Source: Jimgerdemannia flammicorona (taxonomy: Eukaryota). Taken from it: DNA of 34,374 bases. The stretch's first letter is position 1, and each line of letters opens with the position of its first letter. Where the stretch lies: the NCBI GenBank assembly GCA_003990765.1, contig RBNJ01000275.1:1-34374 (forward strand), given 5' to 3'. The notes under the pieces are model-generated. The model was not told the origin of the DNA. It saw only the letters and a program-made list of their open reading frames with translations, and did not search any database. Positions 1 through 34,374 of the stretch are shown here, piece after piece. A program made the position numbers and the translations under genes.

Positions 1-260
1 ATTCGGATGAGGATTCGGATTGAAGGATTCGAATTGAGTGATTCGGATTGAGTGATTCGGATTGAGTGATTCGGATTGAGTGATTCGGATTGAGTGGTTC
101 GGATTGGAGTGGTTCGGATGGGTGATTTGGATGGGTGATTCGGATGGGGCGATTCGGATGGGGCGATTCGGATTGAGTGATTCGGATTGAGTGATTCGGA
201 TTGGGGTGGTTCGGATGGGTGATTCGGATGGGGCGATTCGGATGGGGCAATTCGGATTAA
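1..260. repeat. Minisatellite, ~19 degenerate 13-15 bp units (consensus GATTCGGATTGAGT / GATTCGGATGGGGC), probably continuing beyond the window start
   Basis: Units read directly. Variant blocks recur in the same order (about units 6-12 versus 13-18), which suggests a higher-order duplication. Confidence 0.95.
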
Positions 261-359
261 ATCCGAGTTGATCCGGATGGCTTCGGATTTGAGATTCGAA
301 TCAAACCGTCATGTGACGAATCGAATCCGGATTTGATTCGAATTGACTCGTTCGGAGCA

Positions 360-1451
360 CTAATCTGGGTAGTCCTCGATGACATCACCATCGATTGCAT
401 CATCTCTGATGATGTAGTCATCTAGGAATAGTGGTTCGCGGATTACTTCTCCTTGTTGGCTGAGGTAGTAATACATTGGGACTTCATCTCCATCCCACAG
501 GATAGCATCGTCTGTTTCGTATGCTGGGTAAGGTGTTGGTGGGCGAAGGATGGATGTACTGTCTTCGCTTTCATCAGATTCGCTATCTGCGTACCTTCTA
601 TAGGTTACAGCACTATGAGTTGCGGGGTTATAGTATGCTGGTGGCTGTGGTTCATGTTGCTCGTACTCAGGTGGTGGAGTGGTTGGTTTGATCTCGAGAG
701 TTGTCTGAAGGTACAGGTTGTGTTCTCCGGTCTCTTCATTGTAATTGAAGTAATCGGGGGTAAATACAGATTGGTATTCGTGCCAGTGGTCATTGTCCCA
801 ATAAGTCTCGTATGCAGTTATGAACTGTTGTAAGTTCATTGGCAAGGTTGGTGGAGTGATCAGAGTTGGCAGAGATCCTTGGCTAGAGGTTATATCGGCA
901 TCAGAGGGATTGTTGTCTTCTGCTTCATCTTTATCGAAGTGGATTATATCATAGACGTCTTTCATGGCGTATCCGACTTGAGGCATTTGCAGGATATGGT
1001 CATCAGGGTGCGGGAAGGTTCTGTCTGTAGTTTTGACATACTCAAGGTACTTGTGGTTGAGTTCTTGTATCATGTCATCGATTTGGCCGTAGGACAGGGT
1101 AGCAACCATTTCGCTAGTAGTAACTCGGAGGCAGGGGATGAAGGTGTTGTACTCATAGAAGAGTTCTCGATGTTTGCGGGCGATGAGCTTCTGATATTGA
1201 GACATCTGGGTAATGTCTGTATCGTGGTAGTGTTCGACCATGTCTTCCAGGAGGCAGCCGATCTGGTAGTAGCTTGAGATTTGTCCGATTCGGTGGGCCT
1301 CGCTAAGCATGTTCAGGGCATTCCATCGGGCTTCCATGAAGTAGAGGGGTGCCAGGCTATGGATATTCATGAGGGGCAGAGGGGGTGTGGCTCGGTTGAC
1401 AATGGCATTCCAAATGTCAGCGCGGATGCAGTTGTAGATCTCAGTAGTCAT
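360..1451 (-). CDS. Intronless hypothetical protein (~363 aa from the ATG at 1451; the ORF is open to 1586) with an acidic, Pro/Thr/Tyr-rich C-terminal half; possibly mobile-element derived
   Basis: 408-codon uninterrupted ORF. The ATG at 1451 lies in an ACAAACATG context. No family motif recognised. Confidence 0.6.
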   Translation of the reverse strand: MTTEIYNCIRADIWNAIVNRATPPLPLMNIHSLAPLYFMEARWNALNMLSEAHRIGQISSYYQIGCLLEDMVEHYHDTDITQMSQYQKLIARKHRELFYEYNTFIPCLRVTTSEMVATLSYGQIDDMIQELNHKYLEYVKTTDRTFPHPDDHILQMPQVGYAMKDVYDIIHFDKDEAEDNNPSDADITSSQGSLPTLITPPTLPMNLQQFITAYETYWDNDHWHEYQSVFTPDYFNYNEETGEHNLYLQTTLEIKPTTPPPEYEQHEPQPPAYYNPATHSAVTYRRYADSESDESEDSTSILRPPTPYPAYETDDAILWDGDEVPMYYYLSQQGEVIREPLFLDDYIIRDDAIDGDVIEDYPD

Positions 1452-1734
1452 GTTTGTGTGTTTGGAAGTTGTGGTTGTTGTTTGTTTTGGTTCTCTGATT
1501 CGACACGTCTCAGTGCTCAGTATATATGCATTTGGTCCTGATTGGTAAGATTCCGTTTGTGTAGATCTTGTGTTCCGTGACTTCATATTGACTCAGCTTT
1601 GTGTGCTATGACTTCGGTTTGACTCAGCTTTATGATCAAGCAGGTGATTTCCAGATTTGTTTGGAGGTCACGTGTGATTTCAGTGGCTTTGTTCAGAGGG
1701 TGACGTGTAATTTCGGTGGCTTGGAGGTTGTGCG

Positions 1735-2633
1735 CTTACAATCTAGGTGATATAGTGACATATACTATAGAGGAATATTATACTCAACTTTTGCTCAGGC
1801 CATCTGGTAGAGAGAGGTAACTTTGACTATGAGGAGTATTATAATGTAGAATAGAAAGGAAGTTTTGTATAGATACCAGAATATTGGCTGAGAGAGTGTG
1901 AGGTATTTAGTAACTTTTGGTTAATAGTTAGAAATCATTTAAGTATTGTAAGAAGGGAGAATGGTAAGAGAGATCAATAGGAAGATCTGAGAGATAGATT
2001 GGTAAGGGGAATTGGTAAAGAGTAGCTTACTCTGGACTGAGCTTTGGCTATATAGGTGAGGCTAGCAAATCACTTATTATTTATTTTTGAGAAAAGAAGG
2101 TATTTGGAGTTGGGAGAGTAGCTAGTGTATGGAAAGGGTTGATAGAGGATGTCTTGACAAACTGGTAGCTGAGATGGAGTTTGCAGAGTGGTCAGAGATA
2201 TTGCTTAATAGAGAAAATTTATAGGTAGAGTGGGAGAAGAGTTAGAGTAGTAGATAGTAAGATAGTATTTAAGTACAAAAATATAGAGAGGGGGCCCCCT
2301 AGGGGGATTGAGTAGTGGGAGGGAGTATTGTATTTATATTGATTAGATGGTAATAAATGGTAGAGTCCAAGTGACTATAAAATATATATATATATAAATA
2401 AGCAAAGTTCCTACAATATATATAATGAGCTGAGTAGGATTAATTTTTACTAAGCAAATATTATTATATTATTTGACTTTATGTATGATGGTTGCCTATC
2501 CTCAGACAGAATGTTTCCATTTTCATAGGAGTTTATCATTAGCAAAATTATTGTGTGCTCAAAAAAAGTTTCAGATTGAGCATTGTTTACTCCATGCCAC
2601 TCACTTATATAGATCAAAAAGGTTAGTTAGATT
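1735..2633. mobile_element. CpG-free, purine-skewed degenerate tract, probably a decayed (methylated and deaminated) repeat or transposon relic
   Basis: No CG dinucleotide found by eye in ~900 bp, many TAG/TAA triplets, no long ORF. Element class not identifiable. Confidence 0.45.
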
Positions 2634-3207
2634 CGAGAAAGCCACATGTCACAAAAGGCGAGACGGTTCTTTAGCTACTTGATTTTTCACAACCAGTAGA
2701 CTACATGCCACAAGTCAACTTCACCACTGACTTCGCCATTATTCGATGAACCAGTGGAAGAGAGGCCTTTGCCTATGTCTGATTCGAAATCCATGCCAAA
2801 CATCCCATGACAAAGATCGTTCATCAGAAAGGAGTTGAGCAAGCTTGGCGTTAGCTGAGTTTTGATCAGATAACACCTTTACCTTCGAATGGCTCCCAGC
2901 GAACTCGCGTCAAAAAAATTTCTCTCAATAAATGTTTTTGAAAGCAACGAGTTACGAGCAAAAATAAAAATCTTCAAGTGACGTCACATGTTCACTTTGT
3001 CTGGTTTTGCTGCAGCACGCCCCATATATTATTCTTCACGTTCTTGCGTTTCTATTTACAAACTGACTTTTTGTTTTTTTGGCTATCAAGTTTTTGCGGA
3101 CTCACGCCAGGAAATATAGTCACAAAAACAGAGGCGCAAAATGCCAGACCCGCACCACAACATTCGATAAACATTCCGGTAACCACATCTATCACACCCA
3201 CCCCTCC

Positions 3208-5681
3208 CTAATCCCAATACTTGATCGTCCCGTCCCAACTACACGACGCGACCTTGGATGACTCGTGCGGGTTCCACTCGCAACCGATCGTAACGCCGTC
3301 GTGAGCCTTGAATTTCCTGATTGTGACCAAGGGAATTAGCATGGTTGATCAGTCAATCGCGGTCGAATTGAGGTAATATTTCCAGAAGTCCATCAAGCGG
3401 TTCCCTGCAAAACAGGCCCCAGAGAACCTATTATCAACACTCACTTTAGCACCTTGCAGCTCTTCCAATCCCAAAACCACATATTTCCCTCGCTATCCCC
3501 CGACATGATGAACCGGCCGTCGGGCGAGAAGTTGGGTTGGCACGCGTATCCGGCAATGAGATGGCCGGTGAAGCGCTTCTTACGGTGCATCCGGAACCGA
3601 TCTTTCGAGCCGTAGACAACGATCTGGTTGTCGAGCGATTGACAAGCGAGCCATTTGCCTGTGGAATCATAGGAAAGTCGGTTATTGTTCTGGGGAAAGA
3701 GATGGCAAGAAATGCCTCGCCGATAGCAATATTTGGGCGCAAAATATCCTTCAAAAATCCCAAGCAGGAGAAAGTTATGGTAACATACGATTCGGGTGCA
3801 AGGACACGGCGGGCATCGAGTGCATATCTGGCTCGGCGATATACTTGATGACGACAGGAATATCGTACTCCCACGCACGCAACGTTTTATCGTCTGAGGT
3901 GGTAACGAAGCGCCTGTTGTCGTCGACAAAGGTGATGGTGTTGACGGCGCCCAAATGTTGGTCGTACTCTTGTGTGATCTCGCCCGTATTGATGTCAAAC
4001 TAGATTACAGGGTGTCGATTACAATATTGGGTAAGAAGCGATGCATCATATGTGCAAAAGGGCATATGCGTGTGCTAATAACAGGGGTTCTTTTGAATTA
4101 GAGGAAACCGAAGGTACAGGAACCAATCAGTGGCAACAGATCTATACCTGCACAACTTTCTTATCCGAGCATCCCGCCAAGAAAATGTGCTGCTTGTCCT
4201 CCTCTGGATTGAATTTCACACAATATGGAATCTTGCCAGTGGTAAAGGATTTGATGCACTGACCTGGAACCGAAAATTGAAGGTAAAATCGACCACGGTG
4301 AGACCACGATAATTTTCCGTCTCTACAAATCGAGCACCAGATCTGATGCACCATCCTTCCCGCATCAGAATGACAATCACATACCTGTTTCCGTGTCCCA
4401 AAGTTTCACATACTTATCGTAACTCGCGCTCAAGAACCGCCGACCGTCGTTACTGAACGTGATGTCACGGACGGCTTTGTTGTGACCGAGGAATGTCCGG
4501 AGACATCTACGATCATGGTAGACATCCCAGATCTGTGATACGAGAAGATCAGGATCAGCATTCAAAAGACCATGAGAAACTCCATTGATATGAAATACTA
4601 CGTTTCGCCGATAGCGAGTAAATTCTTCCCAATGCCCGTGGTACCATACAATCAATTTCCAACAAAGAGCTCAATGAATTACATTACCTTCACTTTGTTG
4701 TCCATTCCCGCACTCAACAACAAATGCGCGCTACCAGGGAAGAATCGTATCGCCGACACACCCTTTGTATGCCCGCTCCACGTATGCACACATCGTTTTG
4801 GTATGAAGCACTCCTGGCTCCCTGGCTCTGCGAACAGATTGACGTCCAGATCCTGGGGCACTGAGATGTACGTCCTGCCCTGGTAATCCGTCTCGCTCTT
4901 CCCGTGAAAGATGGAGGTCTCCTTTCCGACAACGATCTCCTTGGGCTTGCCCTTCTCGCCCGCTTCCGCCGCGGCGGAGGACGCGGCATTTGCGCGCGCG
5001 ACCTCCTCCTCGGAGGGCCCGACAGGCACGCCTATCTTCTCGTCCTTGTAGCCGGCCCAGGGCCCAAGGTAGGTGTTATCTCCCTCAAGAACGGAGGAGT
5101 CGCCCCTGGGAAGACGCTTCTTCTGGACGCCGTTGTTGGGCCGCAGCGACTTGGGGAGGGAGTCATGGATAGTGGCGCCGTTGAACTGGATGGCCTTGTT
5201 GACGTCGCCGACATAGCCTGTACCCGCAATGCCGGCGCCGAGCTGACCGTTGAGGTTAGAAGGGTCGCGGGCGTAGCCAAAGGTGGTGAAGGTGCGCTGC
5301 TGGATGCGGAAGTCGTACTCGTTCAATACTTGTTCCTCGACGTGGCCAGTGAGGACGTTCTGCTGCAGTAGTCGGCGCTGATTGAATGGGTTTTCGGGAC
5401 CAACGAGGGGTTGCATCATGTCTGTATAGGGTACATTGACCGGTATCTCTGTGGCCGTTGGGACGGTGTATAGACGATTTGAGACTAAAGAATCCTGAAA
5501 GCGTATATAAATGGTGAGTAGTTGGAAACGCCATTGTCGACAGGATAACAGAGTGAAGTATGTGCGGACGCACCTCTCCGACATCGGGAGTCAGGTTAAC
5601 TGTTGGACGCTTTACTACTACTGGAGCATCGTGGAGTGTTTCATCGTCCGAGTCAGAGACATAACTAGTCAGGAGATCCAT
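3208..5681 (-). CDS. CDC40: Pre-mRNA-processing factor 17 (WD40 splicing factor), multi-exon
   Basis: Exons encode [14 protein letters not shown]..., [74 protein letters not shown] and the C-terminal [12 protein letters not shown]. These are typical of Prp17/Cdc40. Confidence 0.95.
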
Positions 5682-5805
5682 CGCTTGTGAAGGAAGATGT
5701 GGCGAGTGGCGAGTCGGTTTGTTGACAAACCTATTAGCACGTGACAGGACTGCTTGCATAGCAATAAAAAGCTCCAAGTTCGCTATATGCAGAAAAGACT
5801 CGTCA
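5682..5805. promoter_or_regulatory. Compact bidirectional promoter between CDC40 and PAM18, with a CACGTGAC E-box at 5738-5745
   Basis: Only 124 bp separate the two divergent ATGs. The motif is read directly and its function is inferred. Confidence 0.55.
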
Positions 5806-6352
5806 ATGGTGAGTACTGACAGTCCACACCTTACTTTAACCACTCATTTACTTTACTATTAAACACCCTGACCTTCTTTTTTCCGAAGGCTACCGCAATT
5901 CTAATAGGCCTTGGAATCGCCGCCGCTGCAACAGGCGGCAGGATAGCAATCAAGGCCTTCCAAGAGTACCAGAAGTTGCCGAAGGCTCCTTCGCGCATGC
6001 GCTTGGAAAAGTACTCCAAGGGTGGGTTCGATCCCAAAATGAACAAACGTGAGGCAGCTCTCATATTTGGGCTTCGGTATGTTTGCTGAGCAAAAGGTTT
6101 TACCCATTCGACAGCGCGCTGATGATGTGTGCATAGCTCGGTTGCGAGATTCCTGTCGACTAATGCCAAACTTTTCCTTCACCTATCTTGCGCGGAAATT
6201 TATGCAGTGAGTCTGGAATAACAAAAGACAAGCTGAAGGAAGCGCATCGTCGCATCATGCTTCTTAATCATCCGGATCGCGGTGGGTCACCATATTTAGC
6301 GAGCAAGATCAATGAGGCCAAGGACTTTTTGGAGGGCAAAGTGAAGTCTTAA
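5806..6352 (+). CDS. PAM18: Mitochondrial import motor J-protein Pam18/Tim14; exons 5806-5808, 5889-6076, 6208-6352 (111 aa)
   Basis: Spliced translation [15 protein letters not shown]...[20 protein letters not shown]...[32 protein letters not shown] contains the HPD motif. The exon lengths sum to 336 nt, in frame. Absent from the ORF track. Confidence 0.95.
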
Positions 6353-6553
6353 TGGAGTGTTAAGCTTGCTTGAGACGAAGCGAAGGGCAATTGTATCAGA
6401 TTCTTTGTAATAATAATTTAAAACCCCGTTTACCCTGGAGCCCGTCATGTGACCGTTCCAAACATTCTCTCTGCCCAAAAATATCTTGGGCTGCGGAGCC
6501 CCCTTTTCATTTCATCGGAACAACCTCACCTCCACTCTTTTACAATACCAACA

Positions 6554-7220
6554 ATGCAAACACTGTCCTGGCTCATAGTCATTATTCTCGTCCTACTTCT
6601 GCGTAAGTTCCGCCGCTATATTTGGCCTAGTTTCCCGTACTCGCAGTGACCCAATTGACCAACACTCCCGGAACTACCTATTCCCATCCAGTTGTGGTCC
6701 TCTTCCGCCAGCGCATCGCCGATCTCGTGAACAAGGCTCTTGGTTACCGTCGCCTGCCATTCTTCAACACCGGCTCCTTCGAGCAAGACATCGAAGACGG
6801 ATTGACTTCGTCCACGTTCGACCTGAACCAGAACCTTGAGGACGGCGACACCAGGCCCGGCCTGTCCGACACCGATGAAATTAAGCGGATCATGAAGAGG
6901 CGCGGGGTATCGTTTGACGAGGCAAGGCTGATCAGGCAGGACCAGTTGCTGAAGAAGAATGTAAGTCGTCCATTTTTTTTTTTTTTTTTTTTTTTTTTTC
7001 ATGGGTACGTGGGTGACTGAGTAGACGATCGCTTTTCAATTGGCGAAAATGTTATGGAATAGCAACAGGGGTTAAAAAATAGATATTGCACATTATCTTC
7101 ATTACTAATGGATACAACTCTGTTAATTGGTCCTCGCAGAATATCGATCCTGTGACAGGCCTCTCGCTCGATCCGAAGGCCGTCTACTTCGCAAGCGGCC
7201 CATCATCGGGACAATCGTAA
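6554..7220 (+). CDS. Fungal DUF2015 (UPF0357/YCL012C-like) small protein with an N-terminal hydrophobic segment; exons 6554-6602, 6692-6960, 7140-7220 (132 aa)
   Basis: SFEQDIEDGLTSSTFDLNQN...GDTRPGL...IMKRRGVSFDEAR...LDPKAVYF matches my recollection of the DUF2015 pattern. Splice sites are canonical and in frame. Confidence 0.8.
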
Positions 7221-7805
7221 TCACGACCGCTGGCTTCATGGAACCTCGTCACCGCATCTTTAACTCAACATCCGGGAATTCATCCCGCTCCTTCTCGGTT
7301 TAATCGAATGAACATTTCACGCCCCTCCCCTTCTCTCTCTCTCCCGCATCATTCGTGAGATTTCTACCTCCATAGACCGCCTCGTCTTATATTCATAGCG
7401 AACGCCTCCAGTAGTTAACTGTAGCGAACATGGGCTTAAAAAGCCCCCGCGCCATGTACACGTGAAACAACATGTATCACAGGCGTATATGCCTAGCTTG
7501 ATATCAGTCGCGTATTGTCGAGTTGTCTTTCGCATGCAAAAACATATTCCCGAAGTCCAGCCGAAGTTTTGATTTGGCTCGGTTGTGTCATCTTTGTTTA
7601 AAAAGGTGACCAACGATAGGCCAGGATTGTTTGCCCAGAATACGATCGGCAAGACAGCGAAAATCAGGCAGCAATCGCCTTTTACGATAAAAACCGCCCT
7701 CGCCGAGGATAAAGTATACAAGTTGATGATTCCAAACAACTCAGATTTTCTAAATCTACCTACGGGTCTTCTTTTCACAGACCCATCGCCAACTAAGATC
7801 TTACT

Positions 7806-10522
7806 CTACGTCCAGACGTATTGCGGGCCACCGCCGCCTTCGGGCACGACCCAGTCGATGTTTTGTGAGGGATCCTTGATATCACACGTCTTGCAGTGCA
7901 CGCAGTTCTGCGAGTTGATCTGCAACCGCTGCTCGCCCGGGCGGGCCTCATCTTCCACGTATTCATAGACTCCAGCTAAGGGTAGCACAGTTGGAGAATA
8001 AAAGGGATGGAAGGGAATCCATTTTCTTTCCATAAGTTTGATGCTTTTGTTTGATTGATGGTCCGTAAAAAAGAAAACGGTGAAGACTGTTATTACGCAC
8101 CAGGACAGAACCTAGCCTCGGGTCCGTCGAATACACGCAGGTTGCGCTCAACGGGAATGCTCTTGTCACGAAGGCGCAGATGCACAGGCTGGTTTTCCGC
8201 GTGATTGGTACCAGAGCGGGAGACGGACTCGAGGAGTTCGAACGAGAACTTGCCGTCGGGCTTAGGATACTCGATGCGTTTACATTGACTAATATTTGAT
8301 TGACCAATAGCGTTAGCGGCATGAAAACGCGTTAGGGTTAGGTTTCGTATGGAGAGTTGAGCGGAAAGTATTCGAAAACGGATAGAATGAGGGATAGAGA
8401 ATAACATACCTGGCAGGCTTCAATGTCGCCCAGTCTTCCTTCTTGTGCTTGAACGTCCAGGGGACCTTTCCGCCCAAAATCATGGTATCCAGCCCTGAAT
8501 ATGCAATTCCGCCCAACCGTCCCAAAGGCCCATGGAAGCTCGGCAGTACGTTCCGAATAGCGTACAGCTCTTCGTTCACCCAGCTCTTCCGTAGATTCTC
8601 TTCATAAGACTTCAACAGAATGGGTCCCGGTTCTGGTTTAACGTCAGGCGCGTCGACGGCGTCTGGGAACAGCGCATCATACGCTGCTTCGGCAGCGATC
8701 ATCCCTGATTTCATGGCAGTATGGGTGCCTTTGATCTTGGGGACGTTGAGGAAACCGGCAGAGCAGCCGATGAGGGCACCGCCAGGAAAGTAGAGCTTCG
8801 GGATGGATTGGTATCCACCTTCGTTGATGGCGCGAGCACCGTAGGAGATGCATTTACCGCCTTCGAGGAGATTGGAGATGAAGGGGTGGTGTTTGAAGCG
8901 CTAGTTTGGAGAGCAAGTAGAATGTCGATAATAATACTAAAGGGATATCTATTCGCCGCCCATATCAAACTCATGACCGCCGATCCAAGCTTACCTGGAA
9001 CTCCCGATACGGGCTCAAGTATGGATTCTGGTAATCCAGCCCGACCACAAATCCAACCGCTACGAAATGCTTCTCCGGTTCGAAGTGGTAGATGAAGCTC
9101 CCGCCATAAGTGTGGTTATCGAGTGGCCAGCCCAAGGTATGGGTCACGAGTCCCGGTTGATGCTTCTCGGGCGACACCTCCCATACCTCCTTTATCCCAA
9201 TACCGTACTTCTGGGGTTCCGAGTTCTCGCGCAGGTTGAACTTGCGAAACAAAGTCTTGGAAAGGGAGCCATGGCAGCCTTCACCGAAGAGGGTAACCCG
9301 CGCGTGGATTTCCATTCCAGGCTCAAAGCTCTCCTGCAACGGCGCCATAGAGGTGAACAGTGTGGATGAATGCGTAATTACGGTATATATATATATATGT
9401 AACCCCAAGATCAGGCATTCCACATATGATCTTGAACAAACCTTTTGCTTAAAATTCTTGTCCAACCCGACATCATTCGTCGCGATTCCCTTGACACTTC
9501 CATCCTCAGCGTAGAGAACCTCAGATGCCGCGAAGCCCGGGTAGATCTCAACACCAGCCTCCTCGGCCTGGGCACCAAGCCACTTGACAAACTCGTTGAG
9601 GGAGATAATGTAATTGCCGCGGTTGGACATTTGTGGCGGATGCGGGAACGGGAAGACGTACTTTGGCGTGAGCCACTTCATTTGATCGTGCAAAACTGGC
9701 TGGTTAAGGGGAGCCTATGGGTGAAACAAGCGGGAAACGCAATTCGTGGTTAAGCGAATCAATGGCGATTCTAGAGGATGTCAATTTTTTGGCCCTTGTT
9801 TCCACAATCATGCATTTCAGAACAGTTCATTTTTCGCTACAGGATGATCAATTGCCCCATGTGCAAACAGCGTAAAAAAAAAAAAAAAAAAACACAGAAC
9901 GGGGTAGACAGTCCTTCGAGCAGCGAGAGATCCAGTCAATGGGATAGGCATACTTACACCCTTTTCCTTCCAATCAGGGATCAATTCATTAAGAGCGCGA
10001 GGTTCTATGACAGCGCCTGAAAGCGTGTGTGCGCCTGGTCAATCATTTCAATCAAGCGAGCCGGCAAGAATGTCGCATTATTCATCAACAGTAATATGTT
10101 TGCATTGAGATCGGTTATCCAATTGACCACCACAGAAGTTCATCAAGATACTCACCTAGTTCACCCGCCTTCTCGACAATCATGACCCTCAGCTCCTTCC
10201 CCTCGTCGTTTGCCAGTTGCTTTAAACGGATCGCAGCCGACAGACCAGCAGGCCCGGCACCTACGATAACGACATCCACCTGGTCCACAAACCTTTCAAC
10301 AACCGCGGGCGAGTCTTTGCTGTGGTCGTCAGTCACAGCGGCGAGGGGACGTGCTGGGGTAGTGGAGAGGAGCCGTGACGGGCGGAGAGGGAGGTTTGTG
10401 AGGGCATTCTGGCACGGGCGACGAGGAAGCGAAAGAGCGGCGCGGGAGGTGGAAAAGAGGAGTGTCGGACGGGAAAGACGCAAACGAGAGAGTGTTGAGT
10501 TGATCCTGAACTTGGACGCCAT
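7806..10522 (-). CDS. ETFDH: Electron transfer flavoprotein-ubiquinone oxidoreductase, mitochondrial, multi-exon
   Basis: Arg/Ser-rich presequence, FAD motif [56 protein letters not shown] and the 4Fe-4S motif RFCPAGVYEY...[14 protein letters not shown]. Confidence 0.97.
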
Positions 10523-10615
10523 GGTTGTTCGGGTGAAGCCGTGCGAGGCGGCTCTATAGTTTTATGGCTCTAATCCATGCGACGTCACAAAAAATTCACA
10601 TGTCGCGCTCTCGCT

Positions 10616-11030
10616 CTACATGAGTTGATAATATTGATACTAATTTATTTATCTTAGCTCTTGTTCAATACTTGCTTTACTGTTTATATACATTAGATAC
10701 TGAAAATATTATTTACTGAGATAAGAGTGAGATATTTATTTGATTATTTTCTATATATTAATACTATTAATATTAATATCTACATTGGTTGATTTTACCT
10801 ATAAAGTCAACTTTACTATTTTTACACAGATTACCTGTCTGCTATACGTTTTTTTATTATATTTTAAATAAATAATCTAGTACTTGTATTATTTACACTG
10901 TTCAGTTTACTCTGTACTATTCTGAGCTTTTGGTGTATATTTAATCTTTATAAAATGTATATTCAAAATAAATATAAATATATTTACTCTTGTTCTATAG
11001 TAAATAGTTATACCAGTGGCCTAAACAGTG
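10616..11030. other. Very AT-rich, CpG-depleted intergenic tract, possibly a decayed repeat insertion
   Basis: Only one CpG seen (~10847) in more than 400 bp, with an abrupt composition change relative to the flanks. Confidence 0.4.
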
Positions 11031-11132
11031 CAAATTTAATGGCCTATGGCCATATTTGGGATGTTTGTGACGTGCTTTCCTTCGAGTTGCAAGAAAATCG
11101 AACTGGTAAACACACACTGACACAGTTGAACA

Positions 11133-14100
11133 ATGGGTCCCAAGAGTCGCAAGAGGCAGAAGGAGGAGGACTTCAAGGTACGCTACTACGATCTACGTTA
11201 CACACATACACTCACTTCTAACACATTCTCTTCAACTCAACAGAAACCGAAGCTAAAGGTCGGCAAGAAGAAGGCCGTCGCAGACAACTTCACGGACACC
11301 TCGTTCAAATCCAAAGGTAATTTCCCAGATCAACATAATAAGCTGGAAGTATTGCCATGAATGAAATTCAATACATTAACGATCTGCATGCTTGTAGCCA
11401 TCAGCCTCCCAAACCAAAGCATTAACGAGGACAAATCAAACCAGCTCACCAACGCTCGAAACCTCACGTTAAGTGACCTTGTGGCGCAACTTCGACATTA
11501 TAACGCTGGATCTCGAAAAGGTTGATCGCAATAGTCTCCGGTTGCCCTTCTGATATAAGTGATCAATTCGTTTTAACCCATTCTCGTGCTTTCCAGATGC
11601 AATTCAAGGTCTGCGGGACCTTTTCAATCGGTATCCGGCTATATTACCCTCATCTCTCAGCACCATAGTTAACTCGATTGTCCGCTTGCTTATCGACGAT
11701 GTAAGAGCTAGGTGTACTGTTTCTCTTTGTTTTATGGGGGATTTGACTTCGCAGTGTTTGGGCAAACTCACATCTCAACACTATGGCCTGTCCTGCAGGA
11801 CGGAGATGTACGCAAGGCTTTATTATCATTCCTTAAGGAGTACTTGGCGGCCTTAAACAAGGTACACTACAGTTGTACTTGACTGGCCTATGGGCACCCG
11901 TAAAGACAAACAATGAATCCCCATCCATTCTACCTTCCAACAGTCAGATCTGCAACCCTTCCTACCTCTCCTCATTATATATACTTGCTCCGCCATCACC
12001 CACATCCAAGAGGACATCCGGTCAGACGCAATCAAATTCATGGACCTGTGGATTGATGTCGCACCGGAAGTTGTTGTCGGGCGATTTTGGAAGAAGGTAC
12101 GGAATCAGTGCGATCGAAAACTAGGTGTAAAGAGAGAGTGGGTTGGAATCATCTAACGACCGGTCGCAGGTTCTGGGTAATTACACAAGCCTTTTGGATG
12201 TGAACTCGAACGCTGCCAACATCTCCAAGGGGAGTGGGTTGGAATCTTCTGCCTCCTCAAGTTCCACTATGTTTGCAAACCAGCGCAGTAATCGCGGATC
12301 GGAAAAGGTTAGTTCCATAAACCCAAGTTTTCACCGCTGCCGTCTGTGCTGATTTATGATACTATGTGTTTTTCTTTTTGAACTCAGTCCCGTTTCGTAT
12401 AATCCAATAGACGAAACTGGTCGTGCTCAGTAGCCTGTACAAATTCCTAGATGCCGGACTTTCGGAAAGTTCGGACGATCCGTGAGCACGCGTCTTTGTC
12501 GGGTATTTTCTGTTGCTTTCAAAGACTCGATTCGCTCAGATTTTATTTGTGAACCTTGCATTCGCTTATAGATACTGGTTCTTCCAGAATTTTTTGTCGA
12601 GCCGCCATGCGCGACGAATCTTCTCTAACAAGTATAGAAAGGATGGTGTCAAGAGGCGGCATGATCTGGTGGAGTGGAACGAGTATGGCAAGGTATATTT
12701 CTTTATATGGGCCAAGTAACTATTTTCATGTAAATATGATATCCGAACCTTGTTATGACCGCCCACTTCACAGACCACCACGCTACTACCCCACGCCATG
12801 TGCGCATCCTTTTTACCATACCTGTCACCCGCATCGTTCTCTTCGGTCCCTGTCTACTCCCATCTCAGCCTGTTCGGGTCAACGGGGACGGACGAAAAGC
12901 GGAAATCGGACATCGCCGTCGGCGCAAAGGGTGACAAGGAAGCGGCGGACGAAGAGGCGGACAAACCGGACGTCGGGGGGCGTATGCTTGAGGTGAAGGT
13001 TGGCATCTATTTGGATTGCTCTCTTGACGACTTTGGGAAGGTGTTGTTTGTAATAAATACTCTTTGTCGCGATCTTCTAGGGCATAATCAACACGCTTCA
13101 ACCGGTCTTGCTCGCTACCTGGTTGGACACCGCCCCAACAGTGTTTTCCGCGTCGGGATCAGTGCTGTTCACGTCGGGGCTTCAAACCGTGCATCTCGTG
13201 CTGAAGGTCATGGCGGTGCTGTGGAGAGCGACGCTGAGCGGATCGGCTGGTGCGGTATGAATACCGTGCTATCTTTGTTTGTTTTTGTGCCAACCTTGTA
13301 TTCCGTTCGTACTCTATTTGGAATCTCATAATATCATCTCTTTCCCCGAAATATAGGTAGATCAAACGTGGATCGATTCGCATTTGCAACAGTTACTGAG
13401 ACACTTCATGATTTACTTCCCTTTCGGAAGCGATACATTTGGGATGCGCGATGCCAGGGTAAGATGTTGGCTTTCGCGCAATACTGTTATTAATTGTTGG
13501 ATGTGCTCTCACTATAATAATTGTGGAAAAATATCCCTCCACTCTGGGGAAAATGCCTTATTCCATCAGGTCGAATCCATCCTCCAAGACATGAGCATTC
13601 TCTTCTGCGAGCTCACCTCCCTATTCCTCCTGGCAACCACCTTGTCGTCCACCTCCGACGTCAAAAGCCGTAACGCACCGTCTGAGCAGCCCACGATCGT
13701 GCCCGCCATAGTCCACAAGGCCGGAAAGAGGCGGAGGAAGACGAGGTCGGTCGAGGATGTAGAAGGCGGGGAGGGCAAGACCCCTGCGTGGGTGGAGAGG
13801 GTCGTGGAGTATGTGTTGGCCGTGCTCGGATGGGAGGTATGTTGTTGTTTAGGAAGGAGTTTCGCTTTAAAATCGAATAATTCGAAAATAATTGATGACT
13901 CGGTCCGTATCTCAAACATTTTGATAGAACCCCGCTCAATCTGTGGTTAAGAAGCCTCGGCTTTCGAATCCCCTCATGACGACGTCGACCACAGATTTTA
14001 AACCTGAGCATTTGGCGGCTTTGTTGCCGACATTGTGGGGCTTGTTGAATTGTCTGGGAGAGGAGAAGCAGGAATGGGTGTTTGAGGTATGTCGTTCGTT

Positions 14101-15204
14101 CCTAGCTGTGAAATCCTAGCTGTGAAATGTCCGACTTAGAAGGTCGCCCAACGTTGGAGGGAATTCACTAATAGTTTCGTGCATTTCTTAGGCATTGCTT
14201 GGTTATTTTAAGAAATCTCACGCGCACTCTGCCACAAAGCGTATATCTCTGGAATTCATCATCCAAATATATATGGTAACTGCGTGCAATATTCATAATT
14301 TCATGTCGCGACAAACCCCCTGCACCACACAATTTTTTCTAATATCAATGGATTGTTCTCGATTTCTGTTCATCAACCGTCTCAGATTCAAACAGACCCG
14401 CAATATACAGGCCTCTTCCGCATCCGTGTGTTCTCGAGGTTTGCCAAATTATTGCAGGCATGGGTGTTGGGGTTACCTAAGTTATTGTGGGAACTCAAGG
14501 CCGGAAGCATGGAGACGAGTCGGGTATTCATATATGCATCTTCCAAGTTATCTCACAAGGAACCCCAGAGCCACACTACGAACGCATATGTTTACTTTAT
14601 TTCCAATTCATTTACAGGTAATATTGGAAACGTTGTGCGATATTGCAAAAAGGCAGGCAAGAAGCGTTTTCGAGGACGAGGTGAGTATATTTGCTGGTAG
14701 TTTTATACGGAATTACTTTTCTTCATTGTTGACGAACCAGATTGCATTCTCCAGGTGTTCGACACGTTGGAGAAAAGCATGATTCCATTCTATTACGTAA
14801 ATGTACCCAACAAAGGTACAGCATTTATTTCAATGTGACGTTATTTACTTCGCCCATCTAATTCTTGATTTCTAACTCGCTTTTTGATTGCTTTGTGTAA
14901 GGTCCCTTATTCGGCCCCTTCCTGTCTCTCACCGAAGATCTCCAACTGACCGCATTGGAATTTCTCTTTTATATGCCAAAAATCTCGGACAAAATGGAAA
15001 CTGCATTGCGGGAATGTTGTGAAAGTATGTATCGCCTCAATGTGATTTTGTTTGAATCAACACGTATTTTATATATTCCCGCCTTCAAGAGGGTCGCTAA
15101 ATTTACAATAATTCTTGGGGTTTCCCTTGGCAGACGAAGCGATGTCCGAGAAAACTAAACAATACCTCGGCGAGGTGATGCGCAACAGTAGTTTTGGTGA
15201 ATGA
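11133..15204 (+). CDS. IPI1: Rix1-complex pre-60S processing protein Ipi1/TEX10, many exons
   Basis: N-terminus MGPKSRKRQKEEDFKKPKLKVGKKK...NFTDTSFKSKAISLPNQSI...LRHYNAGSRKDAIQGL and CSAITHIQEDIRSDAIKF. The C-terminal exon GPLFGPFLSL is followed by a last exon that ends with TGA at 15204. Confidence 0.88.
14100..14128. repeat. Perfect 14-bp tandem duplication (TCCTAGCTGTGAAA x2) in an IPI1 intron
   Basis: Read directly. Confidence 0.85.
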
Positions 15205-15503
15205 CCAGTGGAACATGATTTTCTTTTTGTATAGAAAATAGAAAGGTTGGATTTCAAATGGACTGATGGTTGGAACATTTTTGCCGCTTTTGCCAAGGAT
15301 GGGAAGGCGGGATTTTATATATATCTGTGGCACTGATCATTTACATGCAATAAATTCTTTATCTGGATATACAGATGAAATCAAAACTCAATAATATTGA
15401 ATGAAATAAATAAAAATAAATAAAATAAAAAAGACCTCAAGATCTTGCCCGATACTTTTCTATGTGCACGCAACCAAAGGAACGTTGATGTCGCTCGCTC
15501 GGA

Positions 15504-18126
15504 TTATTGCTCAGCCGGCTTTTCGTACGCAGCCTCATGGATCTTCTGTGCACGGCCCGATGGATCGGAGGAGCAACCTGTAATGTATGGACAAATTGTC
15601 GCGTGTCCGAAGTCAACCTAGGGGCAATAATATCTCGCCACACTCAAAGAGCTCACACGCTAATGATCTCCAAAAACCATCGCAAGGCACGGTGAATAAA
15701 TTAACAAAGTGTCTCAAATAACGATAGGACAATGATTTAGACTTACCCCAGTCCTCTCTCGGAATCCACCTCACAACGCTCTCGGTACAAGCATTCTGCG
15801 GGAACCACTGCTCAAAGATTTCACGGTACCAATACGCCTCCTTCGACAACGGGGTATCTAATGGCCACCGCTCGGCTGCCTTCTCGAATTTGGCATCGCT
15901 GACGACTTGTAAGCTTGACGACTTGAGTGAATCGATCCACGAATAACCAACGCCGTCCGAGAACTGCTCCTTCTGGCGCCACAGGACTTTGTCCGGAAGG
16001 TAGGGGCGCGCCGACGGGTCGTCCGATGTATCAAAGGCCTTGCGGAGAACGTACTTCTCGATCCGCCCCTTGTGGGACATTTTCAATCTGGGGTCAATGT
16101 TCATCGCGACCTCCAGGAAAGCTTTGTCAAGGAACGGAACGCGCGCCTCCAAGCCCCACGCCATGGTGGACTTGTTGGCACGAAGGCAATCGGAAGTATG
16201 TAGATTCTTGACGCGGGAGACCGTCTCCTTGTGGAGCTCCTCAGGGGTAGGCGCATAGTGGAAATAGAGATATCCGCCCAATATCTCATCAGCACCTTCG
16301 CCAGACAATACCATCTTGACGCCCATGGCTTTGATCTTGCGCGAAAGGAGGTACATAGGTGTAGATGCGCGGATGGTTGTAACATCGTAGGTTTCGAGAT
16401 GGTGCACCACATCGGCGACGGCATCAAGGCCTTCTTGCACCGTAAACGTATATTCGTGGTGGATGGTGCGGAGGTGCTTGGCAACTTCGCGGGCGGCTAA
16501 AAGATCGGGAGAGCCGGGAAGGCCGACCGAAAACGAATGAAGACGCGGCCAGGAAGCGGGAGCGCCTATTGCATGAAAAAAAGAGAGCCGTCGAGGTAAG
16601 AATGGTTGAATTCGAAACCTCGTCATTACAATGACCACTTAGGTTTATGCTACAAGTGTCATCTACGCTTCAAATTGCAGTGCATGACGAAAAAGAGAAG
16701 CAATACCAAAACACGTACTCTCATCGATTAGGTCATCTTCATCTGGGCTTCCGTTTCCGTTACCGTTCTGTAGCTTTTTCTTCAGCTCTTGCGCTATCTT
16801 TTCCGTCTCTCTCGCCGCAATCGAGGCAATTAAACTCGAATCCAGCCCACCACTGAGCAGAACCCCATAAGGCACCTCGGACATGAGCCTCTTGCGCACA
16901 GCCCTTTCGAGGCTCTCGCGGAGATGCTTGTAATCAACATCAGCGGTAGGAATCCTGGATTCGTCCCACCAGGTCGGCTCGAACCACCTTCTCGTCTTCG
17001 GCTCAGCCGAATCCGAATCGTAGACGTGTCCCGGGGGGAAGGAGAGGATCTTGTCGCATTCCTCGTTGAGGGCTTTTAACTCTGACGCGAAGTAGACCGT
17101 CTCGGGCGAGGTAGACGCCCAGCCGTAGTAAAGGGTGGTGATGCCGATGGCGTCGCGCGCGGCGATGACGCGGTTGCGTTTGGTGTCGAGTAGGACGAAG
17201 GAAAACATACCGTCAAGGAGGTTGATAAAGTCAGCGCCATGCTCTTCATACTAACAAGCGATAAACATAGGGGCATCGCATGCAGGAGAATGATTAGTAA
17301 AATGACACGAATAGTATCACAATAATAGTGCGCCCTAGACATGATTATTTTTTTTTGGAACTTGGGAAAATCAGCTTATTCATATAAGCTAGATCATTCT
17401 TATATCAACAAAGAAGAAAACAGGGGGGACCCTATATCAATCGTGTCCTACCCACCAAATACAATATCACCTCGCAATCCGAATGGGTTTTGAAATTGTA
17501 ATCATGTTTGAGGTTGTTGCGCAGGTGCTTGTGATTGTAGATCTCACCGTTGACGGACAAAACCAAGGTACCGTCCTCGTTGGTGAGGGGTTGCGCGCCC
17601 GAGTCTGCAAGTCATTGGTTTGTCGTTTGTTAGTGCGAGGGAAAGGTAAACGGTAACAGAACCCGGTTGTGCGCTCGATCTTAGTGTCTTGCCCGAATCG
17701 ATGCACACGCCTCTCCACGTCCATTGGATAGAGTGTACTTCCAGAATATAAATCGCACATTGGAACTTCTAGTCGGTATGACTGCGGCCGTTATGACTGC
17801 GGCCAGTATGACTGCGGCCGATATTACTGCAGCCTCGTCCCATCCAAAATATTCTGATACTTACCAACTCCGACGATGGCCAAGCGTTCATGAGACAGTA
17901 TGGAGTTGTCAGCTACTATACAACCACTCCAGTCAGGACCACGATGCCTGATCCTAGAATGCCGATTCCACGCGTTGAACGGAACGTAAACTTGTGCTCC
18001 GCGACTAGAAATTGCTGAATACTGGGGTTGGGGAAAATAAACCTACTTTTTTGACAGAAACAGCGCACGTTGGCGGAACGCGTTAATGTCGCCCTGGTAG
18101 TTGTAAACTGCAAAGATTCCACACAT
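15504..18126 (-). CDS. ASN1: Asparagine synthetase (glutamine-hydrolysing), multi-exon
   Basis: N-terminal MCGIF (catalytic Cys2), [59 protein letters not shown] and [10 protein letters not shown]. Confidence 0.97.
17777..17836. repeat. 15-bp tandem repeat x4 (TATGACTGCGGCCNN) inside an asparagine synthetase intron
   Basis: Units TATGACTGCGGCCGT, TATGACTGCGGCCAG, TATGACTGCGGCCGA and TATTACTGCAGCCTC. Confidence 0.9.
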
Positions 18127-18326
18127 TTTGCTTCGAGTGGGGCAGAGGGAGAAAGGAGAGAAAGGGGTGGAGGGAGGACTAAATCCTGTTTCGCGCTGGT
18201 CACGTGCCAAAACAATATCAGTGATCTCACCGACCAATGGCTGCAGGGGAGATCATCTCGATCAGTGCGACGCTACCACTAGACCTCTTAGACCTCTGAA
18301 ACCCCTCCATCCGTCCATGCCATGCC

Positions 18327-18335
18327 GTGACTCAC
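18327..18335. promoter_or_regulatory. Gcn4/CpcA-type response element GTGACTCAC ~200 bp upstream of the asparagine synthetase ATG; GTCACGTG also at ~18199-18206
   Basis: TGACTCA at 18328-18334. ASN genes are established targets of general amino-acid control in fungi. Confidence 0.55.
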
Positions 18336-18381
18336 TATGCATGGCTCTTTTCCGACCCTAGATAAACAAGAGATTGTGATG

Positions 18382-18420
<39 letters not shown>

Positions 18421-18439
18421 CTTGAGAGATTGTGATGCC

Positions 18440-19005
18440 TTATCTCAATCCAACCACAGCTCTCCCTTATACCTATATAATTTAAAAACTATATAAAGAA
18501 AAATACTTACTGTTTCTGATATATATATAGTTACTATAGTAGTAATAAACTTAAAGTATACTTACTAAGTCTATTAATAAATACTATTATAGTATCTTTT
18601 TCTTAGTTGGTTTTAAATAATTTAACTATTCAATTTCTAGTAAATATTAGTAAAGATTGAAGAAGTTCTAGAGGTACTTGATTTCTTACTTTATTTCTCA
18701 GAAGTCTTTAATATCATCTGCTATTTTTGATCAGTAAAAGTATTCTCTATAGTCTGCTTAAGTATAGTATCTAAGAAAAAAATTTCAATATTTAAATTCA
18801 TTTATTTTAAACTGAGAAATCAACTCAATCTTAAAGTAGTTAAAAATTAATCTTCATAAGAACTAATAGACTTCAGCTTATAGAGAAATATATCAGTAAT
18901 AATAACAGTAATGTGAAAAACACATTTATATCCAAAGTCATTGAAATAGATGATGACTAGATAGATCAATAAATGACATTTGGATAATTCAGCATCTCAA
19001 TTTAT
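18440..19005. mobile_element. AT-rich, CpG-free degenerate tract, probably a decayed repeat
   Basis: No CpG seen between ~18362 and 19005, and all frames are stop-rich. Confidence 0.4.
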
Positions 19006-19381
19006 CGGAAAGATTGAAACATTAAAATGTATCTTTTATTATCTTTTATCCAACCCTGCACCCAATTGATAAAAAAAAAATTGTCAACCTCAACATGATG
19101 AGACCAGACTCGGTGCTCCTCAATCCCATCAAAGCCCCACATCTACTGCCCTTTTTCCATAATAATTACATCACGAAGCATCTTAAACTGCTTTCTGCAG
19201 TCAGAAACGTCGGTTGACAGCATTTCGTTCGCTTGGGTTATTAAATTTGATCACATCAGTCTACCTCAAAAATGAAATGACGACCATGTCCTTCCATAAA
19301 CTTCAAATTGAAAAAGGGTAGCGACTCGCGTAGAAATCTCCAAACCACCTGCCCTCCTCGCTCTCCACCAAGCGCATCGTG

Positions 19382-19780
19382 ATGCTACCAAAGCAGGAGC
19401 CGGACGAATATCTCCAATCCGACCCATACGCCGTGCCACCATCCCGCGGCGCTCGCAAGGAATGGACCACCGCCGAAATAGACATGATCCGCGCGGGCCG
19501 CCAGGCGGGCAAACCTTGGAAGGACATTACCGACGAGGTCAACGCCGCGTTCGGCCAGGCGCGCTCCACGAATTCCTGTCGGAAGATATTGTTTAAGCAT
19601 GGCGATTTCACGGGGCAGTGGAACGATGAAAAAATTGCGGCCCTCCGCCAGGCCGTGAAAAGTGGCGGTGCGCAGAGACGACAGTACATGGAGGCGTTGA
19701 GGGCCTTGGCCGGAGATGCCTTGGTGGATATGTCGGTACCGCAGATCGACAAGAAGTTCAGGGAAATCGTTCGCTTATAA
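19382..19780 (+). CDS. Small Myb/SANT-like helix-turn-helix protein; 5' end uncertain, may have an upstream exon
   Basis: Spaced tryptophans in RKEWTTAEIDMIRAGRQAGKPWKDITDEVNAAFGQARSTNSCRK and a second repeat start GQWNDEKIAALRQAV. GC-rich coding-like composition. Confidence 0.7.
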   Translation: MLPKQEPDEYLQSDPYAVPPSRGARKEWTTAEIDMIRAGRQAGKPWKDITDEVNAAFGQARSTNSCRKILFKHGDFTGQWNDEKIAALRQAVKSGGAQRRQYMEALRALAGDALVDMSVPQIDKKFREIVRL

Positions 19781-20042
19781 TTACTAGTGCCAGGTCGATT
19801 TTGATTACTTTCGCTTAAAATTCCTTCTAGCGTCTCTGAACATAGCATATAAGTTCACTTGTCTTTTTCTCTTCGGTTGGTTTAGAAAGAGATAAATACG
19901 AACAATAGCGCAAGTAGCAACATTAAGGCATCCGGAGATATCTATCCATAGGAGCAATACAATAACGACATGTGCATTGTTTGTCGTGTACAACTCAAAT
20001 GGGAAAAGTAAGTTACTCAAAAATAAACTCGGACAACAAGTT

Positions 20043-21626
20043 CTATGCAAATGTCTGCCTTATCTCCAGCTGCCCACCATGTGAAAGAGACGCCGCAGGC
20101 CAAATCCGTGCTGGTAAATTCCTCCACGCGACCCCATGGTCTACCCCATCAACAGTAACTTTGCAGATGCGTTGCTTCATATCCAAGAAGAAGCTCACGA
20201 CGGAACCCTTCCCGTAGCCATCATCAAACGTTAATATCGAGAAAGGATTCGCGTCGTACACGCACCCATTGCTTGCGAATCCCCACGAATTCGCCTGCAC
20301 TCCCAGCACAAGATTCTGGCCCGTGACGATAGACTGGGTGGCCAGGCCTAGGGAGACCCCCCCGGCGTTTGGGTTGCACCCGACCACGAGTACGTCCCAT
20401 GTGTACACGCCCTCGCCCTTGCACGCGCATACGGCGAGGACGGAACTGGTCGAGTGCTTGGTGATCACCTTGGGGTGGCTGACCTTGACGTTGTTATGGG
20501 ACAAGTCGAGAGCGGGACCGGTGTGGGTGTGGTCCCAGATGCAAGCATTTCCGTGCTCCCATGAGGGTGGGCAGACCGTACGGACAAGGACGTGATGGCG
20601 AAAGGCTTCGGAGAAGATTTCGCGCGGGGCGGCGGAGCCAAGGGTGTCCATGATGGTGACGAGGCGGTGCGGGCAAATGTCTTCGAAATGCATCAACGAC
20701 ATGAGGGGATTGAGTATTTCGTCTCGGTGCTCGAGGAGCCTGGTGGAGACGGCGTCTGAGATGAGCGCTTGAGCTTGAGGTTCGTTGGTAACATCATCTA
20801 CCGATACCTGTACGTCGTACTGGTATACTACCATTTTTTCAACATCCAACGAGCGCATCACTCTCTCCTTAATCTCCTTTCCGATTAGCTTTTCGTCTGG
20901 ATTTTCCGATAGGTCAAGCGCCCAGTCGAACGCCCAATCCACCACGCACAAGAACACTATATAGGCCCGAGTGGTTGGCGGGTTTATGTCTTCGAGCGGT
21001 AAATCCGACAATAGCACCGCCATCGCCTCTCTTGAAACGGTCTTCAATGTCCCAATGTTCCATTCTTGAACAAGGAAAAACTTCCGCACGGCTTCAAATA
21101 ATAACTCATTCATTTCCAGGCCGACGTCTAACGTACGTACCGCATCCGACAAAATTTCCCCAGCAAGGTGAACGTCCGCCAGATTGTCTTGGACAAATTT
21201 GACGACGAGTTGTTGCAACCGTGGTAAGAGGAAGTACTCGGCGGCCTTGTAGCACGATACGGCGTTCAGCAGGGTCAGCGAGGGGGTCTCCTCAAGATAG
21301 CAATATTCCAGCACGAGCTGTAGTTGTGTGGAGGTAATCGTGGGAAGTGGTATCTCGCGGGCCGTGGACTCACGCATAGTGCCGTACAGCATGCGATCGA
21401 ACATGTCGGAGCGCAGTGCCAGCAAGGCGCGGAACGCATGCTTTCTTGTAGCGTCATCAGAGCATATGAAGGTTACATCGCTGAGTTCCGGGTGATTGAT
21501 GCAGTGACGAAGATCTGCCTTCAGGTTGTGGCCGCGAACGTGGGGAATGAGGGTTGGTGGTGTTGATGGTGTCGTGGAGACGTGGCGATTGAGGACTGGT
21601 GGTGCCGTGGCATTGCGGGGTTCCAT
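20043..21626 (-). CDS. Intronless BTB/POZ + SPRY(B30.2) domain protein (~527 aa)
   Basis: BTB: SDVTFICSD...HAFRALLALRSDMFDRMLYGTMRES...EIPLPTI...LVLEYCY. SPRY: GVYTWDVLV...GVSLGLA...NSWGF...GSVVSFFLDMKQR...VDGVDHGVAW...IWPAASL. Confidence 0.9.
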   Translation of the reverse strand: MEPRNATAPPVLNRHVSTTPSTPPTLIPHVRGHNLKADLRHCINHPELSDVTFICSDDATRKHAFRALLALRSDMFDRMLYGTMRESTAREIPLPTITSTQLQLVLEYCYLEETPSLTLLNAVSCYKAAEYFLLPRLQQLVVKFVQDNLADVHLAGEILSDAVRTLDVGLEMNELLFEAVRKFFLVQEWNIGTLKTVSREAMAVLLSDLPLEDINPPTTRAYIVFLCVVDWAFDWALDLSENPDEKLIGKEIKERVMRSLDVEKMVVYQYDVQVSVDDVTNEPQAQALISDAVSTRLLEHRDEILNPLMSLMHFEDICPHRLVTIMDTLGSAAPREIFSEAFRHHVLVRTVCPPSWEHGNACIWDHTHTGPALDLSHNNVKVSHPKVITKHSTSSVLAVCACKGEGVYTWDVLVVGCNPNAGGVSLGLATQSIVTGQNLVLGVQANSWGFASNGCVYDANPFSILTFDDGYGKGSVVSFFLDMKQRICKVTVDGVDHGVAWRNLPARIWPAASLSHGGQLEIRQTFA

Positions 21627-21780
21627 CAAGTGTTAGGGAAGAGAGGAGTTCACCACGTGCTGAATGTCTACTTATGGCCATTTATATGTCTCGATCACGT
21701 GATAATTCCTCCAACTTAAGTGCGTGCGTACGTCTTCAACCCCTCTTCCACTCCCTCTCTCTTAAAACCTTTATCCTCTC
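21627..21780. promoter_or_regulatory. Bidirectional promoter (154 bp) between the BTB-SPRY and RING genes, with two CACGTG E-boxes (21654-21659, and the ATCACGTGAT palindrome at 21694-21703)
   Basis: Divergent ATGs at 21626 and 21781. Motifs read directly. Confidence 0.55.
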
Positions 21781-22744
21781 ATGGCAAGCTACTTTGGTAA
21801 ATACTATACCATGTTTATTGCACTGATAAATCCCCTATAATAACTCCATATCTACCCCTCTTAGACGACCTCAACATCAAGATCGACAAGAAACCTGCCT
21901 CGCGCTCCACCGTGAATGTTGACGTTTCGCACTTCATGGCGCCCTCGGGTTCCGCCGGTCAGGGGTCCCGTGCACCGGCATTTGAAAGTGACGGAATTGA
22001 CCAGTTCCTCCAAGTTGCAAAGTATATTTTCTGATTCGCCTGTGTCGGCTCGGTGACCAAACTACATGAAGGTGGATCACGAAACTGATAATATTCGTTC
22101 GCTTTTAGTCTCTTTGGTGGTTTTAGGGAACAAGCTTCAGGCGACTACGTTCAACAAGAGTTCTTGGATAATTTAATATCGCAGCTTTTGGAGGAGTCAA
22201 ACGCAAGGTAAGGACTACGCTGCTAATAGTGTTGCATGGTGACGTTGATATATACTTTAATCTCATCCCATTCATATGATGATTCAGTGCAAAAGGTCCG
22301 CCGCCGGCCTCAAAACGTTTCATTATGGATCTACCTTCAGTATCGAAATCCGCCGTTGGACCGTTAGTATCATATCCTTTTGTCTGACTCCACCTACCCA
22401 TATGTCAGTTTGAATATTCGGTTGATATTCTGTTTGCACCTAACAACCGATCGATAGGGACGAGAGCTGCACCGTCTGCAAAGACGTTTTCCACATCAGT
22501 GGCTCCAAGATCACCAAGATGCCTTGGTAAGTGTGCGGAGTTTGTTGTAGTTCGATCTTCAATCTCAAGACTGAGTGAATGACCGTTTATCCGCTTGCTT
22601 AGTGGCCATTTCTTTGACAAGGACTGTATCGTTCCCTGGCTCGAGCTTCACAATACGTGTCCCATGTGTCGAGCCGAGGTCGAGACGGAGAAGAAGGTGA
22701 AGGAGGAGGAAGAGGAGGAGCAACAGAATTGGATGTATTCATAG
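21781..22744 (+). CDS. RNF181-like RING finger E3 ubiquitin ligase; exons 21781-21796, 21865-22021, 22109-22207, 22288-22362, 22458-22526, 22603-22744 (185 aa)
   Basis: Spliced translation MASYFDDLNI...LDNLISQLLEE...GPPPASKRFIMDLP...CTVCKDVF...[27 protein letters not shown]...WMYS*. The exons sum to 558 nt, in frame. Not in the ORF track. Confidence 0.88.
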
Positions 22745-23014
22745 AAGGCCTTAGATCAGCGTGGATATATGACCCTTGTATCACATGTATTTGTACATTG
22801 ATAATTCAGCATCGAGAACTGCAATCCGCTCTCCATCCTTTCTACACTATGTATTAGCAAACAACTTATAGGAATGGCCAGCGTAGTCTATTTCAACTAT
22901 TGTCTTTAATTAAACAGGTCTGGTATTACCTACAGGCATATACAAAAATATAAAATTTCACGGCAATGGATCAGCAAAAATGTAAAACAAATGTGACAAA
23001 GCCAATTCACAATA

Positions 23015-23092
23015 TGGTGGTTCAGAACGTTGAAAATATTTTCCTCACTATGATTCGGAATTAGCATGGTACGTTAAACATCACAACCACCA
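23015..23092 (-). ncRNA. snR53: Box C/D snoRNA, snR53-like (predicted 2'-O-methylation guide for the 18S rRNA Am796 equivalent)
   Basis: 7-bp terminal stem TGGTGGT/ACCACCA, box C variant GTGATGT, guide CCATGCTAAT antisense to 18S AUUAGCAUGG, D' CCGA, C' GTGAGGA and box D CTGA. The +5 rule selects the A in UUAGC. Confidence 0.85.
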
Positions 23093-23191
23093 AGAGCCCA
23101 AAATGACCGAAGTACAGTACCTACCCGTAATATAAGGACAAAGAATGCGCACTACTTTGAGTAGTCCTTTTGAGAATTGGATGTCAGAAAG

Positions 23192-23285
23192 GAAAATCAG
23201 TGCACTATTCGAAAACCGTAACAACTGTCTCAAAAACAATCGTTTGTCATCAAACGCGATCAGCAAATTGTGTCATCATAGTTTC
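23192..23285 (-). ncRNA. Candidate orphan box C/D snoRNA
   Basis: Box C ATGATGA (23279-23273), D' CTGA (23263-23260), C' TTGATGA (23253-23247), box D CTGA (23200-23197, alternative 23187-23184) and a short GAAA/TTTC stem. It lies just downstream of a GTAAGC donor. Confidence 0.7.
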
Positions 23286-23574
23286 AGAATTTGATAATAT
23301 ATGGTAATCATATCGCAGGCTTCATCGGACTAAATAGGAGTGAATTAGGTGCTTACCGATGTCATGAGTTTCGTCGGTTGCCTTGCCGCCGAGGAGCCCG
23401 AGGGCAATGAAGACGGCGCTGTTGTTGTCGATTATGTTGACGGAAATGATAATGACGCGAGGGACTACGCCGGCGCCTGCGATGTTAGGAGCGACCCCAT
23501 GTGCGTCTTCGTGTTTAAGGCTGTATTAGGCTTTATTAGCATTCCCTCCGGTAACCAAGCCCATTGTGTGTTGT

Positions 23575-23627
23575 TTGTGTTGTGTGTGTGTGTATGTGTG
23601 TGTGTGTATGTGTGTGTGTGTGTGTGT
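23575..23627. repeat. Imperfect (GT)n microsatellite
   Basis: Read directly. Confidence 0.95.
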
Positions 23628-23754
23628 GGAATGCCATCGTGCACAATAAACCCTTGGCCATGGTTCTTATCTTGTCAAAAACCTAATGGTTTAATAAACA
23701 GAGGATCAGTACGAATCCCTCGCTAAAAAACGCAATCAACAGAAGAGGACGAAT

Positions 23755-23845
23755 GTCATGTTCAGATTCTCTTTTTGGCTGTGAGTGCTTATATTCTCGA
23801 CACGATTCTTTCCGCCTGGGGCGGCAAAGCAATCATCATGATGAC
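23755..23845 (-). ncRNA. snR67: Box C/D snoRNA, snR67/SNORD31-like (predicted guide for the LSU P-loop Gm, yeast Gm2619 / E. coli Gm2251 equivalent)
   Basis: Stem GTCAT/ATGAC, box C ATGATGA (23839-23833), guide TGCCGCCCCAG antisense to 25S CUGGGGCGGCA, D' CGGA and box D CTGA (23765-23762). The +5 rule selects the second G of UGGGG. Confidence 0.88.
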
Positions 23846-24007
23846 TTTCAAAGAATGAAAAAGTGGGAGAAGAGCCTACCTTTGGGGTTGTTGGGGGTGG
23901 AAGAAGGAGAGATGTTTTTTTTTTATTTTTCCCGAAAGGTGGTGTGTGATGTCATCCCAGATCCAAAATTTGTTTCTGGTTTGGTGGCCTTCCTTCACGA
24001 AACAACC

Positions 24008-24795
24008 ATGTTTGCACGCGCCTTGAGCCCAGCGTTCGGAGCCTTACCCAAAGTCCTGCCTGCCTCGGTTTTCGGTCGCATCGGTGGGTCTTTGAGTGAG
24101 GGAGCCTGTTGAGTATTGTACAAGTCTAGTCTCGCTGAATGTCGTCCAACTTCTCTCCTTATTGTGTACAGCGGTGGCACCTTTTATGCAATCGCAGCTG
24201 TCTCGATATCTCGTTCCGGCGGTTGCTGCAGGTAAAACGATTTGCGTGTATTTTTGACGCCCTTCAATGGAAAGATTTGAGTCTCTCCCCCCAAGACAGT
24301 GCCTCACCCTTTCGCATTTTATTGAAATTAGTTTCCCATATCCACACCACCCGCCGCGTGACACCATCACCTCAAGCTCAACCCGCGAGTTCCACTACCG
24401 CACTGGCTACCTTGGATGCGACGACTAAAGACGCTGTCTCCCTTCTCCGATCCCAGCTTCGTTACTACGCCATCGTGGAGATCATGGGCCGCCCTCACCT
24501 CATCACCAAGAATGATCTTGTGATAGTGAATCGGCTGCTAGACGTTGAAGTCGGCGACGTCGTGGAGCTAAACCGGGTGCGGGAGCTCGGTTCCCGGGAC
24601 TACACGATCAAGGGCTCCCCGTACGTGAGCGAAAAATTCTACACCATCAGAGCGACGGTGGTGGAGCATACCAAGAGTCGGATGATCCGGGTCGTGAAGA
24701 AGAAGCGAAGAAAGAATTACAAGAGGACGGTGACGCACAAGCAGACCCATACGTCGTTGAGGATCGCGGAGTTGGATATCAATAAGTTGGATTAG
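24008..24795 (+). CDS. MRPL49: Mitochondrial ribosomal protein bL21m; exons 24008-24083, 24172-24231, 24332-24795 (199 aa)
   Basis: Presequence-like N-terminus and L21 domain YYAIVEIMGRPHLITKNDLV...RVRELGSRDYTIKGSPYV...VVEHTKS...KKKRRKNYKRTVTHKQTHTSLRI. Exons sum to 600 nt. Confidence 0.93.
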
Positions 24796-25278
24796 CCGAT
24801 TCTTTTTGGGGTAGAGTGTCTTGGAATAGAATGTAGGTCATTGAAAAAAGTAAAATGATACGGACGATATTGTTGGGCAGTCGACTCAATTCTTCCTTCT
24901 GCTGTTATGAAACTGATGTTAGTCAAAATGTATAAAGCTCATCTAGATATTGTGATAATATTGATATTTTTCGGAAATCTCGTATAAAGACAGAACCTAT
25001 GACGGATTCAATATAGCTATATATCCACAGTATAACTGAAAGAATCACGTAAACACCACTATGCTTTCGAAGGCGCTTTATTTATTACCGAAAAAAAAAA
25101 AGAAAAAAAGAATATACCTCAAGGTCCCATTTATTGTATATACGAAGAAACTCACACGTATGAAGGAGAGCTAATCACGAGCTCGTCGCTTCGATAAATT
25201 TGTACTGAATCCTATTTTGATTTCCAAAATGCACGTCCTTTTTGCGCGCTGCTACCTGTCTTTCAACATCGAGTCCGT

Positions 25279-26736
25279 TCACTCGGACTTCACTCTTTCT
25301 TGGCGAAACTCCTCGCCTACTTGCTCGCCTATTTGTTCGGCCCGTCTCTTGATTTCTCCTCCCATACGTTTGCCGGCCTCGATGAAGTTATGCTTTGTGG
25401 GCTGTTTCTGACGCTGGCGCTTATCGCGGACGTCGTAAAAGAGGGAGCCCTGGTGGCGACGGAGGAAAATGCTCTGTAAATGTTTTACTTTACCGCTAAT
25501 TAAGGCATTTATGCACACAGACAGCGGTGCTGGAATGGATATCGCAATGAAGGAAGTCAAAGATTATTATACTCACGTCAAACACCCCACGGATGTCTTC
25601 CTTGTATATTTTCCCGTTGTGTCCGATAAGGAGGTAGGTTGTGAGCCATTCGAAATACATGGCAAACCTATTTGGGGGTGCACCATTGATTGCAAGTCTG
25701 TCTTCGTGGGCATGTAGACTATATTACGATAAATGCATAAGAATTACCATCCAAACGGATCGGCAACATTCCGTTGACCTTTGATGAAGTCCAACAGCTC
25801 CCAAAAAGTCATGGTCTGCCCATTGGCATCCCTTCGAGCGAACTTAGAGAAGATCTGTTCGAATTTCTCGGGAACGAAGCGGCCCTATAAAACATCAAAC
25901 AAATGGCGAATTAAGCCTTTGTTGCCGCATAGGTCGTCGAAGAACTCAAAAATAGTATGGAATGTGCCCCACGAACCTCAGGATCATAGGTCTCGGAATC
26001 CGATCCGTGCTAACGCATAAAGACGAGGTGAATAGGCAAAATCGGCAAATTGATATAGAAGACTGCGAAGTATTTGGTAATTAAACCTTAGCCCTGTGCA
26101 TGTTCTTAGCGTAGATCCAGAAGAACGGATTCGGGAACCAGAAGTCTTGCGTGACCCAGGAGAAAGATAAGTGAATAACGACCATAGCGGCGAGTGAAAA
26201 AATAAGATTGAACCCCAAGTCGTTAAAGCCTGTCGTCGAAATTTTAGAGCGCGTGAGACTTTGTTTTGCATCTTGCATAAATCACACAATGAGTCAGTAA
26301 CTCACCGACAAGCGTGTCCCACGGCGTGATGATGCCGTCGTGATCACGGTCGAAGAAGCTGACATGTTGTTGCAGAACCTGTATGGTTGAGAATGGGCGT
26401 AACATGACAATCAGCATCAATATCACAGTGGCCTCGTTATCCAGGCTGGTGAATCCGCCACGCACCGTTCTCTCGTCCTTGATAGCCTCATAGTTCTTTG
26501 TGCCGTTCGGCATCTCCTTACTGACAGCCTCGGATGCACGGGGAATGGCTGCGCAGGATAGAGATGATAGACTCTTCAAAATTTGAATTAGGGCGACGAT
26601 TGAAACGCGAATCGCTATGCCTACCCGGATGATCGATATACTGTTCTAGATCTGTCGGAACAGGCCTTTTGGAGGTGACTGGGGCCCTAGCCGCGCTTGT
26701 TTTGATATAGGTGACTTCTCCGATTTTTGTAGACAT
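25279..26736 (-). CDS. Caleosin/peroxygenase (lipid-droplet EF-hand protein), multi-exon
   Basis: VLQQHVSFFDRDHDGIITPWDT (His plus EF hand), hydrophobic proline-knot region WFPNPFFWIY, HRAKHGSDSETYD, RFVPEKFEQIFSK, DPFGW, EW and GSLFY. TATA-like TATATA ~50 bp upstream. Confidence 0.93.
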
Positions 26737-26904
26737 GTTGACGGTTGTTGCTTGATGGCGAAGGTAGGAAGATGTGCATGAGCTATATATAAGGGCGGTC
26801 GACGTAGGCATCGAGCAAGATGGCGTGGTCGAACAAGATGTTGGCGTTTGATGTCATTTCAAATATACGCGTGGCGCGAATAGGAACATCCATTCCAGGC
26901 ATCG

Positions 26905-26992
26905 CTCTAGACCGCCAAAGCATTTTCACATGCTTGCATGAAAAAATCACCAAACTATTTCTCTAGACCCGCCAGATCATTTTCACATGCTT
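26905..26992. repeat. Imperfect ~31-bp direct repeat (CTCTAGACC(C)GCCA..CATTTTCACATGCTT) upstream of caleosin
   Basis: Copies at 26905-26935 and 26961-26992. Confidence 0.85.
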
Positions 26993-27128
26993 ACAAGAGG
27001 GCCACTGGATCATCTCACGATTAATTACATTACAATCTCTGCGATAATAACTAGCTTGGAACTCTGAATTTCTATGGCAGACTATGTCCATCTACCCTGA
27101 ATCGTCCAACGCATTTCCATTTTGTGAT

Positions 27129-28842
27129 TCAAGGCTTGACCCCGAGCGTGAGCTTGATTCCCATGCTCATCAGTTCTGTAGCCAGATACCGGAAAACGTA
27201 CGGAACTGCCACAAGGTCGATTCCCTTGGATGTGCCGCATACGCGGCACTCGATATCACGGCGTGTGGACAGCGATGTTGGAGCGATAGACACGGTGGAA
27301 ACAATAGAGCCACAGAGGCGGCAGACATGGCACTACAAAGAATCATGCACACGGCAGTAAGGATACCATCAAAAATTCAGTGTCGACGGAGGTCAAGAAA
27401 GATTGATTGATTACCTGTGAATAGTCGGAGCAATTCATCAATCGATCTTGCAGCAAGAAACTCACGCCATGCGCTAAAAGTGAGTCACGTTCCATCTCAC
27501 CAAACCGAATACCACCGGCCCGTTTACGACCCTATAATTTGCGAGTGTGGTGGATTAAACAACAAAATGTTACATATGCATTGCCGAGGGCGTAATAGGC
27601 AGAGGAGGGCGATATGAAAGACGGTAGGTTGCGTATGGAGTGTATACGCCGTCTGGTACTGACCTTGACGGGCTGCATTGTCAGGTTGTGTACTGGGCCA
27701 GTCGTACGCACTTGGTATTTGTCTGAAACCATGTGCCTAAGGCGTTGATAGTAGACGACCTACGAAAAATCACATCGGTCAGTAGTTTGGTCAATTATAA
27801 GAAATTTTCTACGAATGCTAATAGAAGTCGAGTTTCAGAGAAAGCTTCAAGGAAAAGTGGTTAAACGTACTCCAATGTAGATATCGGCCTGTAACTCCTC
27901 GCCCGTAATACCGCTGTACATAGGCTCATTGCCGTGATAATTGTAACCGGCTTTGATTAGTTGTTCGCCAAAATAATCGGCGGCAGTGAATTGCTCGTTG
28001 AACCTGAAAGGTTATAACAATTGAGAAGCTTAGGTTAGAATTTAAATAGCACGACAATAAAACATGCGCTATTCCACTCACTTGAATGGTGCCGAATCTT
28101 GAGCGATCCCATGCAACGCTCCAGCTTTCCCTGCCAAACTCTCGACAAACATGCCGATGGTCATGCGGGATGGAAAAGCATGCGGATTGATAATGACATC
28201 AGGCTGCATGCCCGATTCTGTGAAAGGCATGTCCACGGCAGGCCACTTCTGCGAACAGACGCCCTTTTGACCGTGGCGCGACGAGAACTTGTCCCCAATG
28301 ATGGGGGAGCGGGTGATACGTAATTTGATGTGGACCTTTTGACATTCTTGATCGCCCGAGTCGTTGCCTGTGTACACGAATCGTTTAAGATTACAATGAA
28401 AACGAGTGTGACCTACACGTGAATAAGGGTGGCGTGTCGCCCAACGATTTCTGACTAATGATGGCTAATGATTCCTATTCATGCAGTCTTTTCTTCGTTT
28501 CTTTTGTTTAGCGTCACGCAATTCCCTTTTGTCTTGAGCAAAAATACTCTGAGTGTTCGTCGAAGATATCCACCTCCACCTCGGTTGGGAGTGAGTATGA
28601 ATGGGCAACGGTGAGCAGTGAGCGAGCGGCGGCGGCTGGTGGGCTGGCGGTGAGGGTGAAGCTGATTTATATAATAACAAGCAACGCGCTCGGAGGGTCT
28701 TCCTCCAGGCTTTGGGGATAGAGCTGTCCTTAGGGTCTTAGGGCCTTAGGGGCACCAGTTGAGCATGCGATGATTTAAGGCAGTGGTGGCTAGTAATGGC
28801 CAATCCTGACTATCTGAGTCCGACTCAACCCATCCGAAGTCT

Positions 28843-28890
<48 letters not shown>

Positions 28891-31800
28891 ACATACGTAC
28901 CTAACAGCCGCACCTCATCCACCAAACCATCCTCGTGATTCTTGTACTTTTTCACATGAGTCCTTCCAGTCGTATCATCCACATACGCACAGATTGGATC
29001 ACCATCTTTCAATGTAACCCCAATGAAAGGCATACCATCCCAGTCCAACTTCTCCCTCCATTTCTTGTCCGCATCCTTGCCCATTCCGAAATGATGCAAG
29101 ATACCCTCACCCTGCTGCTTCATTTCTCCCAGATCAATAATCTCAGACTTGTATACCGTGCCATATCCGAAGCCACGCTCGTGGCTCGATTTATTGAGGA
29201 TCATGGCGTCTTCCATGTCGTAACCGGTGTATGAGATGACGGCAACGATGGCATTACAGCCGTTGGGGAAACCGTCCATGCCATAATAGTTGTGGAGGTC
29301 GGGCCGGACGACGGGTGTTTGGCCAGTTTGGATGCGGTAAAGTTTATTGTCAGTGCGGTGGCGGATTGCGGTCGCAGGCGTACCCATTGTTTGTTTACCC
29401 ATCTAGGCAAAGGAATAAAATAATAGTAATAATAATAAAGGAGAAATCACCAATGAATAGCTTGTCGGATTCCTCGTTTACGTCCCGCGTTTGTTAGTAT
29501 ATCTCCACATCCATCATATTTTCAATAATACTCACCTGACACTGATACATGTTCCTAGGGCTCTGGTTGAAATCTGAATATGGCGTCATATTCGCAATGA
29601 TGCTAAGTATGTTTGTCGGTGCAAATTCCTGGTGTGTCGTAACACCAGGGACGACTTCGTCATCCATACATGCGATCTCGAGATAGACTTGCTCAAAGGG
29701 GCCAACCATATCAGTCTTGCCGTTGGCAAGATACTTGACGGGACGCATCATTCGAGCAGCCGTAGAGAACAGGAAGAGTCCGGGGTATTGACCACCGTGC
29801 GAAGGAGGTACAAGACCAATTTCGAGGTCAAGGGGAACCTGGAGAACAAAACGCACATGAGATGGGTCAAAAAAAAAAAAAAACACATAAAAATGATAAT
29901 AGCACGATTGTTTCTCGCCTCAACGACAGAGGGGACCTTAAAATAAGATGCTATAACTCACCCCTTTGCCTCCCTCCACTTTCCAAAACCTTAATGTCTT
30001 CGCCACTCGTTCTGCCAATCTTGGCTCACACCATCCAATGATTCGTCCGTCAAGCTGCACAGCCACCTGCTCTGCTCCTCGGATGGCATGCACAACCGTC
30101 TGTGTTATGCCTAAAGACGCCAATAGCGCTGGGATCTGCGAGACATCAAGAGGTTCGTTGATGACCTTGCATGTATGAGAAAGATGGTTAAGGAGACCAC
30201 AGGGACCACCGTCGGGAGTGTGGACAGGACAGACGAAACCTTATCAAAGTTGGAGGGTTTGTCCGAGATGAACACAGAGAAGCATGACAAGGTCAGCACA
30301 ACTGGCGGATGCGTCCCCAAGAATTGCAAATCACATCCGCATATGCAAGTCTAACATCTATATAACCCATTGTTTTACGTTCCAACTCACCCCACGCCTC
30401 TGGTAATAATTTCCTGACAGTAGTGGTCTTAAGTTCCGCAAAGAAAGAACCACGATGCACACATCGGAAGTGCGAAAGATAACGGTAAAAGTTGAGTTTC
30501 TCAGCGACGATGGTGTAACCGGTCGCCTGATGTAATGATAGTCAGTCATACTGGGGGTGAGTGTGGGGTCTCCCACATGTGTAAGTGTGAGTCAACGAGT
30601 GCTGATGACATTGTTACCAACACATACCTGTTGCAAATCCAAACCTGTGTTTGACACAAGGTTACCCGTCGCAAGGAAGTAAGATAGCTTTTGGCCTACA
30701 TCTGACGGAACTCTGGCAAGTGTCCTGGTGAAGTATTTACCTAAAATTTTTCGAAAGAACGATAACGATAAGGTAAACGAACTTGTGAGCTCATATCGCA
30801 AAAATCAACGCTTTACTAATGGTTGATCCATCAGAGTTTCGCATATAGCTTGCAAGCGCCAGAGGAAGAAAGAAAGAAAAAACTACTATTGAAGAAATCC
30901 ACTGCGTGTCCTTTACGAACGTCCAGCGTAATGTGTTGTTTGACCGTTGTAAGCCAGTCCTCGAGTTTCTCCTTAAAGATCATCCCATAAAGATGTCCAC
31001 CAAGCAGAATCTCCTGGTGTTGAGGTGAATCAGGATTGTCGGCGCAACAGGCGCCGGAGACAAGGGCGTACAGCTTGCGGATCATGTAACTGGCGAGGGT
31101 GAATACAATGAATACAAACGAAACAGCCGATGAACGAAATACGGAAAATATCTACTTACACCAGCAAATTAAACTTATCTCTACGATCAATCAAATGCAC
31201 CAACACAATCTTCCTAAGTAAACCCTCTCCAACCTCTCTATCCAAAAAGTCATCGTCAAAGCCCATGACGACTCTAAACTTATCTCCCAAATAGGCAAGA
31301 CACTGGTCACGGGTGTACAACGAATAAATCTTGAACCCTCTTAATAACAGCTCAACACGATCCGTCAAAAACGTGTTTTCCACATCGCCCATGCACAGCG
31401 CGTCGAAAATCTCCTTATCCGATGTATCTATCAATGCCTTGAGAACCATCATGGCAGGGACCATATACTCCTGCTTTCGCCACGAGAACCGAAGCATTAC
31501 CCCTCCATCCGTGAGGTAATGCACTGTGTTGGTTTGTGATGTCTGGTCAGGACGGGTAGCACGGATCGCGCAACCAAACTGAGTATAAGCGGGTCCACGG
31601 TTGCTGAAAGATGGGCGAATCAAGGCAGAGACATTATTGCGGCGCGGGATGATGAGGAGGCGGATAATCTTTTCGATACCGTTGACAATGAAATAGCCGC
31701 CCATTTCTTCGGTCTCTTCGTGATGTCGGATCAACTGAGCAGGATAGAGGTGTTGAAGGTGGCATATGTTAGATTTGACCATGATGGGTGCGAGGCCCAG

Positions 31801-32466
31801 AAGGCGTGATTCTGTTTGGACCGGACCGTCGTTGACGCGCCATGAAAGGTGAGCTTGGATCTTCCCGCGGTAGGTGATGAGACGTTCGCGACACTAGAGA
31901 TGAACGGTAATGATTTAAAGTTTTCAGCGCAATCGATTCGGCATTAGCCCCCTACAAATCATTACCTCTATCACACAACAATGATGATAACAATACCTCT
32001 GTAGGGAAAATTTTGCGTTCGATGGAGCGCGTCTCCTTATCAGAAAGCATGGGACGTTGAATCATTACTTTATCAATCCAGACTGTTAGAAGAGATTAAG
32101 AAATCCAAGACAATGTGGAGTGAAGCATGTTTGCGGGATGGTAAAATAAATGCTCCAACTACAAGCTTGAAATCCGACATGTTTCGTGGGTGCTCACAGT
32201 CATATCCTCCACTTGTTTTAAAGGATACAGCTCAATTTATTTCCGAGCTTGCCGTCTTTGCCCTTGCCATCAAAAACAGCCTTGTGCCCGATGTCCGCCA
32301 CAGCCATCTCGAGTAATCCATGTTTATCGTCTCCGTACTCAAGCATGGCATTGAAAGATTCGAGATGTGGTGCCGCCACCTTTTGCAGCGAGGGTGTCTG
32401 GAATTCCTTGTCGGACGGGTTGCGGAATGCCTGCTCCCGCTTTAGTGTGTCGAACGTTGTCGGCAT
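27129..32466 (-). CDS. RPA135: DNA-directed RNA polymerase I second-largest subunit, many exons
   Basis: [108 protein letters not shown] and the C-terminal zinc motif ending LTLGVKP*. Confidence 0.98.
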
Positions 32467-32666
32467 GGCTATAAAAATAGGTGAGAATGATGTTTTCGAT
32501 TGGCTATAGACACCGCTTGGAGGTCAATGGTATTGTCCTTCTGTGTGTTAAAAAGTTGCTCTCGAAAAAAAGAAATAGCCAATCACGGGTTTGGCCTGTG
32601 ACTGTAATTTCTCCTCGTCTTTAAAAGTTCGATGGCCAAGCCGCAGGACTTGGCTTCACTCTAACC

Positions 32667-33521
32667 ATGATTACACAGCAAGTCGCAAAAACCGGTGTCT
32701 CTTCTCTTCCTGCCGAACTTTTACGTCACACTATATCCTTTCTGAAGGCGCCCCAGCTATGGCCACTTCGTTTAGTCGACAAGCGTTTCTATGAAAATGT
32801 GATGGAGATGGCAGTTCAAAGGGTGCAGGATGCATTCACCAAAGACGGCTGGGTTATGAAGGTAGGTTTGGACCAGAATATAGTTTTATAATGAACGAAG
32901 GCACTTGAGAGTTTTCTGATGAACAATCTTACCCCACTCCTACAGTTCGAAGTCTCGCACATTATTGATGCCCAACTGTCGCTCCTCTGCAACTTCCGTC
33001 ATATCGACCCCAAAAACAATATCGCACGCTTCACTTTCTCTGGTCCCACTCCAAACTCCGGCGCTGTTCCCACAAAACCATGTACTCTCCTTTCACGAAC
33101 CCTCGTTCTCCCATCGGAATTGCCCTCTTTCAGCATCAGTGTGGCATTTGTCCGAGTCGCCCCCGCGACGGGAAAGATTGTGCGGGTGATTGATGGGGAT
33201 GAAGTGACGGTTAATGTTTCAGGAGATATGACGATCAATGAAACGGAAGGTGAATTGTCTCGGCTGTTTGGGGTGAAGCACCAGGTGGGGTGTATCGAGA
33301 TGGAAGTTGACGTGAGGTGTGCGATGGACAAGGAGAGGGAATTAGCAGTATTGATGATGGGTGAGAGAGGTCTGCTGATGATTGAAAGCGCGAATTGTCG
33401 AGTGTTTGAGTTTTTGGGGGTCGGTTGTCGGGCTGAGTGGGTGTTGGATTTATTGGAGGAGGCACATTCTGATAAGATGTCACAAGATGAACGTTTGCAG
33501 AAGTCTGACCGAAATACGTGA
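32667..33521 (+). CDS. F-box domain protein; exons 32667-32861 and 32946-33521 (256 aa)
   Basis: F-box signature SSLPAELLRHTISFLKAPQLWPLRLVDKRF. The GT-AG intron joins the two ORFs in frame. Confidence 0.8.
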
Positions 33522-34374
33522 TAAGAATTCTGAGTGCAGAGCAAATTTTGGTATAACAGGGTTTATAAATAAAAAAATAAGAAAAGTAAAGAGTATATAA
33601 TTTTAATACTTTTTATTATCAAATTTCCAATATATATATATATATATATATCAGTTTGCTAATAATTTTAAAAATAGTTAAAATTAAATATATGATTACG
33701 TGTTTATTACAAAATAAATTATATAATAATTGCTGAAAAGGGTTGAAGTAATCTAATGTGTATAAAATGCGAACAAACAATATATTGTCTTTTCTATACT
33801 TGCATCTGTTTTATTATTAGTAGAATTAATTATAAAGCAGCAGAAGGAGAACAAATGTCTGTTAGGACTTGAAGGCCCGTTCGTCAAATGTTGACAAACA
33901 AAAGCGCACAAAATCATATTGAGAAATGAAATGCCAAATGGCGAAACTTTGCAGATTTGTATACAAACTCAGTCGAAGTATGAATAACCTTCTAGGGTGG
34001 TTATACGTATCTCATAGCCGAGGCCCTTTGTGTGACGCTCGTTCATGGCTGGTGTCCAATTGACTCAGGGGAGACAGGAGTGAGTGGTTCATTAGATGTA
34101 ATTAACTAGTCTCTGGAGATACGGAGGTGTGTGTTTTTGGAAGATTTTGGCCTTTTTGGAATGTTTGCTGGGTAGGGTTGTAAGGGTGGGTGGGTTTGGT
34201 TGGATACAGACACGCCCCTAATTAGGACCATGAACCGATGATGCCGCTATAATTTTGAGCGATGACGACAACCCCCGACTCTACAAACACCTCTCTCAAA
34301 CTCTCTTTAGAACATCCCTCTCCACTCCCCCACCCCCTTCCCACCCCCCACCCCCTAATAGACCGCCAACCCCC

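Follow-up and report, generated by a model that had tools for sequence, protein, structure and literature searches.

In Saccharomyces cerevisiae, snR67 and snR53 are described as a polycistronic unit, in which snR67 is the guide for 25S Gm2619 and snR53 the guide for 18S Am796. The locus analysed here likewise has members of both families on one transcript, with the snR67-like one 5' of the snR53-like one, but differs from the yeast cluster, which has neither introns nor a middle member. Liu et al. 2009 (PMC2780460) describe the conservation of five clusters between yeast and Neurospora, in UHG-like hosts whose introns each carry a single snoRNA. The present host, as predicted, would resemble the N. 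crassa ones in this respect. In both cases, moreover, the ORFs are short and each unit is flanked by canonical splice signals. The N. crassa snoRNAs CD26 (snR67 family) and CD11 (snR53) are both intronic and both located on chromosome I, and CD11 has a dual 18S/U6 D' guide, as is predicted for the third unit below. The CD26 guide, in contrast, has diverged and is assigned to U2-Gm183, whereas our first unit retains a U31-type guide. The N. crassa snoRNA list contains no guide for the 18S site predicted for our middle unit (PMC2780460).

Non-coding, multi-intron hosts similar to the one described here are also known from mammals (UHG/GAS5) and from the fungal clusters I–III of Luo et al. 2013 (PMC3596301), which are reported there as intronic in filamentous Ascomycota, Basidiomycota and Rhizopus. 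That survey covers the snR72-78, snR57-55-61 and snR41-70-51 clusters, and not snR67-snR53. A preliminary reading of the DNA, made from the sequence only, had called the present arrangement "hidden". This description is not warranted, since fungal snoRNA clusters that are divided among the introns of non-coding hosts, and conserved with those of yeast, are already in print (PMC2780460, PMC3596301).

The stretch of DNA analysed (the window) comprises 34,374 nt of Jimgerdemannia flammicorona contig RBNJ01000275.1. It contains three co-oriented, minus-strand box C/D snoRNA units in one spliced, apparently non-coding host, confirming the central claim of the sequence-only reading. The features are as follows, in the direction of transcription after the host itself:

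22926..23883, minus strand: host transcription unit, mapped core, from RNA contigs of runs X1, X2 and X3
23683..23879, minus strand: intron 1, 197 nt, predicted from sequence signals; donor GTAGGC, AG at 23684-23683
23755..23845, minus strand: unit 1, snR67/SNORD31-like box C/D snoRNA, from Rfam, the relatives' profile, the fold and the scanner
23357..23682, minus strand: exon 2, 3' end at 23357 fixed by an RNA joint; CA microsatellite at about 23565-23635
23167..23356, minus strand: intron 2, 190 nt, confirmed by RNA joints in two runs; donor GTAAGC, AG at 23168-23167
23255..23317, minus strand: unit 2, the middle box C/D snoRNA, from the relatives' profile, features shared with locus L103 and the fold
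23125..23166, minus strand: exon 3, 42 nt, 5' end confirmed (joint 23167/23166), 3' end predicted from donor GTAGGT at 23124
22930..23124, minus strand: intron 3, 195 nt, predicted in the same way as intron 1; donor GTAGGT, AG at 22931-22930
23015..23092, minus strand: unit 3, snR53/snoR53Y-like box C/D snoRNA, from Rfam, guide complementarity, the fold and the scanner

RNA contigs from X1, X2 and X3 together span the host core. X1 and X2 come from two different studies, while X3 is a root metatranscriptome that contributed two small contigs only. Neighbouring genes display GT..AG joints in these runs, which are therefore RNA. The contigs used were assembled ones, which are blind to small RNAs, RNA ends and strand, and from which rare forms drop out. 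One X1 contig joins 23165 to 23356, and one X2 contig joins 23167 to 23362 with three other letters in between. The host joint reads CT..AC on the plus strand (seen in X1), and the transcript is therefore from the minus strand. The intron removed, intron 2, encloses the middle unit, has a branch-like CTGAC at 23187-23183, and is the longest of the 14 confirmed introns between 20000 and 27000. Exon 2 has the deepest contig coverage of the host locus (X1 and X2). The longest ATG-initiated ORF in a modelled spliced host RNA with assumed ends is 41 aa, largely a translation of the CA repeat, and the host accordingly appears to be non-coding, as had been proposed.

Each unit has C, D' and D boxes and a terminal stem, as had been claimed, and all three stems appear in the minimum-energy folds. 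The C box, D box and short terminal stem are canonical or near-canonical in units 1 and 3, while unit 2 has a variant C box. In unit 1, the C box is ATGATGA (23839-23833), D' is CGGA (23814-23811) and D is CTGA (23765-23762), with a D' guide at 23827-23815 and a 5-bp stem, GTCAT/ATGAC, between 23845-23841 and 23759-23755. The unit scored 27.3 bits against Rfam snR67 (RF01177, clan CL00053; E = 0.005 in a 1.6-kb search), below the gathering threshold of 55. In this alignment, the D' guide matched that of the snR67 consensus, and the two D' boxes were in register. The guide core was also found in eight relatives, and a profile made from eight metagenomic relatives (R2) had its best match in the whole window at 23841-23774, that is, in unit 1 (E = 0.0036). 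The predicted target of this guide is the large-subunit G modified by snR67/U31 (yeast Gm2619). A text search for the complement of the guide returned only unlabelled or mislabelled sequences, including an unlabelled LSU-like contig. No counterpart of the D guide that yeast snR67 has for 25S Um2724 was found in unit 1; in that part of the Rfam alignment, matches are few and posterior probabilities low. According to the literature, Um2724 is a target in Saccharomycotina only.

Unit 3 has a GTGATGT C box (23084-23078), CCGA as D' (23058-23055), TGAGGA as C' (23047-23042) and CTGA as D (23025-23022), with a D' guide at 23070-23059 and a terminal stem of 7–8 bp (23092-23085 with 23022-23015). It matched Rfam snoR53Y over its full length with 41.9 bits (E = 4.7e-6 in a 1.6-kb search), missing the gathering threshold of 43 by 1.1 bits, and its 11-letter guide core is identical to the snR53/snoR53Y consensus (RF00338/RF01279, clan CL00080). 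The guide complements the published U6 target fragment of another species, N. crassa. It also complements the published N. crassa 18S fragment, except for a single U-for-C difference, where the guide requires U and N. crassa has C; at this position, the N. crassa 18S and the N. crassa guide both differ. Unit 3 is predicted to have two targets: U6, at the site known from N. crassa as U6-Am47, and the A of the small subunit that snR53 modifies (yeast Am796). The family assignments made for the outer units from the sequence were thus borne out by conserved guides and by sub-gathering Rfam matches, supplemented for unit 1 by the R2 profile. The Rfam search that had been suggested as a check returned both outer families, but not at gathering level, and no family for the middle unit.

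In 9 of 128 metagenome pattern matches (L021, L022, L036, L041, L051, L062, L063, L064 and L068), an snR67-like unit again shares its strand with an snR53-like one and lies upstream of it. Middle units were present in L022, L051, L062, L036 and L064; L068 has a copy from which the guide is deleted, and L103 has a middle unit upstream of its snR53-like unit. The proposed linkage of snR67 and snR53 with an extra member between them is thus seen elsewhere. L041 has the linkage but not the middle unit. The loci with the recurring order of snR67-like, middle and snR53-like units look fungal. A blastn search of 120 fetched loci found no close relatives of the host region, the only match being to a repeat in L048. 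Synteny with bL21m, also suggested as a check, was not found by tblastn with the C-terminal 149 aa in any of the 120 loci, whose flanks extend to 3 kb at the longest and are far shorter in many cases.

The middle unit, unit 2, has a variant C box, ATGATTA (23311-23305), followed by D' (CTGA, 23287-23284), C' (ATGATGA, 23279-23273) and D (CTGA, 23263-23260), and a 5-bp terminal stem, TGCGA/TCGCG, formed by 23317-23313 and 23259-23255. It matched no Rfam family. Nor did the middle units of the relatives match any family when eight relatives' loci, as well as the L022 and L103 middle units, were searched, the best score being 17.7 bits against a gathering threshold of 75. A profile made from five relatives' middle units with the window excluded (R1) nevertheless had its best match in the whole window at 23306-23273, in unit 2 (E = 0.0017). 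The sequence-only reading had described this unit as an orphan. However, the 12-letter complement of the core of its D' guide (23304-23288) is found in a printed Candida albicans 18S 5' probe, and with the 18S fragment of that species the guide forms 11 pairs, including one G.U, in the correct register. With this 18S complementarity in its guide core, the unit is unlikely to be an orphan. The predicted target is the 18S U at about position 122 (Candida/yeast numbering), just 5' of a conserved GAT in the 5' domain. We take this U to be equivalent to plant Um123 and human Um121. If so, the middle unit would play the same role as human SNORD4A/B (18S Um121) and Arabidopsis At1gCDbox51.1 (Um123), although no sequence likeness between it and any Rfam family was detected. 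In a published table, methylation of the Um121/Um123 type is absent from budding yeast.

We considered the possibility that the middle unit is a decaying relic without a working particle, leaving a cluster that is functionally a two-member snR67-snR53 pair. Its C box has a T where G is canonical, and under the pairing rules of the kink-turn this T would form a mismatch with the D-box C. The distance from C' to D is no more than 9 nt, which leaves a D guide of just that length. Furthermore, Sordariomycete-like loci differ in the half of the guide nearest D', which in these loci no longer complements the printed 18S, while the D' guide present in L036 has been lost entirely from L068, and L041 lacks a middle unit. 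On the other hand, the C-box variant, the 5' stem strand, the guide core and D' are all kept in L103 in spite of a very different base composition (0.21 GC vs. 0.46). The terminal stem is likewise kept, the changes in its 3' strand being such that they preserve pairing, and the guide of unit 2 itself still pairs in register with the printed 18S fragment. A relic is consequently a somewhat unlikely explanation, albeit one with several observations in its favour.

In a bolder joint reading, which we regard as somewhat less likely than not, unit 2 represents a family outside Rfam that guides 2'-O-methylation of an 18S U and is marked by the conserved ATGATTA C box, and the U is that of plant Um123 and human Um121. 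In L103, the first letter of the D box is changed in such a way that pairing with the variant C box would be restored. The cluster would then have had three members ancestrally, with later losses: budding yeast would have lost both the middle snoRNA and the 18S methylation, and the Sordariomycete-like lineages would have been caught midway through losing the middle unit. Likeness between the guide region of unit 2 and the snR53 guide would mark unit 2 as an old tandem duplicate of snR53. The family may already be listed in the supplements to a fungal snoRNAome study.

The GT donors at 23879, 23356 and 23124 are located where the sequence-only reading had placed them, with AG acceptors at 23683 (or 23723), 23167 and 22930. 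Its proposal of a spliced host with one unit in each intron was upheld for intron 2 by the joint at 23356 in two studies, but joints for introns 1 (23879/23683) and 3 (23124/22930) were not found among the contig pieces listed. Thus, one of the three introns has been seen spliced; the other two are predicted, and one of these has been seen retained. The middle interval might therefore be the only true intron, in which case units 1 and 3 would be cut from an unspliced polycistronic precursor by endo- and exonucleases and their GT and AG signals would go unused. In addition to the missing joints, one X1 contig (contig 3) from which intron 2 has been removed continues unspliced through intron 3 to 22926, and two contigs (X1 contig 5 and X3 contig 16) read across the intron 1 acceptor at 23683. 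Yeast processes its snR67-snR53 pair without splicing, and de-intronised clusters are described in PMC3596301. According to the same paper, however, hosts of this kind are spliced stepwise from 5' to 3', and retention of downstream introns is therefore expected. Moreover, assembled contigs drop rare forms and cannot prove absence. All three intervals are alike in size (190–197 nt, compared to 68–127 nt for the other 13 confirmed introns between 20000 and 27000) and in spacing, with each unit located 72–89 nt upstream of its own 3' splice site, which is predicted for introns 1 and 3. The hexamers at the intron 1 and intron 3 donors are similar to those at confirmed donors nearby, and GTAGGC of intron 1 is also used by a confirmed neighbouring intron. 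Intron 1 has a branch-like TACTGAT at 23711-23705, with an alternative AG at 23724-23723, and one of the X2 contigs stops only a few bases away from the donor predicted for exon 3, which weakly hints at a branch in the assembly graph. A host in which the middle intron alone is spliced is thus improbable, and the locus is likely to be a fungal host gene for snoRNAs, of the same type as UHG and GAS5, with one box C/D snoRNA in each of three introns.

A longer, overlapping form of the middle snoRNA, of about 84 nt, can be drawn with a C box ATGATGA at 23279, D' at 23263, C' at 23252 and a D box CTGA at 23200-23197. All four boxes are canonical in this form, which has a weak Rfam snoZ266 match at 23207-23290 (17.9 bits, E = 5.7). 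In the fold, however, no terminal stem joins its ends, and C and D' are only 9 nt apart. Between its D box, which would sit beside the branch-like CTGAC, and the confirmed acceptor there would be about 30 nt, rather than the 72–89 nt seen in the other units, and the relatives' profile aligns to the upstream form instead. This candidate (23284-23193) is very unlikely and was rejected for its lack of a stem, for its wrong spacing and because homology supports 23317-23255.

Both strands of the 34-kb window were scanned for a canonical C box with CTGA 45–105 nt downstream and a stem of at least 5 bp. There were two matches, units 1 and 3, compared to a mean of 0.73 and a maximum of 3 in 100 first-order Markov simulations, and the count alone is therefore weak. 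The fold energies of the three units were no better than those of shuffles (z from -0.5 to -1.3), and there were no Rfam matches at gathering thresholds in the whole window. A chance origin of the box-like motifs, in sequence that is simply intergenic or untranslated, would be allowed by the scanner count and the sub-gathering scores. It is nevertheless hardly credible, given the conservation of guides with curated Rfam families, the relatives' profiles that land exactly on units 1 and 2, the recurrence of the three-unit order in independent loci, and the intron spliced around the middle unit.

In the mechanism that we propose for the three-intron host gene, RNA polymerase II would transcribe the minus-strand precursor from a region shared with the divergent bL21m gene. 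This precursor would contain one box C/D snoRNA in each intron of ≈190–197 nt, at the spacing from the 3' splice site given above. Following established snoRNP biology, splicing and debranching would be followed by exonucleolytic trimming of each intron down to a particle in which the C/D kink-turn is bound by Snu13, Nop56, Nop58 and Nop1/fibrillarin, the methylase. Each guide would go on to pair with its target RNA, in which the nucleotide facing position 5 of the guide, counted upstream from D or D', would receive a 2'-O-methyl group. The mature RNA ends and all of the methylations are thus predictions of this scheme.

The general architecture of such loci and its evolution have already been published, and the present host gene will therefore not surprise a specialist; the point of wider interest is the middle unit alone. 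The locus is a further annotated snoRNA host gene, from a fungal genome that lacks annotation. Taxonomic leads from two neighbours differ, one pointing to Mucoromycota and the other to Basidiomycota. The linkage of snR67 with snR53, known from yeast and apparently from Neurospora, is shared by this fungus and by several uncultured ones. Should the target of the middle unit be the 18S U whose methylation is found in plants and humans and is missing from budding yeast, fungi would have a candidate guide for that site. The cluster would then also illustrate how a member can disappear in one lineage after another.

The minus strand at 22930-23880 reads as three co-oriented box C/D units:

23845-23755, minus strand: unit 1, snR67/SNORD31-like, with C box ATGATGA, D' CGGA, D CTGA and a 5-bp terminal stem
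23317-23255, minus strand: unit 2, the middle unit in the reading adopted here, with stem TGCGA/TCGCG, C-box variant ATGATTA, D' CTGA, C' ATGATGA and D CTGA
23092-23015, minus strand: unit 3, snR53/snoR53Y-like, with C box GTGATGT, D' CCGA, a weak C' TGAGGA and D CTGA

The stem of unit 3 is 7-8 bp long and directly flanks the boxes, while unit 2 has spacers of 17 nt between the C variant and D' and 9 nt between C' and D. All three terminal stems were present in the minimum-energy folds. The fold energies were not better than those of shuffled sequences (z = -0.5 to -1.3), as is usual for box C/D RNAs. At curated thresholds, the whole window gave no Rfam match. When 22600-24200 was searched with E-value reporting, unit 3 matched snoR53Y over its full length (41.9 bits, E = 4.7e-6, gathering 43) and unit 1 matched snR67 (27.3 bits, E = 0.005, gathering 55), with the D' guide aligned to the family consensus in both; the middle region had generic weak matches only. 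The two families expected from the sequence-only reading were thus recovered, but below gathering in both cases. A simple box and stem scanner gave two matches in all across the 34-kb window, at units 1 and 3. In 100 Markov simulations, the mean was 0.73 and the maximum 3, and the count is weak evidence on its own. The case against chance is instead carried by the conserved guides and the relatives. A profile of snR67-like units from eight relatives (R2) had its best match in the whole window, both strands, at 23841-23774 (E = 0.0036; next, 0.33). The best match of a profile of middle units from five relatives, with the window left out (R1), was at 23306-23273 (E = 0.0017), corresponding to the D' guide, D' and C' of the adopted unit 2. 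Boxes, stems, family-aligned guides and relatives' profiles together confirm the three units proposed initially.

Targets were compared using printed RNA fragments of other species. For N. crassa CD11, duplexes are printed with both 18S (Am793) and U6 (Am47) (Liu et al. 2009, PMC2780460, supplement). The unit 3 guide forms ten Watson-Crick pairs and a terminal G.U with the U6 fragment, in the same register as CD11. Apart from a single position at which both N. crassa 18S and the CD11 guide differ, it complements the 18S fragment as well. In unit 1, the U31/snR67 guide core is retained, and D' stands in the register of the Rfam consensus. The snR67 target in yeast is Gm2619, a P-site position that is also conserved in E. 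coli and human, and the fungal snoRNAome paper predicts the snR67 D' target across Dikarya, three Pezizomycotina classes excepted. The complement of the unit 1 guide was found in a contig of an earthworm transcriptome paper (PMC5327576). The 3' half of unit 1 contains an AGCCAAA motif (23782-23776, minus strand) that is conserved between the window, Pezizomycotina-like loci and the yeast consensus (alignment A2). The earthworm contig has the complement of this motif immediately 5' of the guide's target, so the motif may be an accessory pairing element. We take this contig to be large-subunit rRNA; the paper itself gives no such label.

The middle region permits two overlapping box C/D readings. 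The longer one, from ATGATGA at 23279 to CTGA at 23200, does not form a terminal stem in the fold, leaves a C-to-D' gap of just 9 nt, and would end some 30 nt short of the confirmed acceptor, beside a branch-like CTGAC. The reading at 23317-23255 was preferred because of its conservation in metagenome locus L103 (0.21 GC), where R1 also matches a middle unit (16.5 bits), about 250 nt upstream of an snR53-like unit. L103 and the window have the 5' stem strand, C-box variant, guide core and D' in common, and the two differences in the 3' stem strand both preserve pairing. In L103 (349-430, minus strand), the ATGATTA variant occurs together with a D-like ATGA rather than the CTGA retained in the window; by kink-turn rules, this ATGA would presumably restore the pair broken by the variant.

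The middle unit had been called an orphan. A full-text search for the 12-letter reverse complement of the L103/L022 guide core, in any of three forms, found it in five papers. The string occurs in a C. albicans 18S 5' probe (letters 104-115) and also in an antisense small-subunit-like contig. With D' as anchor, guide position 5 lies opposite probe letter 107, which we take to be 18S U122 by the probe's offset in 18S, checked against the known Am28. The window's own guide pairs with the matching 18S stretch over 11 positions, including one G.U. With this predicted 18S target, the orphan label is probably wrong for the middle unit. In Sordariomycete-like guides, the half nearest D' does not fit the 18S fragment; L022 and L051 have a D guide in common that is absent from the window. 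Fungal U122 presumably corresponds to the plant Um123/human Um121 site, judging from 18S alignments. Plant Um123 is equated with human Um121 (guides SNORD4A/B), and budding yeast is without it.

The next-best R1 matches (8.2-10.7 bits) were snR53-like units, in the window (23083-23037, minus strand), L012, L068, L103, L077, L041 and L063, and never snR67-like units. In Sordariomycete-like loci, the D' guide regions of the middle and snR53-like units are alike at about 14 of 18 letters. An old tandem duplication of snR53 may have given rise to the middle unit.

A pattern of the snR53 C box, guide and D' matched at least 120 metagenome loci. None of the 120 listed was close to the window by blastn, and none had bL21m in its flanks, which reach 3 kb at most. 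Among the 128 pattern matches listed, 78 had at least 500 nt upstream, and nine had an snR67-like unit in the same orientation no more than 2 kb upstream (L021, L022, L036, L041, L051, L062, L063, L064 and L068), compared to none with such a unit on the opposite strand. These represent fewer than nine independent lineages, given that L036 and L068 are near-duplicates of each other and L012 apparently overlaps L068. On visual inspection, each unit in these nine loci is flanked by a GT donor and a branch/AG acceptor. A middle box C/D unit is found between the outer two in L022, L051, L062, L036 and L064 (L063 is ambiguous) and, with its D' guide deleted, in L068; L041 is without one. Comparison of the near-identical Sordariomycete-like L068 (3192-3238, minus strand) and L036 (2773-2840, plus strand) showed that the whole guide was cleanly removed, and the L068 unit looks like a snoRNA in decay. 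L021 (2980-4330, minus strand, 0.28 GC) carries a five-member same-strand array over 1.3 kb: snR67/U31-like, U14 (SNORD14, 55.1 bits), two C/D-like units, one weakly like snoMe28S-Am982, and snR53-like. U14, which in yeast is paired with snR190, is thus placed between snR67 and snR53 in this lineage.

Three sequencing runs contain the stretch (X1, X2 and X3, the last a root metatranscriptome), and their contigs were placed on 20000-27000. The predicted host introns and the neighbouring genes are:

23879-23683, minus strand: predicted intron 1, 197 nt, donor GTAGGC
23124-22930, minus strand: predicted intron 3, 195 nt, donor GTAGGT
20043-21629, minus strand: BTB/SPRY protein gene
21797-22930, plus strand: convergent gene, five confirmed GT..AG introns (joints in 21797-22602)
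about 260 bp upstream of the host, plus strand: mitochondrial bL21 gene (Pfam Ribosomal_L21p, E = 7e-26), one 100-nt intron
25450-26624, minus strand: very strongly expressed gene (contig depths in thousands), seven confirmed short introns

The X1 and X2 contigs are RNA, with 13 GT..AG or CT..AC joints in these neighbours. An X1 joint skips 23167-23356 with CT..AC on the plus strand, corresponding to a 190-nt minus-strand GT..AG intron, 23356-23167. The donor at 23356 named in the sequence-only reading is thus used, both here and in a matching joint in X2, from a different study; three other letters at the end of exon 2 in X2 are most simply a strain difference. Of the proposed three-intron host, intron 2 is therefore established, but introns 1 and 3 had no joints among the contig pieces listed, which show presence, not absence. 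The X1 contig with the intron 2 joint continues unspliced from 23167 to 22926, across unit 3, and X1 and X3 contigs cross 23683 unspliced. GTAGGC serves as the donor of a nearby confirmed intron. At 190-197 nt, the one confirmed and two predicted host introns are all conspicuously long next to the 68-127 nt of the remaining 13 confirmed ones. The distances from the 3' ends of units 1, 2 and 3 to the acceptors (72, 89 and 85 nt) are close to the reported optimum for intronic snoRNAs. In the model spliced host RNA, the longest ATG ORF is 41 aa and runs through a CA microsatellite in exon 2. This repeat (about 70 nt, 23565-23635) was skipped in read matching; contigs break there, and it yields a spurious plus-strand 125-aa ORF (23349-23726) and most of the 41-aa ORF.

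The host and bL21m are divergent (23880-24139 between them) and may share a bidirectional promoter. An A run followed by a pyrimidine-rich stretch immediately precedes the first donor. The X2 contig of the convergent gene ends at 22930, the predicted intron 3 acceptor, so the last host exon would overlap its 3' end in antisense. For the BTB protein, Mucoromycota supply the most Atlas look-alikes; for bL21m, Basidiomycota do. The source is accordingly taken to be a fungus, probably not an ascomycete.

Mitrovich et al. 2010 reportedly described intron loss in yeast snoRNA hosts. Yeast snR67-snR53 is one of five polycistronic units, and snR67 and snR53 are traced across fungi in the snoRNAome paper. 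Liu et al. 2009 (PMC2780460) give five of six N. crassa C/D clusters as conserved with yeast, with one snoRNA per intron in alternatively spliced, UHG-like hosts whose ORFs span just 159-267 bp. Luo et al. 2013 (PMC3596301) describe three other clusters, whose snoRNAs lie in introns in filamentous Ascomycota, Basidiomycota and Rhizopus but were de-intronised in Saccharomyces, and stepwise splicing that leaves downstream introns retained. With these yeast, Neurospora and other fungal clusters published, both the architecture and the family assignments were already known, as was the conservation between yeast and Neurospora. In the texts consulted on fungal snoRNAs, neither this locus, nor a multi-lineage middle member, nor its predicted 18S target seems to be described. 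The initial interpretation was right in outline, with one of three introns demonstrated and the orphan status of the middle unit doubtful. The locus adds modestly to a known type of intronic snoRNA cluster.

Follow-up and report, generated by a model that had tools for sequence, protein, structure and literature searches.

Human SNORD4 (Z17, mgh18S-121; RF00266), the guide for 18S Um121, is intronic, and in Saccharomyces cerevisiae there is a snR67-snR53 unit in which snR67 precedes snR53. In plants, the corresponding uridine is Um123, for which Arabidopsis snoR116 (RF01422), a member of the polycistronic cluster snoR117/116/85, has an 11-bp D' guide that has been matched to mgh18S-121/Z17B (PMC2875012). 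The published tables, in the portions available, treat plant Um123 and human Um121 as one position and leave its yeast entry blank (PMC11542601; PMC8583080). Fungal snoRNA hosts with several introns, one C/D snoRNA in each and little coding potential have been described (PMC3596301, PMC2780460), and in the first of these reports comparable one-per-intron hosts appear but, in the accessible text, neither snR53 nor snR67 occurs. A further point of comparison is provided by SNORD13/U13 and yeast snR45, the ac4C guides of 18S helix 45.

We analyzed one stretch of DNA of 34,374 nucleotides (hereafter the window). A non-coding host transcript holds snR67, the RNA studied here and snR53, one per intron, and in all likelihood the middle one of these introns contains a compact snoRNA (~23316-23256) that would guide methylation at 18S U122. 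The RNA resembles snoR116 in having an 11-bp D' guide to the same position, in the column-for-column alignment of the two guides and in being a single guide. It differs in length (~61 nt versus 84 nt), in scoring far under the Rfam cut-off and in occupying an intron of its own in a fungal non-coding host rather than a place in a plant polycistronic cluster. With SNORD4/Z17 it shares the target position, the use of a D' guide, a short D'-C' loop and its size (the model is 71 nt), whereas the guide letters differ along with the rRNA and no homology is demonstrable beyond the boxes and the guide (13.4 bits). The host is organized like the fungal hosts above, and its order is that of the S. cerevisiae unit, except that snR67 and snR53 have a third snoRNA between them.

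The Host Transcript and the Flanking snoRNAs

Contigs of sequencing run X1 have a 190-nt gap that corresponds exactly to the intron at 23167-23356, and a comparable joint was found in run X2; the two runs share one organism code, the RNA nature of both is a guess made by the tool, and contigs, from which the splicing was read, cannot reveal a small RNA. Runs X3 and X4 contributed small shares and left the snoRNA uncovered. A loose X1 contig end at 23356 corresponds to the downstream exon but shows several differences from it, which suggests that a diverged allele or a relative also splices the 190-nt intron.

Each of the two flanking snoRNAs is enclosed by its own GT..AG stretch, 195-197 nt long; the studied RNA is inside a third (Table 1). 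The snR67 and snoR53Y matches are below the Rfam gathering scores despite their low E values; at gathering thresholds Rfam gave 0 matches in the 34-kb window, in which no tRNAs were found either. The D' guides of both flanking snoRNAs point to the expected rRNA sites in the same +5 scan as was used for the studied guide, with the target equivalences of snR67 and snR53 taken from the available part of PMC3511168. The snR53-like guide (RNA at 23015-23091, minus strand) forms 10 bp (1 G-U) with 18S at A795 in the numbering of L011, a eukaryotic rDNA locus introduced below. This RNA also resembles U6 guides (Rfam snoU6-53), a likeness reported for fungal snR53 (PMC5824354).

No convincing protein was found in the host exon frames examined. 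The second exon of the host contains a (GT)n/(CA)n microsatellite at 23565-23635. The host and a plus-strand gene are arranged head to head, with starts within ~300 nt of each other (23879-24182), and this gene looks like that of mitochondrial ribosomal protein L21. The 3' UTR of a plus-strand gene (22602-22930, +) extends to 22930 in run X2, and this UTR and the minus-strand host transcript probably overlap tail to tail. Elsewhere, the window encodes the second subunit of RNA polymerase I, whose match to solved RPA2/RPA135 chains marks the DNA as fungal, and a BTB protein nearest to clusters in which Mucoromycota is the commonest phylum, the basis for a probable place in that phylum.

Boxes and Boundaries of the snoRNA

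The earlier note on this DNA had placed a C/D snoRNA in an intron of its own between snR67 and snR53, and this is right; the flanking snoRNAs are real-looking. A small box C/D guide RNA is very probably present in the intron, with a start slightly upstream of the interval first drawn, 23184-23285. Just 5' of that interval are a further box C (23311-23305) and a further box D' (23287-23284), the latter with an 11-bp guide to 18S. Neither the first boundaries nor the label of orphan was confirmed. In our reading, the snoRNA is real, it was drawn with the wrong ends and it is not an orphan.

The four boxes first named are present as letters, all on the minus strand: ATGATGA at 23279-23273, CACAATTTG followed by CTGA at 23263-23260, TTGATGA at 23253-23247, and TTCGAATAGTGCA followed by CTGA at 23200-23197. 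Their assignment was set one step too far 3', and the supposed C and D' fit better as C' and D, in a shorter snoRNA with a standard methylation guide. In this 61-nt parse, boxes C, D', C' and D follow in order and are closed by a 5-bp TGCGA/TCGCG stem in kink-turn register.

Table 1. Features of the studied intron and its surroundings (positions in the window).
Feature	Position	Strand	Remarks
snR67-like snoRNA	23760..23843	-	In predicted intron 23683-23879; Rfam 27.3 bits, E 0.0051
Host intron, 190 nt, GTAAGC..AAG, spliced	23167..23356	-	Joint in contigs of run X1, similar joint in X2
Predicted mature box C/D snoRNA, ~61 nt	23256..23316	-	Ends placed by the terminal stem
Terminal stem, 5' arm TGCGA	23313..23317	-	GCGA also in L121; four pairs have probabilities of 0.33-0.45 when the naked intron is folded
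Box C, ATGATTA	23305..23311	-	One mismatch; same variant in L121
Predicted D' guide, TATTATCAAAT	23289..23299	-	11 bp to 18S 119-129 (L011); 23292 (fifth nt from D') opposite U122
Box D', CTGA	23284..23287	-	
Box C', ATGATGA	23273..23279	-	Originally called box C
Box D, CTGA	23260..23263	-	Originally called box D'
Terminal stem, 3' arm TCGCG	23255..23259	-	
Intronic hairpin, 11 bp, predicted	23220..23244	-	Downstream of the snoRNA; -8.6 kcal/mol; encloses most of each 18S-complementary segment
Second 18S-complementary segment	23226..23237	-	Pairs with 18S 33-44 over 12 bp (2 G-U); not present in L121; probably fortuitous
First 18S-complementary segment (named in the earlier note)	23212..23224	-	13 bp (2 G-U) to 18S 1754-1766; 8-mer 23224-23217 is snR45 GS2 antisense; absent from L121
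Originally called box D, in context CACTGATT	23195..23202	-	Like sibling branch-point motifs; candidate branch A 23197, alternative 23184
snR53/snoR53Y-like snoRNA	23015..23091	-	In predicted intron 22930-23124; Rfam 41.9 bits, E 4.7e-06

Between an intronic C/D snoRNA and the branch point, a spacing of some tens of nucleotides is required. The branch motifs of the sibling introns are TACTGATC and TGCTGATC, and the box D first named either lies on the candidate branch point (A23197) or is 12 nt away from the alternative one (A23184). Box D and the 3' splice site are 93 nt apart in the 61-nt parse and 79 and 92 nt apart in the siblings, as against 30 nt in the original parse. On the other side, 45 nt separate box C and the 5' splice site (siblings 40 and 40; original parse 77). 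In Neurospora crassa, the 5' distances are mainly 41-60 nt, and the importance of the 3' distance has been noted (PMC2780460, in the part available). Counting against the 61-nt parse is its C-to-D span of only 52 nt, compared with 63 and 78 nt in the siblings. A long form reaching from C at 23311 to D at 23200 was rejected as its flanks have no terminal stem.

No methylation target had been recognized beside the original D' and D, and this agrees with our scan of 18S, ITS and most of LSU rRNA, in which the best site beside the former was 7 bp and none of at least 7 bp was found beside the latter. Likewise, for the 9-nt spacer before box D of the 61-nt parse (23260-23263), there was no rRNA target above 7 bp.

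The Predicted Target in 18S rRNA

The best rRNA site for the D' guide is 18S 119-129, with 11 bp and the +5 base opposite U122; an equal score was reached by 3 of 400 shuffled guides. The pairing was computed on the 18S of other eukaryotes. On that of L011, an rDNA operon that is a contaminant of a prokaryote assembly, the helix has 1 G-U, and on that of L005 it is perfect; the target uridine is U122 in the L011 numbering and U123 in that of L005. These two belong to 32 loci (L002-L033) in bacterial or archaeal assemblies that hold eukaryotic 18S rDNA, apparently by contamination. Among the 31 of the 32 fetched loci that were long enough, the guide formed 11 bp in 23 (perfectly in 4, with one G-U in 12 and with two G-U in 7), 10 bp in 6 and 7 bp in 2, figures to be read with the first seven target letters fixed by the search pattern. 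Scans of viral contigs for rDNA gave a single locus, a short 18S-like snippet with no Rfam match.

Alignment with the Rfam snoR116 and snoZ17 families, together with the published tables, makes U122 (L011) the equivalent of plant Um123 and human Um121. Both families align over 23255-23317 with their guides on the studied guide, although neither score is significant: snoR116 gave 11.9 bits (E 6.8, cut-off 47) and snoZ17 13.4 bits (E 3.2, cut-off 44), and the unrelated SNORD98 outscores both on this sequence with 20 bits. Because the scores are under the gathering cut-offs of RF01422 and RF00266, the RNA does not qualify as a formal member of snoR116 or SNORD4. We predict that it works like snoR116 and SNORD4/Z17, and claim neither formal membership nor common descent.

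Relatives in Metagenomes

A metagenome search with a pattern made of box C, the guide, D' and TGA, in which snR53 had no part, returned at least 118 loci. Among those listed, one was an orthologue (L121), six had snoR116-like RNAs and 111 were judged by eye to be chance matches; L116 and L080 were inspected and dropped.

L121 (25% GC) is a syntenic orthologue. It opens in the same way, with GCGA-ATGATTA, has a guide that differs by one change, and retains TCTGAAA. The stem is there as a G-U variant, and a C'-like box is followed by a degenerate D box, ATGA, closed by TTGC. The block is within an intron-like stretch, and snR53 follows ~270 nt downstream in the next such stretch. The snR53 guide and box C occur in 1 of the 118 loci listed, namely L121. 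The guide block of L121 was selected by the pattern, and the independent support for orthology is its stem, its intron context and snR53. Box C of snR53 is TGATGT in both the window and L121, and an A-run/TTTTCA segment before box D is common to the two. A separate scan of viral contigs for snR53 gave one locus, which was judged a chance match in coding DNA. Neither TTGTTACG, the 8-mer discussed in the last section, nor TGAGACA is present in L121.

The short length of the RNA, its box C mismatch and its non-significant Rfam scores might mean that the U122 guide is a decaying relic, neither made nor active in this species. We find this hard to credit. The intron undergoes splicing, and it has kept the stem, three canonical boxes and the 11-bp guide intact; moreover, the box C variant is common to L121 and, because it is shared, is old rather than a product of decay.

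The three guide variants (window, L121 and L048/L099) have different partners among three natural 18S variants, and each of these pairings is free of G-U. Covariation would produce such a matching; in this comparison, the guides and the rRNAs come from different organisms.

The six loci with snoR116-like RNAs are L048 (1975-2058, minus strand), L053, L058 (78-162, minus strand), L142, L065 (three tandem copies) and L099 (two copies). Their RNAs are double guides, with D' directed to the U122 equivalent in 18S and D to the G at 18S 1125 (L011), a snR41-type site. For the four of these loci that were submitted, the best Rfam family was snoR116, at 23-29 bits. As to their source, an algal origin is our guess.

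A Proposed Pathway for the U122 Guide

Our preferred reading, the compact U122 guide, implies the following pathway. The host is transcribed from the minus strand and the 190-nt intron spliced out, as seen in the RNA contigs. By analogy with other intronic snoRNAs, exonucleases would, after debranching, trim the intron back to the C/D kink-turn, which would be bound by protein and which the GCGA/TCGC stem closes. The D' guide of the assembled snoRNP would then pair over 11 bp with the 18S 5' domain, as it does on the 18S of other eukaryotes, and Nop1/fibrillarin would, by the +5 rule, 2'-O-methylate U122, opposite the fifth nucleotide from D'. The part of the intron 3' of 23255, including TTGTTACG and the original box D, would be spacer and branch point and would be degraded.

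If this is correct, the plant and animal methylation Um123/Um121, missing in budding yeast, is also guided in a fungus, probably one of the Mucoromycota, and in at least this host its guide is placed between snR67 and snR53. This suggests that the mark was retained in early-diverging fungi and lost later. In a thin literature search, which included Table 1 of the N. crassa study, we found no printed fungal guide for the U122-equivalent site; an apparent match to "Um122" in the accessible text of PMC2780460 seems to be part of "Um1227". The fungal snoRNAome was seeded from known families, and inventories seeded from a few ascomycetes would miss such a guide by design, a limit that the authors of the snoRNAome state (PMC5824354, in the part available). 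The U122 guide, a standard one for methylation and of the same type as snoR116 and SNORD4, would be a modest evolutionary data point and no new mechanism.

Complementarity to the 18S 3' End

The earlier note had also drawn attention to TTGTTACGGTTTT at 23224-23212, as a possible partner of the 18S 3' end. The 13-bp helix with two G-U pairs is confirmed at 1754-1766 of a real 18S (L011), and the region is indeed the snR45 guide site, as GS2 of snR45 binds 18S 1760-1767 (PMC5464676, in the part available). How much weight the helix bears depends on the comparison made. One as long at that single 18S site is uncommon (43 of 6000 shuffles), and one as long anywhere on 18S does not exceed chance expectation (20 of 150 dinucleotide shuffles in one test, 97 of 1000 in another). 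Yet the 34-kb window has three such helices for the 18S 3' site. One of them, which served as a chance control, spans 15 bp with up to 2 G-U (12745-12759, +) and has no evident C/D context.

Within the segment, TTGTTACG (23224-23217) is exactly antisense to the snR45 GS2 site; this 8-mer, picked post hoc, has a single copy in the 34-kb window and was found in 107 of 20000 shuffled introns. It raises the question of a second RNA from the same intron, with C at 23279 and D at 23200, that would resemble the SNORD13 of Diptera and direct acetylation of helix 45 by Kre33/NAT10 through its internal antisense element only. The intron shares with SNORD13/U13 and snR45 the 8-mer antisense to the GS2 site, which here stands 16 nt ahead of a CTGA. 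Published SNORD13 sequences have this core throughout (supplement of PMC9226516, in the part available), and Diptera SNORD13 works without the 5' element (PMC9226516, in the part available). It is possible to draw this RNA with four near-canonical boxes and a 4-bp GAAA/TTTC stem, and the segment after C pairs with the segment before D.

Several observations count against this second RNA. In snR45, GS2 is in a loop (PMC5464676), whereas here five of the eight bases of the 8-mer are paired, with unpaired probabilities of 0.01-0.22, in a predicted naked fold from which the RNP may differ. The stem between the C and D sides is not significant (396 of 5000 and 1050 of 5000 shuffles; whole fold 69 of 500), the fold of the interval first drawn is no better than that of shuffles (z 0.33), and the terminal stem has a probability of 0.0 in the intron fold. 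Its box D would lie on the branch point or 12 nt from it. The 5' extension of SNORD13, which the earlier note had not seen, is not evident to us either: GS1 is absent, and 1447-1530 of 2000 shuffles pair equally well with 18S 1780-1797. A by-eye likeness of 23340-23320 to the SNORD13 5' element was rejected when the duplex test failed. The SNORD13 and snR45 models were not among the 26 and 25 Rfam matches at E up to 10. The 8-mer also lies outside the predicted mature RNA, and it is not kept in L121, the sole orthologue among the matches listed. The earlier note had named loss of this segment in orthologues as evidence against a SNORD13-like RNA. Because L121 is diverged (25% GC), its absence there weakens the idea without closing it; since the coincidence is non-trivial, we leave the SNORD13-like RNA a small probability and consider it unlikely. 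The 8-mer of snR45 type downstream of the U122 guide is otherwise unexplained except as chance.

A combined form, in which the 61-nt U122 methylation guide and a ~90-nt single-element SNORD13-like guide are nested and share two boxes, with the box D of the latter competing with the branch point, is in our estimate very unlikely. It would, if true, amount to a switch between methylation and acetylation snoRNAs and provide an early-diverging fungus with its missing guide for helix 45. Least probable, and only remotely so, is that the RNA at 23285-23184 is a lineage-specific chaperone snoRNA that bridges 18S 33-44 and 1754-1766 through two adjacent segments. These form adjacent 12-bp and 13-bp helices, a pair seen in 13 of 1000 shuffles in a test made after the helices had been noticed. 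However, each helix has 2 G-U, the segments pair with one another to form a hairpin, L121 has neither of them, and the conflict between box D and the branch point applies here too.

With regard to the compact U122 guide, the hairpin (23244-23220, minus strand) would cut the 75-nt distance between box D and the branch point to ~50 nt, the siblings having 50 and 55 nt, and a role of the hairpin in spacing is possible.
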